The position numbers and the translations under genes were made by a program. DNA of 64,000 nt from an uncultured Latescibacterota bacterium (GTDB taxonomy: Bacteria; Latescibacterota; UBA2968): positions 3,893,987 to 3,957,986 of the forward strand of contig OX638317.1 in assembly GCA_951812545.1 (NCBI GenBank), read 5' to 3'. This document shows positions 1-64,000 of this stretch, piece by piece (positions within the stretch are counted from its first letter, which is position 1; each line of letters begins with the position of its first letter). The notes beneath the pieces are model-generated. The model saw nothing but the letters and a program-made list of their open reading frames with translations, did no database searches and had not been told where the DNA came from.

Positions 1-2810
1 GTGCGGTTCAAATTGGCGGGACGAAACTCCTGAGACTGATTGTTGCGCTGCAACCAGGTTGTGGCACCTTTGCCATCCCAGTTGATCAGACTGTTTTCTT
101 CATCCAGCGACCAGTTATTCAACCCTTCCCCTATTTCAAATAGCTCAACCCGGTTGATCGCCTGGTTGCCAAAGGCATTTCCACGTGAAAAGCGCGTAAT
201 ACCATCCATGGGCCGCGGAAACTCTTCGCCCGTATCGCTGCCATTGACAATGCCGGGACCGGAAACACCTTCGCCAACAAAATCACCGTCGCCATTGGAA
301 TCGTGTGTCCACTCATACCAATAATGCGACAAAAAGTTGCCATCGTTATCAATATAGCCGGCATAGTCCCCAAAGTTTGACGGGTTTTTGGTCGTCAGTC
401 TGTCTGGAGAGATATAGTGATTGCCGCGGACGCCCGAGTTGCCATTTTCAACCCACTGCACATTGTAGGCAATCGTGAACGCGGTCATGTAGTTGAATTT
501 CTTTTTGAGCGACAACTCAAAGCCGCGCGTGTCGCGGTTATTCGTCTGACCCGATGCTCGCACGGTTCGGTTGTGCTGCAAACCCTGATCCTGCATCCCG
601 TAAGCGCCACCACTGCGGCGGAAGACCTGTTGCTTATAATACGCCGTCAAACCCGCCGTGTAATCCGTGATGAAGTTCCAGTCTGCACCCACTTCAAAAC
701 TCGTGGTTACCAGCGGCTTGATCTTCGGCCATCCCCACTGCCCCGCATCCACAACATCCAGTGAGTTGTTTATCTCAGACTCGTCAATCCGACCATTCTG
801 GTTCAAATCCAGAAACTCCTCTTCGGTGCGGTAACTGTGAGAGAAAATCCACCAGAACTGCTCGATCTGTTCAAACTTGCCAAAGGTGAAGTGCATCGCA
901 CTACTCTCCGTAATCGGATGCGACACACCCACGCGCGGCGACAACACATGGATTGCTCCCGGGCGGTAGGTCGGGATACCCTCGACCTTTGTCGGATCGT
1001 GATATCTGTAAAACGGAATAAAATGTTCTGACTGTGGCATCTCGGTATTCGGGCTCCAGCGCAAGCCGCGCAAGCCCACATTCACCACAATGCCCTCAAA
1101 CTCCATTTTGTCCTGGAAATACACGGCATACTGACGAGGCACCACGCCGACATTGGGATTGTTGAACTGGCTGTAAAACTGCTCAACCAGACCCCTGAAG
1201 TCGTTTTTGTTGCGGGTGAAACCCCAGTTGTCGTAGAACAAAAAGTCAATACCGGTTTTGATGAAGTGCCCCTTGGTCACCTGGCTCGAATAATCGACCT
1301 TGAGCTGATAGCGGTCGCGCTTTGAATTTGTCCAGTTCACCACCGGGCGGCCAATGTAGAACCAGCCAGAGTCATTGCCAATGCCCGGCTCGACATAAGG
1401 CTGATCTGTATTGAACGGCACTTCCGTATTCACTTCAGATGTGCGGGAATACGAGAATCGAATTTCGTAAAAGGTGCGTGCTGACAGCGTGTGAGTCAAA
1501 GTCACGTAATTTAGAAAATCGCGCGTGCGCCGCTTGCCCGCCCCCGAGTATTCGGTCGGCACAAAGAGGTTGCGGCCAGAAGAGTTCATATTCTTGCGCG
1601 AACCCTGTTCAATGCGCCGAATAACGCCCGCGTTATACCGAGAACGCTGATTGAACAGAGATCCATAGTTAAATCTGATGTTATTACCCGGGCGATACGT
1701 CAGCTTGAAATTCGTGCGGTTGTTGGGCAGTGATACCGCCGTGGGCGCGGGAAAAGACGACGGACTGCGATTCATTGAAGACGTCAGCGTGAAGCCAATT
1801 CTTCTCATAATCGGACCGCCCAGCATTGCTTCGCCGCGACCGCCCCACACGCCCGTGTAATCCTGACGCACGTGAACCTTGCGCTGAACATCGTCGGCGG
1901 CAAACTGAGAATCCGTTATCTCTCCCGTCTGATTGTCGTGCCCCAATGTCCCATCGGGACCGGGATACCACGCTTGCAAGTTTTCCCACTCGGCATTGCC
2001 CCACTGCATCCTGCCGCGATGCACGGGCGATTCATACACATTGTTGCCCCAGTGCTTTTGCCCAGGAGGCGTAATGCGATATTCGCCCCTGCCCGTGTAC
2101 CTCTGACCGCCTTCTTTGGTCACCACCGAAACGACTGAACCCGCATTGCCATACTCCGCGTTCATCCCACCACTCAACACCGTCAGTTCTTGCACGGCAC
2201 TCGTGTTCACGCCTTGAAAACGCGTAAATCCGGCACGCGCATCGTTGTTCACCACGCGCACCCCATCGACCATATACGCCGTCTCCCAGAAGTTGCCACC
2301 GCGAACACTCTCCTCTTCGTCGGGGGTCACGCCTGCCTGCAACTCTACAAAGTCCGACATCTCGCGAATAATTGGCAAAGACTCGATCTCTTCTGCCGTA
2401 ATAACGGACTTACTCTCCGTCTTGTCGTGCTCCACTGCCGGACGCTCGGCAACGACGATCATCTCACCCAATTGCAGCGCTTCCTCCTGCATATCGAAGT
2501 TCACCGTCGTGGTGTGGTCAACATTGACTATCACACCCGTGCGAACAGACTTTGAATACCCCATCATCACCGTTTCAATATCATAGTTTCCCGGCGGGAT
2601 ATTAATGATGAAGTATTCGCCGTTCTCATCGGTGATCCCGGCGCGTTTCACGCCATCGATATCGATCACCACATTGGCACCGGGCAGTGGATCACCTGTA
2701 GTCTCAGTGACCCGTCCACTGATTTTACCCGTTGTGCCCGCTTCTGCCAACCCGGTGCTGATCACCAGGGCGACCAGCAGACCCAGACAACACAATAGTC
2801 GCTTGCTCAT
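1..2810 (-). CDS. TonB-dependent receptor with N-terminal carboxypeptidase-regulatory-like domain (3' end runs off window)
   Basis: Not in ORF track because there is no stop in the window. ATG at 2810 with GGAGGG RBS. Translation MSKRLLCCLGLLVALVISTGLAEAGTTGKISGRVTETTGDPLPGANVVI...GITDENGEYFIINIPPGNYDI; the frame is still open at position 1. Confidence 0.9.
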   Translation of the reverse strand, partial: MSKRLLCCLGLLVALVISTGLAEAGTTGKISGRVTETTGDPLPGANVVIDIDGVKRAGITDENGEYFIINIPPGNYDIETVMMGYSKSVRTGVIVNVDHTTTVNFDMQEEALQLGEMIVVAERPAVEHDKTESKSVITAEEIESLPIIREMSDFVELQAGVTPDEEESVRGGNFWETAYMVDGVRVVNNDARAGFTRFQGVNTSAVQELTVLSGGMNAEYGNAGSVVSVVTKEGGQRYTGRGEYRITPPGQKHWGNNVYESPVHRGRMQWGNAEWENLQAWYPGPDGTLGHDNQTGEITDSQFAADDVQRKVHVRQDYTGVWGGRGEAMLGGPIMRRIGFTLTSSMNRSPSSFPAPTAVSLPNNRTNFKLTYRPGNNIRFNYGSLFNQRSRYNAGVIRRIEQGSRKNMNSSGRNLFVPTEYSGAGKRRTRDFLNYVTLTHTLSARTFYEIRFSYSRTSEVNTEVPFNTDQPYVEPGIGNDSGWFYIGRPVVNWTNSKRDRYQLKVDYSSQVTKGHFIKTGIDFLFYDNWGFTRNKNDFRGLVEQFYSQFNNPNVGVVPRQYAVYFQDKMEFEGIVVNVGLRGLRWSPNTEMPQSEHFIPFYRYHDPTKVEGIPTYRPGAIHVLSPRVGVSHPITESSAMHFTFGKFEQIEQFWWIFSHSYRTEEEFLDLNQNGRIDESEINNSLDVVDAGQWGWPKIKPLVTTSFEVGADWNFITDYTAGLTAYYKQQVFRRSGGAYGMQDQGLQHNRTVRASGQTNNRDTRGFELSLKKKFNYMTAFTIAYNVQWVENGNSGVRGNHYISPDRLTTKNPSNFGDYAGYIDNDGNFLSHYWYEWTHDSNGDGDFVGEGVSGPGIVNGSDTGEEFPRPMDGITRFSRGNAFGNQAINRVELFEIGEGLNNWSLDEENSLINWDGKGATTWLQRNNQSQEFRPANLNR

Positions 2811-2875
2811 TTACGACCCTCCATAAAAAATGGTGAGTGATAGCCCAGTTCCCCATATTGGAGAACTGAATCTCT

Positions 2876-3691
2876 TTACTCGAAATAATATTTAAAACTC
2901 ACGCCAGCATCCACTGTCCCTATTGGAAATGCCTTATTCATTCCCCAGGCGGTCAATGGATTGATCTCGCCAAAGATGAGATTGTAGCGCACGCGAAAAT
3001 CAAGCCCATAAGAAGAACCCAGCGATCCCTCAAAACCAGCACTCACGGGAATCGTCCACGCTGTCCGCGTATCCTCTGTGGGTTCCTTCCCATATAATAA
3101 CACCTGGCCATTGACAATCAGACCAATGCTTTTCTTTTGCGCTTCGGTCATAGTCGAAGCATCTAAGTCCGGACTGCCGGGATACACCAGCAGAACTTGC
3201 ACGCGTCCGTCACTCACCTCATTGGGAATATTGGGATTGGTTGGGATAATCAAGCCATGCTTCACCTTGTGGCTATAATCGTAAAAACCCAGGCCCAAAC
3301 CCAGATAAGGCGACCACTTCCGTTCGGACATTGTCTCGGCATTTTCCCGGAAAAACCACAGCCAGTTCGATGCCACACTATTCCAGGTCATCTCAGAATC
3401 CGCATCGGGACTTGAGACCTGACGACCTCTATATTCAAACGTGCGCCCGGGAAGATTTGAATTGCGAAACTTCGAGTAGTGATACTCCACCTCTGTGGTC
3501 AAACGCGGAGAAACCACATAACTCACATTCAACCCGTACTTCAAATCACCAGCATACCAGCCGCTCAAAGAACCCGTTGGCTGGTGATAGTTCACCAACC
3601 CGCCAATAGCCCACAGATCCGCATCGCGGGCATCGGCGGAAGATACAGCAAATAAGAAAACCCCGGCGTACAAAACTAAAAATCTTTTCAA
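2876..3691 (-). CDS. Outer-membrane beta-barrel protein
   Basis: Signal peptide, alternating beta strands (SPYLGLGLGFY, YGLDFRVRYN), C-terminal aromatic end (GVSFKYYFE). Confidence 0.75.
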   Translation of the reverse strand: MKRFLVLYAGVFLFAVSSADARDADLWAIGGLVNYHQPTGSLSGWYAGDLKYGLNVSYVVSPRLTTEVEYHYSKFRNSNLPGRTFEYRGRQVSSPDADSEMTWNSVASNWLWFFRENAETMSERKWSPYLGLGLGFYDYSHKVKHGLIIPTNPNIPNEVSDGRVQVLLVYPGSPDLDASTMTEAQKKSIGLIVNGQVLLYGKEPTEDTRTAWTIPVSAGFEGSLGSSYGLDFRVRYNLIFGEINPLTAWGMNKAFPIGTVDAGVSFKYYFE

Positions 3692-3755
3692 AAGTGCCTC
3701 CTTCGGTTTGGGGTGAGCAAAAAAATCCCTCTTTTTTATCTTAATCCTTAATCAT

Positions 3756-3794
3756 GGAACGCGAGTGCTGATCTCGTGGTCTAATCCTGCGAAA
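3756..3794 (+). promoter_or_regulatory. Putative ECF-sigma promoter (GGAAC-N18-GTCTAA); near-identical copy of the element upstream of the ECF sigma gene
   Basis: GGAACGCGAGTGCTGATCTCGTGGTCTAATCCTGCGAAA matches 16501..16463 (- strand) at 36/39 nt. Confidence 0.6.
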
Positions 3795-4234
3795 TAGACA
3801 GATAGAATAGACAAATCAGCGAATAAACAGTACAACTGGTTTTCGGGTAAACAAAAAGAGGGGACAGTATAATGCCGAATAACAGGCAAAACAAGCGATT
3901 TATAAAGCACACAAAAAGCTGTTGAAAATCGAGATTGTCTTGTGTTTTTGCGTGCAAAAAATAAGCTCAACAGACCCGAAATTATATATACTTCAATTCT
4001 AAATATATATATCTCATTACAGAACAATGTTTTACGAAAAATATATATTTAAAAAACTTATCGGATGTAACGCTCAAAATAAGAATCTCTAAAATATTAT
4101 ATTAAAGCGTAAGCGAATAGAAATAAAAGAGTTAAAACAACCTTGTCAACGAAAAGTTTGTTAAAATATGTAACAGGACAAATATTTTGATTTATAGAGC
4201 CCACTGGTCTTTGAAAAAATGACAAGAAAAACCT

Positions 4235-4700
4235 CTGGATCGCGGCTAAAAACTTGCCGCGATGACGGCACTATTAATAGGATTGATTGATGATAAGCAA
4301 AACCTACGCGATGTGTGACTTTAAAAATAAATACACTATACACCCTGTCATGCTGAGGAAGCCGATAGGCTGACGAAGCATCTGTTACCCATGCACACTG
4401 TTGAGACAGCAGATTCTTCGACTCCGCTGCGCTCCGCTCAGAATGACAGTGCTCATTTGACCTTTGATCTTGAAGTCACACATGACGTCAAAACCTTCTG
4501 GATCGCGGCTTTAAGCATGCCGCGATGACGGCACTATGGATAGGATTATACTATGACAAGCAAACCTTCTGGATCGCGGCTAACATCATGCCGCGATGAC
4601 GACGATATTAATGGGTTTGATTGATGACAAACAAACCTCTGGATCGCGGCTAACATCATGCCGCGATGACGGCGACGGGCGAGGCATGCCTCGCCCCTAC
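4235..4700. repeat. Cluster of REP-like hairpins: four CTGGATCGCGGC-loop-GCCGCGATGACG units in ~70 bp tandem units, plus one GTAG-type hairpin
   Basis: Copies at 4235, 4498, 4569 and 4639; GGGCGAGGCATGCCTCGCCCCTAC at 4677-4700. Confidence 0.9.
4306..4488. mobile_element. MITE family A, copy 1
   Basis: TIRs ACGCGATGTGTGACTT / AAGTCACACATGACGT; 8-bp TSD CAAAACCT (4298-4305, 4489-4496); internal TGTCATGCTGAG...GAAGCATCT / AGATTCTTCG...CTCAGAATGACA doublet. Confidence 0.88.
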
Positions 4701-4714
4701 ATTGATGTGTAAGG

Positions 4715-5710
4715 TCAACGCATTTTCAAAATCCGATTGATCTCTGTCGCATTCAATTTTCTTTCAAAACGCGGACCGTATTTGGCGACAACGCGCGAGG
4801 ACACATACGTTGCGAGCCTCGCGGCCTGAGCCGCGTCATACCCCCGGGTCACAGCAAACAAATACGCCCCGGCAAACGAATCGCCCGCGCCATTGGTATC
4901 CACAGCATCTACCACAAAACCCGGCACCTGCAACACATCACCACCGTCGCAAACCCGGGCACCATCAGCACCATACGTCAGAGCCAAACCGCCTACTCGT
5001 TGACGCAACGCACCAAAAGCCTCTTCTGTTGTCTCGGCACCAGTAAATATCCTGCCCTCATCTTCATTGCAAAACAGCATATCCACGCCTGCATCCACCA
5101 ATGCAGTCATCCTATCCTTAAAAGCAGCCACAATAGACGGATCGCTCAGCGTGAGCGCGACCTTTGTACCGTGCGCCTGCGCCACCTTTTGCGCCGCCTG
5201 TGCCGCTTCAAAGCCATCGTCTGCCGCAATTAGATAACCCTCGATATAAATAAACTGGCTGTCGGCAATCACAGCATCCTCAACCTGCGCCACACCAAAC
5301 GTACTCGTAATCCCCAAAAATGTATTCATCGTGCGATCCGCATCCTCTGTAATCATCACCAGACACTTGCCCGTAACCCCTTGCCCGAGATGTGACGGAT
5401 TGGACGCCACCCCTGCAGCACTGAGATCGCGAAGATAAAATTCGCCATCTGCATCCTCAGCCACCTTACATCCGTAATATCCCTGTCCACCACAATTGGC
5501 CAGCGCGATCATCGTATTGGCTGCCGAACCGCCCGACGAGCGCGCCATCTCTTTCCCGCCCAAAGCATCGATCAACGCGCGCTGACGATCTCCATCGATC
5601 AGCGTCATCACACCCTTATCGATCCCCATCGCCTCGAAAAACGACGGATCAACCCGAAACTGAATATCCACCAGCGCATTGCCCAGCCCATACACATCGT
5701 ATTGACGCAT
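4715..5710 (-). CDS. PfkB-family carbohydrate/adenosine kinase
   Basis: GLGNALVD, SGGSAANT and DTNGAGDSFAG motifs. Confidence 0.9.
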   Translation of the reverse strand: MRQYDVYGLGNALVDIQFRVDPSFFEAMGIDKGVMTLIDGDRQRALIDALGGKEMARSSGGSAANTMIALANCGGQGYYGCKVAEDADGEFYLRDLSAAGVASNPSHLGQGVTGKCLVMITEDADRTMNTFLGITSTFGVAQVEDAVIADSQFIYIEGYLIAADDGFEAAQAAQKVAQAHGTKVALTLSDPSIVAAFKDRMTALVDAGVDMLFCNEDEGRIFTGAETTEEAFGALRQRVGGLALTYGADGARVCDGGDVLQVPGFVVDAVDTNGAGDSFAGAYLFAVTRGYDAAQAARLATYVSSRVVAKYGPRFERKLNATEINRILKMR

Positions 5711-5722
5711 AAGATCTCCTCA

Positions 5723-6032
5723 ACGAATAGACGAATAGACGAATAGACGGAGCGGGGTACAACTGGCCGCCTCTCAGGCCAGTTCATAGACGAATAGACG
5801 AATAGACGAATAGACGAATAGACGAATAGACGAATAGACGAATAGACGAATAGACGAATAGACGAATCAACGAATCAACGAATCAACGAATCAACGAATC
5901 AACGAATCAACGAATCAACGAATCAACGAATCAACGAATCAACGAATCAACGAATCAACGAATCAACGAATCAACGAATCAACGAATCAACGAATCAACG
6001 GAACGAGGTACAACTGGTTCAGGCCAGTTCAT
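5723..6032. repeat. Compound 8-bp tandem repeat (ACGAATAG)x3 + hairpin + (ACGAATAG)x9 (ACGAATCA)x17 + hairpin
   Basis: Directly visible; GTACAACTGG...CCAGTTCAT palindromes at ~5750-5787 and ~6005-6032. Confidence 0.97.
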
Positions 6033-6104
6033 AGACGAAAAAGAAAAAAACTCTATATGTCGTTGTACCGCAACATTAAAATTATAGTGATCAGAAAAAA
6101 CTTC

Positions 6105-6193
6105 CTGGATCGCGGCTTAAAGCATGCCGCGATGACGAAGGCACGGAGACTGCGGGTAGCAGTCAGCGGGCGACTACAGGGGGTCGCCCCTAC
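6105..6193. repeat. REP-like hairpins (CGTC-type at 6105-6137, GTAG-type at 6168-6193)
   Basis: CTGGATCGCGGCTTAAAGCATGCCGCGATGACG; GGGCGACTACAGGGGGTCGCCCCTAC. Confidence 0.85.
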
Positions 6194-6202
6194 AAACCAC
6201 AC

Positions 6203-7510
6203 TCATGGATGTAATCTATTGGGCGTGCGGGACAAAAAAGTCGTCTCGCGCACATTGGACAAGCCGAGCATAACCATAAGCAGGCGCGACAGGCCAAAAC
6301 CAAATCCCCCGTGCGGAGGACATCCGTACTTAAAAAAATCGAGATAAAACTGGATAACCTCTAAATCCAGCCCTTTCTCTCTCGCCTGAGTCCTCAGAAC
6401 ATCGGGACAATGTTCGCGCTGCGCCCCTGTAGTGATCTCCACACCATGGCAGAGCAGGTCAAAGCTCCTGGTCAACTCAGGATATTCTGCATGGCGCATG
6501 TGATAAAATGGTCGCACAGACACCGGGTAATCTATCACAAAAACATAATCGCACCCCCGGGTTTTGCGGATATATTCACCCAGCAGACGTTCTCCCTTTG
6601 GATCGAGGTCGCCTTCCCGCTCTGGCGTGTGGCCCAGTTCAGACAACACTGCCAATGCCTCGGCCATTGTAACGCGCGGAAAAGGCAGCGCTGGCACCGC
6701 AAGTTCAACACCGCAATTTTCGGCAATAGCGTCACCGTGTCTTTCTCGCACTACTTGAATAACATACTGGAGCCATGCTTCTTCAAATGCCATCACATCC
6801 TCGTGACTATCAATCCATGCGATCTCGACATCCACACTGGTAAACTCCGTCGTATGGCGCGAAGTAAATGAGGGATCGGCGCGAAAAACGGGCGCAATCT
6901 CAAACACGCGATCAAAACCAGACGCCATCGCCATCTGTTTGTAAAACTGGGGCGACTGCGCCAGATAAGCTGTGGTATTGAAATACGGCAGCGCGAACAA
7001 CTCAGCTCCCGATTCACTGGCTGTGCCCATAAGCTTGGGAGAGTGAATTTCGATAAAATGATCTCGCATCCAATACTCGCGCATAGCCCCTTCAACAGTA
7101 GTTTGTACCTCAAAAATCAACCGATTGCGCGGAACGCGAAGATCGAGATGTCTCCAGTCCAGCCGATGATCAATACCCGGTGCATTTTCGGAAAACGGAT
7201 CCAGAGGCAATGGCGATTTAGCTACATTGACAACACTCAGTTCTGCAAGCTGAATTTCAACACCACCCAGACGAACATTCGGATTTTCTACAACGCGTCC
7301 GCTTATAGTTATCGCCGATTCTCGCGTGAGAGCAGAAACCCGCTCTGCCAACGCCCCTGTCTTTTCGTGAACAACCTGTACACTTCCCGTGCGATTTCTC
7401 AAAATGAGAAATTGGACATGCTTCTGGTCGCGCAGGGCATGCACCCATCCGTGAAGGGTAACGGTTTGGCCGATATATTTGGACAGTTCACATATTGCTA
7501 TGTATTTCAT
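6203..7510 (-). CDS. aspS: Aspartate--tRNA(Asp/Asn) ligase, short archaeal-type, probably non-discriminating
   Basis: OB-fold N-terminus (GWVHALRD), AYLAQSPQFYKQ, FRADPSFTSRHTTEF, GCPPHGGFGFGLSR; 435 aa, lacking the bacterial GAD insertion. Confidence 0.92.
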   Translation of the reverse strand: MKYIAICELSKYIGQTVTLHGWVHALRDQKHVQFLILRNRTGSVQVVHEKTGALAERVSALTRESAITISGRVVENPNVRLGGVEIQLAELSVVNVAKSPLPLDPFSENAPGIDHRLDWRHLDLRVPRNRLIFEVQTTVEGAMREYWMRDHFIEIHSPKLMGTASESGAELFALPYFNTTAYLAQSPQFYKQMAMASGFDRVFEIAPVFRADPSFTSRHTTEFTSVDVEIAWIDSHEDVMAFEEAWLQYVIQVVRERHGDAIAENCGVELAVPALPFPRVTMAEALAVLSELGHTPEREGDLDPKGERLLGEYIRKTRGCDYVFVIDYPVSVRPFYHMRHAEYPELTRSFDLLCHGVEITTGAQREHCPDVLRTQAREKGLDLEVIQFYLDFFKYGCPPHGGFGFGLSRLLMVMLGLSNVRETTFLSRTPNRLHP

Positions 7511-7535
7511 GACAGATTCCTTTTGATTTCAGGTA

Positions 7536-7608
7536 ATGTGGAAAAGATGCTTCGACTCCGTTTCACTCCGCTCAGCATGACAAAAACGCCTGACATGCGT
7601 AACGTCAG
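7536..7608. mobile_element. Remnant of MITE family B (half REP doublet plus one TIR) in the aspS 5' leader
   Basis: GGAAAAGATGCTTCGACTCCG...CTCAGCATGACA followed by TGCGTAACGTCAG, resembling the end of the element at 13965-14118. Confidence 0.6.
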
Positions 7609-7616
7609 TCAGACAC

Positions 7617-7652
7617 AAAAAAAGCCCGTTGTCAAAAAATATGACAACGGGC
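7617..7652 (-). terminator. Intrinsic terminator of the aspS attenuator
   Basis: mRNA GCCCGUUGUCA-loop-UGACAACGGGC followed by U7. Confidence 0.9.
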
Positions 7653-7676
7653 ACTTTCATGATGGCACAAGACGAC

Positions 7677-7775
7677 CTATGCCGGTCCAGCCCGTCGCCG
7701 GATCGGATTATTATCGTCATTATTATTGCCAGTGAACTGAGCGATTTGGAAATAGTGTATATGCATGGTATTCAT
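7677..7775 (-). CDS. Putative aspS leader peptide MNTMHIHYFQIAQFTGNNNDDNNPIRRRAGPA
   Basis: Seven consecutive Asn/Asp codons (7727-7707). ATG overlaps the upstream stop (ATGA). GGCGACGGGC (7699-7690) is complementary to the terminator 5' arm. Confidence 0.82.
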   Translation of the reverse strand: MNTMHIHYFQIAQFTGNNNDDNNPIRRRAGPA

Positions 7776-8509
7776 CCAGTTTTTCTCCCACCAAAAACAG
7801 CCAGCTCAAACAGCTTGAAATAACAATCTACATCTGAAAAACCAATAGCGCTGAGCCATTCACATTGATCTTCAACAGACGCGAGAATATTCGCCTGCTT
7901 ATCATCGCGATAATAATAAGCCCTTGCAATTTCATCGCGAGATGCATTTGGATCTCGCAGCGTGACAGAATCGTAAAGCGAGTCAATAAAGCGATCGGCA
8001 AAACGCGACTCAACCCACTTTGACGGAGAGCGAACATGCTCGACATTGACAAACACGCCATAGGGTGAAAGCAGATCAAAAATCTCGCCATAAACCTCGC
8101 GCTTGCGTTCATCGCTCTGGTGATGAATTGAAAAACCCGACACAATCGCGTCATACGGCGCGTCATCTGCAACCAGACTGAGCCAATCGGACGTCACATA
8201 ATCCCCAATAACAAAACGATGTTGCGACGCCGTTCCCGCAAATCGTTTCCGCGCAGCCTCGATCATAGCCTCAGAAAAATCCACAAAAACACCGCGCGCA
8301 TCCGGATGGTATTCAATAACCGCAGCGCCGAGTATGCCATCGCCACATCCCAGATCGAGCACGGTATTCACCCTGTGATCATCCGCATTGATCACCCGGC
8401 ACATAACGGCAATCTGCTCATCGGACAGCGGAATTGCCTGCCGAATATTCTTGAGATATTTCTGCGCCAGATCCCGCGCCTGCCAGGCTGTATCTTTGCG
8501 TTTGCCCAT
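7772..8509 (-). CDS. Class I SAM-dependent methyltransferase (CmoA-like)
   Basis: VLDLGCGDG motif I; YDAIVSGFSIHH. Confidence 0.88.
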   Translation of the reverse strand: MGKRKDTAWQARDLAQKYLKNIRQAIPLSDEQIAVMCRVINADDHRVNTVLDLGCGDGILGAAVIEYHPDARGVFVDFSEAMIEAARKRFAGTASQHRFVIGDYVTSDWLSLVADDAPYDAIVSGFSIHHQSDERKREVYGEIFDLLSPYGVFVNVEHVRSPSKWVESRFADRFIDSLYDSVTLRDPNASRDEIARAYYYRDDKQANILASVEDQCEWLSAIGFSDVDCYFKLFELAVFGGRKTG

Positions 8510-8511
8510 GA

Positions 8512-9705
8512 TTACAACACCTTATTCCGATACAAACATAAAATCGACAACATGCCAAAAAACAAAAACGCAACACCCGATACAAACAGTGCTGTACCCA
8601 ATGAGTAAGTATCATTGACCCAGCCAATCGCGGGACCCATGATTACAAACATCAGGCGACCGACGAGATTTTTAACCGACAGCACAGTCGCGCGAATATC
8701 CGAACTCACCAGGCGATTGATATAGTCATTCAGCACGGGACCATTAATCCCGCGCACAAGAGAAAAAGTGAACAAAATCGGCAGTGCCCACAGCGTTTGA
8801 AATTGGCTCAAAAGCAAATAAGCCAGCGACGACAAAATAATAAAAAATATTAACGACCAACGACGACCGAGCAAACCCTCAACGCGATAAGCCATCAACG
8901 CAAACACACCAACCGAAAAATTTAAAACCGCCCACCCAATACCAAAATACCTCAGCGGCAAATCGACCACCTGAAAATACGGTTGCACAAACCAGACAAT
9001 CACAAAAGTAGAAAGCCCCACGAGCGACGAGTAAAGAATAAGCCACTTGACCTCAGCGTGCCCATGAAGCGCGTACCGAACGATCCTGAGTATGCTCGTA
9101 AAACTACTCTCGCGATTCGCGATCCTGTATCGCTCTGGCTCAACAAGCGTAAACGCAATAGGCACTGTAAGTATCACCAGCACGGCTTCGACATAAAGCG
9201 GCGTACGCAAACTAATCAGCGCCAACTCACCGCCAATAATGGCAGCGATACCCTCGGAAAAATTGCCAACAGAACCCAGGCGACCCGCATATTTTTGAAA
9301 TTGCTCTTTTCTCTCCAATTCGATCAATGTATCGTAAAGCAACGCACTATCTGCGCCTGAAATCAAGCTACCGCCAATCCCGAGCAGCAGTTCCACGAGC
9401 AAAAATTCGTAAAACGTATAAGCAGTCGCATACAGCACAAATGCAACAGCCCCGATAACACTGCCAATGATAAGCGTGAATTTGCGCCCCACCACATCCG
9501 CGATATATCCCGATGGCACCTCGAACACAATCAGCGACACCGAAAACGCCGCTTGCAAGATCAGAATATCTTGCATATCGAGCCCATTCTCCTGAAAAAA
9601 CGGAATGAGCACGGGCATGATAAGCAGCATCCATCTCAAAGCTTTGTGAACATAGAGCTTCCATATATTATGGTGCAAAGCGTTCATTGTTTTTTTATTT
9701 CGCAA
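8512..9705 (-). CDS. MFS transporter
   Basis: About 12 hydrophobic segments; EVPSGYIADVVGRK motif A; SGADSALLYD. Confidence 0.9.
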   Translation of the reverse strand: MRNKKTMNALHHNIWKLYVHKALRWMLLIMPVLIPFFQENGLDMQDILILQAAFSVSLIVFEVPSGYIADVVGRKFTLIIGSVIGAVAFVLYATAYTFYEFLLVELLLGIGGSLISGADSALLYDTLIELERKEQFQKYAGRLGSVGNFSEGIAAIIGGELALISLRTPLYVEAVLVILTVPIAFTLVEPERYRIANRESSFTSILRIVRYALHGHAEVKWLILYSSLVGLSTFVIVWFVQPYFQVVDLPLRYFGIGWAVLNFSVGVFALMAYRVEGLLGRRWSLIFFIILSSLAYLLLSQFQTLWALPILFTFSLVRGINGPVLNDYINRLVSSDIRATVLSVKNLVGRLMFVIMGPAIGWVNDTYSLGTALFVSGVAFLFFGMLSILCLYRNKVL

Positions 9706-9757
9706 CGCAAATTATTGGACGTCGAACCTGACTCCTGCTCTAAGGGGGACTGGGGGT

Positions 9758-9798
9758 ATCCTGCTCATCCTTTCATCCTGAAAATCCTGATTCTGACA
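9758..9798. repeat. Short degenerate ATCCT-periodic intergenic repeat
   Basis: ATCCTGCTCATCCTTTCATCCTGAAAATCCTGATTCTGACA. Confidence 0.5.
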
Positions 9799-9804
9799 GT
9801 GTTT

Positions 9805-11385
9805 TTAATACCCCACTGCCAGGCCATCCTTGCGGGGATCGGAAGCCGCGCAATAACCATCGTCCAGCTTATAAATGAGTTGGCCCCCGCCATATCCAAT
9901 AGCTGGCGGAATTTGGATATCGTGTCCGCGGGCGCGAAGATCGTCCAGCACACCCGCATCCACGCCAGGCTCAATCCCCACATTTGAGCCACCAAAAACC
10001 TGCCATCGGGGCGCATCGCACGCAGCCTGCGGATTTTGACCATAAGCAAAAATCCGAACCATCATCTGCGCGTGACCTTGCGGCTGCATATGCCCTCCCA
10101 TAACGCCAAATGACATCACGGGTTGGCCCTCTCGGGTCGCAAACGCCGGAATAATCGTATGATATGGTCGCTTGCCCCCATCCACGCGATTGGGATGGCC
10201 CTCTGTCAAAACAAAACCCGCGCCCCGGTTCTGCATGCTAATACCCGTATCCGGAATCACAATACCAGATCCAAAACCCATAAAATTGGACTGAATAAAC
10301 GAAACCATCATCCCATCTTCATCCGCCGCCGTGAGATAAACCGTATCCCCACGCGGCATGCCAAAAGTGGGCACCCCTGCCCTTTTCAGATCAATCAACC
10401 TCGCGCGCTGAGCCAGATAATCCGGATCGAGCAATTGCGCGAACTCAACATCCCGCGTATTCGGATCAGACACATACCTGTGCGTATCCGCATACGCCAA
10501 CTTCATCGCCTCAATCTGAAGATGCAAACTATCTGCCGAATCAACAGCATACCCGGACAAATCCCAATTCTCCAATATCCCCAGTGCAATAAGCGCCGCA
10601 ATACCCTGACCATTCGGCGGAATTTCGTGCAGCGTGTAATCCCCAAAACCCATTGTCATCGTATCCACCCAATCTGCCCGATGCTCCGATAGGTCTTCTT
10701 CTCTCATCGCGCCGCCAGTGCGTTTTGCATGCGCAGCGATCTTCTCTGCCAGATCGCCCGAATAGAACGCCTCTCCTCTTGTCTCCGCAATGCGCTCAAG
10801 CGTATGCGCCTGCGCTTCACACACAAATTTCTCCCCAATTTTGGGCGCGCGACCCTCCGGTGCAAAAGTCGCCATCCAATCGGGCATATCGCCGTAATTA
10901 TACACAGCCTGTGCCCAGCTATGTCCCGTAATAGGCGAAACCACAAAACCATTGCGGGCATAGTGAATCGCGGGTTCAAACAACGCCTCAAACGGCAACA
11001 CGCCAAACCGCTTTGAAACCTCGGCCCACGCCGAAACACAGCCGGGCACAGTCACAGCATCCCAACCCCGCTGGGGCATCTGAGCACGCGCTGCAAACAA
11101 TTCGGGCGACCACGCCTTTGGGGAACGCCCCGATGCGTTGAGACCATGTATTTGCTCACCATCCCACAAAATGCAAAACGCATCGCTACCTATACCATTC
11201 ATATTGGGTTCAACAACCGTAAGCGCCATAGCTGTCGCCAGAGCCGCATCTGCGGCATTGCCACCTTTGAGCAACATCTGCAACCCCGCCTGAGCAGCAA
11301 GCGGTTGAGAAGTCGCAACCACATTGCGCGCCATAACCGGCATGCGCTGTGAAGAATACGGAAAAGACCAGGATAATTCGGGCAT
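9805..11385 (-). CDS. ggt: Gamma-glutamyltransferase family protein
   Basis: GGNAADAALA, nucleophile DTVYLTAAD, RPYHTIIP, FGVMGGHMQPQG, SDPRKDG. Confidence 0.93.
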   Translation of the reverse strand: MPELSWSFPYSSQRMPVMARNVVATSQPLAAQAGLQMLLKGGNAADAALATAMALTVVEPNMNGIGSDAFCILWDGEQIHGLNASGRSPKAWSPELFAARAQMPQRGWDAVTVPGCVSAWAEVSKRFGVLPFEALFEPAIHYARNGFVVSPITGHSWAQAVYNYGDMPDWMATFAPEGRAPKIGEKFVCEAQAHTLERIAETRGEAFYSGDLAEKIAAHAKRTGGAMREEDLSEHRADWVDTMTMGFGDYTLHEIPPNGQGIAALIALGILENWDLSGYAVDSADSLHLQIEAMKLAYADTHRYVSDPNTRDVEFAQLLDPDYLAQRARLIDLKRAGVPTFGMPRGDTVYLTAADEDGMMVSFIQSNFMGFGSGIVIPDTGISMQNRGAGFVLTEGHPNRVDGGKRPYHTIIPAFATREGQPVMSFGVMGGHMQPQGHAQMMVRIFAYGQNPQAACDAPRWQVFGGSNVGIEPGVDAGVLDDLRARGHDIQIPPAIGYGGGQLIYKLDDGYCAASDPRKDGLAVGY

Positions 11386-11403
11386 AGATCTGCATCTCCT
11401 ATA

Positions 11404-11865
11404 TCAGTTCAAAGTAATTTCTTTTTTAATATCATTCATCAAATCATCGCCATCAACAGATTCGCGCAGCGGCTCTGTAAAATTGAGCCGATACCCATTG
11501 GGATCCATCACAATAACCTCTCGCGCATTCCACGGGCGATCGTGCGGACCGGAAATCTGGACATTGCCATCGCGCCGCACCCGTTCGGCAATCGCATCAA
11601 CCGACTCGCGCAACACCGTAAAATTAAGCGTAACACCCGCGCCTCGGGTGCTTGAGATCAAAATATTTGGACCCTCCTCCATCAAAATCAAATCCGCATG
11701 AGGCGCCCAGCGCAAATGCGACATAATCGGATCGCCATTGGCACCTGGCATCTGTGAAACCAGAGAAAAACCGAGCGTATCGCAATACCACCGTGTGGAT
11801 ATGTTGAGATCGTGAACCATCAGTGTTGTATAGGACGGCATCTGGTAGTCGAAATCGGATTCCAC
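11404..11865 (-). CDS. VOC-family (glyoxalase/bleomycin-resistance) protein
   Basis: WYCDTLGF, GPHDRPWNARE, MDPNGYRLNF. Confidence 0.88.
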   Translation of the reverse strand: MESDFDYQMPSYTTLMVHDLNISTRWYCDTLGFSLVSQMPGANGDPIMSHLRWAPHADLILMEEGPNILISSTRGAGVTLNFTVLRESVDAIAERVRRDGNVQISGPHDRPWNAREVIVMDPNGYRLNFTEPLRESVDGDDLMNDIKKEITLN

Positions 11866-11907
11866 CTTGCATGTCCTTTCTCCCCGAAGGGGTAGCTAAC
11901 CACCAAT

Positions 11908-11940
11908 AAAAAAACCCGCTGAAGCATCTTCAGCGGGTTC
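11908..11940 (-). terminator. Intrinsic terminator in the 5' leader of the VOC gene (attenuator)
   Basis: mRNA AACCCGCUGAAG-AUG-CUUCAGCGGGUU plus U-tract. Confidence 0.88.
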
Positions 11941-11973
11941 GTTTTTGCAAGACTATTATGTACTGTAAGTCTA

Positions 11974-12153
11974 TCATCTCATTTTGAACCCGCCAATAAT
12001 ATTTTTGTCATTACCCGTGAAAACCGCGAGATTCGATCCACCATCCGGGCACACATGGTCAGTAGCACGGACAAATGACATCTGCGCAGTTGCACTGATA
12101 GCGCAGCTATCCATCATCTGTTGGGTATTATTCTGGTGGGTTACAAAAATCAT
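11974..12153 (-). CDS. Putative 59-aa leader uORF (MIFVTHQNN...GNDKNIIGGFKMR)
   Basis: Lies between a sigma70-like promoter and the terminator. Its 3' end GGCGGGUUC (11994-11986) pairs with the terminator 5' arm GAACCCGCU. Confidence 0.55.
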   Translation of the reverse strand: MIFVTHQNNTQQMMDSCAISATAQMSFVRATDHVCPDGGSNLAVFTGNDKNIIGGFKMR

Positions 12154-12194
12154 ATTACTCTCACTATATCTGCGAATAAAACTGAACGGTGCAG

Positions 12195-12223
12195 AAGATA
12201 TATCGGGGACAAAGTAAAGTCAA
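12195..12223 (-). promoter_or_regulatory. Sigma70-type promoter
   Basis: TTGACT-N17-TATCTT. Confidence 0.6.
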
Positions 12224-12281
12224 GCGGGTTTTTTGTGTTGGAAATGGATATAATCTTCAGCGCAAAAAAGTACCAGTCTGA

Positions 12282-12465
12282 ACGTGATGTGTGACTTTAA
12301 AAGTAAATGTGCTACTACACCCTGTCATGCTGAGGAAGCCGATAGGCTGACGAAGCATCTGTTACCCATGCAGACTGTTGAGGCAGCAGATTCTTCGACT
12401 CCGCTACGCTCCGCTCAGAATGACAGTGCTCATTTGACCTCTGATCTTGAAGTCACACATGACGT
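12282..12465. mobile_element. MITE family A, copy 2
   Basis: TIRs ACGTGATGTGTGACTT / AAGTCACACATGACGT; 9-bp TSD CCAGTCTGA; highly similar to 4306-4488. Confidence 0.9.
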
Positions 12466-12485
12466 CCAGTCTGACAAAAATATAA

Positions 12486-12752
12486 CTACCTCTCCATGAG
12501 TTCAAACGACAACTTTGGGCGGTAACCAAGAGCCTCCAGCATGGACCGTGCATCTTCCCATGTCAAGCCGAAGGCAGCGACATCTGAAACACCCAACTTC
12601 GCGACAATATCGCGAATCAGCGGTAAATCTCTATCCTCAAACTCACCTTCCATCATCGCATCTTCAGCCCAGGACACAAGTGACTCAAGCGAAAGTTGTC
12701 CGTTGAGATAAAGTTTTAAGCGATCAGCCAAAACATCTCTCGTAATATTCAT
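12486..12752 (-). CDS. Small hypothetical protein (88 aa, MNITRDVLADRLKLYL...)
   Basis: Protein-like composition only from ATG 12752; the longer ORF-track start runs through a repeat. Confidence 0.65.
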   Translation of the reverse strand: MNITRDVLADRLKLYLNGQLSLESLVSWAEDAMMEGEFEDRDLPLIRDIVAKLGVSDVAAFGLTWEDARSMLEALGYRPKLSFELMER

Positions 12753-12978
12753 GATTGATCCTTTACCTGTTGATGCCCTGTATCCTCTGGAAATATGGTA
12801 CGGTATAGCAAGCCGAAAGTCAAAGCCTACTAATGCATCGTGGCGTAAGTCATGCCCCATATAGACATGAACAGCAAAACCTTCTGGATTACTGGCGTTG
12901 TGCTTGCGCGTGGCGGCTAAAACCATGCCGCAATGACATAAGATTGATATGCTCAATCTTTTTGCCGCGATAAACTAA

Positions 12979-13764
12979 TTAGCCGGGAGGCTTTCGATGA
13001 AAAATGAGATCCGCAAACGCGCCCGTCACCTTACTACCCGTATTATCCGAGTCAGACATAAGGTACACGCGCACAATCTCTGCGGGTTCTTCATCGGGAT
13101 AAAAGCGCTTGAAATCCCTGTAAAAATTGCGCGACTCCCCGACCCATTGGTTCACATTTTGATCCCCGCTCTCGGCAACAATGCGGTACCACTTAAACTT
13201 GAAAAATCCCAGAACAGACGTCACCTGTGTCAGCGAGGTCTCTTCGGGTATAGTCCGCGTCCAGAGATAGGCAATCTCCCGCAACTTTCCTTTGGTATTG
13301 AGAACAGAAATACCGATCTTCGCTGCAAAATCATCGCCCGATTTCTGAATCTTGCCTTTGTGATCTGCCGTATCACTATCATCAATCGTATTGCTGACCC
13401 GCCAGCGCCAGGAGATATGCTGATACTCAGTCGCAGATATGAGATCGTACTGCCCCTGCGCCTGTTTGAGGACATCCTTCCCAAATCCCCTGGGCGGCCG
13501 ATCACACCGCCTGATCCAATCCTCACTGCGATCAACAGCCAACGCCGTGCCATTCTTCGTCGGCACCTGCCAGAAAAGTGCCGCCGCATGATCGCTGCGA
13601 ATCGCAAACACCCCATCTCGATGTTGCCCCGTAACATTCTCACCGCAATCGTCCCAATCGCGCCGCAGCCAATCGCCCCCCATATCCACGGCAACGCGAT
13701 CCTGCGCTTGCACAACACCTGAAAAAACAAAAAAGCCTATAATCAAAAAAATATTACGAATCAT
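12979..13764 (-). CDS. DUF3047-like exported protein
   Basis: Signal peptide; ISWRWRV, GDDFAAKI, MSDSDNTG motifs. Confidence 0.8.
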   Translation of the reverse strand: MIRNIFLIIGFFVFSGVVQAQDRVAVDMGGDWLRRDWDDCGENVTGQHRDGVFAIRSDHAAALFWQVPTKNGTALAVDRSEDWIRRCDRPPRGFGKDVLKQAQGQYDLISATEYQHISWRWRVSNTIDDSDTADHKGKIQKSGDDFAAKIGISVLNTKGKLREIAYLWTRTIPEETSLTQVTSVLGFFKFKWYRIVAESGDQNVNQWVGESRNFYRDFKRFYPDEEPAEIVRVYLMSDSDNTGSKVTGAFADLIFHRKPPG

Positions 13765-13912
13765 AGCCGCCCTTTATTGAAATATTGAAAGCCGATTAGA
13801 ACCACTCTTCGCATGTGAATCAAATTCACACCTGTAGCGAAAACACCACATGCAAGCGCGGTTTTAGCAGGATTTTATTCATTATACGCACAAATGCAAT
13901 TTTCATACCAAT

Positions 13913-13946
13913 AAAAAAGCGCGACGGGAAAAAACCCGCCGCGCTT
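13913..13946 (-). terminator. Intrinsic terminator downstream of the Spy-like gene
   Basis: AAGCGCG(A)CGGG/CCCG(C)CGCGCTT hairpin with an A-tract on the + strand. Confidence 0.65.
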
Positions 13947-13964
13947 ATGTGTTTAAATGATAAA

Positions 13965-14118
13965 CTGACATTACACAGATCTGTGGTTTTGTCATGCTGA
14001 GCGGAGTGGAACGGAGCCGAAGCATCTGTTCCACCTGCGTTGGTAGTAGATTTTTCGACTCCGCTGCGCTCCGCTCAAAATGACAGGTCCATGATATTAT
14101 GCAGGTGCGTAACATCAG
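13965..14118. mobile_element. MITE family B carrying a REP doublet
   Basis: Imperfect TIRs CTGACATTACACA / TGCGTAACATCAG; flanking direct repeat TGATAAA; same internal TGTCATGCTGAG...GAAGCATCT doublet. Confidence 0.78.
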
Positions 14119-14152
14119 TGATAAACTAAAAACTGGATTACTACTTTATGCA

Positions 14153-14812
14153 CTACATCTCTGATGACTCTTCACTGTGGTGTTCGGACTTCTCTTTCAT
14201 CTCGGACTTCTCCTCCGTCTCAGATTCCTTTTTCATCTGATCGCGATCTCCCCCACGGCGACCACGGAACCAGCCGCGTCCTCTGAACCGGGGACCATCA
14301 TCATCTCTGAAACCCGGACCACGGCCTCTAAATCCATGTCCGCCGCGACCCCTGAAACCCGGACCACCGCGACCTCTAAAACCCGGTCCCCCGCGACCAC
14401 CTCGTTTGCCGCGCATCTCACCGAGCTTCTCCTTTTGTTCAACAGTCAGCAAATTTTTAACATCCATACTGTGCTGAATCTCGCGCGCCATAATTTTCCC
14501 CTGCGCCGCCGTCACCGCATCGACCTTAGCCTGAATATCCGAAGCCGATGGACTGTCCTGCCTCCGAATCACACCCAAATCGATCCGCGCCTTTTGATGT
14601 GCCGCGCGCAAATCGACCATCGCCTTTTGATGGGCAGAACGCAGATCAGACATCTTTTCCTTCTGCTCATCCGTCAATTCCAGCGCCGCCATACCACCGC
14701 GCATACCTCGACGTTTGCCCCTCTGGGCGTCTGCCTGTTTCACAAAAGCAACACTTCCAATAACGCCAATCACAAAAACACCGATAACTGCGTAGATAAT
14801 TTTGCGTTTCAT
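14153..14812 (-). CDS. Spy/CpxP-family periplasmic protein with RG-rich low-complexity tail
   Basis: Signal peptide, LELTDEQK and LLTVEQK (LTxxQ) motifs; repeated GRGGPGFR. Confidence 0.85.
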   Translation of the reverse strand: MKRKIIYAVIGVFVIGVIGSVAFVKQADAQRGKRRGMRGGMAALELTDEQKEKMSDLRSAHQKAMVDLRAAHQKARIDLGVIRRQDSPSASDIQAKVDAVTAAQGKIMAREIQHSMDVKNLLTVEQKEKLGEMRGKRGGRGGPGFRGRGGPGFRGRGGHGFRGRGPGFRDDDGPRFRGRGWFRGRRGGDRDQMKKESETEEKSEMKEKSEHHSEESSEM

Positions 14813-14943
14813 GACATTTACTCCTTTTAATTAAACAGCAGCAGAGAGCGAGGGAATTTCCCCGAATACTATCTGCCCGTGATAAAAAATCGAACAACCC
14901 TCGGCTGTGTTCAGGCCGGCGTCTGCTCACAACGCGAAAGTCA

Positions 14944-15375
14944 TTATGGTGGCCCTCGGCGGGGACCGGGTGGACGGTCTCCCGGGGGACCTCGGCGGCC
15001 GCCACCTCGGCCGCGGAATCCTTGACGTCTGTGTTTTTCCTCAAATTTTGCAAACTGCTCAGGCGTGAGAATCGTCTTCAACTTCTCGCGCAATTTCTGC
15101 TCCTGAGACCGCATATCTTCGCCAATCTGTCGGCGCATCGTATCAATCTCGCGCCGATATTCCTGGAATACATCCCGCACAGCGCTCTTTTGCTCATCCG
15201 ACAGGGCGAGATCATGACCCATTCGCTCAATCAGGCGATTGTAGTCATAAGGACGCCCACGCGGACCTGGCTGACGCAAAAATCTACGATCGGCAACAAC
15301 GCCACACACCAGTCCCAGAGCAAAAATACCCAGAAAAAAAAGAATAGCTTGTGTGCGAGGAGAAAAAGAAATCAT
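14944..15375 (-). CDS. Membrane-anchored Spy/CpxP-like (periplasmic heavy-metal-sensor) protein
   Basis: N-terminal TM; LALSDEQK and ILTPEQ motifs. Confidence 0.8.
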   Translation of the reverse strand: MISFSPRTQAILFFLGIFALGLVCGVVADRRFLRQPGPRGRPYDYNRLIERMGHDLALSDEQKSAVRDVFQEYRREIDTMRRQIGEDMRSQEQKLREKLKTILTPEQFAKFEEKHRRQGFRGRGGGRRGPPGDRPPGPRRGPP

Positions 15376-15396
15376 GACAAATCCTTTTGCGGTCGT

Positions 15397-15795
15397 TTAC
15401 TCCGGATAGATAATCAGGCTATCGGGTTGCACCTCTGACAGCACCATCTCGGTTTGCGAATCAAAATAATCCGACACCGTATTTGCCTCGGTATCTCCAT
15501 TATCTATTAACACCATAAAAATAACAGCAGCGGCAGCGGCCAATGGCACGAGGCGTTTACCCGCCCACACCAGGCTATTCCATAAACTCTCTTCCCGAAT
15601 CTGTGCCTGAACGCCATCCCACAATCCCGGCGAAGGCTCCATCGGACGCTGACTCAGGCGTCTCTGCACATGGCGAAGCAAATCGTATTCCGCGCGAAAC
15701 TCAGCATCCTCTGCGATCCGCGCTTCAATTTCGCGCGCGTGCTCCGCAGACAAATTACCATCTACATAGAGCAACAATTTATCGCGATCAGTCAT
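15397..15795 (-). CDS. Anti-sigma factor
   Basis: LLLYVDGNLS N-terminal ASD-like segment plus one TM; overlaps the sigma gene. Confidence 0.8.
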   Translation of the reverse strand: MTDRDKLLLYVDGNLSAEHAREIEARIAEDAEFRAEYDLLRHVQRRLSQRPMEPSPGLWDGVQAQIREESLWNSLVWAGKRLVPLAAAAAVIFMVLIDNGDTEANTVSDYFDSQTEMVLSEVQPDSLIIYPE

Positions 15796-16384
15796 ATTCC
15801 ACTCCTTGCCATTCGCGGTATAGCGGCATAAGCAACTCGCGTAAACGCGCCCGTGCCCGCGAAAGCCTCGATTTAACAGTGCCTACAGAAACATCCAGAA
15901 CATCGGCAATTTCTTCTTGAGAAAGATCCTCTATATCCTTGAGAACCACCACCGCGCGATGATCGGGCGACAGGTGATCGAGCACCTTCTGAATCTCCTC
16001 GCGCAAACCAATGCGCTCAATATCATTCTGCGGTTCATCCGTACCCAAAAACCGATCCAGTGCTATATCGCTCGCCTCTTGCATCCCCTCGATAGAAACG
16101 CGATCGGGCCGCCGTTGCTCGCGCTGGGCAAACGTGAGACAAACATTGGTGGTAATGCGATACAAATACGTGTAAAAACTCGACCGACCTTCAAACTTTC
16201 CCAGTGCTTTATACACTCTAATAAACGCCTCTTGCGCTGCATCCTGTGCCATTTCACTATCGCCGAGAATTGAACATGCCAGACCGTAAATTCGGTCTTC
16301 ATAACGTTCAACCAACTGGCGGAAAGCCTGCACATCGCCCTTTTGGCATTGACGAATCAGATCCCGTTCTTCAAAATTAGCCAC
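15788..16384 (-). CDS. ECF (RpoE-like) sigma-70 factor
   Basis: AQDAAQEAFIRVY, SSFYTYLYRI, EEIADVLDVSVGTVKSRLSRAR. Confidence 0.95.
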   Translation of the reverse strand: MANFEERDLIRQCQKGDVQAFRQLVERYEDRIYGLACSILGDSEMAQDAAQEAFIRVYKALGKFEGRSSFYTYLYRITTNVCLTFAQREQRRPDRVSIEGMQEASDIALDRFLGTDEPQNDIERIGLREEIQKVLDHLSPDHRAVVVLKDIEDLSQEEIADVLDVSVGTVKSRLSRARARLRELLMPLYREWQGVEYD

Positions 16385-16462
16385 GTTATCTTTTTCCTAT
16401 AGCAGCCATCCGTTGTAGGGTATGACTACGCCATGCTGCGCGTGCGCCTGTGCGTCTATCCG

Positions 16463-16501
16463 TTTCGCAGGATTAGACCACGAGATCAATTCTCGCGTTC
16501 C
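16463..16501 (-). promoter_or_regulatory. Putative autoregulatory ECF promoter
   Basis: GGAAC-N18-GTCTAA, ~80 bp upstream of the sigma gene and just downstream of the ilvB terminator. Confidence 0.7.
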
Positions 16502-16510
16502 CTATAAAAT

Positions 16511-16545
16511 AAAAAAATGGACATCGCTCAAAGCAATGTCCATTT
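16511..16545 (-). terminator. ilvB terminator
   Basis: AAATGGACATCGC/GCAATGTCCATTT hairpin with an A-tract on the + strand. Confidence 0.8.
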
Positions 16546-16561
16546 CCGGCGGCATAGATGC

Positions 16562-18337
16562 TTACTCCGTAATAATATCGGCAAACGTCATACCCGAAGG
16601 AATCATGGGCAGCACATGTTCTTGATACGGCACAACCACATCGAGCAAATAGGGACCATTAGAAGAAATCATGCGATCAATAGCCGGCACGAGATCCTCC
16701 TTGCGTTCTGCCCGTTCAGCTGGCACGCGAAAACCCTTTGCTATCGTCACATAATCGGGAAAAATCGCGTGACTCGGCGGAATACTCATATCTTCATGCG
16801 CCTGCGCCGCTTCCGGATCACCAATAAACGTATGCCCGCGATTGCTCTTGTAAAAACGGTCCTCCCATTGCACCACCATGCCCAGATGCTGATTGTTGAG
16901 AATCATAGTCTTAACGGGAATTTTCTCCGCATACAGCGTCGCCAACTCCTGTACATTCATCGCAAAACTGCCATCGCCATCAATATCAATAACAAGCGCA
17001 TCGGGAAACGCCAGTTGCGCCCCCAGCGCAGCGGGCAAACCAAAACCCATCGCCCCCAAACCGCCCGACGTAAGCCAACGGCGCGGCTCATCAAAAGGAT
17101 AAAATTGCGCCGCCCACATCTGATGTTGCCCCACCCCTGTGGATATAATAGCCTTCCCCTGCGTCATCTTATAGAGCGTCTCAATCGCATACTGGGGCAA
17201 AATAACATCTTCCACATCCTTGTAATTGAAGGGATATTTCTCGCGCCACGTTTCAATCTCATCACGCCAGACCTGATAGTCACCCGGCACAACAATACTG
17301 TTTAGCTCTTGCAAGGCATATTTAATATCGCTCACAATCGGCAAATGGGCGACCTTGTTTTTATTAATCTCAGAAGGATCAATATCGATATGCACAATGC
17401 GACCGTGTTTGCAAAACTCCTCCAGCTTACCCGTCACCCGGTCATCAAAACGCACCCCAAATGCCAGCAACAAATCGGCGTGATTGATCGCGTAATTGGC
17501 GTAAACCGACCCGTGCATCCCCAGCATTTGCAAAGACTGGGGATCTGTTTGCGGAAAAACGCCCAACCCCATCAATGTCTGTGCCACGGGAATATGTGTT
17601 TTTTTCGCAAACTCGCGAAGTTCTTCCGACGCTCCGGAAGTCACAATCCCCCCGCCAGCATAAATAAGCGGGCGTTTGGATTCTAAAAGTGCCTGGGCAA
17701 CCTCTTGAATTTGCGCCCGGCTGGCGTGCAAACGCCTGGGATTATAGCTGCGAATAGCAACCGTCTCTGGAAAATCGGGCACACAAACACTTTGCTGCAC
17801 ATTTTTGGGAATATCGATCAGCACAGGACCGGGCCGCCCAGAAGAGGCAACGTAAAATGCCTCTTTGACAACGCGGGGAATGTCTTCAATGCGATCTACA
17901 AGATAATTGTGCTTGGTAATCTGCCGCGTAACTTCAATAATCGGGGTCTCTTGAAACGCATCGCGACCAATAACAGCAGTAGAGACCTGACCCGTAATGG
18001 CAACAAGCGGCACAGAGTCCATTTTGGCATCTGCCAGCCCCGTGACCAGATTGGTAGCACCTGGTCCAGAAGTTGCCATACACACGCCGACTTTGCCCGA
18101 GGCTTTGGCATATCCCTCAGCCGCAAAAATTTCGCCCTGTTCGTGCCGGCACAACACAACCTGGATATTGGAGCGCGTGAGGGACTGATGCATTTCCATA
18201 CTGGCCCCTCCGGGATAGCCAAAGAGAACTTCGACCCCCTCGCGGATGAGACATTCAACCAGAATATCGGCACCGCTCATTTCGCCAGAGGTAGTTGTGC
18301 CATTGCCGGATGCCGGCATCTGGGATTTGCTCGCCAT
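16562..18337 (-). CDS. ilvB: Acetolactate synthase large subunit
   Basis: [27 protein letters not shown]...NNQHLGMV; likely start ATG 18337 with GGAG RBS. Confidence 0.96.
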
Positions 18338-18391
18338 TGCAAAAATCTCCTTGAGATAGAAGCACACCTGCGCGTGCGTCCTTTGTCAGAC

Positions 18392-18426
18392 AAAAAAAAA
18401 CCGCCATTGCATTGTAGCGATGACGG
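18392..18426 (-). terminator. Terminator of the ilv attenuator
   Basis: mRNA CCGUCAUCGC-loop-GCAAUGGCGG followed by U9. Confidence 0.85.
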
Positions 18427-18461
18427 GATTAAAATGTTTTTGTGATACAATAATCCCACCA

Positions 18462-18542
18462 TCACATAGGTACAAGTACTACAACACGGCCTACAACAGC
18501 CGTTGTAATTGCAATGTGGGATGTGGTAATCTGATGTGTCAT
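18462..18542 (-). CDS. ilv leader peptide MTHQITTSHIAITTAVVGRVVVLVPM
   Basis: Ile/Val/Leu/Thr-rich; antiterminator UGAUGGUGGGAUUA pairs with UAAUCCCGUCAUCG. Confidence 0.88.
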   Translation of the reverse strand: MTHQITTSHIAITTAVVGRVVVLVPM

Positions 18543-18572
18543 AACTCTGTGCTCTCTTTCAGTGAGAAAGAT

Positions 18573-18601
18573 AAAATACAGGCTTAGTACAATTCTGTCA
18601 A
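18573..18601 (-). promoter_or_regulatory. Sigma70 promoter of the ilv leader
   Basis: TTGACA-N17-TATTTT. Confidence 0.7.
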
Positions 18602-18736
18602 GCTAAAGGTAAGACGTAAAAGGTGAGACGACCCCCTACCCCTTCTGGATTACTGGCGTTAATGACGGTTGCCTTTCGAGGCAGGAATGCCGCTCCTGCG
18701 ACTTAATTTTCTCCCTTCATCCTTCACACTTGCCTT

Positions 18737-19498
18737 TCACTCACCCATCATATTAATCTGATCTCGAAGCTCGGCAGCGCGTTCAAACTCTTCGTTGTCA
18801 ATCGCTTCGAGTAATTCTTTTTTCAGGCGTTCAGATTCCGTGAGAGGGCGCTGTTGCTCGAGTTCGTCGAGCAATTCGTGCAGAGATTCGACAGAGCGTT
18901 TTTTTTCAACAGCAAATTCTTCTGCTTCTACTTCTTCCAGATTTTCGATCTTGTCGAGCGCATCTCGAATAATTTGGATGCCCTTGGTAAAATCGTTCTC
19001 TTGCGATGCAATCATCACGCGCGCAATCGCGTGGATTCGCAAAACATAAGGCCACCATTTTTCGAGATTGAGACGGTCATCTTCCGCGGCAGCGTATTGG
19101 TTGACAAAACGAAATAGCTCCATGTTGCGCTGTGTATCGCGAATAACGCGGTCATAGTCTCGTATTTGGAGCAAAAAAACATATCGCTCGTAGAGCAGTC
19201 GGCTCTCATCAAACAGTTCACGGCAGTGCGCCTTTTTCAGTGAAAAACCATCAGATGCACCGTGTTTTTCGATAAAACGACGCAGCCTACCGGTAAAATG
19301 ATCCAGAACAAACGCGCTATTGTGCGGTCTGCGCCCATCGGGACGCCCATCGAGTTCCATCTGTAGAATGCCTTGAAATGGACCTTGATCTATGCGTACC
19401 TGAATTTTTTCAACGCCTTTGGACGAGAAAATTTTGCGAATGCTGTTTTTTGGGTCATACGGCCAGTGGTTCAGCAAAGGGCCTATATCTTCGGTCAT
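18737..19498 (-). CDS. UvrB/UvrC-motif-containing protein
   Basis: C-terminal AIDNEEFERAAELRDQI (UVR motif); likely start ATG 19498. Confidence 0.8.
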   Translation of the reverse strand: MTEDIGPLLNHWPYDPKNSIRKIFSSKGVEKIQVRIDQGPFQGILQMELDGRPDGRRPHNSAFVLDHFTGRLRRFIEKHGASDGFSLKKAHCRELFDESRLLYERYVFLLQIRDYDRVIRDTQRNMELFRFVNQYAAAEDDRLNLEKWWPYVLRIHAIARVMIASQENDFTKGIQIIRDALDKIENLEEVEAEEFAVEKKRSVESLHELLDELEQQRPLTESERLKKELLEAIDNEEFERAAELRDQINMMGE

Positions 19499-19712
19499 GG
19501 CAACTCCCCTGCGTGTGTGACACATCCCTTGAACTGCTGACGGCGGCATGCTCGACACAATACCCAAACCTATCGCGCGATAGGTTTCAATCTAATTGCA
19601 TTTAAGAGCAGACGCAAGTATCATGTAGAGCGCGTAGCGTTCCCTCTACAGATCACGTCTCACTATCTTGAACGTCTCACTGCCTTTAACGTCTCATCTA
19701 CAAAAGGAAAAA

Positions 19713-21044
19713 ATGGGGACAGAAAAAATCCCAGGATCAATCGCCGAGTTCTTTGAGTTTAATGCACAAAATACAGATTGGCGCACAGAAATAACAGGTG
19801 GTGTGACGACATTTGTGACAATGGCTTATATCGTAGCCGTGAATCCGGGCATCTTATCTGACGCATTGGGCGTGGATTTATTTCCCGAATTGTTATTTGC
19901 AACCTGTGCTTCTGCAGCAATAGCAACAATACTGATGGGACTTCTGGCAAATTATCCCTTTGCCCTGGCGCCCGGCATGGGCCTCAACGCGTTTTTTACC
20001 TACACAATTGTACTGGGCATGGGCGTGCATTGGAAAATGGCTCTGGGCGTGGTACTCGCCTCCGGACTTTTGTTCTTACTATTAACCGTGTTGCGGGTGC
20101 GCGAGGCAATTATCACAGCAGTGCCCCAACCTCTCAAGCTCGCCGCTGCAGCGGGTATTGGACTATTTATTGCGTTTATCGGATTGAAAAATGCGGGTTT
20201 TATTGTCGATAATCAGGCCACATTGGTCAGCCTGGGCAATGTGTACTCAGGACCTGTTGGATTCGCACTGATGGGGCTTTTGGGCACCGCCATCATGCTG
20301 GCGCGCGGCATCCGCGGTGCAATTTTACTCGGCGTAATCGGCGTCACCTTCTTGTCCATGATCTTCGGGCTTACGCCGTGGCCAACAGGTGTCACAAGCC
20401 TGCCCGTTTGGCCCACCCATCTCTTTGGAGAAGCCATCTATAATCTGCCTCTTGCATTTCACACGGCAGTAATTGAACTCGTCTTTGCTTTTCTATTTGT
20501 CGATCTATTTGACACCATGGGCACACTGGTGGGATTATCCGAGCGCGTGGGATTCCTCAATAAGCGAGGGCAATTGCCGCGCGCCAACAGGGCACTGCTA
20601 TCAGACTCTATTGGAACCGTATGCGGCAGCGTATTGGGCACGTCAACAGTAACGACCTACATCGAAAGTGCCGCGGGCATATCATCGGGCGCACGCACGG
20701 GCTTTGCCAGCCTGGTGACCGGCGGACTATTCGTCTGTGCCCTATTCCTGACCCCTCTGATCCAGGCCATTCCGTCCTTTGCCACAGCACCCGCGCTCAT
20801 TGTCGTAGGCGTCATGATGATGGCCTCCGCCGCACGCATTTCCTGGGATGACATGTCGGATGCCGTACCCGCTTTCCTGACACTGATTGCGATTCCCTTG
20901 ACATTCAGCATTGCCGATGGGCTGGCTTTCGGATTTATTGCCTATCCCATAATCAAGCGATTGAGCAAAAAAGGCTCTGAAGTGCATCCACTCATAGATG
21001 TGCTGGCGATCATTTTTATTCTCAAATATGTCTTTATGTCGTAA
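19713..21044 (+). CDS. NCS2/AzgA-type purine permease
   Basis: TTFVTMAYI, LAPGMGLNAFF, TTYIESAAG, GARTG. Confidence 0.93.
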   Translation: MGTEKIPGSIAEFFEFNAQNTDWRTEITGGVTTFVTMAYIVAVNPGILSDALGVDLFPELLFATCASAAIATILMGLLANYPFALAPGMGLNAFFTYTIVLGMGVHWKMALGVVLASGLLFLLLTVLRVREAIITAVPQPLKLAAAAGIGLFIAFIGLKNAGFIVDNQATLVSLGNVYSGPVGFALMGLLGTAIMLARGIRGAILLGVIGVTFLSMIFGLTPWPTGVTSLPVWPTHLFGEAIYNLPLAFHTAVIELVFAFLFVDLFDTMGTLVGLSERVGFLNKRGQLPRANRALLSDSIGTVCGSVLGTSTVTTYIESAAGISSGARTGFASLVTGGLFVCALFLTPLIQAIPSFATAPALIVVGVMMMASAARISWDDMSDAVPAFLTLIAIPLTFSIADGLAFGFIAYPIIKRLSKKGSEVHPLIDVLAIIFILKYVFMS

Positions 21045-21120
21045 GAGACATGGCTCCTGATCACCGCTTTTATTCGTGACATTTATATTTATTTTCTCTA
21101 TTATTTTAAAATCAAAACCT

Positions 21121-21151
21121 CTGGATCGCGGCTCAAGCATGCCGCGATGAC
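21121..21151. repeat. CGTC-type REP-like hairpin
   Basis: CTGGATCGCGGCTCAAGCATGCCGCGATGAC. Confidence 0.85.
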
Positions 21152-21192
21152 TACCAAAACCTTTTATTCGCGACCACCTTCAAGGAGGCGTT

Positions 21193-24051
21193 ATGCGTGC
21201 ATTGTGTGTCATCTGTCTCATACTCTGGAGTACTTACGCGGTCATAGCTCAGGATATGGGTAGCTTGACTGGAAAAGTGGAAGATGAGACGGGAGAAGCA
21301 TTATTCGCGGCCAATGTCGTAGTTAAAGGACCGGCCATTGAAGGAATACGGGGCGTAATCACAAATGAACAAGGGGCCTATCGCATCGACCGCTTGCCGC
21401 CGGGCACTTACGAAATCACCATCAGTTATATCGGATATGAAACCATGGTTGCGTCCGGCATAGAAATCCGCGCTGGCGAAAGTATGACGCGAGATTTCAA
21501 GTTGACCGCCGTAGCCCTTATTGGTCAACAGGTCGTGGTATCGGCATCGCGCAAACAAGAAAAAGCCCTGGACGCACCCGCATCAATAGCAACGATCGAA
21601 GCATCCGAAATCAGAGATCGGGGGGTCTTGTCGCCAACTGAGCATATCAAAGCCCTGCCCGGCGTAGATTTTTCTAAAACGGGCATTTCACAAAGCAACG
21701 TGGTGGTTCGAGGATTCAACAATGTATTTTCCGGTGCATTACTCACACTCGTTGACAACCGTATAGCCCGCGTCCCATCGCTGCGTTTCAATGCCTTTGA
21801 CATGATCCCTATTGCCGGTGACGACATTGAGCGCATTGAAGTGGTTTTGGGACCCGGATCCGCGCTTTACGGTCCCAACAGCTCCAGTGGCGTAATGCAC
21901 ATTATCACCCGCTCGCCATTTGGATCCGAAGGCAATACAATTTCTATATCTGGCGGGCAGCGCAGTGTGCGAAGATTATCACTGCGGCACGCCAGCAGCC
22001 TCAACAACAAGATCGGGATCAAAGTCTCGGGTGTGCATAGTTCAGCCCATGATTGGGAGTACATCGATCCCCTGGAACTGGCAGCACGCGGTGAAAATCC
22101 ACGCGATTACAACTCAAAAAAGACAATGGGAGAACTCAGACTCGATTATCGACCAACAGATGACCTGACGATCATAGGATCAACGGGTTATACAAAAAAC
22201 AGCAGCATTGAATTGACGGGGTTGGGCGCGGGCCAAGCAAAAGACTGGACCTATAATTTTTATCAAGGCCGCCTGCTATATCGCGGATGGTTCGCACAAG
22301 TCTTCTACAACGCCAGCAATGCAGGTGGCACGAGATTGCTCATACCCGACGACCCAATCGTAGATCATTCAAATTTGATGGTCTTGCAATTGCAACACAA
22401 TGCCAGTTTGGGACAAAAACAACACTTTGCTTATGGTGCTGACATGCTGCGAACCCGACCCGTGACAGGGGGCACTATAAATGGCATACATGAAGACATT
22501 GATAACATCGATGAATACGGGATCTACCTGCAAAGTGAAACCAGCCTGAGTGATCAAATCGAGCTGGTATTGGCCGGGCGCATAGACAAGCACAGCCATG
22601 TTGAAGATCCGTTTTTCTCTCCCCGCGCAGCACTGGTCATCAAACCCAGGCCACTCAACACCCTGCGATTGACGTATAACCGCGCATTTAGCACGCCTTC
22701 GACCACCAACTTATTTTTGGACCGGATCGGCCTTCCCGATCCCTTTGGGCTGGGGGCACTTCAATCGATATTGGGATTTAGTCCAGCAATTGACGTTCGC
22801 GCCCAGGGCACCGCCAGTACCGGGTTCACATTTTCTCGAGACATCAATGGCCTACCCATGTATCGGACGCCCTTCGCGCCCATAGCGGGTTTGTCAAAAG
22901 ATCACTACTTCTCTCTGCACGATCCCCAGGGCACCAATTTGATGTGGGGCGCTGCCAGATCAATAATAATGAGTATCCTTTTGGCGGAACTGGAACCTCT
23001 CGCAACAGGGCTTTTCGTAGATCGGCTTGGACTACCACAAGATCAAGCTGCTGCGGTAGCCGCACAACTGGTCGGAGACTTTCCCAGGATTATTCCAGAA
23101 CAACTGCCGGGTTTGCAAAATACAGCCGGAACACTGAATACCGCAACTGCGAGTTTTGACCCCGAGCCCGACCTCGCCAATGCCGTGACCGACATAAACA
23201 AAATCGAATCGACCATCTCAGAAACCTTTGAAGTGGGATACAAAGGCGTCATCAATAACAAACTCATTCTGGCAGCCGATGCCTACCTGAGCAGAAAAAG
23301 AAATTTCACCAGCCCGTTGCGGATTGTAACACCCAACGTATTTCTCGCACCCGGTCCTATGAGCGAGGCTCTAACAAACGGGATTACCGAGAACTTAAAA
23401 GACCCCGCCAATGCAAGTCTCGCAATTGCCATCGGTCTTTTAGATCAACTCAACCTGCCGGATTTGGGCCTGGTTGGCAATGGCAACGGAACAGGAATAG
23501 ATGAATTGACGCAGTTATTTGTATCCAACGCCGCGGCGATCCCCTTTGGCACCATGTCTGCCGAACAGGCATCAGACCCCACTGCGGTGATGGTCGCATA
23601 TCGCAATTTTGGTCGCATAACACTCTACGGTGCCGACCTATCTTTTGCGTATTATCCAAACGAAATATGGACTTTTACCGGCAATTACTCCTATGTCAGC
23701 GATGATTGGTTTCCCAATTTAGACAACATCGGCGACATTGCCCTCAATGCCCCCCAGCACAAATTTAACATCGGTATCGATTGCCAACTGCCCAATACAC
23801 CACTCACCATTCGCGGAAAATTGAGCTATCGCGATGGTTTTCCAATGCAATCGGGTGTATATGTCGGCGATGTAGATGCTTATACTGTATTGGATCTGAG
23901 CACCTCATATCAGTTGCCACTTTCACATGACCGCTTCAAGATCACATGGAATGTGGAAGCCAGCAACGTGTTAAACCAGGAATATCGATCATTTATCGGT
24001 GCGCCATTTATTGGACGCCTAATCTTAACTGGCCTGAATATTCGGTTCTAA
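21193..24051 (+). CDS. TonB-dependent receptor (paralog 1)
   Basis: CarboxypepD_reg-like N-domain; plug IERIEVVLGPGSALYG; terminal Phe. Confidence 0.93.
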   Translation: MRALCVICLILWSTYAVIAQDMGSLTGKVEDETGEALFAANVVVKGPAIEGIRGVITNEQGAYRIDRLPPGTYEITISYIGYETMVASGIEIRAGESMTRDFKLTAVALIGQQVVVSASRKQEKALDAPASIATIEASEIRDRGVLSPTEHIKALPGVDFSKTGISQSNVVVRGFNNVFSGALLTLVDNRIARVPSLRFNAFDMIPIAGDDIERIEVVLGPGSALYGPNSSSGVMHIITRSPFGSEGNTISISGGQRSVRRLSLRHASSLNNKIGIKVSGVHSSAHDWEYIDPLELAARGENPRDYNSKKTMGELRLDYRPTDDLTIIGSTGYTKNSSIELTGLGAGQAKDWTYNFYQGRLLYRGWFAQVFYNASNAGGTRLLIPDDPIVDHSNLMVLQLQHNASLGQKQHFAYGADMLRTRPVTGGTINGIHEDIDNIDEYGIYLQSETSLSDQIELVLAGRIDKHSHVEDPFFSPRAALVIKPRPLNTLRLTYNRAFSTPSTTNLFLDRIGLPDPFGLGALQSILGFSPAIDVRAQGTASTGFTFSRDINGLPMYRTPFAPIAGLSKDHYFSLHDPQGTNLMWGAARSIIMSILLAELEPLATGLFVDRLGLPQDQAAAVAAQLVGDFPRIIPEQLPGLQNTAGTLNTATASFDPEPDLANAVTDINKIESTISETFEVGYKGVINNKLILAADAYLSRKRNFTSPLRIVTPNVFLAPGPMSEALTNGITENLKDPANASLAIAIGLLDQLNLPDLGLVGNGNGTGIDELTQLFVSNAAAIPFGTMSAEQASDPTAVMVAYRNFGRITLYGADLSFAYYPNEIWTFTGNYSYVSDDWFPNLDNIGDIALNAPQHKFNIGIDCQLPNTPLTIRGKLSYRDGFPMQSGVYVGDVDAYTVLDLSTSYQLPLSHDRFKITWNVEASNVLNQEYRSFIGAPFIGRLILTGLNIRF

Positions 24052-24111
24052 TACTTTCTCAGTCCCTTCTCCATAAAGAAAAATCCGGACCATAGCGATA
24101 AGGAGGGTTTG

Positions 24112-26973
24112 ATGCGTGTATTGTATATCCTTGCTTTCGTACTGTGGAATGCTTACTCGGTCGTAGCTCAGGACTTCGGCAGTTTGACGGGCAAAGTGAA
24201 AACTGAAGACGGAGAAATCTTATTCGGTGCCAATATCATAGTCAAAGGACCGGCCATTGAGGGCACCCGGGGCGCAATCACCAATGACCAGGGAAACTAT
24301 CGCATCGACCGCTTGCCTCCGAGCATTTACGAAATCACCATCAGTTATATCGGATATGAAACCATCGTCGCAACCGGCGTAGAAGTCCGCGCTGGCAAAA
24401 GTATGACGCAGGATTTCAAATTGACCGCCGTAACCCTCATTGGTCAACAGGTCGTGGTATCGGCATCGCGCAAACAAGAAAAAGCCCTGGACGCGCCCGC
24501 CTCAATTGCAACGGTCGATGCGTCTGAAATCAAAAATCGAGAAGTCTTGACAATGAGTGAATACGTCAAGACTCTGCCCGGCGTTGATTACGCGCAAACA
24601 GGCATATCGCAAGGCAGCATGGTGGTTCGAGGATTCAACAGTGTATTTTCTGGCGCATTGCTCACACTCGTTGACAACCGCATTGCCCGCATTCCATCGC
24701 TGCGCCTCAATGCCTATGATTTGATCCCCCTTACCAGCGACGACATCGAGCGCATTGAAATCGTTCTGGGACCCGGGTCCGCGCTTTACGGTCCCAACAG
24801 CGCCAATGGCGTGATGCACATTATTACCCGCTCACCGTTTGGATCAGAAGGCAATACAATTTCCATATCTGGCGGCCAGCGCAGTGTGCGAAAATTATCA
24901 CTGCGACACGCCAGCAGTCTCAACAACAAGATCGGGATCAAAATTTCGGGGGGATATGTTGCAACCCATGACTGGGAATATGTCGATTCCTTTGAAGTGG
25001 AAGCGCGCGGTTTTAATCCACGCGATTATAGCACAGAAAGGACAACGGGGGAATTCAGGCTCGATTTCCGACCAACAGATGAATTGACACTTATAGGGAC
25101 GGTGGGCTATTCAAAAATGAGCGGCCTTCAACAGACGGATTTAGGTGCGGGCCAGGCGAAAGACTGGACCTATAATTTTTATCAAGGCCGCCTGCTATAT
25201 CGCGGGTGGTTTGCACAGGTCTTCTACAACACGAGTAATGCAGGTGACACGGAACTGATTACAGCCGGCGACCCAATTGTAGATAATTCACATTTGCTGG
25301 TCTTGCAATTGCAACACAATGCCAGTTTGGGGCAGAAACAACACTTTGCTTATGGTGCGGATGTTCTGCTAACCCGACCTGAGACAGGTGGAACAATAAG
25401 TGGCAGGCATGAAGAAATTGACAACACCGATGAATACGGGATCTACCTGCAAAGTGAAACCAACTTGAGCGACCAGATCGACCTGGTATTGGCCGGGCGC
25501 ATAGACAAGCACAGTCATATTGAAAACCCGTCTTTCTCACCCCGCGCAGCACTGGTCATCAAACCCACACAGGACAACACCCTGCGATTGACCTATAACC
25601 GCGCATTTAGCACACCCGAAACCACTGATTTGTTTTTAGACCGAATCGGCGTCCCCGACGTCTTTATGCTGGGGACAAATTTCAGCCCAATATTGGGATT
25701 TAGTCCAGCAATTGACATTCGCGCCCAGGGCACCGCCAGCAATGGGTTCACATTTCCTCGAGACGACAATGGGCTACCCATGTTTCGGACGCCCTTCGCG
25801 CCTGTAGCGGGTCTGTCAAAAGATCACTATTTCTCTCTACATGATCCCCAGGCCACCAACTTGATGTGGGGCGTTGCCAGAAAGGCAATACTGGACGGTC
25901 TTTTGGCAGAACTGGAACCGCTCGCAATAGAACTTCTCGGAGACGGACTTGGGCTACCACCAGATCAAGCTGCTGCGATGGTCGAACAACTCGTCGGAAC
26001 CTTTCCCGGAGTTATTCCAGAACAACTGCCGGATCTGCAAAATACGGCTGCCATACTGAATACAGAAACGCAGGATTTCGACCCCGTGCTCAACCTCGCC
26101 AATGCAGTGACAGACATAAACAAAATCGGATCGACCACCACAGAAACCTTTGAAGTGGGATATAAAGGCATCGTCAACAACAAACTCATTTTGGCAGCCG
26201 ATGTCTATCAAACCAGAATCAAAAACTTTGTCAGCCCGTTGCGAATAGAAACGCCCAACGTATTTCTCGCACCCGGTCCTTTAAACGAGGCTCTAACAAA
26301 CGCGATTACCGAAAATTTGAAAGACCCCGCCAATGCAAGTCTCGCACTTGTCCTTATTTTTTTAGATCAGCTCAACCTGCCGGAGTTCGGCCTGGTAGGC
26401 AATGGCAATGGCACAGGCATAGATGAGTTGACGCAGTTATTTGTATCCAACGCCGCGTTGATCCCCTTTGGCACCATATCGCCTGAACAGGCAACAGACC
26501 CCACAGCAGTGATGGTCGCTCCTCGCAATTTTGGCAACATCACACTCTACGGTGCCGATCTATCGTTTGCGTATTACCCAAACGAAATATGGACTTTTAC
26601 CGGAAATTACTCCTATGTCAGCGAGGACTTGTTTCCCAATTTAGACAACATCGGCGACATTGCCCTCAATGCCCCCCGGCACAAATTTAATATCGGTATC
26701 GATTGTCAACTGCCCAATACACCGCTCACAATTCGCGGAAAATTCCGCTATCGCGGTGGTTTTCCAATGGAGTCGGGTATATATGTCGGTGATGTAAATT
26801 CTCATACTATTTTGGATTTGAATATCACCTATCAGTTGCCTCTTTCAAATGATCGCTTCAACACCACCCTCAGTTTGGATGCCAGCAATTTGCTAAACCG
26901 GGAATATCAATCACTTGTCGGTGCGCCCTGGATCGGACGCCTGATTACAAGCAGCTTGCATGTTCGGTTCTAA
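24112..26973 (+). CDS. TonB-dependent receptor (paralog 2)
   Basis: Tandem paralog with the same motifs. Confidence 0.93.
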   Translation: MRVLYILAFVLWNAYSVVAQDFGSLTGKVKTEDGEILFGANIIVKGPAIEGTRGAITNDQGNYRIDRLPPSIYEITISYIGYETIVATGVEVRAGKSMTQDFKLTAVTLIGQQVVVSASRKQEKALDAPASIATVDASEIKNREVLTMSEYVKTLPGVDYAQTGISQGSMVVRGFNSVFSGALLTLVDNRIARIPSLRLNAYDLIPLTSDDIERIEIVLGPGSALYGPNSANGVMHIITRSPFGSEGNTISISGGQRSVRKLSLRHASSLNNKIGIKISGGYVATHDWEYVDSFEVEARGFNPRDYSTERTTGEFRLDFRPTDELTLIGTVGYSKMSGLQQTDLGAGQAKDWTYNFYQGRLLYRGWFAQVFYNTSNAGDTELITAGDPIVDNSHLLVLQLQHNASLGQKQHFAYGADVLLTRPETGGTISGRHEEIDNTDEYGIYLQSETNLSDQIDLVLAGRIDKHSHIENPSFSPRAALVIKPTQDNTLRLTYNRAFSTPETTDLFLDRIGVPDVFMLGTNFSPILGFSPAIDIRAQGTASNGFTFPRDDNGLPMFRTPFAPVAGLSKDHYFSLHDPQATNLMWGVARKAILDGLLAELEPLAIELLGDGLGLPPDQAAAMVEQLVGTFPGVIPEQLPDLQNTAAILNTETQDFDPVLNLANAVTDINKIGSTTTETFEVGYKGIVNNKLILAADVYQTRIKNFVSPLRIETPNVFLAPGPLNEALTNAITENLKDPANASLALVLIFLDQLNLPEFGLVGNGNGTGIDELTQLFVSNAALIPFGTISPEQATDPTAVMVAPRNFGNITLYGADLSFAYYPNEIWTFTGNYSYVSEDLFPNLDNIGDIALNAPRHKFNIGIDCQLPNTPLTIRGKFRYRGGFPMESGIYVGDVNSHTILDLNITYQLPLSNDRFNTTLSLDASNLLNREYQSLVGAPWIGRLITSSLHVRF

Positions 26974-27156
26974 GAGACTGTTTTAAAACTCATTTTGCCC
27001 TTCTCGGCGATGCGCTATTGCACTGTCATTCTGAGCGCAGCGCAGCGGAGTCGAAGAATCTCTTACCAACTCAGGTGGAAAAGATGCTTCGGCTACGCTC
27101 AGCATGACAAAACGCCGGACATCCGTAGCATCAGGTATTAATTTTAAAACAGCTTC
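26974..27156. mobile_element. MITE family C (IS5/IS1031-like ends) carrying a REP doublet
   Basis: TIRs GAGACTGTTTTAAAA / TTTTAAAACAGCTTC; TAA duplication at the receptor stop codon. The equivalent empty site is seen after paralog 1 (CGGTTCTAATACTTT). Confidence 0.88.
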
Positions 27157-27183
27157 TAATACTTTTCCTCTTTCCATCTGCAT

Positions 27184-27218
27184 AAAAAAATCCGAATCGC
27201 AATGATTCGGATTTTTTT
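27184..27218. terminator. Bidirectional terminator
   Basis: A7-TCCGAATC/GATTCGGA-T7 between convergent genes. Confidence 0.88.
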
Positions 27219-27241
27219 GTCAATACAACTCTAACCGCGAT

Positions 27242-28432
27242 CTACTCAAGCGGCTGATAAGGCCGGGATTCTGGATCGCGTTCGGGAAGCCCCAAACTGT
27301 CCCAAAAAATTGTGTGTTCAAATGGCGCGAGGCGAAAATCTGGAATGGGAACTGGCGCACCGCCCAACTCCGCAGATTTATTTGCCAGAATCCCCGGCAA
27401 GCAGTATTCAATAGCGCGGTACACATCAATCGGCGATGGTTTGCCATCGAGAATAGACTGTGTAAAATGGCGGGCGAGTTTTAAGTCCGCACCGCCATGC
27501 CCTGCAGAAGTATCATCGCCGTGCGCCCCCAGGCCAACAGGCAGAACCTCCCAACCACTGCGATGATCCGCACCCCGCGAAAAGCGACGGGCGAGTTTTT
27601 CATAGCTAAACCATTCGGCACCGCCCTCAACGCCAAAGATGCGATAGCGATGTTCAGAAGGCCGGGCCGTATTCAGCGTAACCATAATCTTGATAAGCGC
27701 ACCCTTCGCTGTTTCGAACACCGCGATCTGACCGTCGGAACGCAACGGCGCGTCGGCACTTCGAAATGGCGCACTACGGCAAGAAACAGAAATACAGCGA
27801 TCGTCAATCACTTCGAGCAATGGCCCCAGGTCATGCGTCAGATATTGAATAGGCGGTTGATCGGCACGCCAAATTGGCCTCGTATCGGTATGACCAGCAG
27901 CCCGCGCTCGAGTCGGCGTATGACGCGAACTATCCGGGCGAAAAAGCGTACCCGGCAAATGGTGAATATATTCGCCTTCGGCAATAGAAATGGGACCAAA
28001 GCGATCTTCGGCAACCCACTTGCGGAAATAGCGAAAAAAATCCCAATAACAGGTATTTTCGCCCAGCATATACGTTTTGCCCGTGTATTCAACGGTTTGG
28101 CGCAAGTTCATACATTCTTCTTGCGTATAAGCACCGGGAACTTCGGAAAGTACATGACAACCCGCGCGCATGGCCTCGCAACCGTGTTCGACCTGCAATT
28201 TGCCATTCGTGGCAACCACAATAGCATCGGGTTTGAGATCGAGCAAATCGTCAAATTCAGGCAAAATCGGAGCCGATGCACCAACCGATATTAAATGTTG
28301 CTCGGCGCGTTCTCTCAAACGCGGAAAGCGGTCGCAAGCACCGATAACCTCTGCCTCTTCCAGAGCGAGAAAATTTCTGAAATGCGTAAAACCGCGACCG
28401 AGACCCAGAATACCAACTTTGAGTTTGTCCAT
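27242..28432 (-). CDS. Gfo/Idh/MocA oxidoreductase
   Basis: KVGILGLGRG, HVLSEVP, GHGGAD. Confidence 0.9.
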   Translation of the reverse strand: MDKLKVGILGLGRGFTHFRNFLALEEAEVIGACDRFPRLRERAEQHLISVGASAPILPEFDDLLDLKPDAIVVATNGKLQVEHGCEAMRAGCHVLSEVPGAYTQEECMNLRQTVEYTGKTYMLGENTCYWDFFRYFRKWVAEDRFGPISIAEGEYIHHLPGTLFRPDSSRHTPTRARAAGHTDTRPIWRADQPPIQYLTHDLGPLLEVIDDRCISVSCRSAPFRSADAPLRSDGQIAVFETAKGALIKIMVTLNTARPSEHRYRIFGVEGGAEWFSYEKLARRFSRGADHRSGWEVLPVGLGAHGDDTSAGHGGADLKLARHFTQSILDGKPSPIDVYRAIEYCLPGILANKSAELGGAPVPIPDFRLAPFEHTIFWDSLGLPERDPESRPYQPLE

Positions 28433-28447
28433 AATTAAACCCCTCAA

Positions 28448-30133
28448 TCAAACAGACACAATGCGGATATCAACCTCAAATGCACTAACGGGATAATTTA
28501 TACCCCAGGTTTCGAGAACGCTGGGATGCACTTCGCCAATAAGCCCATAAACGCGCTCGCCTATGCGGATCTCGCCACTGCGACCGGACAAAAATGTGGG
28601 ATGATCAATCGGTGCAATAGTGTATTCGAAATTAAAATAATAGGATAACACCTCGAGATAGCTCTGAACGCCAGACAAATTGGCTTCGTCACTCGCTTCG
28701 AGCGCGCAAAGATGAATATCTGTACGCGTGCCGTAATTTTCCCCGGGATCGAGAACCCCCACCTCACCCACCTCAAAAATTCGATGTGGGTACAGCGCAC
28801 GGCGGCTTGTCGCTTCGGTCTTGAGCAAACCGGGCAGCAGCGATCCTCGAATCGCGCTGTAATTTTCGGACATGGGATTTGAGATCGAAATAATCTTTGC
28901 ATCCGGATTATTCATATCCACGGTCTGTTCTTTTTTAGAACAGAGAATCGGCAAAAAGACCTCTTGAAATCCGCTCCCAACCATGAGATTGCGAAACCGA
29001 TCTGCAAGATCCTCTTCTGGCGCGGCTTTGCCAACCGTAAAATCCCGGGGCATCTCGGGTACAAAAGCCTCGTATCCCACACCGATCACAACATCTTCCA
29101 CAATATCTACGGGATGCAAAATATCGTCGCGATAAGGTGCTGGACGCACTTTAATAATCCGGTCTCGTACATCAACATCCCGATAACCCATCGCGTTGAG
29201 CGCGGTCTCAATCTGCCCCATCGAAATATGTGACCCAACCACTTTGTAAATCTCATCTACATCCACCTGCACTGGCTCGGTCAAATCATACGGACAGGTC
29301 AGGACTTGCCCCCTCGGCGTGTGATATGGATAGCGCACGGTTACGGGATAAATACGACCGCCCCGGTCAGCCATATTGACCGCCATAATCGCCATAGACA
29401 AAAGAATAGCATCGAGTTCAGGACCCGTCGCCTCGCAAAACAAAAACGTATCCCCCGCTTCAACGCGCCCCAGGCTCTGACTATTAATAACAGGAGGCAT
29501 CGAAAGAACCTCGCCGCGCGAATCGCGGATCAGGGGAAACTTATCCTTATCCTCGAGAAGATTTGCATACATCCTGCCCGTGGGATGATCGGACAAAATC
29601 TGTCGCAAAGACATCTCCTCCTCAAACTCCAGAGGAACAAAAGCCGTCGCATCGGGATCAACCGCATCGTATCGCACCGGATACACAATATCGGACGCAT
29701 CGTAAATACCAATCGCAACAACGCTGCGACCGCGCCCATACCCATCGGCGAGTTTTTCCTGCGCTTCGATAAGCGCATCAAGTGCCGCATCATCAATCGC
29801 AATACCTTCACATGCAAAAGCAGCAATATAGGGACGGATATTTCGCAACCCGGGATCGACAATAACCTCCCGTTCTTGCGACACGTCAGATGCATCAAAA
29901 AAAGAATAATCCAGTTGAACATTCTCTCGATGGCTTTTGAGCAACCGCGCAAGCCCCTCTCCCGACCACAAATCGGGGCGGTTGGTATCTTTGAGCTGAA
30001 TGCGAAGCGTATCCCCATCTTCAGCATCAATCTCTGCCTTCGCAGTTTCGAGGGCAGCACTCAGGCTCTCCAAAGAATAAGCCTGTCCCGCGAGACGTTC
30101 AAAATCGGGTTTATTAACTGTAATCGTTGGCAT
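28448..30133 (-). CDS. pheT: Phenylalanine--tRNA ligase beta subunit, archaeal/eukaryotic type (561 aa)
   Basis: MPTITV start, DTNRPDLWS, SMPPVINS, RDDILHPVDIVEDV; lacks the bacterial B2 and anticodon-binding domains. Confidence 0.93.
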   Translation of the reverse strand: MPTITVNKPDFERLAGQAYSLESLSAALETAKAEIDAEDGDTLRIQLKDTNRPDLWSGEGLARLLKSHRENVQLDYSFFDASDVSQEREVIVDPGLRNIRPYIAAFACEGIAIDDAALDALIEAQEKLADGYGRGRSVVAIGIYDASDIVYPVRYDAVDPDATAFVPLEFEEEMSLRQILSDHPTGRMYANLLEDKDKFPLIRDSRGEVLSMPPVINSQSLGRVEAGDTFLFCEATGPELDAILLSMAIMAVNMADRGGRIYPVTVRYPYHTPRGQVLTCPYDLTEPVQVDVDEIYKVVGSHISMGQIETALNAMGYRDVDVRDRIIKVRPAPYRDDILHPVDIVEDVVIGVGYEAFVPEMPRDFTVGKAAPEEDLADRFRNLMVGSGFQEVFLPILCSKKEQTVDMNNPDAKIISISNPMSENYSAIRGSLLPGLLKTEATSRRALYPHRIFEVGEVGVLDPGENYGTRTDIHLCALEASDEANLSGVQSYLEVLSYYFNFEYTIAPIDHPTFLSGRSGEIRIGERVYGLIGEVHPSVLETWGINYPVSAFEVDIRIVSV

Positions 30134-30149
30134 TTTTACTCCTGCTATC

Positions 30150-31688
30150 CTATCGCGTATTCCTGACCAAATCCAAATCCGTACTGAACAAATCGCGTAT
30201 ATCGTTAATACCCAGCGCAACCATCGCCATGCGATCAACCCCCAACCCCCAGGCAATAACCGGAACATCCACACCCAGCGGTTGCGTAAGCTCGGGACGA
30301 AAAAGACCCGCGCCACCGAGTTCGATCCAGCCGAGAACAGGATGTTTCGCCTGAAGTTCGACCGAAGGCTCGGTAAAAGGAAAATAATCGGGCACATAGC
30401 GCACATCTTCGGATTGTGCGATCTCAAGAGCAAACAGCTTGAGCAAACCGAGCAAACTGCGAAAATTTATTTCCTCGCCCAGAACAATACCCTCAGCCTG
30501 AAAAAAATCTGCCGCGTGCGTGGCATCGACATCATCCGGACGAAAACAACGCGCAAGAGCGAAATACTTACCCGGGATATTCGGCTCTGAAGCAAGCGCA
30601 CGTCCCGAAAGCGCAGTGCCCTGACTCCGCAAAATAAGGCGGCGCGACTGTTCGGGATTAAATTCATAACGCCACCCGCGCGAACCAGTATCCCCCCCGT
30701 TTTGATGCGCCTCAGCCACCCTGGAAAAATGGGGTTCCTCGGCTTCTCGGGATTGCGTCGGCTCTGTAACATAATACGCATCGTGAATATTGCGCGCCGC
30801 GTGGAACTGCGGCATAAAAAGGGCATCCATATTCCAAAATTCTGTTTCGACCAGCGAACCTTTCATCTCTTCAAAACCGAGCGCCATCAACCGGCGCCGC
30901 ACATTGTCCAGATAAGCCCGATAGGGATGGTGCTTCCCAATAAGCACGCGCGGCGGCTTAATCGACAGATCATATCGGCGAAAAGACGCACCCTGCCATG
31001 TGCCTTTCTGAATCATTTCGGACGTAAGACGAGAAATTTCATCGCCCGTGAGATTGGCTTTGACAACCTCCACAAGCACGCGCTGTCCTTCTCCTGTAAG
31101 GCGATAAATCCGCTCCGTGCGCTCATCCAAACGAACAGGCCCCCTGCCCCCGCCGCGTTTGCGGGCATTGGCTTCAATATATTGGACAATATCACCGGGA
31201 AAATCATCAATCTCAATTCCAGCATCGGAAAATTTCTCAAATAATTCTGGCATCAGTCGATCAACAAAAAAAGAAGCACGCTCTGCATCGACAATAACAA
31301 CAGCCCCCTTGTCCAGATCGATAATCCCATCCTTTTTCAAACCACCAAAAGCACTGCCCCAGGCACCTCTGTCAAAACGCTCGTCGGCCTGCAAATCTTG
31401 AATCCCAACGCGCTCTGCGCTCGCCCGGGTCAAAAGCGCAGTCTCTGGCGTCGCACCCTTTGAAGCAAAATCCCGTCCCACTTCTGTAAGTGAAACAGTC
31501 ACGCGCGTATTTTCTCCAGTAACTTCGAGCAACTGCTTGGAAATCAACCACTCAACCGCGCGTCGAACCTGTCCCTCGCCGAGACCCGCACCACTTTGAA
31601 GTTGTGCATCGGACTGCTCGGCACTGGCATTATTCTCATATACACGCAAAATGCGAATTTCGAGAGCATGTAAAGATGCGAGATCCAT
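30150..31688 (-). CDS. pheS: Phenylalanine--tRNA ligase alpha subunit, archaeal/eukaryotic type (512 aa)
   Basis: Long N-terminal extension; FWNMDALFMPQFHAAR, YFPFTEPS, AWGLGVDR. Confidence 0.95.
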   Translation of the reverse strand: MDLASLHALEIRILRVYENNASAEQSDAQLQSGAGLGEGQVRRAVEWLISKQLLEVTGENTRVTVSLTEVGRDFASKGATPETALLTRASAERVGIQDLQADERFDRGAWGSAFGGLKKDGIIDLDKGAVVIVDAERASFFVDRLMPELFEKFSDAGIEIDDFPGDIVQYIEANARKRGGGRGPVRLDERTERIYRLTGEGQRVLVEVVKANLTGDEISRLTSEMIQKGTWQGASFRRYDLSIKPPRVLIGKHHPYRAYLDNVRRRLMALGFEEMKGSLVETEFWNMDALFMPQFHAARNIHDAYYVTEPTQSREAEEPHFSRVAEAHQNGGDTGSRGWRYEFNPEQSRRLILRSQGTALSGRALASEPNIPGKYFALARCFRPDDVDATHAADFFQAEGIVLGEEINFRSLLGLLKLFALEIAQSEDVRYVPDYFPFTEPSVELQAKHPVLGWIELGGAGLFRPELTQPLGVDVPVIAWGLGVDRMAMVALGINDIRDLFSTDLDLVRNTR

Positions 31689-31719
31689 TAATAGAAACTC
31701 CAATGTTAGTATTAAAAAC

Positions 31720-31985
31720 AAAAAAGCCCCTTCGTCATCATAGGGACGAAAGAGCTTTTCGCGGTACCACCCTATTTGCGCTTAAAAGCACCACTCAGTA
31801 GATGGCTGTCACCATCCTGCCCATTGTCGGCGGACCCACCGGCTCGGCTTAATAGGAAACTATCTTTCCATTCGGCTTTGCAGCTCGGGAGGGAACTTCA
31901 CCTGTGCATCCTGCAGATGTGCTTTCAGCCCAGGACACATCCTCTCTATCCAGTTGGGAACAGGCTACTTTTCTCCGTCATTGCT
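31720..31985 (-). ncRNA. T-box riboswitch with Phe (UUC) specifier
   Basis: GA motif, AGUA, AGAGA and GCUGA distal motifs, GAAG-UUC specifier (31895-31893), T-box AAAUAGGGUGGUACCGCG (31777-31760) pairing with CGUCCCU, and a terminator with U-tract. Confidence 0.95.
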
Positions 31986-31995
31986 TTGAGGGCGA

Positions 31996-32024
31996 AACAT
32001 AGAAATTTACGCTACAAGTGTCAA
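31996..32024 (-). promoter_or_regulatory. Sigma70 promoter of the T-box-pheST operon
   Basis: TTGACA-N17-TATGTT immediately 5' of the T-box. Confidence 0.75.
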
Positions 32025-32040
32025 GCCGAAAGTCGCAAAT

Positions 32041-34587
32041 CTATCCGCCAACCGTTTTTCCAAAAACCTGGACGAACATAAGAAAATCGGGGAAATCAAC
32101 ACTACCGTTCCCATCGATATCGTATTGAGCCTCGGACGATCCAAATGCACCCACAAACAGGAGAAAATCGGCAAAGTCGATTGTGCCATCTCTGTTAAAA
32201 TCCGATTTGGCTTCCACCGAAAGCGGCTGGACAACGCCAGAAATCGTCAGCATAAACCTCGCGCGGTCCGGATCATTGCTCAAAATATTGATACGACCCG
32301 AAAACTCGCCTTCCATAGGTTTGGGAAACGTAATCGTAACCGTCTGTGAACCCTCTGGCGCCAGCGTAAACATAGAAGGTTCAAACGTCAAACCCGGCAA
32401 ATCGCTCTCTATACCCGTAATCTCCAACGGCGCAGTACCCGTATTCTCAATAGTAAAAGTCTTTTGAACCGCCTTCTCAGCATCAATACTCCCGAAATCA
32501 ATAGCCGGTTCCCCCACAACCAGCACCGGTGCAGGTGCCGCCTGCACGATCACAGAAACGGATAATGTCTGTGTTGCGCGTTCCGGATCATTGCTCGAAA
32601 TATTGATATTCCCTGAAAACGTGCCCGCTGTCGAACTCGGAAACGTCACTGTCACTGTCTGTGAACCACCAGCTTCCAGTGTGAACATCATAGTATCAAA
32701 CGTCAATCCCGACACATTGCTCTCAATACCTGTAATCTCCAACGGCGCTGTACCCGTATTCGTAATCGTAATCATCTGCTGAACCGTTTTCGCCACCTCA
32801 ACAGTACCAAAGTCAATTGCGGATTCCTGAACTGCAATCGCCGGCACAGGTAGCGGTTGAACGATCACAGAAACGGATAATGTCTGTGTTGCACGATCCG
32901 GGTCATTACTCAAAATAGAGATACTTCCCGAAAACGTCCCTACCGTCGAACTCGGAAACGTCACCGTCACCGTCTGCGAACCTTCTAGCTCCAGCGTGAA
33001 CATAGAAGGCTCAAACGTCAAACCCGGCACATCGCTCTCAATACCCGTGATCTCCAACGGCGCTGTACCCGTATTTTGAACCGTGAAAGTTTTTTGAACC
33101 GTCTGTGCCACCTCAACAGTACCAAAATCAATCGCCGTTTGCTGAACCGCAATCACCGGCACAGGTAGCGGTTGAACGATCACAGACACGGATAAAGTCC
33201 GTGTTGCGCGATCCGGATCATTACTCGAAATCGTGATACTACCCGAAAACGTCCCTACCGTCGAACTCGGAAACGTAATCGTCACTGTGCGCGAACCATT
33301 GGGTGCCAGCGTAAACATAGAAGGCGTAAACATCAAACCCGGCACATCGCTCTCAATACCCGTAATCTCCAACGTTGCAGTACCCGTGTTCATAATCGCA
33401 ATCGTCTGTTGACCTGTTTGGCCTGCCTCAACAGTACCGAAATTAACCGCCGTTTGCTGAACCGCAATCACCGGCACTGGAGGCGGTTGCACGATCACAG
33501 AAACGGATAATGTCTGTGTTGCACGTTCCGGGTCGTTACTCGAAATAGTGATATTTCCCGAAATCGTGCCCTCCGTAGAACTCGGAAACGTCACCGTCAC
33601 TGTGCGTGAACTGTTGGGTTCCAGTGTGAACGTAGAAGGCTCAAACGTCAATCCCGACACATTACTCTCGATACCCGTAATCTCAAGGGGTGCAGTTCCC
33701 GTATTTTGGACTGTGAAAGTCTCTTGAATCGGTTGTGCAAACGCAACAGTACCGAAATCAACTGCCGTTTGCTGAACAGCGATCACCGGCACAGGGGGAG
33801 GTTGAACGATACCAGAAACGGATAATGTTTGTGTTGCACGATCCGGATCATTACTCGAAATAGTGATACTACCCAAAATTTCGCCCTCCGTGGCGTTGGG
33901 CAACGTCACAGTAACAGTCTGTGAACCGTTGGGTACCAGCGTGAACATAGACGGATCAAATGTCAAACCCGGCACATCGCTCTCAATACCCGTAATCTCC
34001 AACGTTGCAGTACCCGTGTTCTCAATCGTAATCTTCTGTTCACCCGGTTGACCTGCGTCAATCGTGCCGAAATCAACTGCTGTTTGCTGCACAGCGATGA
34101 CAGGTGCAGGTGGCGGTAGTTGCGCCAACAGTTCATTAACCTTGTTTTTCACGCTTGTAACAGAACTTGAACTCAGACTACCCGTGGCGGGTAATGCCAC
34201 AGTCCCATTGGGACCAACAACAACGAAGTTCTCGTACGAGGCAGGAGCAGAACCACCCGCATCTAAAAGCATGGGAAAGGTGATACCTCCGTTCCTGCGA
34301 AAGCCATCAACCTGTGACTGACTACCATTCCAGGCATCGAGACCGAGCATCTCAACATTGGGATTTGATTTATAATCTTGCCATAAACCTTCGAGTCGCG
34401 GACCCGCGGCTCTACAGGTCGGTCAGCCATATCCAATAATCGCAAGCACGAGCACTTTGCCGCGATAGTCAGAAGCACTATATGTCTTGCCATCGAGGCC
34501 CCGTAGAGAAAAATTAACCGTTTGTGCAGAGGCAGCCCCAACGAGCAAAAGCAGAATCATCGGGATGGATAATAGATATTGGCGCAT
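32041..34587 (-). CDS. Putative secreted selenoprotein: UxxC redoxin + 6 Ig-like (choice-of-anchor D/ASH-like) repeats + dockerin/EF-hand tail (848 aa)
   Basis: ATG 34587, signal peptide, SDYRGKVLVLAIIGYG-UGA(34425-34423)-PTC, in frame with the 769-aa ORF; SECIS-like hairpin follows. Confidence 0.85.
32200..34105 (-). repeat. Six intragenic ~315-bp tandem repeats (Ig-like domains)
   Basis: Each unit reads P(V/A)xAVQxTAxDFG...NTGTA(P/T)LEITGIES...SNDP(D/E)RA. Confidence 0.92.
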
Positions 34588-34646
34588 GGCATTTATCCTT
34601 CATATATTGGTGAAAGGGAAGATATATTTGTTAAGCGATAGATCTC

Positions 34647-35636
34647 CTATCCACCAACCTTTCTTCCAAAAGAATCGACAAAGAGGAGAAAATCGGACAA
34701 ACCGACCACACCATCGCCATCGATATCGTATGTGGAATCGGTTGATCCAAATGCATTCACAAATAAAAGAAAATCGGTAATATTAACTTCTTTATCTCTA
34801 TTAAAATCGGCCTTGGGATTGGCAAAATGGCCCTGGATTATTATAGAAACGGATAAGGTATGCATCGCGCGGTTCGGATCATTGCTCAAAATGTTAATAA
34901 GCCCCGAAAACTCCCCTGCAGTCGAACCTGGAAACACGATCATAACCGCAGCCGAACTATCAGGAGATAGTGTAAACATAGAAGGCTCAAACGTCAAACC
35001 CGGCACATCGCTCTCAATACCCGTAATCTCAAGGGGAGCCGTACCCGTATTTGTGATCGTAATAGTTTGTTGATCTGTTTGACCAGCATCAATAGTGCCG
35101 AAATCAACTGCCGTTTGCTGCACAGCGATCACTGGCATCTGGGGTATTTGTCTTAACAGATTCTCAACCACTGCTTCTGTTGATCCAGCAGAAATGGATG
35201 ATCTCAAACCGCTTTTTGACAATCCCACAATCCCATCGTGACCAACGACAATGAGATCCTCCATATTAAATGGGGTACCTGCTATTCGACCTGCGTTTAG
35301 AAGCAAGGGAAAGGTGACACCCGTCCTATTCTTAAAAGACTGAACCTGAGACCGCTTGCCATTCCAAATATCGAGACCAAACATCTTAACATTGGGGTTA
35401 TTTTCATACTTTTCCCAAAACGCTTTGAGTGAGGGACCCGCCCCCAGACAGCTTCCTCAACTCCACCCAAAGGCCGCCAGCACGATCACTTTGCCGCGAT
35501 AGTCAGAAGTGCTATGTGTATTACCGTCAAGGTCCTGTAGGGAAAAATCAGCAATCGGTTGCCCGACAGTTGCGGCAGAAGTAGATCCAACGAGCAGAAG
35601 TAAAATCATCGGGATGGACAATAGATATTGGCGCAT
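34647..35636 (-). CDS. Putative secreted selenoprotein: UxxC redoxin + 1 Ig-like domain + dockerin/EF-hand tail (329 aa)
   Basis: ATG 35636, SDYRGKVIVLAAFGWS-UGA(35459-35457)-GSC, in frame with the 245-aa ORF; paralog of the adjacent gene. Confidence 0.85.
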
Positions 35637-35683
35637 GGTATTTATCCTCATATATTGATGAAAGTAGTGACAACCAAAACCTT

Positions 35684-35716
35684 CTGGATCGCGGCTAAAA
35701 CCATGCCGCGATGACG
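35684..35716. repeat. CGTC-type REP-like hairpin
   Basis: CTGGATCGCGGCTAAAACCATGCCGCGATGACG. Confidence 0.85.
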
Positions 35717-35819
35717 ATTGCTATATTGGGCCCCTCAATAATGTATTACCTTCACTAAAGGTTATCAACGCTTCAATCTAACAGAAGTTTCTCCACGGGT
35801 CAACTGCAAGGAGTGAGCA

Positions 35820-36659
35820 ATGGACATCCTCACCGATCAAAAAAAATCGTTTTTTGATACCTTTGGATTTCTCGCATTTCCAGATTTATTGGCAGATTGC
35901 ATCGACGAAATTATCGATGCTTTTGAAGCGATATGGAATCAACGGGGTGGGGGACACAACGGGCAACCGCACGACGGCATGCGTCGATCGTGCATTGTGC
36001 CATTTATTGACCAGCACGAACGGCTGTGCGCGCTATTAGATGATCCGCGGATAAAAGAAATCCTGGTCGGATTACTGGGTGAAAATTTCAACTACATGGG
36101 ATCAGACGGAAATTATTATGCTGGAGACACGCAATGGCATTCGGATGGCTGGGGCAAGGAAATACGATTTGTAAAAATAGCCCTGTACCTGGATCCCCTA
36201 ACGCGCGACACGGGTTGTTTGCGCGTCATTCCGGGAAGTCACCATCTCAAAGATCAATACGCAAATGATATTGAAAACACCGTCCGAAACTCCCACGACC
36301 AATGGAGCATTCACGGACCAGAAGTCCCTGCATTAGCGCTGGAAACCAATCCGGGCGATGTCGTCGTATTCAATCACAACTTAAAACACGCGGCCTTTGG
36401 CGGCAGTCCGCGTCGGCGAATGTTCACCATCAACTGCAGCGAACGCTTCCCTGAAGATGAAGAACACATTGCACTATTAAAAACACAGATTGCCGCACGC
36501 GCGCGGTTCTGGAACGATCGCGCTTACGGAAAAATCATGCTCGCAACCGCTGGTCCCGAACGCAAAAAACATCTGACACAAGTCATGGCACACGACGATC
36601 ACCTCGCCGAACTCTCCGCACGCGCAAGAGAAGAAATGCCCGAGCCATCGCGAGGATAA
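35820..36659 (+). CDS. Phytanoyl-CoA dioxygenase (PhyH) family protein
   Basis: WHSD, GCLRVIPGSH, PGDVVVFNHNLKH, RRMF. Confidence 0.9.
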   Translation: MDILTDQKKSFFDTFGFLAFPDLLADCIDEIIDAFEAIWNQRGGGHNGQPHDGMRRSCIVPFIDQHERLCALLDDPRIKEILVGLLGENFNYMGSDGNYYAGDTQWHSDGWGKEIRFVKIALYLDPLTRDTGCLRVIPGSHHLKDQYANDIENTVRNSHDQWSIHGPEVPALALETNPGDVVVFNHNLKHAAFGGSPRRRMFTINCSERFPEDEEHIALLKTQIAARARFWNDRAYGKIMLATAGPERKKHLTQVMAHDDHLAELSARAREEMPEPSRG

Positions 36660-36682
36660 CGCGGACACTATCAAAAACCCAC

Positions 36683-36717
36683 AAAGCCCTGTGATCTCGA
36701 ATCGCGGGGCTTTTTTT
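36683..36717 (+). terminator. Intrinsic terminator
   Basis: AAAGCCCTGTGAT/ATCGCGGGGCTTT plus T-tract. Confidence 0.8.
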
Positions 36718-36794
36718 ATTTAGGAATCCGCGCTTTCGGGTCACATATATATAGCGATCAAAAAAACAAGCGATCAGCAGCCAGCAAAAACCTT

Positions 36795-36826
36795 CTGGAT
36801 CGCGGCTTAATACATGCCGCGATGAC
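36795..36826. repeat. CGTC-type REP-like hairpin
   Basis: CTGGATCGCGGCTTAATACATGCCGCGATGAC. Confidence 0.85.
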
Positions 36827-36926
36827 AGACGGGAGCCTGCCCCGTAATGACTGCCGTATAGAATCATTGCCTATACGGGGACACGGGGATCGTCCCAGGC
36901 ACAGCAACTATCTATCCGGAGTTACA

Positions 36927-37307
36927 ATGAGCAAACGCGATGCAGAGAGCGTAGAATCCTCGCAACAAGAAGTCCAATCCGATTCCAATACAGGTGGCGA
37001 AACACAAACAGAAAAACTGGATTTCAGAATGGAAACTTCGCCACAAGATTCACTGGTGAAAATTGTGTATTGGATCCCAGAAGCGGTTTATTCAGACTCT
37101 GTCTTTGTAGAACTCGATTTCTTTAATAGTCAGGGCGCAAGGGCGGCCAAACTGGTCAACAAAACACACGCGCCGGGCTCTTATACGACGTTCTTATCTA
37201 AACAGGGACTTCCCGACGGAATATACTTTGTGAGACTACACGCAAACCGATCAGACAAAAATGCCCAGGTACGAAAATTGAATCTAATTTGGACAGAAAG
37301 AAAGTGA
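36927..37307 (+). CDS. Hypothetical protein resembling a stand-alone FlgD-Ig/T9SS-CTD-like domain
   Basis: VELDFFNSQGA...LPDGIYFVRL...RKLNL pattern. Confidence 0.6.
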   Translation: MSKRDAESVESSQQEVQSDSNTGGETQTEKLDFRMETSPQDSLVKIVYWIPEAVYSDSVFVELDFFNSQGARAAKLVNKTHAPGSYTTFLSKQGLPDGIYFVRLHANRSDKNAQVRKLNLIWTERK

Positions 37308-37315
37308 GGCTCAAC

Positions 37316-38599
37316 ATGTATTTCAACAAGCGCAAACTAATATTTAGTCTGGTGATATGTCTGAGTGCATATTCCGTGTGTTTTGCACAACAGCCAACCC
37401 ATTCTAAAGAAGAAATGAAGCGGTTTAATCAATTTAGGAGCGGATACCCTTTCGAAACCACAGAACAGTACTGGGAGAGCATTCTGGGACTGGAGCAACT
37501 ACTTGTCGATTATCCCAACACCTTTTTGAAAGGCGACATCGCCATCACCCTGTTGAATTATTACCAACACGTCACCGATGATCCACACCTGTTGATAGAG
37601 CTATCTGACAGAATGCTCGCATTGCGGATGCATGCCAATGGCACTTATGAAACGGCTGCTCGGATACTCGTGGACAAGAAAGTGAAATCTGATAAGACAC
37701 TTCTGTATGCACAGAACGCATTAAAAGAAGCGCTGCAGAACCAGAAAAAATGGGAAAATTACGGTAAAAGAGAATTAATCTGCCGGGATCTATTAGCGCG
37801 TGCTTATCAACTCCTTGGACAACACGACCGCGCTGTCACAGAAATAAAAACTGTGATTCGCGGTTGGCAAACACGAGAAGATTTAGGCAACCTGGAACTG
37901 GCATCACGACAGGCATCTGTAGATAAAGCAAAAACCCACTTGCTTCGGATCTATATCGACCAAAAAGCATGGAAAACTGCTTATGAACTCGCCTCAGAAC
38001 TATTGCTAACCTCAGTCACACGCCGAGATATTGCAGAACTGTGGAGCCAGGCTTATGTTGGCAAACACGGCTCAGGTGCGAGAATGAGCAAAGCTTATGC
38101 TACCTTAAAATCCGAGTGGGATAAGAAAATCATCCAAAGCGTCGAAAAAAAACGCATTTCACGCCCCGCACCCACCTTTGAAGTCCAAAAACTGGACGGT
38201 GAGAAAATCACTTCCGCAGACTTAAAAGGCAAAGCTTTGGTACTAACATTTTGGGCGGGATGGTGCAGCCCGTGCATTGAAGAACTGCCCTATCTCCAAA
38301 ACCTCAAAACGCAATTTCTCAAGCAAAATGTCGAATTTTTAGCGATAAATATCGACCAGGACAGCTCAACACGCCGGGACATGGTCGCCAGCTTTCGGTA
38401 CCAGAACGCACCGCTCTTAACCTTTGCGTTGGGCGATCTGGAAATGCGAAAAGCGTTTGGCTCTGCCGAGATTCCCTATACCTGTATCATCGATCAGAAC
38501 GGACAGATTCGATATGAACGCAAGGGATTAGGTGCTGATTTCAGCGTGGCAATGGCGCATCAATTGCAATGGGTCATAGGAATGAACGAAACACAGTAA
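37316..38599 (+). CDS. TlpA-family thiol:disulfide oxidoreductase with N-terminal TPR-like region
   Basis: Signal peptide; LKGKALVLTFWAGWCSPCIEELP; IPYT cis-Pro. Confidence 0.88.
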   Translation: MYFNKRKLIFSLVICLSAYSVCFAQQPTHSKEEMKRFNQFRSGYPFETTEQYWESILGLEQLLVDYPNTFLKGDIAITLLNYYQHVTDDPHLLIELSDRMLALRMHANGTYETAARILVDKKVKSDKTLLYAQNALKEALQNQKKWENYGKRELICRDLLARAYQLLGQHDRAVTEIKTVIRGWQTREDLGNLELASRQASVDKAKTHLLRIYIDQKAWKTAYELASELLLTSVTRRDIAELWSQAYVGKHGSGARMSKAYATLKSEWDKKIIQSVEKKRISRPAPTFEVQKLDGEKITSADLKGKALVLTFWAGWCSPCIEELPYLQNLKTQFLKQNVEFLAINIDQDSSTRRDMVASFRYQNAPLLTFALGDLEMRKAFGSAEIPYTCIIDQNGQIRYERKGLGADFSVAMAHQLQWVIGMNETQ

Positions 38600-38618
38600 C
38601 GAAAGTTACTGATAAAAC

Positions 38619-38654
38619 AAAACGGGCTGTGAGCAGATTGCACAGCCCGTTTTT
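38619..38654 (+). terminator. Intrinsic terminator
   Basis: AAACGGGCTGTG/CACAGCCCGTTT plus T-tract. Confidence 0.85.
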
Positions 38655-38695
38655 ATATGGCAAACAGGATAATCATGCAAAAAATAATTTTAGTC

Positions 38696-38724
38696 TTGCA
38701 TGTGTACAAATAAAGTTGTACAAT
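38696..38724 (+). promoter_or_regulatory. TA promoter with overlapping operator palindrome
   Basis: TTGCAT-N17-TACAAT; TGTACAA-N6-TTGTACA. Confidence 0.7.
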
Positions 38725-38729
38725 TGAAT

Positions 38730-39116
38730 ATGCCTGACCGAGAATACATCTTATTTGAAGGTGATCAATACACTATTGAATGGTATTACGGATCAAATGG
38801 TAAAAGTCAGGCCCTAACATATTTTAATCGCTTAGACCGGAGACAAAAAATAAAACTTATTAAGCTGGTCGAGATAATGGGCACGATAGGTGTTATCAGA
38901 AATAAGCAACAGTTCAATTATGAGGGGAATGGTATTTATGCTTTTAAGCCTCAACCCAATCGTTTTCTCTGTTTTTTTTATTCAGAAAAGAAAATTATTG
39001 TAACCAATGCCTTTCAGAAGAAAACTCAGAAACTGCCAAAAGGGGAAAGGGAAAGAGCTTTGCGGACGAAAGCAGATTATGAGCAGCGAGTTGAGAGGAG
39101 ATGCTATTATGAATAA
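38730..39116 (+). CDS. RelE/HigB-like (Gp49-type) toxin
   Basis: GIYAFK...RFLCFF...IIVTNAFQKKTQKLP. Confidence 0.87.
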   Translation: MPDREYILFEGDQYTIEWYYGSNGKSQALTYFNRLDRRQKIKLIKLVEIMGTIGVIRNKQQFNYEGNGIYAFKPQPNRFLCFFYSEKKIIVTNAFQKKTQKLPKGERERALRTKADYEQRVERRCYYE

Positions 39117-39408
39117 AAAACCGATATCTACTTATGAACGGCTGATGCGAGATCCGGAGTTTAGAGAAGAATATGAAAAGGAATACAAGGAATTTGCCCT
39201 TTCAGAATTACTTCTGGCACTCATGGATGGCGATGACAAATCAGTTCGAAAGTTGGCAAAAGAAGCAGGATTATCCGCCAATACAATTCAAAATATCCGA
39301 TCTGGAAGACAGAAAGACATTCGCCTACAGAGCTTTAAGAACATCGTGCAAGCCTACGGATTTCGGATTATCTTGGAAAAAGATGGAGAGCGGATACCTG
39401 TTGTCTGA
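39109..39408 (+). CDS. XRE-HTH antitoxin
   Basis: DPEFREEY; SVRKLAKEAGLSANTIQNIRSG; overlaps the toxin stop. Confidence 0.87.
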   Translation: MNKKPISTYERLMRDPEFREEYEKEYKEFALSELLLALMDGDDKSVRKLAKEAGLSANTIQNIRSGRQKDIRLQSFKNIVQAYGFRIILEKDGERIPVV

Positions 39409-39435
39409 TACCAAATCTTCAACTGCTCAAAATGG

Positions 39436-39467
39436 AAAAGGGACGCGAAATAATGTGCGTCCCTTTT
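39436..39467. terminator. Bidirectional terminator
   Basis: AAAAGGGACGC/GCGTCCCTTTT. Confidence 0.75.
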
Positions 39468-39480
39468 GCTTTTTAATTTT

Positions 39481-39541
39481 CAAATTACTACGAGAGAATC
39501 TCGTCAATCTCTTCCATCTCCTCATCGCTGAGTTGCCAACC
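39481..39541 (-). repeat. Diverged duplicate of the aldo-keto reductase 3' end
   Basis: 56/61 identity to 39921-39981. Confidence 0.9.
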
Positions 39542-39779
39542 ATTCTCTTACTTGAACGTCAAGTGAATCACGACTGGTATGAAAAAAATAAAATTCCCGT
39601 TCGGGATATTGCTGGTGAAGGATCTGATACCGTTTCATTGCTGTTTTGCCATCAGGACATTCCTCTACAACTGTTAGACGATTGAGATGCCGCTGATAAT
39701 CAGAGGTTGTATGGGCTTCTAATGCCTCAATAATCAGCCATTTATTGGGATGACTTTTGCATATCTCAGACCAGTGCAT
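39522..39779 (-). CDS. Small hypothetical protein (MHWSEICKSHPNKWLIIEA...)
   Basis: Protein-like ORF with GAGGA RBS; its last codons come from the duplicated segment. Confidence 0.65.
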   Translation of the reverse strand: MHWSEICKSHPNKWLIIEALEAHTTSDYQRHLNRLTVVEECPDGKTAMKRYQILHQQYPEREFYFFHTSRDSLDVQVREWLATQR

Positions 39780-39927
39780 ATAACATATTCCTCTAAAGCG
39801 AGCGTTGTTTGAATTTTGTTTGAAACACAAGCCCTAAACTCTCCACCGAAGCTCCATATCCTCAAAAACAAAAGGTGTGGCAATGACGCGATTTTGTCAA
39901 TCGCATTTCAAAACTTATTCCAAATTA

Positions 39928-40854
39928 CTACGAGAGAATCTCATCAACCTCCGCCATCTCCTCATCGCTGAGATGCCAACCAACAGTCGCAGCATTTGCC
40001 GTGACCTGTTCGGGCGTGGTAGCCCCCGCAATCACGGAACACACACAGGGATTGGCGAGAAGCCACGCAAAAGCCAGATCGAGAATGGTGTGATCGCGTT
40101 CCTTTGCAAATTCTTCCAACGCTTCCAGAATATCAAAATTCTTATCCGTGAACATCCCGCGGTCGCCCTCTGCCAAACGCGTACCCTCGGGCGGTGGTTC
40201 ATCCCGACGATATTTACCCGTGAGAAAACCACTTGCAAGGGGGAAATAGGGTAAAATGCCAATACCATAAGACTTGCAAAAAGGCACAAGCTCAGCCTCA
40301 ACCTCGCGATCGAGCATACTATAGCGGGGTTGCACAGTCGAAAATGGAACCAAATTCTTCTCACGCGAAGTCCAGACCGCCTCACACACCTCCCACGCCA
40401 TAAAATTGGAACAGCCGATATAGCGCACCTTGCCCTGAGCAACGAGATAGTCAAGCGCGTGCAAAGTCTCCTCAATAGGCGTATTGGAATCGGTCTGATG
40501 AATCTGATAAAGATCGATATAATCCGTATTGAGACGTCTGAGACTCTCCTCCACCTCTTTGAGAACATGATAGCGCGAATTGCCGCGCATATTCGGTCCG
40601 TCGCCCATACTCATCGACACCTTGGTCGCCAAAATAAACGCATCGCGCTTGCCCTTAATCGCCCGACCAATATAGGACTCCGACAGCGACCCCCCGTACA
40701 TATTAGCCGTATCGATAAACGTAATACCCTCATCCAGTGCCTGATTCATAACACGCGCCGTACCCCTGGCATCGAGACGCCTGCCAAAATTATTGGTCCC
40801 CAACCCAATCGCGGAAACCTGAAGCCCCGAATTGCCGAGTTGCCGATATTCCAT
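39928..40854 (-). CDS. Aldo/keto reductase
   Basis: VSAIGLGTNNFG, IDTANMY, LATKV, YIDLYQIH. Confidence 0.95.
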   Translation of the reverse strand: MEYRQLGNSGLQVSAIGLGTNNFGRRLDARGTARVMNQALDEGITFIDTANMYGGSLSESYIGRAIKGKRDAFILATKVSMSMGDGPNMRGNSRYHVLKEVEESLRRLNTDYIDLYQIHQTDSNTPIEETLHALDYLVAQGKVRYIGCSNFMAWEVCEAVWTSREKNLVPFSTVQPRYSMLDREVEAELVPFCKSYGIGILPYFPLASGFLTGKYRRDEPPPEGTRLAEGDRGMFTDKNFDILEALEEFAKERDHTILDLAFAWLLANPCVCSVIAGATTPEQVTANAATVGWHLSDEEMAEVDEILS

Positions 40855-40868
40855 CTTGAAACTCCTTA

Positions 40869-42050
40869 TCAAAAAATATCACCCTGATACAACTGCTGCA
40901 AAAACTCTGCGACAGGCAAAACATCCACACCATCAAAATGATAGCTCCGCTTGCCCGTATAAACGCCCACCATGCGATCAACGCAAATCTGTGGAGATTG
41001 ACTCATATCGCGCATCTGGCGTTCCCAGCGTCTATCCCACCGCTCAGACAGCTTAACTTCGAGACACACCACATGCGCCCGAGAAGATACCGTTCGCTTG
41101 CGCGTTTCAATAACAAAATCGATTTCTCCCCCTGTAGCCGTGCGATAAAATGCGATAGGACGGTGTCTTTCTCGCGTGTGATTGTACACGCGCAACTCGT
41201 GATAAATCAACGTCTCCAACGCCGTTCCCAACCAGACGCGATCAAGCGGATCATCAAGCAATCCCGCGGCTGCACGCGCAACCCCCGGGTCGAACCAGTA
41301 AAATTTGGGTCGGGTTTGTTCCCGAACTTTAATATTCGGGCGATAAGCCAGGAGTTTGTACCCCAAAAGCGTATCTTCCAGAATCGAAAAATAGATATCG
41401 ATACTGCTGCGAGAAACCGCTGCATCTCGCGCGAGACTTTGCGCATTAACCTGCTGGGCATTAATCTGACCAGCAATACTTAAAAATCGGAGAAAAGGGG
41501 GCAGATTGCGCACAACCCCCTCTTCTTTAATCTCTTCTCTAATATAGGTATTAACATAAGCATCGAGAATATCGCGGGCATACTTGCGGTCTAATTGCAC
41601 AGAGGGCAACATGCCGTATTGCAGTGAAAAATCGAGGTCAAAAAGCGCGCCGAGCTCTGCGCTACTAAACGATTCCATATGGCGTGTAATTGCGCGCCCC
41701 GCAAGCAAATTAGTACCACCCCGGCGCAGTTTGCGCGCAGAAGAACCGCAAAGCACGAACCGCCACCGCTTGTTTTCAATCAACCGATGAACCTCATTCA
41801 GCAAAGCGGGAATTTTTTGGACTTCATCCAGGACTACCCAGGTCTGCTCTGGACGATCACCGATCAGCGCCTCGAGGTGATGGGGTGACTGAGAAAGCTC
41901 AAAATAAAGTGAAGAATCGAGCAAATCGAGATAAATCGCACCGGGCAAAACCTGACGCAAATAGGTACTTTTGCCTGTTGAGCGCGGACCAAAAAGAAAA
42001 AATGAGCGATCGGGTAATGCCAGAAGGCGTTTTAATAAAGTATTTTCCAT
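40869..42050 (-). CDS. AAA ATPase with DUF4143-like domain
   Basis: GPRSTGKS, LDEVQK, GSS, NLLAGR, KFYWFDPG, EIDFVIE...EVK. Confidence 0.9.
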   Translation of the reverse strand: MENTLLKRLLALPDRSFFLFGPRSTGKSTYLRQVLPGAIYLDLLDSSLYFELSQSPHHLEALIGDRPEQTWVVLDEVQKIPALLNEVHRLIENKRWRFVLCGSSARKLRRGGTNLLAGRAITRHMESFSSAELGALFDLDFSLQYGMLPSVQLDRKYARDILDAYVNTYIREEIKEEGVVRNLPPFLRFLSIAGQINAQQVNAQSLARDAAVSRSSIDIYFSILEDTLLGYKLLAYRPNIKVREQTRPKFYWFDPGVARAAAGLLDDPLDRVWLGTALETLIYHELRVYNHTRERHRPIAFYRTATGGEIDFVIETRKRTVSSRAHVVCLEVKLSERWDRRWERQMRDMSQSPQICVDRMVGVYTGKRSYHFDGVDVLPVAEFLQQLYQGDIF

Positions 42051-42052
42051 AT

Positions 42053-42115
42053 TGCAAATTTACAAGATTATTGTAAAAAAACAATGCAAATTTACAAAAC
42101 TGTTGTAAATTTGCA
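42053..42115. promoter_or_regulatory. Direct and inverted 13-bp repeats (operator-like)
   Basis: TGCAAATTTACAA at 42053 and 42085; inverted copy at 42103-42115. Confidence 0.6.
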
Positions 42116-42163
42116 ATCTATTAGAGACAAATGGACCCCGTAAAGGCAAACCCTTATATCTAA

Positions 42164-42973
42164 TCAAAAGGAATAAGATGCAGAGAGGGACAAAGGCGTA
42201 TGGGAGCGATTGAATTTGAGGCGGTCCAATGGGATAGATTGCCACGTCTCGTAGCTGGCGAGTTTGCCAATAATACTACCGACACCGGCACCGACCAGAG
42301 AAATAACAACAGTTTTTGGACTTAGAACAATATTGGCAAGCGCTGACCACCCGGTCTCGGTACTCCTGTTCAAATCGGACGAAGAAAAAATGACACCAAT
42401 ACAGAAACCCGTAACCAAACCGGCTTTGAAGCCCTTCCCGATATGGGACGTCTTGCTCAGATTAATCGACAGTTGATCGAGTTCTGAAACTGTCAACGTT
42501 TTGTGCTCATCGCGCTTATGCGTATCTGCCAAAACGAGCAAAGAGTCGCTTACACTCGCAATAATACCCTTAAACTGGCTATCTGCTGCTTCCACAATGC
42601 CAATAACGGCTCGATGCCCGGGTATAACGCCAGTCCGAGTCAAAAATCCACGCGCCTGGGGATTGAACTGCACGGCGATTCTTTTCGTTTTCTTTACACG
42701 CAGATGATCAATAGACCGGTAGGTAATACGGCGTCTATAGGGCAATTGATTTGTGATGATTGTAACCGCATACCCCTGTGTGCGATTGATATAGCCTCGA
42801 AACCGCTTTTTTTGCGCACCGATAAAATACGCACCCTCGACATACGTCCCGATATCGAGATTTTTTATTTTTTCACTTACATCACTCGCATAACTCTGTG
42901 TACAAAGCTGTCCCAGCAGAAATATCAGAAGTATTGAACAGATCTTAAAGGCGGGGAAAAAAAAGGAAGACAA
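42164..42973 (-). CDS. Hypothetical exported/membrane protein
   Basis: Signal peptide, glycine-zipper hydrophobic segments, terminal Phe. Confidence 0.65.
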   Translation of the reverse strand: MSSFFFPAFKICSILLIFLLGQLCTQSYASDVSEKIKNLDIGTYVEGAYFIGAQKKRFRGYINRTQGYAVTIITNQLPYRRRITYRSIDHLRVKKTKRIAVQFNPQARGFLTRTGVIPGHRAVIGIVEAADSQFKGIIASVSDSLLVLADTHKRDEHKTLTVSELDQLSINLSKTSHIGKGFKAGLVTGFCIGVIFSSSDLNRSTETGWSALANIVLSPKTVVISLVGAGVGSIIGKLASYETWQSIPLDRLKFNRSHTPLSLSASYSF

Positions 42974-42999
42974 GATAAACGATCCATGAATGGAAAATA

Positions 43000-43362
43000 T
43001 TACGTTTTGTCTTTGGACGGAATATAGCGGTTGGCGAGTTCGACATAATCCTCGCGAATCGGCGAGAAAATATCGAGAGCGACACAGGGACCATCTACTG
43101 CCTCAGCCCGGTGTGGCACATGGGCGGGAATCAGAAAAGCTTCGCCGGGTTCTACCGTGCGGGTCTCACCATCAATAGTGAACTTCATCCTCCCCTCGAG
43201 CATCATACCCCCCTGCTCATGGGGATGACTGTGCATCGGCACGACAGCACCCGCATCAAACTCAACGCGAGAAAGCATCAAATTTTCGCCATAAGGCGTC
43301 CGAATGCGTACACCTGGCGCCACTTCATTAGCGGGATACTTATCCCAATCAATAAATGACAT
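43000..43362 (-). CDS. Cupin-domain protein
   Basis: PMHSHPHEQ...IPAHVPH; DIFSPIRED. Confidence 0.88.
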   Translation of the reverse strand: MSFIDWDKYPANEVAPGVRIRTPYGENLMLSRVEFDAGAVVPMHSHPHEQGGMMLEGRMKFTIDGETRTVEPGEAFLIPAHVPHRAEAVDGPCVALDIFSPIREDYVELANRYIPSKDKT

Positions 43363-43363
43363 T

Positions 43364-43615
43364 TTATACAGCTCTCGAAAAGTGTCCAACAGGGATATTT
43401 TCTGTCCTCTCAGGAAACTGAGCACCTGTAGCAATATCGTGAACCGCATGCAAAAGTTCTGCAGAGTAATAGCGATTGCCACATGAATCACAAACACCGA
43501 CCATGACATCTTCTAAAATTACAAATCCATTTTTATGTTTAAATACTTCGCTTTCTAATGGCTTTGCCTGTACTGTTCCATCACAATAATCGCATTGATA
43601 TCCGTACATTTGCAT
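43364..43615 (-). CDS. YgiT/MqsA-type zinc-finger protein
   Basis: CDYC...VCDSCGNRYYS. Confidence 0.8.
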   Translation of the reverse strand: MQMYGYQCDYCDGTVQAKPLESEVFKHKNGFVILEDVMVGVCDSCGNRYYSAELLHAVHDIATGAQFPERTENIPVGHFSRAV

Positions 43616-43623
43616 ATTATCCC

Positions 43624-44067
43624 TCAAGTTGACGCACGCGCCTCCGCGTCAATCGCGCCAAAGAGTTGCCGCGTCATCAAACGGGCAGCGCTGGCGTGCA
43701 TGCGCTGTCCCACAGCGGCGATTGGCCCACCGATTTGCACATCGCCCTCAAACGTAATCTGCGTATTCTCGCCTTCAGGGGCGAGTTCCACAACGCCCTG
43801 CCCCTTGACGAATCCCGTCGTGCCCTTGATATCGACCACCATCGTATAGCGCTCGGGCGGTTGAATATCTGAAAGCGTGACACTACCCGTGTATTTGCCG
43901 CGAACAGGACCAATCCCTGCGGAAACAGCCATATCGTAAACGCCCTCTGCCCTGTGTTCCAGCTTATCGCAACCGGGCATACAACGAGCGAGCACCTCGG
44001 GATCGACAAGCAACTCAAAAGTGCGTTCAACAGCAGCGCCAATAATATGTGTACCAGAGAGTTTCAA
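43624..44067 (-). CDS. coxG: CoxG/SRPBCC protein
   Basis: DPEVLARCMPGC; GGPIAAVGQR. Confidence 0.88.
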   Translation of the reverse strand: MKLSGTHIIGAAVERTFELLVDPEVLARCMPGCDKLEHRAEGVYDMAVSAGIGPVRGKYTGSVTLSDIQPPERYTMVVDIKGTTGFVKGQGVVELAPEGENTQITFEGDVQIGGPIAAVGQRMHASAARLMTRQLFGAIDAEARAST

Positions 44068-44131
44068 AACGACTCCTTAGAAGCTATAAAAAACACGCCC
44101 CCCTTCCCCGAAAGAGAAGGGGGGCGTAAAA

Positions 44132-44989
44132 TCAAGCTGCGCGTTCAATTGCCTGGCTCAACGCCCGTTGTGTAAACACGCGAGCCAAATGGGCGCGGTA
44201 ATCGCCAGAAGCGTGGTGATCTTCCTGAAACTCTTCCACGCCATCAGCCGCATGGGCTGACGCATTGGCAACAGCGTCAATACCCTGCCCCACAAGCGCG
44301 TCTTCGACCGCATGTGCGCGGTACGCCGCAGGCGCAACACCTGTAACACCCACAGCCACAGAAGCGCAGTTGCCCGCATCATCCAAAGTGACCTGAGCCG
44401 CAACGCCTGCAAGGGCAAAACCGGACGCAGATTGTCGCATCTTGACATACGCACCACCCGAATTCTCGGGCGGCGTGGCAATGCGAATACCCGTGAGGAC
44501 CTCGCCCGGTTGTAAATCCGTAATAAAAAGATCCACAAAAAAATCAGACGCAGCAACCGCGCGTTCACCACCTGGCCCACCAATATCGAATTGTGCATCG
44601 AGGGCGAGCATAGTCGCCGGCCAATCCGCAGCCGGGTCGGCATGGGCAATACTCCCGCCCACAGTACCTCGATTCCGCACCTGCGCATCGCCAATTTCTG
44701 CTGCGGTCTCGGGCAAAAGTAAACACTTCGAAGGCAATAAGCGATGGCTTTCCACAGCATAATGCGTGGCCAGAGCACCAATGGTAATGATCTCATTGCC
44801 CGCAGTCACTCTTTTTAAGCCAGCTATGCCGCTCAGGTCAATAACGACCGAAGGCGCGGCAAGACGCAATTTCATAGACGGAATCAGACTGTGACCGCCC
44901 GCCAGTACTTTGGCATCATCGCCGAACGCCTGCACCAGACGCATCGCGCTTCTCAGAGTTTTGGGTGCGTGGTAATCAAAGGGGGTCAT
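44132..44989 (-). CDS. coxM: Molybdenum hydroxylase FAD subunit (CoxM-like)
   Basis: LAGGHSLIP, QVRNRGTVGGSIAHADPAAD. Confidence 0.92.
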   Translation of the reverse strand: MTPFDYHAPKTLRSAMRLVQAFGDDAKVLAGGHSLIPSMKLRLAAPSVVIDLSGIAGLKRVTAGNEIITIGALATHYAVESHRLLPSKCLLLPETAAEIGDAQVRNRGTVGGSIAHADPAADWPATMLALDAQFDIGGPGGERAVAASDFFVDLFITDLQPGEVLTGIRIATPPENSGGAYVKMRQSASGFALAGVAAQVTLDDAGNCASVAVGVTGVAPAAYRAHAVEDALVGQGIDAVANASAHAADGVEEFQEDHHASGDYRAHLARVFTQRALSQAIERAA

Positions 44990-44992
44990 TGT

Positions 44993-47326
44993 TCAAGTCT
45001 CCTGCATGAGTTTCCAGAGTTTTTCAGGACGCAAAGGCAGATCGATATGCCGCACGCCAAAAGGTTTTAGCGCGTCAATCACCGCATTGGCTATCGCGGG
45101 CGTAGAACCAATCGTACCCGCTTCGCCCACACCTTTGACACCCATCGGATTAACGGGTGAAGGCGTAACCGTATTTGCCAATTCAAAGCGCGGGAAATTG
45201 TGCGCTTTGGGCAAAGCATAATCCATAAATGAACCGGTGATCATCTGCCCGCTTTCATCGTAAATGGCTTCCTCGTAAAGGGCTTGTCCCACCCCCTGTG
45301 CAATACCGCCGTGCACCTGGCCTTCAACAATCAGCGGATTAATAATATTCCCGCAATCGTCAACGGCGATATAACGCTGCATCTCGACCTCACCCGTATC
45401 GGCATCGACCTCAACCACGGCGATATGGGTACCAAACGGATAGGTAAAGTTTGGCGGCTCAAAAAAATGCGATTCGACGAGACCGGGTTCTGTGCCCTCG
45501 GGAAGTTGCACACCCACATGCGCCACCATCGCGATTTCACTCAAAGTGAGACCCGACTCGGGCGCTCCCTGAACGCAGTATTTGCCGTCTTCAATCACAA
45601 TATCCTGCGGATTGCTCTCCAGCAGATGCGCGGCGATATTGATCACTTTGTCTTTCACCTTGCCCATCGCGTAAACCATCGCCGTACCACCCACAGCCGT
45701 CGCGCGACTACCAAATGTACCAATACCGTATTGCACAGTATCGGTATCGCCGTGGATAATGCGAATATCGTCAATATCAACACCCAGACCATCGGCAATA
45801 AGCTGGGCAAAAGTGGTCTCCTGTCCCTGTCCGTGAGGCGATACACCCGTGAGCACAGTCACCTTGCCCGTGGGATCTACACGCACAGTACTGCTTTCCC
45901 AACCACCCGCGGGCATCGCAGCAGAAGGACCCATCCCGCAGATCTCCACATACGTGGAAAATCCAATACCGAGGTATCGTCCCTCTTCGCGCAATTTTGC
46001 CTGCTGCTCGCGCAAAGCCTCGTAATCCGCCATCTTAAGCGCCTTGTCGAGCGCGGCCGTATAGTCGCCACTATCATAAGCCACAGCGGTTCCCGTTTCA
46101 TACGGGAAAGCGTCTTTGCCAATAAAGTTTTTGCGCCGCACCTCCAGAGGATCCAGATCCAGATCGTGCGCCACCACATCAATCATGCGTTCGATGAGAT
46201 ACGTAGCTTCGGGACGCCCCGCACCTCGATAGGCATCCGTCGCCATCTTATTGGTAAAAGCGGCTGTGAGATTCATCTGCACATTTTTAAATGTGTAAGA
46301 ACCGCACAACATCAATCCCGTCAGCGTGGGAATGGCCGGCGTGAGCAATTGATAATAAGCCCCCACATCAGCCGAAACCGTGTATTTGAGACCGAGAATC
46401 GTGCCATCGTTTTTGACCGCGAGTTCGACATCCCCGGTCTGATCGCGTCCGTGAATCGTGTGCAAAAAGTTCTCACGGCGACCTTCTATCCACTTGACGG
46501 GCTGCACGAGATATTTCGCCATATGCCCGAGCAGGGCTTCTTCGGCATACACATTGAGTTTGCAACCAAAGCCACCGCCCACTTCGGGCGCGATAACGCG
46601 CACATGATTTTCGGCCATATTGAGCATAACGGATATTTGCGTGCGCAAAAGATGGGGAATTTGCGTGGATGACCACAAGTTAAGCTGGTCTTTGCCAGGC
46701 AGATATTGGGCAACCACACCCCGCGTCTCCATTGGGTTGGGAACCAGACGTTGATGATCAATCCGCTGGCTGACGACTTGATCGGCTTCGGCAAAAGCCG
46801 CGTCAATATCGCCCCCGGCAATGCTCCAGGTAAAAGCCATATTATCGTCCCAATCTTCGTGGATAATAGGCGCATCATCGGCAAAAGCCGCATCAGCCGA
46901 ATTGATAGCATCGAGAGGTTCATAATCGACCTCAATCAAATCCAGTGCATCCTGGGCAATGTACGCATCAGTCGCTGCAACAGCGACGACGGGTTCGCCA
47001 ACAAAACGCACCTTTCCAGTTGCAAGCACGGGATGGTGAGGCACCTTAATACCGGGAAACCCGTCCGGATCTGTAGCCGCACAGGGAATCCCACCAATGA
47101 CGTCTTTGACATCTTCGCCAGTGACAACAGACTTGACACCGGATAAATTTTGAGCCGCATCGGTATTAATACCATTGATACGCGCATGAGCATAAGGGCT
47201 TCGCAAAATCGCGACATGCAACAAATTGGGCAGCCTAATGTCATCGACATAATGTGCAAGGCCCTGAATCAATCGGGGATCTTCGCGGCGCTTAATACGG
47301 GCGCCAACAGATTTGCTAACAGGCAT
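44993..47326 (-). CDS. coxL: Molybdenum hydroxylase large subunit (form II CoxL-like)
   Basis: AYRGAGR active-site motif; GVKGVGEAG. Confidence 0.9.
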   Translation of the reverse strand: MPVSKSVGARIKRREDPRLIQGLAHYVDDIRLPNLLHVAILRSPYAHARINGINTDAAQNLSGVKSVVTGEDVKDVIGGIPCAATDPDGFPGIKVPHHPVLATGKVRFVGEPVVAVAATDAYIAQDALDLIEVDYEPLDAINSADAAFADDAPIIHEDWDDNMAFTWSIAGGDIDAAFAEADQVVSQRIDHQRLVPNPMETRGVVAQYLPGKDQLNLWSSTQIPHLLRTQISVMLNMAENHVRVIAPEVGGGFGCKLNVYAEEALLGHMAKYLVQPVKWIEGRRENFLHTIHGRDQTGDVELAVKNDGTILGLKYTVSADVGAYYQLLTPAIPTLTGLMLCGSYTFKNVQMNLTAAFTNKMATDAYRGAGRPEATYLIERMIDVVAHDLDLDPLEVRRKNFIGKDAFPYETGTAVAYDSGDYTAALDKALKMADYEALREQQAKLREEGRYLGIGFSTYVEICGMGPSAAMPAGGWESSTVRVDPTGKVTVLTGVSPHGQGQETTFAQLIADGLGVDIDDIRIIHGDTDTVQYGIGTFGSRATAVGGTAMVYAMGKVKDKVINIAAHLLESNPQDIVIEDGKYCVQGAPESGLTLSEIAMVAHVGVQLPEGTEPGLVESHFFEPPNFTYPFGTHIAVVEVDADTGEVEMQRYIAVDDCGNIINPLIVEGQVHGGIAQGVGQALYEEAIYDESGQMITGSFMDYALPKAHNFPRFELANTVTPSPVNPMGVKGVGEAGTIGSTPAIANAVIDALKPFGVRHIDLPLRPEKLWKLMQET

Positions 47327-47336
47327 GGGGCGCCTC

Positions 47337-47801
47337 CTATGTGGTCATTTTTTTCGATGCGTATTGAACCGCATCGACAATGTGTTGATACCCTGTACAG
47401 CGGCACAAATTGCCTTCTATACCGCGTCGAATATCGGCTTCGCTGGGTTTGGGATTGCGTTCTAAAAGCTGGTGCGCGGCAATAATCATGCCCGGGGTGC
47501 AAAAACCGCATTGCAATCCGTGACATTCCCAGAAGCCTTCCTGAATAGGGTGCAATTCACCATTTTGGGCAAAGCCCTCAATAGTAGTAATTTCAGCACC
47601 ATTGGCTTGCACTGCCAAAACCGTACACGATTTGACAGCATCTCCATTGAGCATCACACTGCACGCACCACAAAGGCTGGTCTCACAGCCCACATGCGTA
47701 CCAGTAAGCCCGACGACATCGCGCAAAAAATGCACGAGCAACATCCGCGGTTCTACGTCGTAGCTTTGATGCTCCCCGTTCACAGTGACTTCAATTTTCA
47801 C
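47337..47801 (-). CDS. coxS: 2Fe-2S subunit (CoxS-like)
   Basis: [26 protein letters not shown]; GTG start at 47801. Confidence 0.92.
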
Positions 47802-47955
47802 GCAAGCCTCCTTTGAAAAGGGGGGAAGAAAAAATAGACTTACACTCTGTCGCAAGATATGGCGCATGAGAACGCGATGCAAATAGTTTCTATAACGCAC
47901 AGGTGAACCATCTTGTGATACGACCCGTTTTACACTGTGCCATCGCTTCATTAAT

Positions 47956-49098
47956 TTATTTTTTTTCTTTATCTAATTTTTCAAGGGCTTTGCGGGCAGA
48001 TGCTTGTTTGGGCCTCCACTTGAGAGCAGTTTGGAACGCTTCGCGAGCCTTCTGGATTTCGTTTTGATGAAGATAAATTTGGCCCATCCGGTTATATGCC
48101 TTACCTCTTGTTCGGTCTGAACCTGGTGGTAGAATTTGCAGACATTCTTTGAAATATTCAAGACCGAGGTCAAGTCTGTCTCCAGATTCTGCAGATCGGC
48201 GTCCTAACGTGTATAATGATCTCCATTTACGTCCTTGAAATATTATTATCTTTTCAAATGATGAAATAGTTGTATCGCGCCTTACCGATAGGGAATCGAC
48301 CGTTATCTGGAGACATTGTTCCGCAGCGCGATATGCTCGGTCAAGTTTTTTGAGACTCAAAAAATATGAACTGAGCGTGTTTAAGGCACGACTGGAAAAA
48401 GGGTGTTGCTGCACATAAGATTCGAGCAACTCAACGGCTTCTTCACGACGTTCTGTTCGACTGAGATACCCACTAAGCTGTAAAACGAGCAAGTCATTGG
48501 ACGGGTCTTTTTTTAACGCGGATCTCAATTCTCGTTCGGCTTTATCCCACTCATCCTTGCTGCCATAAATTTGAGATTGTGCTAAATGCCCTCTGATGGG
48601 ATCGCGCATCTTAATCTGATCGGCCTGATTCTGGGCTTCTTCTTTTTTCCCTCCCAAAATACCCGGAGCATTGAGGTGATATCCTATCAAGTAAAACCGT
48701 GCTTGAATGTGATCCGGGTCTAAAGCAAGAGCTTTTTCAGCAGCTTTTCTTGCATTGCGGGCGTGTCCAGGTTTTCTGAAAATGCTGGCTTTGATTGCTT
48801 TTTGACCATACATTTGCGCCAGCCAATAATAATAATCGGCATTGGGGGGACTGAATTTAGCGACTTTCTTAAAATGGTCAAAGGCATCATCTGTTCTGCC
48901 ATCCCAAGCTGCTAACCGACCCAGAAGAAAGTGTATCTGGTCTTTATCGGACGATGTTTTTAAGAGCGTTTGTAAATGCGCCTCTGCTTTCTCATAGTGT
49001 CCCGCAATAAAAGCGTCGAAAACCTGGCGCAACGACGCATCGACCTGTCCCGCCGAGAGCAGAATCCATAAAGCCAGAATGAAATATCTCAAACGCAT
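47956..49098 (-). CDS. Exported TPR protein
   Basis: Signal peptide and multiple TPR-like helices. Confidence 0.82.
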
Positions 49099-49115
49099 TA
49101 GTTTTAATCCCTTAT

Positions 49116-49360
49116 ACGTCATGTGTGACTTACATGATCAGTGGTCAGTTGCACTGTCATTCTGAGCGGAGCGTAGCGGAGTCGAAGGAGCGGGGTACAA
49201 CTGGCCGCTTCTCAGGCCAGTTCATCTGCTGCCTGAACGGTGTGCCTGGGTAAAAGATGCTTCGTCAGCCTATCGGGTGTTGGGCGCAGAAGATTCATTG
49301 CGCCCGCCTCAGCATGACATAGCGTAGTAGCACATTCACTTTTGAAGTCACACATCGCGT
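49116..49360. mobile_element. MITE family A, copy 3 (inverted, with two nested hairpin insertions)
   Basis: TIRs ACGTCATGTGTGACTT / AAGTCACACATCGCGT; 9-bp TSD ATCCCTTAT. Confidence 0.9.
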
Positions 49361-49384
49361 ATCCCTTATATAAGAAGGAAAACT

Positions 49385-49996
49385 ATGAAAACACTTTACT
49401 ACGTCGCCGACCCCATGTGTTCCTGGTGCTGGGGATTTCAGCCAGTGCTCGAAAAAGTAAAAGAAGCCGTCCCCGAAGAATTGTCACCCGTATATATCAT
49501 GGGTGGATTGGCGCGCGACACCGATGCCCCTATGCCCGATGCGATGCAGGCGCATATCCAGCGCGCATGGCGTGAAGTCGCAGCCATAACAGGCGCGAGT
49601 TTTAACTGGGACTTTTGGGAAAAATGCAAACCGCGGCGATGCACATATCCATCTTGCAGGGCATTTTATGCGGCTCAAAATCAAGGGGCTGGAACAGCGA
49701 TGTTTGACGCGATTCAACGCGCCTATTATCGTGAAGCGCGCAATCCATCTGACGTAGAAGTCCTCGTCGCATTGGCGGGTGAAATCGGATTAGACACACA
49801 GCGATTTGCGCGCGATCTATCCTCACCCGAAATCGAACAACAGATGCAGGATGGATTTAACATCAGACGATCGATGAATGCCAACCAGTTTCCAAGCCTC
49901 GTCATAAGAAACAACGCATCCGTAACCTTTATCACCCGGGGGTATAACGATGCGGAAACCGTGTTGTCGCGCTTGCGAGCTATAACTTCTGGATAA
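49385..49996 (+). CDS. DsbA-family protein
   Basis: DPMCSWCWGF; QFPSL. Confidence 0.9.
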   Translation: MKTLYYVADPMCSWCWGFQPVLEKVKEAVPEELSPVYIMGGLARDTDAPMPDAMQAHIQRAWREVAAITGASFNWDFWEKCKPRRCTYPSCRAFYAAQNQGAGTAMFDAIQRAYYREARNPSDVEVLVALAGEIGLDTQRFARDLSSPEIEQQMQDGFNIRRSMNANQFPSLVIRNNASVTFITRGYNDAETVLSRLRAITSG

Positions 49997-50110
49997 CTGG
50001 CGTCATGGTGTGGCTTCGCCATGCCTTCGGCGTGTGCGTGGCGGCTTTAAGCATGCCATAATGACAATCAAAACCTTCTGGATCGCGGCTAAAACCATGC
50101 CGCGATGACG
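49989..50110. repeat. Two CGTC-type REP-like hairpins (first one expanded)
   Basis: Variant at 49989-50065; canonical copy at 50078-50110. Confidence 0.8.
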
Positions 50111-50163
50111 GCACTGTTGATGGAATTGATCATGTATGAGGTTGATACGCGCTGACCGCTAAC

Positions 50164-50769
50164 CTATTCCCAGAGCCTGCGGACATCGAGTTCAAAATTG
50201 GGCAACAGGGGATCGCCTGAGATGGTTTCCGGATCGGACAGACAAACGACCTCTTCATCTGGACGATAGACATAAACATTTCGCTCTCTGGGATCGATGA
50301 GCCAGCCGAGTTGTGCGCCATTATCTATATATTCCTGCATCTTATCTTTTATGGTCTCAAGGCGATCCGTTCGAGAAAGCAGTTCGACGACAAAATCGGG
50401 ACAAACTGGAGCGAACTCCTCCTGTTCATCTTCTGAAAGCACCTCCCACCGCTCTTTTCGAATCCACGCCAGATCCGGAGCACGCACAGCACCATTGGGA
50501 AGCGTAAAACCCGCGGACGAATCAAATCCAAAACCCGTTTCATCAGATTGTATCCAATTATAAAATTGGCCGATAAGTCCAAAGTTGCGCTGTCCAGATT
50601 TGCTCTCCGTCGGCGGCATAATAATCACATCTCCTTCGCTGGTAAGTTCCATTTTCAGGTCGGGATTGGCCTGGCAAAATTCAAAAAACTCATGCCTGTC
50701 CATGTGCAATACAGGCCTGAAATGAAGCGTAAGAGCATCCTGGTCTGTTTGTAATGCAACCGCACTCAT
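50164..50769 (-). CDS. Uma2-family endonuclease
   Basis: RAPDLAWI, CPDFVVELLS, KMQEYIDNGAQLGWLIDP. Confidence 0.92.
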   Translation of the reverse strand: MSAVALQTDQDALTLHFRPVLHMDRHEFFEFCQANPDLKMELTSEGDVIIMPPTESKSGQRNFGLIGQFYNWIQSDETGFGFDSSAGFTLPNGAVRAPDLAWIRKERWEVLSEDEQEEFAPVCPDFVVELLSRTDRLETIKDKMQEYIDNGAQLGWLIDPRERNVYVYRPDEEVVCLSDPETISGDPLLPNFELDVRRLWE

Positions 50770-50965
50770 GGAAAATCCTACAAATAAGAAAGATTGGACA
50801 TGCAAGTTCTAAAAAAATACTCACAATCAAAATTTTGTGCAACCCGATAAGCGCGTATTTCTCGTACATTTACAGAGCAGCGAACATCGCCTTGACATCC
50901 ATAAGAAGTTTTGAAATATTAAAGCCCAATATATCTGCAACCAAAACGGGAAGGAGAGCACAGAA

Positions 50966-51358
50966 ATGGCCGACCAGAACATACCAACACAAGATCAACA
51001 AAACGAATTGTTATTCATGCAACTGGTCATGATGTTTCAGGGCATGGCATTGCAAAACCTGGGCAAAGTCATAAATCCCATGACCAACCAGATTGAGCGC
51101 AACCTGGAACAAGCCAAAAACATGATTGACCTCCTTGGCATGCTGGACGAAAAAACAAAAGGCAATTTAAACGACAATGAGCACAGACTACTGGAACACT
51201 CATTATTTGAACTGCGAATGAACTATGTGGATGAACTCAAAAAGGACGGAGCCGTAGAAGAGCAAACAGAGGAAGAACAAGCGTCGGATAATAGCAACGA
51301 AGACACAGCATCAGAAGCGCAGGCAGAAGAAGAGGATCAGGCAACAGATAATAGCTGA
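50966..51358 (+). CDS. DUF1844-like protein
   Basis: NLEQAKNMIDLLGMLDEKTKGNL...ELRMNYV. Confidence 0.85.
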   Translation: MADQNIPTQDQQNELLFMQLVMMFQGMALQNLGKVINPMTNQIERNLEQAKNMIDLLGMLDEKTKGNLNDNEHRLLEHSLFELRMNYVDELKKDGAVEEQTEEEQASDNSNEDTASEAQAEEEDQATDNS

Positions 51359-51484
51359 CCTGTAGCGATCAGCACATAGGCGAAGCACAACAAAAAACCT
51401 TCTGGATCGCTGCTTAAACCTTGCCGCGATGACATACGGGAGTCTGCCCCGTAGGGGAACCGTCTCCTACAACACAACGACGCG

Positions 51485-52036
51485 ATGACGGTTTTTATGT
51501 ATAGTACATGCGGAGGAAAAAAGTTGAGCGCACCAAAAAAATGGTCAGCTTATTGCTTACTGCTCATCATGTATCTACCTTTGAGTTGTGCTTATTACTC
51601 CACATCAGCCACGGGCAGTGGTGGCATTCGCTCCGTCGCTGTACCTCTACTCGACAACGAAAGCCTCGAAGCCGGTATTCACCAGGCATTGACAGACAGC
51701 TTAATTCAGGGATTTGTCTCTGATGCGGCCTTGCGCGTCGTCGAAGAAGACCAGGCCGATGCCGTATTGCAAGGCACGGTCCTCGAAATCAAAGAAGAAC
51801 CCTTTACCTATGGCGGTCAAGCAGGTGCTGAACAATATCAAATTTCCGTCTTTGTAAAAATGGCCTTTTACGACACACGGGAAAAGCAAACACTCTGGGA
51901 AATTGACCGCATGCGCGGTTACGGTATCTACGACGCAGCAAGCCAACGCGACCTCACCCGCACAAAAGGCATCGGCGACGCGTTGCGCATGCTCTCCAAA
52001 GACGTAGTAGATCGCACCCAGGTAGGCGGATGGTAA
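51485..52036 (+). CDS. lptE: LptE-family lipoprotein (start uncertain)
   Basis: Lipobox LSC; IRSVAVP; ADAVLQGTV. Confidence 0.72.
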   Translation: MTVFMYSTCGGKKLSAPKKWSAYCLLLIMYLPLSCAYYSTSATGSGGIRSVAVPLLDNESLEAGIHQALTDSLIQGFVSDAALRVVEEDQADAVLQGTVLEIKEEPFTYGGQAGAEQYQISVFVKMAFYDTREKQTLWEIDRMRGYGIYDAASQRDLTRTKGIGDALRMLSKDVVDRTQVGGW

Positions 52037-52051
52037 AAAAAGGAAAAACAC

Positions 52052-52990
52052 ATGCCAGAAAACAATGTCGTGGTCGATGACTTCATGCAATTGATCGGCG
52101 GAACGCCACTAATTCGCTTAAACAACCTGGCGACATCCGACATGGCCGAAGTCGTCGTCAAAATGGAATCCTTAAATCCGGCCCGCACGGTAAAAGACCG
52201 CATTGCCCTATCCATGATCAACGCCGCAGAACGCGACGGACACCTAAAACCGGGCATGACCATCGTCGAACCGACCAGCGGCAACACGGGTATCGGTCTG
52301 GCAATGGTTGCAACCGCGCGAGGTTATCGCCTGATATTAACCATGCCCGATTCTATGAGCCGGGAGCGACGCGACCTGCTCGAAAGTTATGGCGCCGAAT
52401 TGATATTAACACCGGGCGATCTCGACATGCCCGGCGCTGTCGCTGAAGCAGAACGAATCGTAAAAGAGTCCCCCGAAACCGCCTTTATGCCACAGCAATT
52501 TAACAACCCTGCCAACCCGGAAATACACCGCCAAACCACCGCCCGAGAAATATTAGAAGCCGTTGACGGCCACCTCGATGCTTTTGTAGCCGGAATAGGC
52601 ACTGGAGGAACCATCACAGGCGTGGGCGAAGTCTTAAAAGCCGAATTAGGACAAATACGCGTGATCGCCGTCGAACCCACCAAATCCCCGGTCCTGTCGG
52701 GCGGAGAACCTGGCCTACACGGCATCCAGGGCATCGGTGCAGGATTCGTTCCATCCGTACTCAACCGCGATATTTTTGACGCGCTAATATGCGTGCGCGA
52801 TGAAGACGCCATCAAAACAGCTCGGAAACTGGGTCGCGAAGAAGGCATCCTCGCTGGCATATCAGCCGGAGCAAATGTATTTGCCGCCCTGCAAATTGCC
52901 CGCGACCTGGGTCCGGGAAAGCGCGTCGCAACTATAATCTGCGACTCGGGCGAACGGTATTTCAGCGTACCCGAGTTCTTACAAACGTAG
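52052..52990 (+). CDS. cysK: Cysteine synthase A
   Basis: TVKDRIA, EPTSGNTG, GIGTGGT, IQGIGAGF. Confidence 0.95.
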   Translation: MPENNVVVDDFMQLIGGTPLIRLNNLATSDMAEVVVKMESLNPARTVKDRIALSMINAAERDGHLKPGMTIVEPTSGNTGIGLAMVATARGYRLILTMPDSMSRERRDLLESYGAELILTPGDLDMPGAVAEAERIVKESPETAFMPQQFNNPANPEIHRQTTAREILEAVDGHLDAFVAGIGTGGTITGVGEVLKAELGQIRVIAVEPTKSPVLSGGEPGLHGIQGIGAGFVPSVLNRDIFDALICVRDEDAIKTARKLGREEGILAGISAGANVFAALQIARDLGPGKRVATIICDSGERYFSVPEFLQT

Positions 52991-53018
52991 TTGAACCCAC
53001 CAACCAACGGAGATCCTC

Positions 53019-54056
53019 ATGAGCAATACGCCCAATTATTTGAAAAATTACGCCGACCTTTACGCCGATAACCCGCGCGCTGCCGCACTGCAATGGTTCC
53101 GCGAAGCGCGTTACGGTCTGTTCCTACACTATGGACTCTACTCTCTCATAGGACGACACGAATGGGTGCAATTGCGAGAACTCATACCCGTTGCCGAATA
53201 TGCAAAACTCATGAACGACTTCACCGCTGAAAATTTCGATGCCGAGCGCATAGCGCAATTTGCCGTTGACTGCGGGATGAAATACATCAACATCACCACG
53301 CGGCATCACGATTCATTCTGCCTATTCGACACAGCGGAAACGGATTTCAACAGTGTCAATACCCCAGCGGGCCGCGACTTGATCAAAGAACTCGCCGAAG
53401 CGTGTGATCGACACGCACTCGGCTTGTGTTTGTACTACTCCCATGGACGGGATTGGAAACATCCACATGCCCCCAACAACGACGAATGGGGTGGGCAAGC
53501 AAGACCCAAATACGACCCACCCGAACCGAGCTATGCCACAGGTTCGGCGCACAACTTGCAAATCTATCTCGACTTTATGCAGGCGCAAATTACAGAACTA
53601 CTCACAAATTACGGACCCGTAGCCGCAATCTGGCTGGATGGAATTGCCGTTCCCAACAACGGCGACAGACCGAAATTTAAGTGCCAGGAACTTTACGACT
53701 ACATCCACAGCGTACAACCTCAGGTACTGGTCTCCTACAAACAGGGCCTGCTGGGCACCGAAGACTTTCAGGCACCTGAACATCAAGCCGTAGAACAGGC
53801 AAACAAACCCATGGAAATCTGTACAACAATGTGTTCTGGACCAGGCGGAAAAGGCGTATCCTGGGGCTATCTCGCCGAAGGAGGCCACCACAAAAATGAG
53901 GATGAAGTTTGGCAGGCATTGACAGCAGCGCGGGAAGGCGGTTGCAATCTATTGTTAAATACCGGTCCTCTGCCCGATGGATCACTCGATGAAAAAGACA
54001 TACCCGTATTGCTCGCAGTGGGCGAACGCATTCGCAAAGAGGGATTTCCGAAATAA
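53019..54056 (+). CDS. Alpha-L-fucosidase (GH29)
   Basis: GLFLHYG, TTRHHD, IWLDG, NLLLNTGP. Confidence 0.9.
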   Translation: MSNTPNYLKNYADLYADNPRAAALQWFREARYGLFLHYGLYSLIGRHEWVQLRELIPVAEYAKLMNDFTAENFDAERIAQFAVDCGMKYINITTRHHDSFCLFDTAETDFNSVNTPAGRDLIKELAEACDRHALGLCLYYSHGRDWKHPHAPNNDEWGGQARPKYDPPEPSYATGSAHNLQIYLDFMQAQITELLTNYGPVAAIWLDGIAVPNNGDRPKFKCQELYDYIHSVQPQVLVSYKQGLLGTEDFQAPEHQAVEQANKPMEICTTMCSGPGGKGVSWGYLAEGGHHKNEDEVWQALTAAREGGCNLLLNTGPLPDGSLDEKDIPVLLAVGERIRKEGFPK

Positions 54057-54062
54057 AAAGCG

Positions 54063-54216
54063 CGAATAGACGAATAGACGAATAGACGGAGCGGGGTACA
54101 ACTGCGCCAGCAGTTCATCCCGCCCCACCACCCAAAACCTCTGGATTGCGGCTAACACCATGCCGCAATGACGGCTTCGTTGATGAACTGGCCTGAGATA
54201 CGGCCAGTTGTACACC
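54063..54216. repeat. Mosaic repeat: ACGAATAG units, two GTACAACTG hairpins (one inverted) and a CGTC-type REP
   Basis: Same building blocks as 5723-6032 and 4235. Confidence 0.85.
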
Positions 54217-54254
54217 GTTCCGTAGATTCGTAGATTTAAGGAGCCTGACTTATT

Positions 54255-56210
54255 GTGTCAGTTCAAACAACCGACATACAGGAACCTCAACCCCTGACGC
54301 AACGATCGCCCTGGTGGGCAATTGCATTGGCCGTGTTTATCACGGTATCAATCAACGCAATCATACCCTATACCCATCATTACATGCACACCATATCACT
54401 GGTCGAAGGCATGATACCGATGGGTATTTTTATGCCATTTTTGGTACTGATATTTATCGTAAATCCCGTGCTGCGCGCTCTGGGATATGCATTACAACCC
54501 TGGGAATTGATCTTCATTTTTGCCGTGGGCTACGTGAGCATGTCCATCAATGAACTGCTCGGGCGCGTACTGGCAACCTATGCCGTAATGCACTACATGG
54601 CAACACCGGAAAATCTCTGGGAAGAATACGTCTTTGGCCTCGTCCAACCCTATCTCGTAGTCGAAGATGCCAAAGATCAATTGGCCTGGTTTTACGAGGG
54701 CCTGCCTCGCAACGCAACGATTCCCTGGGCAATCTGGATCCGCCCCACATTCTGGTGGCTGAGTTTTATCACCGCGCTTGGCCTGGGATCGGTCGCATTG
54801 GCAACGATCTTGCGCCGGCAATGGGTCGAGCAAGAGCGGTTGCCATTTCCCTTTGCACAAGTCGCCGAAGAACTCGCCGAGACAGCGGGGCCAAAAGGAT
54901 TTCCCGAATATATGAAACAACCGCTATTCTGGGCTGGTTTTTCCATTCCCTCAGTTATCGTCCTGTGGTACATCATCGGCTACTTCGACCCCAGCTTCCC
55001 CGTGATTACCGTGGGGATACAAAATCACACGATCTCATTGGGACGGTACGTGCCCTTCCTGCACGGACGGCTCAACTTTTTGATTATCGGATTTGCGTAC
55101 TTTACCGATTTACAGGTCTTATTTTCGATCTGGGTATTCTGGATATTCACCTGGCTACAAATAGGGATGACCAATCGCCTGGGCCTGGCAGAGGGCCTCG
55201 GTGAATTTGCCGGCACGCGACAGCAAGCACTGGGGGGATTTATCGTATTTTGTCTGTGGGGATTGTGGATTGCGCGGCACCACCTGAAAGCGGTCTTCCA
55301 ACAGGCATTTCGACAGACCAAAAATATGGACGACCAGAACGAATTGATGTCCTACCGCACAGCGGTCACCACATTTCTCGCCTGTGCGATATTTATCATG
55401 TTCTGGTTGTTCAAAGGTGGTATGACACCATTTTGGGCGGTATTGGTCGCGGTGTTCTGGTTTGTTTTTTACACCGGATTTGCCAAAATCGTAGCAATGA
55501 CCGGACTCGTATTCCTGGAATCGCCCAGCAGCCTGGGCACGGGCATTATGGGATTTGCACCACCCGATTCATTATCATCAAACACAATTGCCATGCGGCA
55601 ACAAGTGGGCAGCATGTATCAAAATGGCAAAAGTTTTACCATGCCCGCTGCCGCCCATGCCGCGCGGTTGAGTATTGGCCTGGGCAATCGGGCGCGTGTA
55701 TTGGGCTTGACCATCGCATTTGCATTTGTGTTTTCGCTCATAGCAGCAGCCGCATCCACAATTTATCTGGGCTATACCGATGGCGCGTTTAATTTTGGCT
55801 CGTACATGTTTCGGGTTGCTGCGCCGCGTTATTACGATGGCATTGTATCGTCCATCCGCGACATTGGCAAAGAAACCCATTACGGCCTTCGGATGGCATT
55901 TACGGTATTTGGCGCATTGGCAATGGGCATCTTAACCCTGTGCCAATACCGATTCACCTGGTGGCCTCTCCATCCCATCGGTTTTACAGTCGTAACCTTT
56001 TATTCGGCGCGCACCGCTATTTTATCCGTATTTCTAACCTGGCTGATTAAATTTGTTATTTTTCGCCTGGGAGGAATCGCGCTATATCGCAGGGCAAAAC
56101 CCTTTTTCATCGGCATGATTGTGGGATACACCCTATCGCTCATTGTGAGCATGAGCGTCGATCTCATCTGGTTCCCCGGGCAAGGACACAACCTATTCTG
56201 GGGCGACTAA
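54255..56210 (+). CDS. Large polytopic membrane protein (DUF6785/DUF6784-like)
   Basis: RRQWVEQERLPFP, WWPLHPIGF, GGIALYRRAKPFFIG. Confidence 0.78.
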   Translation: MSVQTTDIQEPQPLTQRSPWWAIALAVFITVSINAIIPYTHHYMHTISLVEGMIPMGIFMPFLVLIFIVNPVLRALGYALQPWELIFIFAVGYVSMSINELLGRVLATYAVMHYMATPENLWEEYVFGLVQPYLVVEDAKDQLAWFYEGLPRNATIPWAIWIRPTFWWLSFITALGLGSVALATILRRQWVEQERLPFPFAQVAEELAETAGPKGFPEYMKQPLFWAGFSIPSVIVLWYIIGYFDPSFPVITVGIQNHTISLGRYVPFLHGRLNFLIIGFAYFTDLQVLFSIWVFWIFTWLQIGMTNRLGLAEGLGEFAGTRQQALGGFIVFCLWGLWIARHHLKAVFQQAFRQTKNMDDQNELMSYRTAVTTFLACAIFIMFWLFKGGMTPFWAVLVAVFWFVFYTGFAKIVAMTGLVFLESPSSLGTGIMGFAPPDSLSSNTIAMRQQVGSMYQNGKSFTMPAAAHAARLSIGLGNRARVLGLTIAFAFVFSLIAAAASTIYLGYTDGAFNFGSYMFRVAAPRYYDGIVSSIRDIGKETHYGLRMAFTVFGALAMGILTLCQYRFTWWPLHPIGFTVVTFYSARTAILSVFLTWLIKFVIFRLGGIALYRRAKPFFIGMIVGYTLSLIVSMSVDLIWFPGQGHNLFWGD

Positions 56211-56219
56211 AGTCTCACA

Positions 56220-56726
56220 TTAAACGCCCTGCTTGCTTTGAAACATCTGCGACACCCAATCGGATAATCGGGTATTGAGTGGTTTTAACATCACGAGCGC
56301 ATCTTCGCGAGGGTGTGTATAATACGCTTGTCTGATCGCCATGGTCTCAAACCCCATCTTCTTATAGAGATCAATCGCAACCCAATTGGACATACGCACT
56401 TCCAGAGATACCACGCGCGCCTTTGTCTCCAACAGATCAAATACAGCTTCTATCGTCTTTCTTCCCAATCCCCTCTGTTGAAAATCAGGCGCAATAGCCA
56501 AATTCGCCAGATGAAATTCCCGATCAATCAAAAAACCCACGACATAGCCCACAAGCTCGCACTCGACCATAACCACCCGGCAAAAGCCGTTTTTGCGATT
56601 GCGCGCAAACTCAAAATCGCGGCGTTTCCAGGGCGCGGGAAAAACAGCCCTTTCTATTTTTATAACCCGGTCAAGATGCGAAGGGATCATCTCCACCAAC
56701 ACGGGTGTCATCGGATTATCCATCAC
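56220..56726 (-). CDS. rimI: Ribosomal-protein-alanine N-acetyltransferase
   Basis: LEVRMSN...LYKKMGF...RQAYY...EDALVM. Confidence 0.9.
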   Translation of the reverse strand: MMDNPMTPVLVEMIPSHLDRVIKIERAVFPAPWKRRDFEFARNRKNGFCRVVMVECELVGYVVGFLIDREFHLANLAIAPDFQQRGLGRKTIEAVFDLLETKARVVSLEVRMSNWVAIDLYKKMGFETMAIRQAYYTHPREDALVMLKPLNTRLSDWVSQMFQSKQGV

Positions 56727-57429
56727 CTGTCAAACGCGCTTCCCGCACGCGCTCTGCTTGTGTTCGCCGCAAATAAAAAGGCTCAGCCTTCTCCATATCA
56801 TCCACCTCTCCCCGTTCGCAACGCGCCTGACCCAGCAGGGCAACAGCCCCAGCAGTGGGACGACCCAGAGTGACAAAATACGCATCTCGCCCCAACGCAT
56901 CGACAATAACATCGCGATAAGCCTGAGCACCATCTCCCACCACGGTCACGGGACGCGGCAGGCGTGTGACCCAATTGGAAACCGCATCTGCACGATCGGG
57001 CATTCTCGAAATCGGATCCTCCCCCACGAGATCATATACCCCCGCATACACATTGCCTCGCCGAGCGTCCAGCATTGGACAAACGGGCATCCCCTCTACC
57101 CCTGCCCCAAAAGCCATGCCCGCAAGAGTTGACACGCGCACAAACACAAGATCGGCACCGCGACACAACCCCTTCGCCAGGCCCATACCGATACGCAACC
57201 CCGTAAACGAACCGGGACCAGCAGCCACAGCCACGCCATCCAGATCGCCAACGCTTAAACTCGCCTCTCGCAACACCATCTCAACCATCGGCTGCAACCG
57301 TTCCGAGTGATGCGATCCCAATTCCAACGTGTATTCCACAACCACGCGGGCATCGCAGGCCAGAGCCACACTGCATACCGCTGTTGAAGTCTCAATACCC
57401 AAAATTTTTGTCAACTTGCAATACCTCAA
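56716..57429 (-). CDS. tsaB: tRNA threonylcarbamoyladenosine biosynthesis protein (start uncertain)
   Basis: [23 protein letters not shown]. Confidence 0.93.
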
Positions 57430-58451
57430 AACAACGTATTTTGTGACTTTTCCTCAGGCGGCGTTTTCCCCAAATGCAAATACGCCCGCGCCGTTGCCTG
57501 GCGCCCTCGATGAGTGCGCACCAGCAACCCCTCCTGAATCAGATAGGGTTCATACACTTCCTCGAGCGTATCCGTCTCCTCACTCAGCGCAGCCCCCAGA
57601 TTATTCAAACCAACGGGACCCCCGTCGAACTTATCAATCAGCGTTTCCAACAATCGCCGATCCATTTCATCCAATCCCTTTGCATCCACCCCCAACAACG
57701 CCAGCGCCTTAACCGCAACTTCTTCTGTAATCACCCCATCGGCGCGCGCCTGTGCATAATCGCGAGACCGCGACAACTGACGCCCGGCAATGCGCGCTGT
57801 TCCCCGCGACCTGTGGGCAATCACACGCGCGGCATCCTCTTCAATCTCAATACCCAAAATACGCGCAGCCCTCATCACAATGGCCTGCAACTCTTCCGGG
57901 GCGTAAAAATCCAGCCGCTCCAGCAACCCAAAGCGCGATCGCATCGGCGCTGTGAGCAGTCCCAATCGCGTTGTTGCGCCCACCATAGTAAAGGGTTCAA
58001 GCGGAATTTGATACGACCTGGCACTCGGCCCGCTATCGATCATAATATCCAGCGTAAAATCCTCCATTGCCGAATACAAATGTTCTTCTACCACCCGATT
58101 CATGCGATGAATCTCGTCGATAAACAGCACATCGCGCTCATTCAAATTCGTCAAAATCCCCGCCAGATCAGCCGGGCGCTCCAGTACCGGTCCCGATGTC
58201 ACATGAATTTCAACCCCCAGCTCGTGCGCTATCACATAAGCCATCGTCGTTTTGCCCAGACCGGGAGGCCCGTGCAACAAAATGTGATCCATAGCCTCAT
58301 TGCGATGATGCGCAGCCTCTACAGCAATACGCAAATTCGTCTTCGCCTTTTCTTGCCCGACCATATCGTCAAATCGAATCGGACGAATCCGTTGATCGTG
58401 TTCAAATTCGTCGCCATCCTGAAACTCGGGATCGGTAAATCGTTCATCCAT
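57426..58451 (-). CDS. ruvB: Holliday junction helicase
   Basis: [23 protein letters not shown]. Confidence 0.97.
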
Positions 58452-58469
58452 AAAATAGCCTTATGACAG

Positions 58470-59066
58470 CTAAATACTCCTCAATGCCCGCCTGATCACT
58501 TCCTCAATCGGCGCGTCGTCGCCCATCTCCTGTAAAACAGTCGCAACAATTTTGCGCGCCTGCACCGGATTCGCGCCCAGACCCGATAGGGCAGCAGCGG
58601 CTTCGTCTAATATATCGGGATCTGCATGCTCCACGGCGTCGGATGTAAAATCTTCGGGCGTAATATCGCCAATTTTGTCCTTCATTTCCAGCACCAGACG
58701 CTGCGCGAGTTTTGGACCAATACCCTTGATGCGCGTCAAACCTTGAGCATCTTCTGCGGCGACCAACCGCCTGAAATCCGCAATGGGAATACCGGACAAA
58801 ATTTTCAATGCCATCGGCGGCCCAATACCCGAAACCGCGATCAGACGCTCAAATAAATCGCGCTCGGACACCGAGGCAAATCCGTAAAGCACCATCGCGT
58901 CTTCTCTCACATAGAGATGCGTGAGAATAGTGACGCGCCCATCCTCAACTAATAGCGATTCATAACTCGCCAGTGAAATATTGACGTGATACCCCACGCC
59001 CTGAACATCGACAATGACATGGGTCGGGTGTTTTTCGACCAGTCGCCCTTCTAAAAACGCAATCAT
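58470..59066 (-). CDS. ruvA: Holliday junction branch migration protein
   Basis: MIAFLEG, VREDAMVLYGF, HhH motifs. Confidence 0.96.
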   Translation of the reverse strand: MIAFLEGRLVEKHPTHVIVDVQGVGYHVNISLASYESLLVEDGRVTILTHLYVREDAMVLYGFASVSERDLFERLIAVSGIGPPMALKILSGIPIADFRRLVAAEDAQGLTRIKGIGPKLAQRLVLEMKDKIGDITPEDFTSDAVEHADPDILDEAAAALSGLGANPVQARKIVATVLQEMGDDAPIEEVIRRALRSI

Positions 59067-59070
59067 TATA

Positions 59071-59703
59071 TCATCTTCCCCTTCGGTTCAATCGCCGTCG
59101 CGACTTCGCATTCACACCGATTTCCTTGAGTTTCTCATCAAATCGACTCTGTTCTCTACCGCCCCGTTTCAATGCCTCGATTTTCTCTGCCAGTTTATTT
59201 TCCCCTATTCCAGGCCCTCGCGCGGCAACCTTCTGATGCGCGTGGCACAGGGCAATCGCCACGGCATCTGTCGCATCAAATCCCTGATCCAGTGCTTCTT
59301 TCCCAAGCAATCGCTGAATCATAAATTGCACCTGTTCTTTGGACGCACTGCCCCGGCCCACAACAGCTTTTTTTACTTCTCGGGGCGCGTATTCAAAAAT
59401 GGGCAGATCGGAATTGGCCAGAGCCGTCACAATAGCCCCTCGCGCCTGACACAACTTAATCAGCGATTGCGTATTGACACCGTAAAAAACAGATTCAAGC
59501 GCGACTTCATGCGGACCTGCATCCGCGACCAGCGCGAGCAAATGATCGTAGATATAGAGCAAGCGCCGGGGGAAAGACAATTTATTACCGGGCCGAATAC
59601 AGCCGCATTGCAGCAACCGATTTTTCCGGTTCTGGTGTTCAACCAGACCAAAACCAGTCACCACACTACCCGGATCAATACCCAGAATGATCACGCGGAC
59701 CAC
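59071..59703 (-). CDS. ruvC: Crossover junction endodeoxyribonuclease
   Basis: ILGIDPG, DATDAVAIALCH. Confidence 0.96.
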   Translation of the reverse strand: MVRVIILGIDPGSVVTGFGLVEHQNRKNRLLQCGCIRPGNKLSFPRRLLYIYDHLLALVADAGPHEVALESVFYGVNTQSLIKLCQARGAIVTALANSDLPIFEYAPREVKKAVVGRGSASKEQVQFMIQRLLGKEALDQGFDATDAVAIALCHAHQKVAARGPGIGENKLAEKIEALKRGGREQSRFDEKLKEIGVNAKSRRRLNRRGR

Positions 59704-59719
59704 CTTTTGAAGTGTTATC

Positions 59720-59769
59720 CGCAGATAAACGCAGATAAACGCAGATAAACGCAGATAAACGCAGATAAA
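59720..59769. repeat. 10-bp tandem repeat (CGCAGATAAA)x5
   Basis: Directly visible upstream of ruvC. Confidence 0.95.
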
Positions 59770-59812
59770 AAATAGGGACTGTGAAGTGTGAAGTGCAGAT
59801 GGGGAGAGGAAA

Positions 59813-60562
59813 TCAAACTGTCAGAGCTGCCAATTCACTATCGTCAATCTCAAAATTGGCATATACCCGCTGCACATCGTCATTGTCTTCGAACATTTCC
59901 ATCAAAGTCAACAATTGCTGCGCGGTTTTGCCTTCAACGGGCACAGTACTTTGCGGAACGCGCGTCAATTCAGCGCGCTCAATTTCAATGCCCGCATCTT
60001 CAATCGATTTGCGAACGCCTTCAAAATCGGGCAGGGATGCATAAATTTCATAGACATTCTCTTCTTCTGCAATATCCTCGGCACCGGCATCCAAAGCCAC
60101 CAGCATTATCTCTTCCTCTTCCACACCCTCTTTGGGCACTAAAATCACACCCTTTTGCTCAAACACCCACGCCACGGAACCACTTTCGGCCATACTGCCG
60201 TTGTATTTGCTAAACAAATGCCGCACTTCTGATACCGTGCGGTTGCGGTTATCCGTCAGCGTTTCGACAAACATGGCCACACCCCCCGGTCCGTAGCCCT
60301 CGTAAATTGCACCTTCGTAAGACTCGCCTTCAAGCTCTCCCGTACCCTTTTTAATCGCACGCTCAATATTGACCATGGGCATATTTTCTGCCTTGGCACC
60401 TAAGACAGCAGCACGCAGACGCGGATTGTTCGCTTCATCGCCGCCACCCTCGCGGGCAGCCACAGTAATCTCTCGAATCAGTTTGGTAAACGCCTTACCC
60501 CGGGCCGCGTCCTGACGGCCCTTGCGATGCTTGATATTTGCCCATTTAGAATGTCCAGCCAT
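59813..60562 (-). CDS. yebC: YebC/PmpR-family protein
   Basis: MAGHSKWANIKHRK; YEGYGPGGVA; TDNRNRT. Confidence 0.96.
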   Translation of the reverse strand: MAGHSKWANIKHRKGRQDAARGKAFTKLIREITVAAREGGGDEANNPRLRAAVLGAKAENMPMVNIERAIKKGTGELEGESYEGAIYEGYGPGGVAMFVETLTDNRNRTVSEVRHLFSKYNGSMAESGSVAWVFEQKGVILVPKEGVEEEEIMLVALDAGAEDIAEEENVYEIYASLPDFEGVRKSIEDAGIEIERAELTRVPQSTVPVEGKTAQQLLTLMEMFEDNDDVQRVYANFEIDDSELAALTV

Positions 60563-60612
60563 CCTTCTATACTCCTTTAAATAGACGAACTCCACCCAAT
60601 CACCCAAAACCT

Positions 60613-60645
60613 CTGGATTGCGGCTAACACCATGCCGCAATGACG
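60613..60645. repeat. CGTC-type REP-like hairpin
   Basis: CTGGATTGCGGCTAACACCATGCCGCAATGACG. Confidence 0.85.
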
Positions 60646-60716
60646 GCTTTGTTGATTCGTTAATTTGTCGCTAATGTAGTCAGAACCCCGCCATTGTGCA
60701 ATAGGAAATACGCTAC

Positions 60717-62147
60717 TTAAGACGTGCGAACTTGCAACAAATCCATAAATTCCCACACAGGCATAGTATCCAAATCTGCCTCTTCAAACACAGCCAACAT
60801 ATCTCGCACCTGCCGCATCTCAAACCGCGTCGTCATATTTTTCACAAACTTTTTCACCAGCAAGGGCGCGGCCTCCTCCCGCCTTCTCCGATGCCCGATG
60901 GGATATTCCACCGTCACGGCCTCTGTCGCCGACCCATCTTTGAAAAACACCTGCACGGTATTGGCTATTGATCGCTTGTCAGGATCGTGATAATCCCGCG
61001 TAAACCGCGCGTTTTCCGCCACCACCATCTTTTCTCTCAACATATCAATACGCGCGTCCTCTGCGCGCTCCTCTTCATAGTCATCTGCGGTCAAAACGCC
61101 AAAAATTAGCCCTATAGCCACCATATATTGCAAGCAGTGGTCCCGATCTGCAGGGTTGTACAGCGGACCGGTCTTATCGATAATTTTTACGGCAGCTTCG
61201 TGGGTCTTGATCACCACACGCTCGACTACCTCCAGCCGCGGTGCCACCTCATTGTGCAACACAAACGCGGCTTCTACCGCTGTCTGTGCGTGAAATTCAG
61301 CGGGAAAAGACACCTTGAACAACACATTTTCCATCACATAAGAACCGTATAAACGTTGAAACTGAAACCGATCGCCATTCCACAAGCGGTCGTAAAAACC
61401 CCATACAGGTGCAGACAGAGCCGTTGGATATCCCATCTCACCGCGCTTTGTTTGCAATGCCAAAAATACGCCACGCGCTGTCGCATCTCCCGCCGCCCAA
61501 CTCTTGCGCGAACCCGTATTGGGTGCATGGCGATACGTTCGCAAAGGTCCCAAATCGCACCACACCTGCGACAATGCATTGACGATCTGCGCCTCATCAC
61601 ATCCCAACAGACCAGCAGAGATCGCCGCGCTCGCCAACTTCACCAAAATCACATGATCCAGCCCCCGGACATTAAAACTGTTTTCCAATGCCATCACACC
61701 CTGAATCTCGTGCGCCTTGATCATCGCCACAAACACATCCAGCATCACCAGTGTATCTCTCCCCTGTGCCCGTTGCGTGCGCGACATCCAGTCAGCCACC
61801 CCGAGAATTGCACCCAGATTATCCGAAGGATGGCCCCACTCTGCCGCCAACCACGTATCGTTAAAATCCAGCCAACGCACCATTGTCCCAATATTAAATG
61901 CAGCAGTCACCGGGTCGAGTACGTAATCAGTTCCCGGCACCCGCGCACCGTGCGGCACAACCGTTCCCGGCACCACGGGACCGAGCATCTTCGCACACTC
62001 AGAAAACCGCAATGCCAACACCGCACACCCCAAACTATCCATCAGACACAATCGAGCCGTCTGAAAAGCTTCCGCGGAGTTCACTTCATAATCCAGCACG
62101 TACTGTGCGATAGTCACCAGTTCTCTATCCGGCGCCCGATTATCCAT
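60717..62147 (-). CDS. prpD: 2-methylcitrate dehydratase
   Basis: [20 protein letters not shown]; [10 protein letters not shown]. Confidence 0.96.
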
Positions 62148-62163
62148 GGCAATCCTCAAGCTA

Positions 62164-63267
62164 TTAACCCCTTTCTTCCAACGGCACATAATCTCGCGCC
62201 TCTACCCCCGTGTATTCTGCAAGAGGCCGAATTAGCTTATTATCCGCTCGCTGTTCCATCACATGAGCAGCCCAACCACTACAGCGACTGAGCACAAATA
62301 CAGGTGTAAAAAGCGCCGTCTCAATACCAGCCATATGATACGCTGTTGCCGAATAAAAATCCAGATTTGGAAACAGCTTTTTTTCATCCCACATAACCCG
62401 CTCAATCGCTTCAGAAATCTCGTACAGACTCATATCGCCCATTGCTTCACTCACCTGACGCGCCCAATCTTTAATAATCGCGTTGCGCGGATCTCGCACG
62501 CGATAAACCCCGTGCCCAAACCCCATAATCAATTCTCTGCGCGCCAGCATCTCTCGCACACCCATTGCCGCGTCTTGGGGAGTCTCGAACTGCTCGATCA
62601 ATTCCATTGCCCGCTCGTTTGCACCCCCGTGCAAAGGTCCGCTCAAAGTGCCAATTGCCCCGGTAATACATCCATAAAAATCGGCAAGCGTAGAGGCGCA
62701 TACTCTCGCCGTAAATGTCGAGGCATTAAACTCGTGCTCCGCATATAAAATCAACGACGCATCCATCATCCGACATTCCAACTCCGAAGGCGTCTGTTCT
62801 TTGAGCATATGCAAGATATAAGTCGCGTGCTCATCCACATCTACATCCAAAACATCAGCCCCCAAATGCCAGACCCCCAGCATAGAGGGCAATGCACCCA
62901 AAAGCCGCACAGCCACAGTGTCCTCCAAACCCTGCTCTGGCTCGGCAATACCAAGTGCCGACACACCGGTTCGCAAAACATCCATCGGATGCGCGTCTGA
63001 AGGCAACGAACTCAAAACTCGCACGACCAGATCTGGCAACTGCCGGTGCGTCCGCAACTGCGTCTTCAACGCATCCAATTCCCTTTCAGAGGGCAGTGCA
63101 TCCCACAACAACAAATGCACGATCTCCTCAAAACAAGCATATTGTGCCAGGTCTTCAATAGCATAGCCTCGATAGTGCAAACCGTGACCTTCTGCGCCTA
63201 CAGTACAAATCGATGTATTGCCAGCTTTAACGCCCCTCAGGCCTGTTGTTACCGTCTGTTTGCTCAC
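62164..63267 (-). CDS. prpC: 2-methylcitrate synthase
   Basis: [32 protein letters not shown]. Confidence 0.93.
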
Positions 63268-63291
63268 AGTATCCTCCTATCAGGCTCAGTC

Positions 63292-63328
63292 AAAAAAAGG
63301 TCGTGAGCATTTTCACTCACGACCTTTT
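63292..63328 (-). terminator. Terminator-like hairpin between prpB and prpC
   Basis: mRNA AAAAGGUCGUGAG/CUCACGACCUUUUUUU. Confidence 0.7.
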
Positions 63329-63351
63329 CCCGCAAAGTCTCCTCAGTCGAT

Positions 63352-64000
63352 TCACGCGCCATAAAGTCGATTGACCTGCGCCTCATACGCGTAATAATCC
63401 AGCAATTCGTAGAGCTCTTCCCGCGTCTGCATCTCGTTTATCAACGCCCCCTGCGCGCCCTGTGTCCGCAGCGTCTTATACGCCCGCTGAGCAGCCGCAT
63501 TCATCATTCTAAACGCCGTAAGAGGATACAACACCATGGCAATACCCGCACCTCTCATCTCGTCCAGACCAAACAGAGGCGTTTGCCCAAACTCGGTGAG
63601 ATTCGCCAACACAGGTACAGAGAGATTGCGGGCAAAGGCGCGGAAATCTTCCAGTGAACTCAAGCTCTCTGCAAAAATCGCATCGGCACCGACAGAAATG
63701 TACTCCTGGGCGCGATTGAGACCGCGCTCCAAACCTTCATTGGCCACAGAATCGGTTCGCGCCATAATCACAAACCCGACATCTGACCGAGCATCAACCG
63801 CTGCCTTGATTCGGTCGCACATCTCCTCGGCAGATACCACCTGTTTCCCGGGGCGATGTCCACAGCGTTTTTGCAACACCTGGTCTTCAATGTGAACAGC
63901 AGCAACGCCAATTTTTTCCAGCGTCTTTATTGCGCGACCTATAGAAAAAGAGGTGCCGCCAAACCCGGTATCGATGTCAACCAGCAGCGGCAAATCCACC
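63352..64000 (-). CDS. prpB: Methylisocitrate lyase (5' end outside window)
   Basis: DIDTGFG, KRCGHRPGK, ARTD, ANLTEFG. Confidence 0.95.
   Translation of the reverse strand, partial: VDLPLLVDIDTGFGGTSFSIGRAIKTLEKIGVAAVHIEDQVLQKRCGHRPGKQVVSAEEMCDRIKAAVDARSDVGFVIMARTDSVANEGLERGLNRAQEYISVGADAIFAESLSSLEDFRAFARNLSVPVLANLTEFGQTPLFGLDEMRGAGIAMVLYPLTAFRMMNAAAQRAYKTLRTQGAQGALINEMQTREELYELLDYYAYEAQVNRLYGA

Follow-up and report, generated by a model that had tools for sequence, protein, structure and literature searches.

T-box riboswitches are the usual tRNA-sensing control of aminoacyl-tRNA synthetase genes. Among leader peptides, TnaC and SpeFL act through Rho-dependent termination, need a small-molecule cofactor and turn their operons on when the ribosome stalls. 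We know of no report of leader-peptide control for the AspRS2 genes of Thermus and Deinococcus. A literature search also found no described asparagine leader, and none is mentioned by Naville & Gautheret 2010. As far as PMC4206432 sets out the route, Thermus and Deinococcus make asparagine by means of a second aspartyl-tRNA synthetase with GatCAB, and the genome analysed here has the gene set described for them. The sequence R-A-G-P is the core arrest motif of SecM: in the accounts of RAPP-like peptides given in PMC12992588 and PMC10987492, it arrests in other contexts with Gly in the P site, RAGP by itself is frequently insufficient for arrest, and the majority of RAPP-like motifs assayed in proteins do not arrest.

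The locus described here combines an asparagine-rich leader, an R-A-G-P tail and an intrinsic terminator upstream of an archaeal-type aspartyl-tRNA synthetase gene (aspS2). It lies in a 64,000-nucleotide stretch of DNA from an uncultured Latescibacterota bacterium (the window, meaning the whole stretch analysed).

The aspS2 gene, its leader and the terminator

The features of the locus, in the direction of transcription, are as follows:

7772..8509 (-), SAM-dependent methyltransferase gene upstream; a neighbour in the genus only, outside the conserved unit
7677..7775 (-), leader ORF, unannotated, 32 codons from the first ATG, MNTMHIHYFQIAQFTGNNNDDNNPIRRRAGPA*
7766-7764 (-), second ATG, the start kept in relatives, giving the 29-aa peptide MHIHYFQIAQFTGNNNDDNNPIRRRAGPA
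7707..7727 (-), control-codon run AAT AAT AAT GAC GAT AAT AAT (NNNDDNN)
7683..7706 (-), peptide tail P-I-R-R-R-A-G-P (CCG ATC CGG CGA CGG GCT GGA CCG)
7690..7699 (-), antiterminator 5' strand (segment 2), GGCGACGGGC, within the R-R-R-A codons
7688-7686 and 7685-7683 (-), predicted arrest site (P-site Gly and A-site Pro, respectively), placed by published RAGP peptides as far as the papers above describe them
7677-7679 (-), leader stop codon TAG
7664..7683 (-), inner hairpin GGCAUAGG/CUUGUGCC, taken from the minimum free energy (MFE) structure; it is stacked within the antiterminator and extends over the stop codon
7643..7652 (-), terminator 5' arm (segment 3), GCCCGTTGTC, common to antiterminator and terminator
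7617..7642 (-), terminator loop, 3' arm (GACAACGGGC, 7633-7624) and seven T (7623-7617)
7536..7612 (-), repeat-element insertion of about 75 nt between terminator and aspS2; not part of the switch
6203..7510 (-), aspS2, the presumed regulated gene, encoding a 435-aa archaeal-type aspartate--tRNA(Asn) ligase (NCBIfam, Pfam and solved chains)

The aspS2 product scores above the cut-offs of both NF003483 (493.8 bits versus 353) and TIGR00458 (399.5 versus 368.4), and the closest solved chains are 3nel, 1b8a and T. thermophilus AspRS2 (1n9w). By these matches it is an archaeal-type AspRS2 of the non-discriminating kind, a specificity that an earlier note on this DNA had thought probable, and is predicted to mischarge tRNA-Asn. 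That note had also looked to an absence of asnS and a presence of gatCAB. The second expectation agrees with the finding of gatB; the first fails, as a canonical asnS is present (487.7 bits, above cut-off). The genome further encodes a second aspS, of the bacterial type (594 aa), and a divergent AsnB-family protein (128.9 bits versus a cut-off of 267); it has no asnA and no asnB reaching the cut-off. Because asnS and a bacterial-type aspS are also present, aspS2 is an extra AspRS2 of the Thermus/Deinococcus kind. The suggestion that the leader senses both products of one enzyme is weakened by the bacterial-type aspS, which means that tRNA-Asp charging is independent of aspS2. Across 41 relatives, canonical asnB occurs in 4 of 18 genomes with aspS2 and in 7 of 23 others, which is no anticorrelation. 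AsnRS and a divergent AsnB-family protein coexist with aspS2, which makes the physiological case for a switch at this gene a loose one. A role for aspS2 as the sole route to Asn-tRNA was not upheld, given asnS, the AsnB-like gene and four genomes of the genus with neither aspS2 nor canonical asnB.

The leader is as the earlier note read it: an unannotated ORF of 32 codons with NNNDDNN at 7727-7707. The second ATG (7766) is found in 13 of 14 loci of the genus and the first in 5 of 14. No NCBIfam family covers the peptide. The 46-aa leader of one relative (L022), compared with 5.8 billion predicted proteins, matched only itself; gene finders evidently miss such leader ORFs. With asparagine at 3.8% in this genome, the chance of at least five Asn in seven codons is approximately 1.5e-6 per seven-codon span, and the terminator of aspS2 is the only one of 426 perfect-stem terminators in the genome to be preceded by a proper Asn-rich short ORF. 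No other RAGP or Asn-rich leader (for example, before gatCAB or asnS) was found in the same genome. Neither a promoter nor a clear ribosome-binding site was identified for the leader, which counts against the two-site attenuator proposed below.

The terminator (GCCCGTTGTCA/TGACAACGGGC, 7652-7624) has 11 pairs, 7 of them G-C, and a 7-nt loop, followed by seven T (7623-7617); its end lies 106 nt from the aspS2 ATG (7510), in agreement with the earlier estimate of about 105 nt. The antiterminator pairing claimed from the sequence, G-U pairs included, is also complete: GGCGACGGGC (7699-7690) pairs with GCCCGUUGUC (7652-7643) at 10 of 10 positions, two of them G-U. For a transcript truncated after the terminator 5' arm, with a ribosome on any control codon from N1 to D5, MFE folding gives the antiterminator (-27 to -28 kcal/mol). 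The antiterminator and the terminator exclude each other. A cmscan of 6000-10000 against Rfam, with E up to 10, gave isrN as its sole match (other strand, E = 1.8); a T-box or other known RNA family was rejected, as Rfam had no match to the element.

The repeat insertion is found in L008, L009 and L020 only; most relatives lack it and have about 35 nt between terminator and start codon. Depth of RNA-library contigs is very high at 7546-7613. The RNA evidence consists of assembled contigs from four RNA-library runs (X15, X16, X17 and X20): contigs of relatives span the leader down to 7658-7663 (X15, X17 and X20), and one X15 contig spans aspS2 up to the relative's U-run. None bridges 7652-7617, but these are assembled contigs and hairpins can break assembly, hence the gap is no evidence for termination.

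Conservation, covariation and the R-A-G-P tail

The element follows aspS2 across three Ca. Latescibacterota families. It is present in 25 of 28 genomes with an aspS2 of at least 51% identity, is kept whole ahead of aspS2 even where protein identity has fallen to 63%, and occurs once per genome. Within the genus aspS2 is patchy (14 of 21 genomes), and the leader is found in all 14 genomes that carry it versus 1 of the 7 that do not. When 185,579 species genomes were scanned with the leader pattern, 24 matches were obtained: 18 are leaders, 17 of these with aspS2 downstream, and the remaining 6 are chance matches inside long ORFs. Of 61 loci from a pattern scan of metagenomes, one (L133) is a true leader and 60 are chance matches in G+C-rich DNA. 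Two decayed tails, RRWRPP and RRRRHP, belong to loci whose aspS2 genes have internal stops. Counting against the attenuator proposed below, an intact RAGP leader persists despite an apparently broken aspS2 in two genomes (G023 and G040) and a deleted one in a third (G011). Five lineages have a second Asn-rich leader with terminator further upstream; because these copies lack RAGP, the design can apparently exist without it.

The neighbourhood upstream is less constant. The earlier note had drawn attention to the overlap (ATGA) of the leader ATG with the methyltransferase stop codon and had suggested translational coupling. The overlap is present in this genome, but in only 1 of 14 loci of the genus, so that coupling is not conserved; insertions separate leader and methyltransferase in several members of the genus and the upstream genes differ in other genera and families. 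Coupling was rejected on these grounds.

Conservation of the Asn/Asp run, which had been named as a check, is borne out: 3-7 Asn codons lie within the 12 codons preceding the tail at 26 of 26 loci. In the leaders of some lineages, His replaces several Asn (up to 4 His); these replacements are unexplained by asparagine sensing and count against an Asn-sensing switch.

The two further checks, stem covariation and folding of both states, gave the following. Segments 2, 3 and 4 co-vary three ways, with G-C to A-U exchanges (and the reverse) at three positions. In every one of the 14 lineages, placing a ribosome on the first control codon makes the antiterminator the MFE fold, and the terminators fold at -17 to -24 kcal/mol in all 19 loci analysed. 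Pairing between the terminator arm and the leader beats 499 of 500 shuffled leaders. The terminator 5' arm finds its best partner at +4 to +17 from the first Pro codon at 8 of 9 distinct loci (equalled in 0-19 of 500 shuffles), the exception being a locus with a broken gene. The attenuator layout that had been recognized (Asn/Asp codons, terminator and exclusive antiterminator) is therefore conserved and co-varies. An alternative UCCGGC/GCUGGA hairpin, said to sequester the antiterminator strand, does form in the ribosome-free fold here but is not conserved outside the genus-type sequence. In ribosome-free folds the lineages divide evenly: 7 of 14 still form the antiterminator, and in only 7 of 14 is it supplanted by a competing fold, as in the genus-type sequence.

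The tail was overlooked in the earlier note, and it alters the likely mechanism. Its consensus is P-I-(R/Q)-R-R-A-G-P, and all 26 intact leaders carry RAGP. The 26 loci have 11 distinct versions of the tail at the nucleotide level; they differ at all 8 third codon positions but at only 3 of the 16 first and second positions, and R-A-G-P itself shows no replacement. Ala is encoded by GCT, GCA, GCG or GCC, Gly by GGA, GGT, GGG or GGC, Pro by CCG or CCA, and Ile by ATC or ATT. The bias towards third positions (hypergeometric P = 2.2e-4 for the 8-codon tail and P = 2e-3 for RAGP alone) indicates that the tail is under selection at the level of the peptide. The register between RAGP and the antiterminator strand is constant, whereas the stop codon lies 1, 2, 3, 4 or 57 codons past RAGP; because of this variation, a ribosome at the stop codon would often not cover the strand. 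Of the 24 ways to order R, A, G and P, RAGP is the rarest in the 4391 long ORFs of this genome (11 observed versus 41.9 expected), a rarity that is indirect support for the predicted arrest.

The upstream elements of SecM (FxxxxWIxxxxGI) are missing from the leader, where N-N-P-I-R/Q-R precedes RAGP instead, so the leader is not a SecM homologue and has only the core in common with it. No signal or membrane segment was found in the 29-32-aa leader, for which the maximum Kyte-Doolittle mean over 15 residues is 0.04.

A proposed two-site attenuator and its alternatives

We propose that the element controls the accessory AspRS2 by ribosome-mediated transcription attenuation, with two sites at which the ribosome can stop; we put the probability of this reading at slightly better than even (about 0.55). 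AspRS2 would be the first enzyme of tRNA-dependent asparagine synthesis. By default, with Asn-tRNA plentiful, a ribosome translating the leader would pass the Asn/Asp codons and arrest at R-A-G-P in the manner of SecM. Stalled there with P-site Gly and A-site Pro, it would cover nucleotides -14 to -1 counted from the P site, a stretch that coincides with the antiterminator strand at 7699-7690 (the footprint of -12/-15 to +15 is assumed from other bacteria). With this strand masked, the terminator (7652-7617) would form and transcription would end before aspS2 (OFF). Were Asn-tRNA-Asn to run short, and perhaps Asp-tRNA as well, the ribosome would stop earlier, on the AAU/GAY run, leaving the strand free to pair with the terminator 5' arm and allowing RNA polymerase to enter aspS2 (ON). 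More Asp-tRNA-Asn would then be made, for conversion to Asn-tRNA-Asn by GatCAB. The arrest motif would thus replace the precisely placed stop codon and the 1:2 hairpin of trp/his-type attenuators. The frequent insufficiency of RAGP by itself, reported in the parts of PMC12992588 and PMC10987492 that deal with such motifs, counts against this proposal. So do the missing SecM upstream elements, the second leaders that lack RAGP, the loose physiological logic and the want of an anticorrelation between aspS2 and canonical asnB.

A classical attenuator of the trp/his/pheST type, responding to hungry codons only, would leave RAGP without a role in arrest and conserved on other grounds, for example a double constraint imposed by RNA pairing or a function of the free peptide. 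We regard this as possible but doubtful. Every element of such a system is present and conserved, the competing hairpin of the genus-type sequence can sequester segment 2 when no ribosome is there, the tandem upstream copies lack RAGP, and most RAPP-like motifs assayed in proteins do not arrest, as far as the published assays go. However, the codons for Ala, Gly and Pro fall for the most part outside the pairing and change only synonymously, with four third-position bases in use, a pattern that RNA pairing does not predict. Moreover, with a stop codon 1 to 57 codons past RAGP, many lineages would have segment 2 left unmasked by a ribosome at the stop, and the sequestering hairpin lacks conservation (7 of 14 lineages). 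It is improbable, in our judgement, that the leader is instead an arrest peptide of the TnaC/SpeFL kind, in which the chain senses Asn or Asp in the tunnel, or the residues placed at the Asn codons, and the strength of arrest decides the fold. Selection on the tail as peptide agrees with this, as do an Asn at -11 from the P-site Gly at 26 of 26 loci (-10 is mostly Asp or Glu) and the His replacements, which suit tunnel chemistry better than they suit Asn-codon sensing; the nascent chain of 27-45 aa would lie entirely within the tunnel at arrest, so that force-driven release is unlikely, and its lack of a hydrophobic segment fits as well. Yet the Asn positions are otherwise fluid, their number (3-7) behaves like a codon run, the upstream copies without RAGP are Asn-rich too, and the ligand is purely hypothetical.

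It is decidedly improbable that RAGP arrest is tuned rather than constitutive, by the residues built at the Asn codons or by free asparagine. In such a case, when GatCAB lags, Asp-tRNA-Asn would put Asp for Asn, or asparagine would bind in the tunnel, and arrest strength would shift; through its nascent peptide the leader would thus monitor the tRNA-dependent asparagine pathway, either its fidelity or its output, in addition to codon hunger. That the element does not regulate aspS2 at all seems to us highly improbable. The hairpin would then end an MFS-methyltransferase operon, aspS2 would have its own promoter, and the ORF would be fortuitous or encode a small protein acting elsewhere. This would account for the ORF adjoining the methyltransferase gene in this genome, for the failure to identify a leader promoter, for G011, which keeps leader and terminator after the methyltransferase with aspS2 gone, and for the terminator left unbridged by RNA-library contigs (contigs only). 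Against it, leader and terminator track aspS2 rather than the methyltransferase, with varied genes upstream and insertions intervening; the antiterminator co-varies and conservation is codon-periodic; and the leader is missing from 6 of 7 genomes of the genus without aspS2.

Significance and comparison with known systems

If the two-site attenuator is correct, three things would be firsts: a leader-peptide attenuator that responds to asparagine, a described control element for a tRNA-dependent asparagine pathway of the AspRS2 type, and the use of a SecM-like RAPP-family motif as the default OFF clamp of an intrinsic-terminator attenuator (the gene lists of PMC12992588 and PMC10987492 might include such an ORF). 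The targets of RAPP-like arrest peptides would then include not only secretion, metal and redox genes but also translation and amino-acid metabolism, and attenuation timing would have a new answer, a ribosome held on the antiterminator strand with no stop codon and 1:2 hairpin. A tight OFF switch would be biologically sensible for an enzyme that mischarges tRNA-Asn by design. Because the element is short and self-contained, and the motif works on E. coli ribosomes, it is testable in standard in vitro systems despite belonging to an uncultured phylum.

Like trpL, hisL, pheL and pheM-type attenuators, the aspS2 leader is a short ORF with a run of cognate codons before an intrinsic terminator, with the antiterminator 5' strand in the 3' part of the ORF, such that ribosome position would set the fold. 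It differs in that it would sense Asn (plus Asp), has an invariant, non-regulatory RAGP tail, does not conserve the position of the stop codon and seems not to conserve a 1:2 hairpin either. T-box riboswitches also sense tRNA charging through a terminator and antiterminator upstream of a synthetase gene; the element has no T-box match in Rfam at E up to 10, however, and would sense through the translating ribosome rather than by direct tRNA binding.

The gene itself resembles the AspRS2 route of Thermus thermophilus and Deinococcus radiodurans, as far as its published description extends, in that an archaeal-type AspRS accompanies a bacterial AspRS, AsnRS and GatCAB while asnA and canonical asnB are missing. 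In contrast to that route, aspS2 is patchy in the Latescibacterota clade and is not anticorrelated with asnB.

With the RAPP-like arrest peptides (SecM RAGP, ApdA/ApdP RAPP, ApcA RAPG and B. subtilis YwcI RAGP), as far as these have been described in the papers cited, the leader shares a C-terminal R-A-G-P in a small upstream ORF, a core kept as amino acids and a predicted stall with Gly in the P site and Pro in the A site. Unlike them, it has no signal peptide, membrane segment or SecM upstream motif; having no membrane segment and only 29-46 aa, it should not be subject to force-driven release. It also precedes a tRNA synthetase gene rather than a Sec/YidC, metal or redox gene, and its predicted output is an intrinsic terminator, with arrest leading to OFF, not ON. 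In TnaC and SpeFL, too, a ribosome stalled on the leader governs transcription into the downstream gene, but the aspS2 leader ends in an intrinsic terminator, and the predicted effect of arrest there is to promote termination. In antibiotic-sensing leaders (mef/msrD and similar), as described in the relevant parts of PMC4335068 and bioRxiv 10.1101/2021.11.29.470318, stalling on the leader likewise flips a terminator/antiterminator pair; those stalls need the drug and induce the gene, whereas for the aspS2 leader we propose two stall sites of opposite outcome and no drug.

Layout of the locus and the downstream synthetase

The short Asn-rich leader upstream of aspS2, the gene for an extra archaeal-type AspRS, is part of a real, conserved regulatory element. 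We put the probability that it is an attenuator of aspS2, as the earlier note had proposed, at about 0.85; it is probably keyed to asparagine. The features of the locus are as follows:

9705-8512, minus strand: MFS transporter gene
8509-7772, minus strand: SAM-dependent methyltransferase gene
7775-7677, minus strand: 32-codon leader ORF, reading MNTMHIHYFQIAQFTGNNNDDNNPIRRRAGPA
7652-7617, minus strand: strong intrinsic terminator (stem 7652-7624, seven T at 7623-7617)
7510-6203, minus strand: aspS2, encoding a 435-aa class-II synthetase, 106 nt past the terminator

The control run AAT AAT AAT GAC GAT AAT AAT (7727-7707) has exactly the position and sequence first given for it. From its sequence, the synthetase is of the proposed non-discriminating type: it scores 493.8 bits against NF003483 (cut-off 353) and 399.5 against TIGR00458 (368.4), both aspartate--tRNA(Asn) ligase models with curated cut-offs. 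Its nearest solved structures are archaeal AspRS (3nel, 1b8a) and Thermus thermophilus AspRS2 (1n9w), the last labelled 'non-discriminating and archaeal-type' in its deposition. Against Rfam at E up to 10, neither a T-box nor any other family matches the element; the sole match in 6000-10000 is isrN, on the opposite strand (E = 1.8). A search for a promoter or clear ribosome-binding site for the leader found none, and the predicted-protein collection, queried with the leader of locus L022, does not contain it.

Between terminator and aspS2 (7536-7612, minus strand) lies a ~75-nt repeat element that includes GTCATGCTGAGCGGAGTGAAACGGAGTCGAAGCATC. This insertion is shared with loci L009 and L020 and missing from the other genus loci; a similar sequence lies near 4385-4483. 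RNA-library contigs from several runs stack there (depth to ~1600 at 7546-7579), so the repeat is a widespread one. At 5784-5870, in the gap between the end of aspS2 and the sugar-kinase gene (4715-5710, minus strand) and upstream of the latter, is a short tandem repeat, one frame of which reads SSIRLFVY repeatedly.

Distribution of the leader and its linkage to aspS2

Fourteen of the 21 genus genomes carry aspS2, and each has exactly one copy of the leader pattern (a reversed-pattern control gave 0 matches). Among the aspS2-less genomes, G011 has lost aspS2 by deletion but retains leader and terminator; the other six lack the pattern. In G011 (contig C19; locus L049, 3860-4000) the intact leader and terminator follow the methyltransferase gene and are succeeded by the terminator of a convergent gene. 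Two further relatives, G023 and G040, keep an intact RAGP leader beside an apparently broken aspS2.

AspRS2-like matches at E <= 1e-70 occur in 34 of 168 genomes of the phylum. Twenty-eight carry aspS2 at 51% identity or more: 25 of them keep an intact leader with RAGP at its end, two have a decayed tail (RRWRPP or RRRRHP) and stop codons inside aspS2, and one (G079) has no leader and an aspS2 fused into an operon. Six homologues of 40-43% identity, from small genomes, are without a leader. A scan of one genome per species (185,579 species) gave 24 matches, of which 18 are leaders, 17 with aspS2 downstream. Sixteen of the 18 come from Latescibacterota/Latescibacteria records; the other two (L045 and L055, in records named Gemmatimonadota and 'bacterium') have exactly the same leader peptides as two relatives from the window's order. 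The remaining six matches, inside long ORFs of G+C-rich genomes, are due to chance. A metagenome scan returned 61 matches, one of them a leader, and two independent scans found the element single-copy in its own genome. The element's known range is so far a single class within an uncultured phylum.

The genes upstream vary by genus, and several genus members have insertions between methyltransferase and leader; the co-moving unit is therefore leader, terminator and aspS2. Coupling to the methyltransferase through an ATGA overlap, also suggested earlier, is not conserved: the overlap occurs in only 1 of 14 genus loci, the first ATG (which here overlaps the methyltransferase stop) in 5, and the second (7766) in 13.

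The probable RNA switch and the RAGP tail

The predicted fold of the full-length leader RNA is the terminator. In a transcript truncated behind the terminator's 5' arm or its loop, with a ribosome A site on any of control codons 1-5, the antiterminator of the earlier note is the minimum-free-energy fold: GGCGACGGGC (7699-7690) pairs with GCCCGUUGUC (7652-7643) and stacks on an inner hairpin (7683-7664), for a total of -27 to -28 kcal/mol. Eight of nine distinct loci have the strand that pairs best with the terminator 5' arm at +4 to +17 from the tail's first Pro codon; the ninth has a broken gene. Just 0-19 of 500 shuffled leaders equal the real one in pairing. The expected stem covariation is present in 19 loci: the antiterminator 5' strand and both terminator arms change jointly at three positions, from G-C to A-U on both helices. 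Folding with a ribosome on control codon 1 predicts the antiterminator in 14/14 lineages; in 7/14 it forms anyway in ribosome-free transcript. The proposed sequestering hairpin (UCCGGC/GCUGGA) appears in this genome's ribosome-free fold but is not conserved.

Every intact leader ends in P-I-(R/Q)-R-R-A-G-P, a feature previously overlooked. The eight tail codons have 11 nucleotide versions across 26 loci and are variable at all eight third positions (first Pro CCG/CCA/CCC/CCT, Ile ATC/ATT, Ala GCT/GCA/GCG/GCC, Gly GGA/GGT/GGG/GGC, last Pro CCG/CCA) but at just 3 of the 16 first and second positions; the probability that 11 variable sites would include all eight third positions is 2.2e-4. The replacements are a single Pro-to-Ala change, an Arg/Gln alternation at codon 3 and a single Arg-to-Gln change at codon 4; none falls inside R-A-G-P in the 26 loci. 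The Ala-Gly-Pro codons fall largely outside the antiterminator pairing. The tail is under selection as a peptide, not as RNA alone.

In the SecM arrest sequence, FxxxxWIxxxxGIRAGP, RAGP is described as the C-terminal core; transplanted, it supports arrest in other arrest peptides, and Bacillus subtilis YwcI stalls at RAGP with Gly in the P site, dependent on Pro. By itself it often causes no arrest in other proteins, and it is strongly avoided across bacterial proteomes (PMC12992588, PMC10987492). The scarcity of such motifs in the window's own genome matches this avoidance: in 4391 long ORFs, RAGP is the rarest of 24 residue orderings (11 observed, 41.9 expected), and RAPP and RGPP also rank last among the orderings of their residues (observed/expected 0.26, 0.29 and 0.12 for RAGP, RAPP and RGPP).

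When Gly (7688-7686) occupies the P site, the preceding 14 nt are the antiterminator strand, in a register to RAGP that is identical in all lineages. The terminator starts 30-37 nt past the Pro codon in 18 of 19 loci (21 nt in L064). On this modelled geometry, a ribosome arrested at RAGP would hide the antiterminator strand and leave the terminator free to fold. The stop codon lies 1, 2, 3, 4 or 57 codons past RAGP, and the L024 lineage has none ahead of the terminator; where at least three codons intervene, the strand would lie outside the footprint of a ribosome held at the stop. Arrest at RAGP accounts for this pattern of stop positions, and a classical stop-codon mechanism does not.

Proposed mechanism, asparagine supply and known systems

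We propose that when Asn-tRNA is plentiful the lead ribosome would clear the Asn/Asp run and arrest at RAG|P, masking the antiterminator strand so that the terminator folds and aspS2 is off. When charged tRNA-Asn (perhaps tRNA-Asp too) is short, the ribosome would wait on the run, the antiterminator would pair and polymerase would continue into aspS2; the extra AspRS2 would supply Asp-tRNA-Asn for GatCAB. We consider this full two-site model somewhat better than an even bet. Its parts, their conservation and covariation and the peptide-level constraint are observed; leader translation, arrest on this organism's ribosomes, the ribosome footprint and the asparagine response are what we infer. 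A clamp that is off by default makes sense for an enzyme whose task is to mischarge tRNA-Asn. Several lineages have a second Asn-rich leader and terminator, lacking RAGP, in tandem upstream, a further sign that tight closure is needed. In these apparent double attenuators (L023, L024, L067, L026, L068) the second ORF precedes the RAGP leader by ~150-250 nt and comes with a terminator and an antiterminator-like strand of its own; its peptides include ones ending in ...NPDSNPNNYGIQWRDLVLP and ...NPNPNRDNSGTQRRDRL.

The absence of asnS, for which the earlier note proposed a check, is not borne out: a canonical asnS (487.7 bits) is present, as is a bacterial 594-aa aspS besides aspS2. Of gatCAB, whose presence was expected, gatB was found. 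No profile match to asnA was found in the genome, nor an asnB above cut-off (best 122.7-128.9 bits vs 267); a 595-aa AsnB-family protein might still make Asn. Thermus and Deinococcus are described as having the same gene set and making asparagine with a second AspRS and GatCAB (PMC4206432). Other observations fit this less neatly. Among 41 relatives, canonical asnB occurs in 4 of 18 aspS2-bearing genomes vs 7 of 23 others. Four genus genomes (G011, G012, G013, G019) have neither aspS2 nor asnB over cut-off; in these, either the bacterial-type AspRS is non-discriminating, or a divergent AsnB-like protein makes Asn, or asparagine must be supplied from outside. The gatB gene occurs twice with identical scores near both contig ends (G000:C1:41958-43403 and 5927178-5928623); the circular assembly probably carries the same ~50 kb at both ends, a possible explanation of its 9% 'contamination' figure.

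Several lineages have 2-4 His codons within the control run. In second-family leaders (L022, L028, L062, L063, L064) the run contains Asp and 1-4 His besides Asn, as in VNPDHHNNHHD, and its codons are almost all NAY; the queuosine-carrying tRNAs are those for Asn, Asp, His and Tyr.

No account of an Asn-codon leader, or of an arrest motif before a synthetase, emerged from the full-text literature searched (including PMC2965389, PMC12992588 and PMC10987492), a scope outside which the surveys' supplementary lists lie; the RAPP surveys are described as resting on annotated ORFs, with downstream-gene analysis of RAPP and RGPP (PMC12992588, PMC10987492). The position of the RAGP core suggests a new way of building an OFF state, and the element is open to direct in vitro testing. 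It works like attenuators of the trp/his/pheST type and has all three structural hallmarks of that class. Its likeness to SecM-type arrest peptides is confined to the four-residue core: it is not a SecM homologue and, unlike those peptides, it carries no export signal, and its arrest would close the gene rather than open it.

Follow-up and report, generated by a model that had tools for sequence, protein, structure and literature searches.

UxxC redoxins of the Prx-like and TlpA-like kinds are listed as predicted selenoprotein families (Table 1 of PMC13188914; Table 2 of PMC2398784). The two genes described here, A and B, resemble these families in their domains (PF00578 and PF08534), in the predicted placement of selenocysteine (Sec) at the first UxxC position and in having abundant Cys homologs, and they differ from them, when compared by description with those tables, in a predicted signal peptide, a stalk of Ig repeats and a dockerin. 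The original prediction had presented the locus as an architecture without a characterised example, which stood in part: measured against these descriptions the modular architecture appears undescribed, while the UxxC redoxin selenoprotein family had already been predicted. The new part thus appears to be the combination of signal peptide, Sec-redoxin, variable Ig stalk and dockerin.

With the thiol-disulfide oxidoreductases TlpA, ResA and CcmG (DsbE), the products of A and B share a thioredoxin fold and an N-terminal extension (best PDB matches 2ls5, 3kcm, and 4nmu/ResA), a conserved proline loop and an active site where helix 1 begins; an export signal is predicted for them too. Unlike these enzymes, they would carry Sec in place of the attacking Cys; they also have no membrane anchor, are extended by a dockerin and Ig repeats, and were not seen in a cytochrome c or Sco context. 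Etrx1 and Etrx2 of Streptococcus pneumoniae (PDB 4hqz and 2yp6) were among the profile and fold matches; according to their entry titles they are exposed pneumococcal lipoprotein thioredoxins and so provide a precedent for a TlpA-like redoxin at the surface, although they are anchored by lipid rather than by a dockerin, use Cys rather than Sec and lack an Ig stalk.

Layout of the two genes

The window is the whole stretch of DNA that was analysed, 64,000 nt from an uncultured Latescibacterota bacterium whose genome is a single 5.94-Mb contig. Both genes lie on its minus strand, and their features, in window coordinates, are as follows.

34647..35636, minus strand: gene A, 329 codons plus a TAG stop; predicted signal peptide and Sec-redoxin, one Ig-like domain, dockerin-like tail
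35571..35636, minus strand: signal-peptide-like N-terminus of A (MRQYLLSIPMILLLLVGSTSAA), read from sequence
35457..35459, minus strand: UGA of A, read as selenocysteine U60, first position of UGSC
35430..35446, minus strand: SECIS-like hairpin of A, stem +14..+19 / +25..+30, loop C20 G21 G22 G23 U24
35142..35567, minus strand: TlpA/ResA-like thioredoxin-fold domain of A, residues about 24-165
34842..35141, minus strand: single Ig-like domain of A (HYDIN/VesB, choice-of-anchor D)
34650..34823, minus strand: C-terminal tail of A, dockerin-like, with two segments of Ca-loop plus helix
32041..34587, minus strand: gene B, 848 codons plus a TAG stop; predicted signal peptide and Sec-redoxin, six Ig-like repeats, dockerin-like tail
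34423..34425, minus strand: UGA of B, read as selenocysteine U55, first position of UPTC
34393..34412, minus strand: SECIS-like hairpin of B, stem +14..+21 / +26..+33 with a C17/A30 mismatch, loop G22 G23 U24 C25
34108..34524, minus strand: TlpA/ResA-like thioredoxin-fold domain of B
32267..34117, minus strand: six Ig-like repeats of B in tandem (Tandem Repeats Finder: period 315 nt, 5.9 copies, 78% matches)
32044..32253, minus strand: dockerin-like C-terminal tail of B
37289..38599, plus strand: context, a Cys-type redoxin (WCSPC) with a long N-terminal extension

As originally predicted, each gene is split by an in-frame TGA, and translation under table 11 yields an ORF of 54-64 aa followed by one of 245 or 769 aa. 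Counting from the ATG at 35636, codon 60 of A is the TGA (35459-35457), in the context W-S-U-G-S-C; in B, counted from the ATG at 34587, it is codon 55 (34425-34423), in the context Y-G-U-P-T-C. In both genes an in-frame ATG follows 75 nt on from the first base of this TGA. The two paralogs have unlike codons on either side of the TGA, and GCGGGTCC downstream is common to both. GAGGA lies 8 nt ahead of the ATG of gene A at 35636, and an alternative start at ATG 35651 would lengthen the product by five residues. The predicted architecture was borne out (an N-terminus resembling a signal peptide, a thioredoxin fold with UxxC, Ig-like repeats numbering one or six, and a dockerin-like tail), and the Cys-type redoxin said to lie near the pair is the WCSPC gene of the last line above.

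Since annotation stops at the UGA codon, genes of this kind have been missed in public annotation. What public protein sets contain are truncated pieces, named 'choice-of-anchor D domain-containing protein', that lack the catalytic domain, and with only these fragments on record a conserved, multi-copy enzyme family becomes invisible to annotation. Contigs from two metatranscriptome libraries bridged both TGAs, with no change listed there. Contigs of RNA libraries may stem from DNA, and a transcript that spans a UGA does not show its decoding.

Decoding of the in-frame UGA

We aligned 53 homologous frames from 50 loci, 44 with a TGA and 9 without. In 44/44 TGA-bearing frames the TGA fell in the alignment column where CxxC has its first Cys, and Cys occupied the same column in 9/9 of the others, four of which were close homologs of identical Ig-plus-dockerin architecture. 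The column therefore held either TGA or Cys in all 53 frames and never an unrelated residue, in keeping with the original prediction. Frames split at this one column reached down to ~30% identity, with conserved sequence on both sides. Redoxin matches at E<=1e-8 were present in 55 of 61 related genomes, and in a 151-genome sample of the phylum the family was found in 82 genomes, all of one class, and in multiple copies. An in-frame TGA occurred in 127/132 matches from this sample at E<=1e-15, its position in the column being verified for the 44 aligned frames only; four of the remaining matches had no in-frame TGA and one had a TAA only.

The genome, complete as a single contig, holds the Sec machinery whose presence the original prediction required. 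Profile searches found selA (483.9 bits) with an adjoining selB (387.8 bits), and selD (361.8 bits), all above curated cut-offs, and aragorn placed tRNA-Sec (anticodon tca) next to selD. The selD gene has one in-frame TGA of its own, and downstream of this Sec codon lies a hairpin of -14.8 kcal/mol with GGU in the loop at +24..+26. SelA was also found in 57/61 relatives, and the sole genus without a SelA match was without the redoxin in both of its genomes.

If the TGAs were true stops, the locus would encode a peptide of 54-64 aa and a separate 'choice-of-anchor D' protein started at the internal ATG, or else decaying pseudogenes. Protein databases do contain downstream pieces only (e.g., the 245-aa ORF, 100% identity over 74% of the query), the redoxin Pfam domain and Ig domains occurred together in 0/102 database matches, and neither hairpin reached individual significance (see below). 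However, in the structural model strand 50-56 and helix 61-77, on either side of the TGA, belong to one thioredoxin fold, so that neither piece could fold alone; the split recurs at one column in all 44 TGA-bearing homologs, while the Cys forms are uninterrupted; and the Sec machinery is complete. We regard termination as extremely improbable.

The residue inserted at a UGA is beyond the reach of sequence analysis alone, which would favour readthrough as something other than Sec, whether through genome-wide reassignment of TGA or near-cognate suppression by Trp or Cys. Such readthrough is scarcely credible, since TGA is an ordinary stop elsewhere in the genome (closing 782 of 1937 open frames of >=400 codons), many homologs of the redoxin family have TGA as their terminator, and tRNA-Sec was the only UGA-reading tRNA that aragorn found. 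Moreover, the codon stands at the catalytic Cys column, the classic site of Sec/Cys exchange, and is followed by a hairpin with G23/U24. Decoding of the UGA of A and B as Sec is well supported by these comparisons. SelB and tRNA-Sec would decode the codon under the direction of a hairpin within the coding sequence, starting 10 nt past the UGA and displaying G23 and U24 in its apical loop. That A and B are intact selenoprotein genes, with the explanation taken as a whole (decoding, product, role and localisation), seems to us quite probable.

In the SECIS of E. coli, the upper stem-loop spans nt 15-31, lies 11 nt from the UGA and has conserved U17, G23 and U24 (PMC8659212). The hairpins of A and B are like this fdhF-type element in lying within the coding sequence with the upper stem-loop ~11 nt past the UGA, in having G23/U24 in the apical loop and in an irregularity at +17 (PMC8659212). 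They are unlike the element as described there in that the only stem mismatch of B is a C/A at +17 rather than a bulged U; furthermore, the stem register varies among subfamilies and no Rfam SECIS model matched. Both hairpins start 10 nt past the TGA, as had been noted, and G23 and U24 are unpaired in A (+14..+30) and in B (+14..+33). The folds first described were upheld for B, where the hairpin is the minimum-free-energy fold, but not for A, where the unconstrained fold pairs differently; the described hairpin of A emerged once the fold was centred on +23/+24 (-10.1 kcal/mol, constrained; -16.0 kcal/mol for B in a constrained fold of the identical 63-mer).

Considered singly, neither hairpin was significant in stability against dinucleotide shuffles (z of -0.92 for A and -1.36 for B) or against synonymous recodings, 24% (A) and 10% (B) of which folded equally well. 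RNAalifold gave no consensus structure on a 43-sequence alignment, and just 66% of cells were paired in a fixed-register 8-bp helix because the register differs among subfamilies. An Rfam search of the region at E<=10 returned no SECIS model, just an unrelated T-box and a chance snoRNA match. Across the family, the hairpin centred on +23/+24 averaged -11.3 kcal/mol in 42 distinct Sec-form sequences vs. -6.8 kcal/mol after synonymous recoding. No more than 5% of recodings folded equally well or better in 20/42 Sec forms, and no more than 1% in 10/42, while among Cys forms 2/8 hairpins reached the 5% level. GGUC occupied +22..+25 in 35/42 Sec forms. Codon choice in the loop core was constrained, with GCG for Ala in 30/30, GGT for Gly in 37/38 and CCG for Pro in 34/40 cases (genome-wide shares 0.31, 0.24 and 0.27, respectively), and a nearby Cys codon was divided between TGT (26) and TGC (17). 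The covariation score was 0.199 vs. 0.149 in shuffles, a value attained in 1/500. The string GCGGGUCC, which had been offered as shared evidence, is indeed present in both genes, but it is weaker evidence than assumed, since it consists partly of codons for an Ala-Gly-Pro motif that is constrained at the protein level and kept in Cys-form homologs too. If they do act as SECIS elements, these compact in-frame hairpins with the core GCG-GGU-CCG would constitute a natural variant series for SelB recognition that encodes Ala-Gly-Pro at the same time.

The catalytic domain

The N-termini of A and B matched the Pfam families AhpC-TSA (PF00578; 46.3 and 46.1 bits, cut-off 26) and Redoxin (PF08534; 35.7 and 37.6 bits, cut-off 26.6). 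An AlphaFold2 model (pLDDT 88.9) placed U60 at the start of helix 61-77, and the best structural matches in Foldseek were TlpA/ResA-type thiol-disulfide oxidoreductases (2ls5, 4nmu and ResA entries); enzymes of this type also topped the profile matches. Scores fell far under the NCBIfam cut-offs for ResA (NF002854; 42.7 bits, cut-off 170) and TlpA (NF047696; 19 bits, cut-off 230), and the redoxin is therefore a relative, not an ortholog, of ResA or TlpA. Among 25 sequences U/C60, C63 and P110 were invariant, the last of which we take to be the cis-proline of the thioredoxin fold. Model and profiles together give good support to a TlpA/ResA-like thioredoxin fold, as opposed to a peroxiredoxin. 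Its redox centre would be U-x-x-C, working as a selenenylsulfide/selenol-thiol couple, and Sec would raise the reactivity of the attacking nucleophile. The enzyme is likely to be an extracytoplasmic thiol-disulfide oxidoreductase, in the first place a reductase like TlpA/ResA.

Sec is typical of peroxidases, AhpC-TSA was the best Pfam family (46 bits) and the peroxiredoxins AhpE and Bcp were among the structural matches, all of which would suit a thiol (selenol) peroxidase that clears peroxides instead of reducing disulfides. However, the Prx active-site motif PxxxTxxU places Thr or Ser at the third position ahead of the catalytic residue (PMC13188914), and A and B depart from this pattern (PxxxT/SxxC(U)), with an invariant Gly (G57) three residues ahead of U. 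In addition, the two redox residues of the UxxC motif both stand where the helix begins, like those of TlpA/ResA, and the best structural and profile matches are thiol-disulfide oxidoreductases. A peroxidase thus appears improbable.

Stalk, dockerin tail and location

As read from sequence, the N-terminus of all homologs combines a basic residue with a hydrophobic run and Ala-x-Ala, and the basic-then-hydrophobic pattern was similar in 53/53 aligned homologs. The product would have a cleavable signal peptide ahead of the TlpA/ResA-like domain, then one (A) or six (B) 'choice-of-anchor D' Ig repeats serving as a spacer, and finally a C-terminal dockerin module. Pfam found HYDIN/VesB-like Ig stretches in these numbers, 1 in A and 6 in B. 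In the protein search it also returned Dockerin_1 in A (28.1 bits on its tail, cut-off 22.9), and a six-frame scan detected Dockerin_1 in both genes (27.1 bits in A, 23.7 in B; same cut-off). Family tails contained Dockerin_1 in 20/25 and EF-hand_1 in 25/25 sequences, with two DxDxDG-type segments in which D and F were invariant. When the tail model (pLDDT 89.1, two helices) was compared with the PDB by Foldseek, the first 17 matches were all dockerins (best 2y3n_B, E 2.2e-4, TM 0.72/0.83), whereas calmodulin-type EF-hands gave TM <0.3. Identification of the tail as a dockerin-like module is well supported by profile and model.

As in cellulosomal and non-cellulosomal dockerin proteins, the tail is a terminal, duplicated calcium-loop-plus-helix module with Dockerin_1 above cut-off and solved dockerins as its best fold matches, and the genome has many dockerins and a few cohesin-like modules. 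There are 65 Dockerin_1 matches; the search for cohesins suggested by the original prediction gave six, of which three exceeded the cut-off, though all were weak (19-33 bits). Two cohesin matches lie just ahead of Por_Secre_tail (type IX sorting) domains, and two were missing when whole proteins were scanned with Pfam at E<=1e-4. Since type IX secretion sorting domains terminate two of the putative cohesin carriers, these two may reside on the cell surface. Such ends set them apart from Gram-positive cellulosomes, which use S-layer-homology or sortase anchors, both absent from the putative carriers here, and the cargo differs from that of cellulosomal dockerins in being a predicted selenium redox enzyme rather than a carbohydrate-active enzyme. 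Other dockerin carriers of the genome include a sulfatase, GH113, a chondroitinase B-like lyase, a subtilase, and LRR and cadherin/fn3 proteins. This dockerin-tagged set of matrix-degrading enzymes, adhesin-like repeats and redox enzymes points to a surface assembly unlike the classical cellulosome.

We tentatively place the enzyme on the cell surface, tethered by its dockerin to cohesin-bearing proteins, a location for which the chances fall a little short of even. The number of Ig repeats would then fix the reach of the redox head from the scaffold. We know of no outer-membrane route for dockerin-tailed proteins without a type IX sorting domain, and of no extracellular reductant. For selenium biology, this would put a Sec catalyst on a modular scaffold in the extracytoplasmic or extracellular space, which raises the question of its re-reduction. 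A bolder version, rather unlikely as a whole, is that this Latescibacteria class, from sponge-labelled metagenomes, plugs an extracellular Sec redox enzyme by its dockerin into cohesin carriers anchored via type IX secretion, with 0 to ~14 Ig repeats setting a strain-specific distance, and thereby reduces disulfides or detoxifies oxidants in the host matrix. If true, the enzyme would work next to sulfatases, proteases, lyases and eukaryote-like repeat proteins that are docked as well. In that case bacteria would have their first described extracellular selenium redox catalyst, and cohesin-dockerin tethering its first selenoenzyme.

Somewhat doubtful, in our view, is that A and B are genuine selenoproteins of the periplasm, recycled by a DsbD-type transporter, with a tail used for calcium binding or periplasmic assembly. 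To our knowledge, all characterised TlpA/ResA relatives work at the outer face of the cytoplasmic membrane. The genome has one DsbD-type membrane electron transporter (DsbD_TM), the cohesin matches are weak, and A and B have only a putative Sec-type signal peptide, without a type IX sorting domain. However, the fold of the tail is that of a dockerin, not of the calmodulin type; the proteins that carry dockerins in the genome are of kinds expected to be extracellular (sulfatase, GH113, lyase, subtilase); and two cohesin-like modules adjoin type IX sorting domains. Also against a periplasmic location, one relative has a FlgD_ig/Por_Secre_tail-like C-terminus in place of the dockerin (FlgD_ig 34.6 bits; Por_Secre_tail 21.1 bits, below cut-off).

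Domain organization and annotation of the two genes

Two genes lie in tandem on the minus strand, separated by a 59-nt gap: gene A, with one Ig-like domain, and gene B, with six. The two are nearly identical in their 5' regions and putative signal peptides, and their layouts are as follows (U, selenocysteine [Sec] at an in-frame TGA):

Gene A, ATG 35636 to TAG 34647-34649, minus strand: single TGA at 35459-35457; 329 residues on readthrough; FGWS-U-GSC
Gene B, ATG 34587 to TAG 32041-32043, minus strand: TGA at 34425-34423; 848 residues on readthrough; IGYG-U-PTC

Under the standard table each gene is broken into an ORF of 54-64 aa and a long ORF whose first ATG lies 75 nt past the TGA, in frame. 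Pfam places AhpC-TSA and Redoxin at both N-termini, one HYDIN/VesB-like Ig stretch in gene A and six in gene B, and Dockerin_1 at the end of gene A; in a six-frame scan Dockerin_1 was above its cut-off in both genes. The gene B repeats form a tandem array at 32267-34117 (315-nt unit, 5.9 copies, 78% identity). The original prediction had described, from the sequence alone, interrupting TGAs, the 75-nt offset of the downstream ATG, this domain order and the one or six repeats; the ORF, TGA and domain results therefore bear it out in every particular. Taken with the conservation and Sec machinery presented below, genes A and B are very probably real, intact selenoprotein genes that were previously mis-annotated.

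The solved structures closest to a 25-member profile of the family are TlpA/ResA-type thiol-disulfide oxidoreductases (2ls5, 1.4e-21; 3kcm; ResA/4nmu), and Foldseek returned the same set, including the surface-exposed pneumococcal Etrx2. An AlphaFold2 model of the domain is a thioredoxin fold (pLDDT 88.9) in which helix 61-77 begins right after U60, and the UGA therefore splits the fold in two. U/C60, C63 and P110 are invariant. Since scores fall far under the ResA and TlpA cut-offs of NCBIfam, we consider the domain a TlpA-like relative that is an ortholog of neither. A peroxiredoxin identity was rejected on the residue three before U, which is an invariant Gly where peroxiredoxins have Thr or Ser. 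The 'UGSC-containing' GOS family was also rejected for gene A, which has UGSC, because no Pfam domain is given for that family and gene A matches PF00578 and PF08534. The N-termini of all homologs, as read from sequence, have a basic-then-hydrophobic run ending in Ala-x-Ala.

UxxC redoxins (PF00578, PF08534, cd02966) are predicted prokaryotic selenoprotein families (PMC13188914, PMC2398784): Table 1 of the former names them 'Prx-like thiol:disulfide oxidoreductase' and 'thiol-disulfide isomerase-like protein', Table 2 of the latter 'Prx-like 1' and 'Prx-like 3'. Since such redoxins are already among these families, the catalytic core of A and B belongs to a known kind. As for the whole architecture, literature joining selenoproteins and dockerins, judged by title and abstract, gave no description of a Sec-redoxin-Ig-dockerin protein, and that on Latescibacteria with selenocysteine, selenoproteins or dockerins, judged likewise, gave nothing on this redoxin family. 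The main text of the BSepDB paper is without the searched terms; supplements and databases of the selenoprotein papers could hold such entries. None of 102 relatives in the protein collection (E ≤ 1e-10) combines a redoxin Pfam domain with Ig domains; those named by NCBI are called 'choice-of-anchor D domain-containing protein', and the window's own entry is a 245-aa downstream fragment. We regard the A and B products as TlpA-like oxidoreductases with a predicted Sec, placed in a modular context that is new.

The Ig repeats themselves are 'choice-of-anchor D' in NCBIfam and also match, at 32041-34350 and 34647-35384 (minus strand), the NCBIfam 'OS_HP2 family (seleno)protein' (gene B, 170.9 bits vs a cut-off of 100). 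This domain family has Sec in other organisms; the repeats of genes A and B are without TGA. Among the neighbors, a PhyH-type dioxygenase gene (35820-36659) is divergent from gene A, and a Gp49-like (DUF891) small ORF (38700-39116, plus strand) lies near a Cys-type redoxin. Directly 3' of gene B, ahead of pheS/pheT (30150-31721 and 28448-30433, minus strand) is a full-length T-box leader, RF00230 (31739-31990, minus strand; 104.7 bits vs a gathering score of 93), with a terminator-like hairpin at 31760-31721; the nearest named relative of its host genome carries the label Latescibacteria.

Conservation of the TGA and the selenocysteine machinery

A single 5.94-Mb contig makes up the window's genome, which encodes a full Sec machinery. 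The search for these genes, advised along with the original prediction, recovered them all: SelA (483.9 bits), SelB directly after it (387.8 bits), SelD (361.8 bits, with one in-frame TGA of its own) and, ~100 nt from selD, tRNA-Sec (anticodon tca). TGA is otherwise a normal stop in this genome, ending 782 of 1937 open frames of at least 400 codons. The selD gene (G000:C1:4072692-4073817, minus strand, coordinates of the window's own genome), adjoining tRNA-Sec, is itself a selenoprotein gene (CGG-U-ASK).

Alignment of 53 homologous frames from fetched loci likewise agreed with the placement of the TGAs at the first Cys of CxxC: all 44 TGA-bearing frames have TGA in this one column, and the other nine have Cys. 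Four of these nine are closely related and share the redoxin-Ig-dockerin layout. One Cys form stands in tandem with a Sec form, and its retention of the downstream hairpin sequence suggests a recent Sec-Cys exchange. A third Sec-redoxin paralog of the same genome lies outside the window (G000:C1:3706549-3707022; locus L018, 1483-2784, plus strand) and encodes 433 aa with YN-U-GTC, two Ig domains, a dockerin-like tail as in A and B, and a GGUC-loop hairpin.

Redoxin matches at E ≤ 1e-8 were present in 55 of 61 genomes (60 relatives and the window's genome), and SelA in 57 of the 61. One genus, represented by two genomes, is without a SelA match in both and the redoxin is likewise absent; the TGA form occurs without a SelA match in two further genomes, which are incomplete (at 91% and 80%). 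In an evenly drawn phylum sample of 151 genomes (threshold E ≤ 1e-15), matches occurred in 82, all within four families of one class, and in none of the 36 genomes from the sample's ten other families. An in-frame TGA was found in 127 of the 132 matches, with none in four and only a TAA in one. A genus-level ortholog (L038, G005:C1:3769338-3769796, in a relative genome) has two TGA and one TAA within its match and its aligned N-terminus is absent, and may be a decaying copy.

A related-locus search with a single-protein query found one close named relative plus four distant redoxins. The nearest named record (82% identity) is an 'uncultured Latescibacteria bacterium', and records of other homologs are labelled Gemmatimonadetes or Candidatus Latescibacteria. 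The window or near-identical sequence also occurs in sequencing runs from 10 studies, among them a DNA run labelled 'sponge metagenome' that contains 0.59 of the words sampled. Both TGAs are spanned by contigs from two metatranscriptome libraries (35287-35698, 35370-35692 and 34261-34662), with no change listed at the TGA positions; since such libraries can contain DNA, they are only a weak hint of transcription.

The hairpin downstream of the UGA

A hairpin is possible from +14 in both genes (positions counted from the U of UGA). In gene B it comprises G14-C33, A15-U32, G16-C31, a C17/A30 mismatch, C18-G29, G19-C28, C20-G27 and G21-C26, with G22 G23 U24 C25 as the loop; in gene A a constrained fold gives U14-A30 to G19-C25 with loop C20-U24, and an unconstrained fold prefers a different pairing. 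These hairpins are similar to the E. coli SECIS, the hairpin directing Sec insertion, as described in PMC8659212: there, 11 nt separate the UGA from the upper stem-loop (nt 15-31), the conserved bases are U17, G23 and U24, and two of them, U17 and G23, are contacted by SelB. Singly, the A and B hairpins are unremarkable (z -0.92 and -1.36 vs dinucleotide shuffles), with synonymous recodings folding equally well in 24% (A) and 10% (B) of cases. The signal for an RNA element comes from the family and not from either hairpin by itself.

Across 42 distinct Sec forms, the hairpin centred on +23/+24 had a mean of -11.3 kcal/mol, vs -6.8 in protein-preserving recodings. In 20 of the 42, at most 5% of the form's own recodings equalled or bettered the hairpin, and in 10 at most 1% did so; among Cys forms two of eight reached the 5% level, one of them being the copy in tandem with a Sec form. 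GGUC occupies +22..+25 in 35 of the 42 Sec forms, and the synonymous sites of three consecutive codons, Ala-Gly-Pro, are fixed:

Codon use at the Ala-Gly-Pro positions of the family and genome-wide
Ala GCG: family 30 of 30; genome-wide share 0.31
Gly GGT: family 37 of 38; genome-wide share 0.24
Pro CCG: family 34 of 40; genome-wide share 0.27

Four codons upstream, Cys is encoded by TGT in 26 cases and by TGC in 17, which shows that synonymous sites are generally free to vary. As a positive control, selD of the window's genome has a -14.8 kcal/mol hairpin after its Sec codon, with GGU in the loop at +24..+26.

The RNAalifold, fixed-register and Rfam results given here weigh against the element or are neutral. 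RNAalifold found no consensus structure in a 43-sequence alignment. A single fixed 8-bp register paired 66% of cells, vs 37-54% in slid registers, and beat 499 of 500 shuffles; at 66%, one such helix was rejected as a poor fit for all sequences and, because the loop register varies by subfamily, per-sequence constrained folds were used instead. A comparison of minimum free energies over the whole 45-mer with those of synonymous recodings was also set aside, as it separated Sec from Cys forms weakly (mean z -1.34 vs -0.86). An Rfam scan of 31500-36500 at E ≤ 10 returned no SECIS family. We read the element as a probable SECIS whose stem register would have drifted between subfamilies.

Dockerin tails, cohesin-like modules and the Ig stalk

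The final ~60 residues, where conservation in the family is highest, contain two D-x-D/N-x-D/N-G loops with an F-rich helix after each. EF-hand_1 matched 25 of 25 tails and Dockerin_1 20 of 25. A model of the tail has two helices (pLDDT 89.1), and its best 17 matches in the PDB are all dockerins (top 2y3n_B, E 2.2e-4, TM 0.72/0.83), with TM <0.3 against calmodulin-type proteins. One relative has a FlgD_ig/Por_Secre_tail-like C-terminus instead of the dockerin, and in another the redoxin adjoins the dockerin directly, without an Ig domain. Within the genus, the open frames of gene-B-type orthologs run from 415 to 1695 aa, from which we estimate stalks of ~2 to 14 repeats at ~105 aa per repeat; the number of Ig repeats thus varies widely among orthologs.

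The window's genome has 65 Dockerin_1 matches at E ≤ 0.01, each placed either at the very C-terminus or just behind a signal peptide. Cohesin matches are weak, numbering six at E ≤ 0.01 with three above cut-off. Two cohesin-like modules, one in a 2104-aa and one in a 1249-aa protein, immediately precede Por_Secre_tail sorting domains; the genome yielded only four such sorting domains in all, and these two proteins hold two of them. Complex prediction between the tail alignment and one cohesin-like module scored 0.03, below the mark, and weighs neither way. The tail, cohesin and stalk features fit an enzyme that would dock on surface-anchored cohesin carriers through a spacer of variable length, and surface display via a putative dockerin-cohesin pairing is a reasonable suggestion that we hold tentatively, at somewhat short of even odds. 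The genome has one DsbD-type transporter, at C1:4986051-4986683, which could recycle the enzyme if the latter is periplasmic.

The 2104- and 1249-aa proteins, one of which also bears a dockerin, belong to a cluster of three large genes ending in type IX secretion sorting domains (L078, G000:C1:5106932-5119311). Among the 40 of 65 dockerin proteins that were profiled, eukaryote-like LRR and WD40 repeat proteins dominate (~ten LRR proteins and several WD40 propellers); the set also includes CARDB, fn3 and cadherin giants, a subtilase and a matrixin-like protease, two GH113-like proteins and one chondroitinase B-like lyase, and a sulfatase and a formylglycine-generating-enzyme-like protein. A second redoxin-dockerin arrangement exists in this genome, in which an N-terminal dockerin is joined to a Cys-type redoxin, in two 239-aa paralogs (G000:C1:4528419-4529135 and C1:4247877-4248593, minus strand); the first, which was the copy profiled, matched Redoxin at 88.7 bits.
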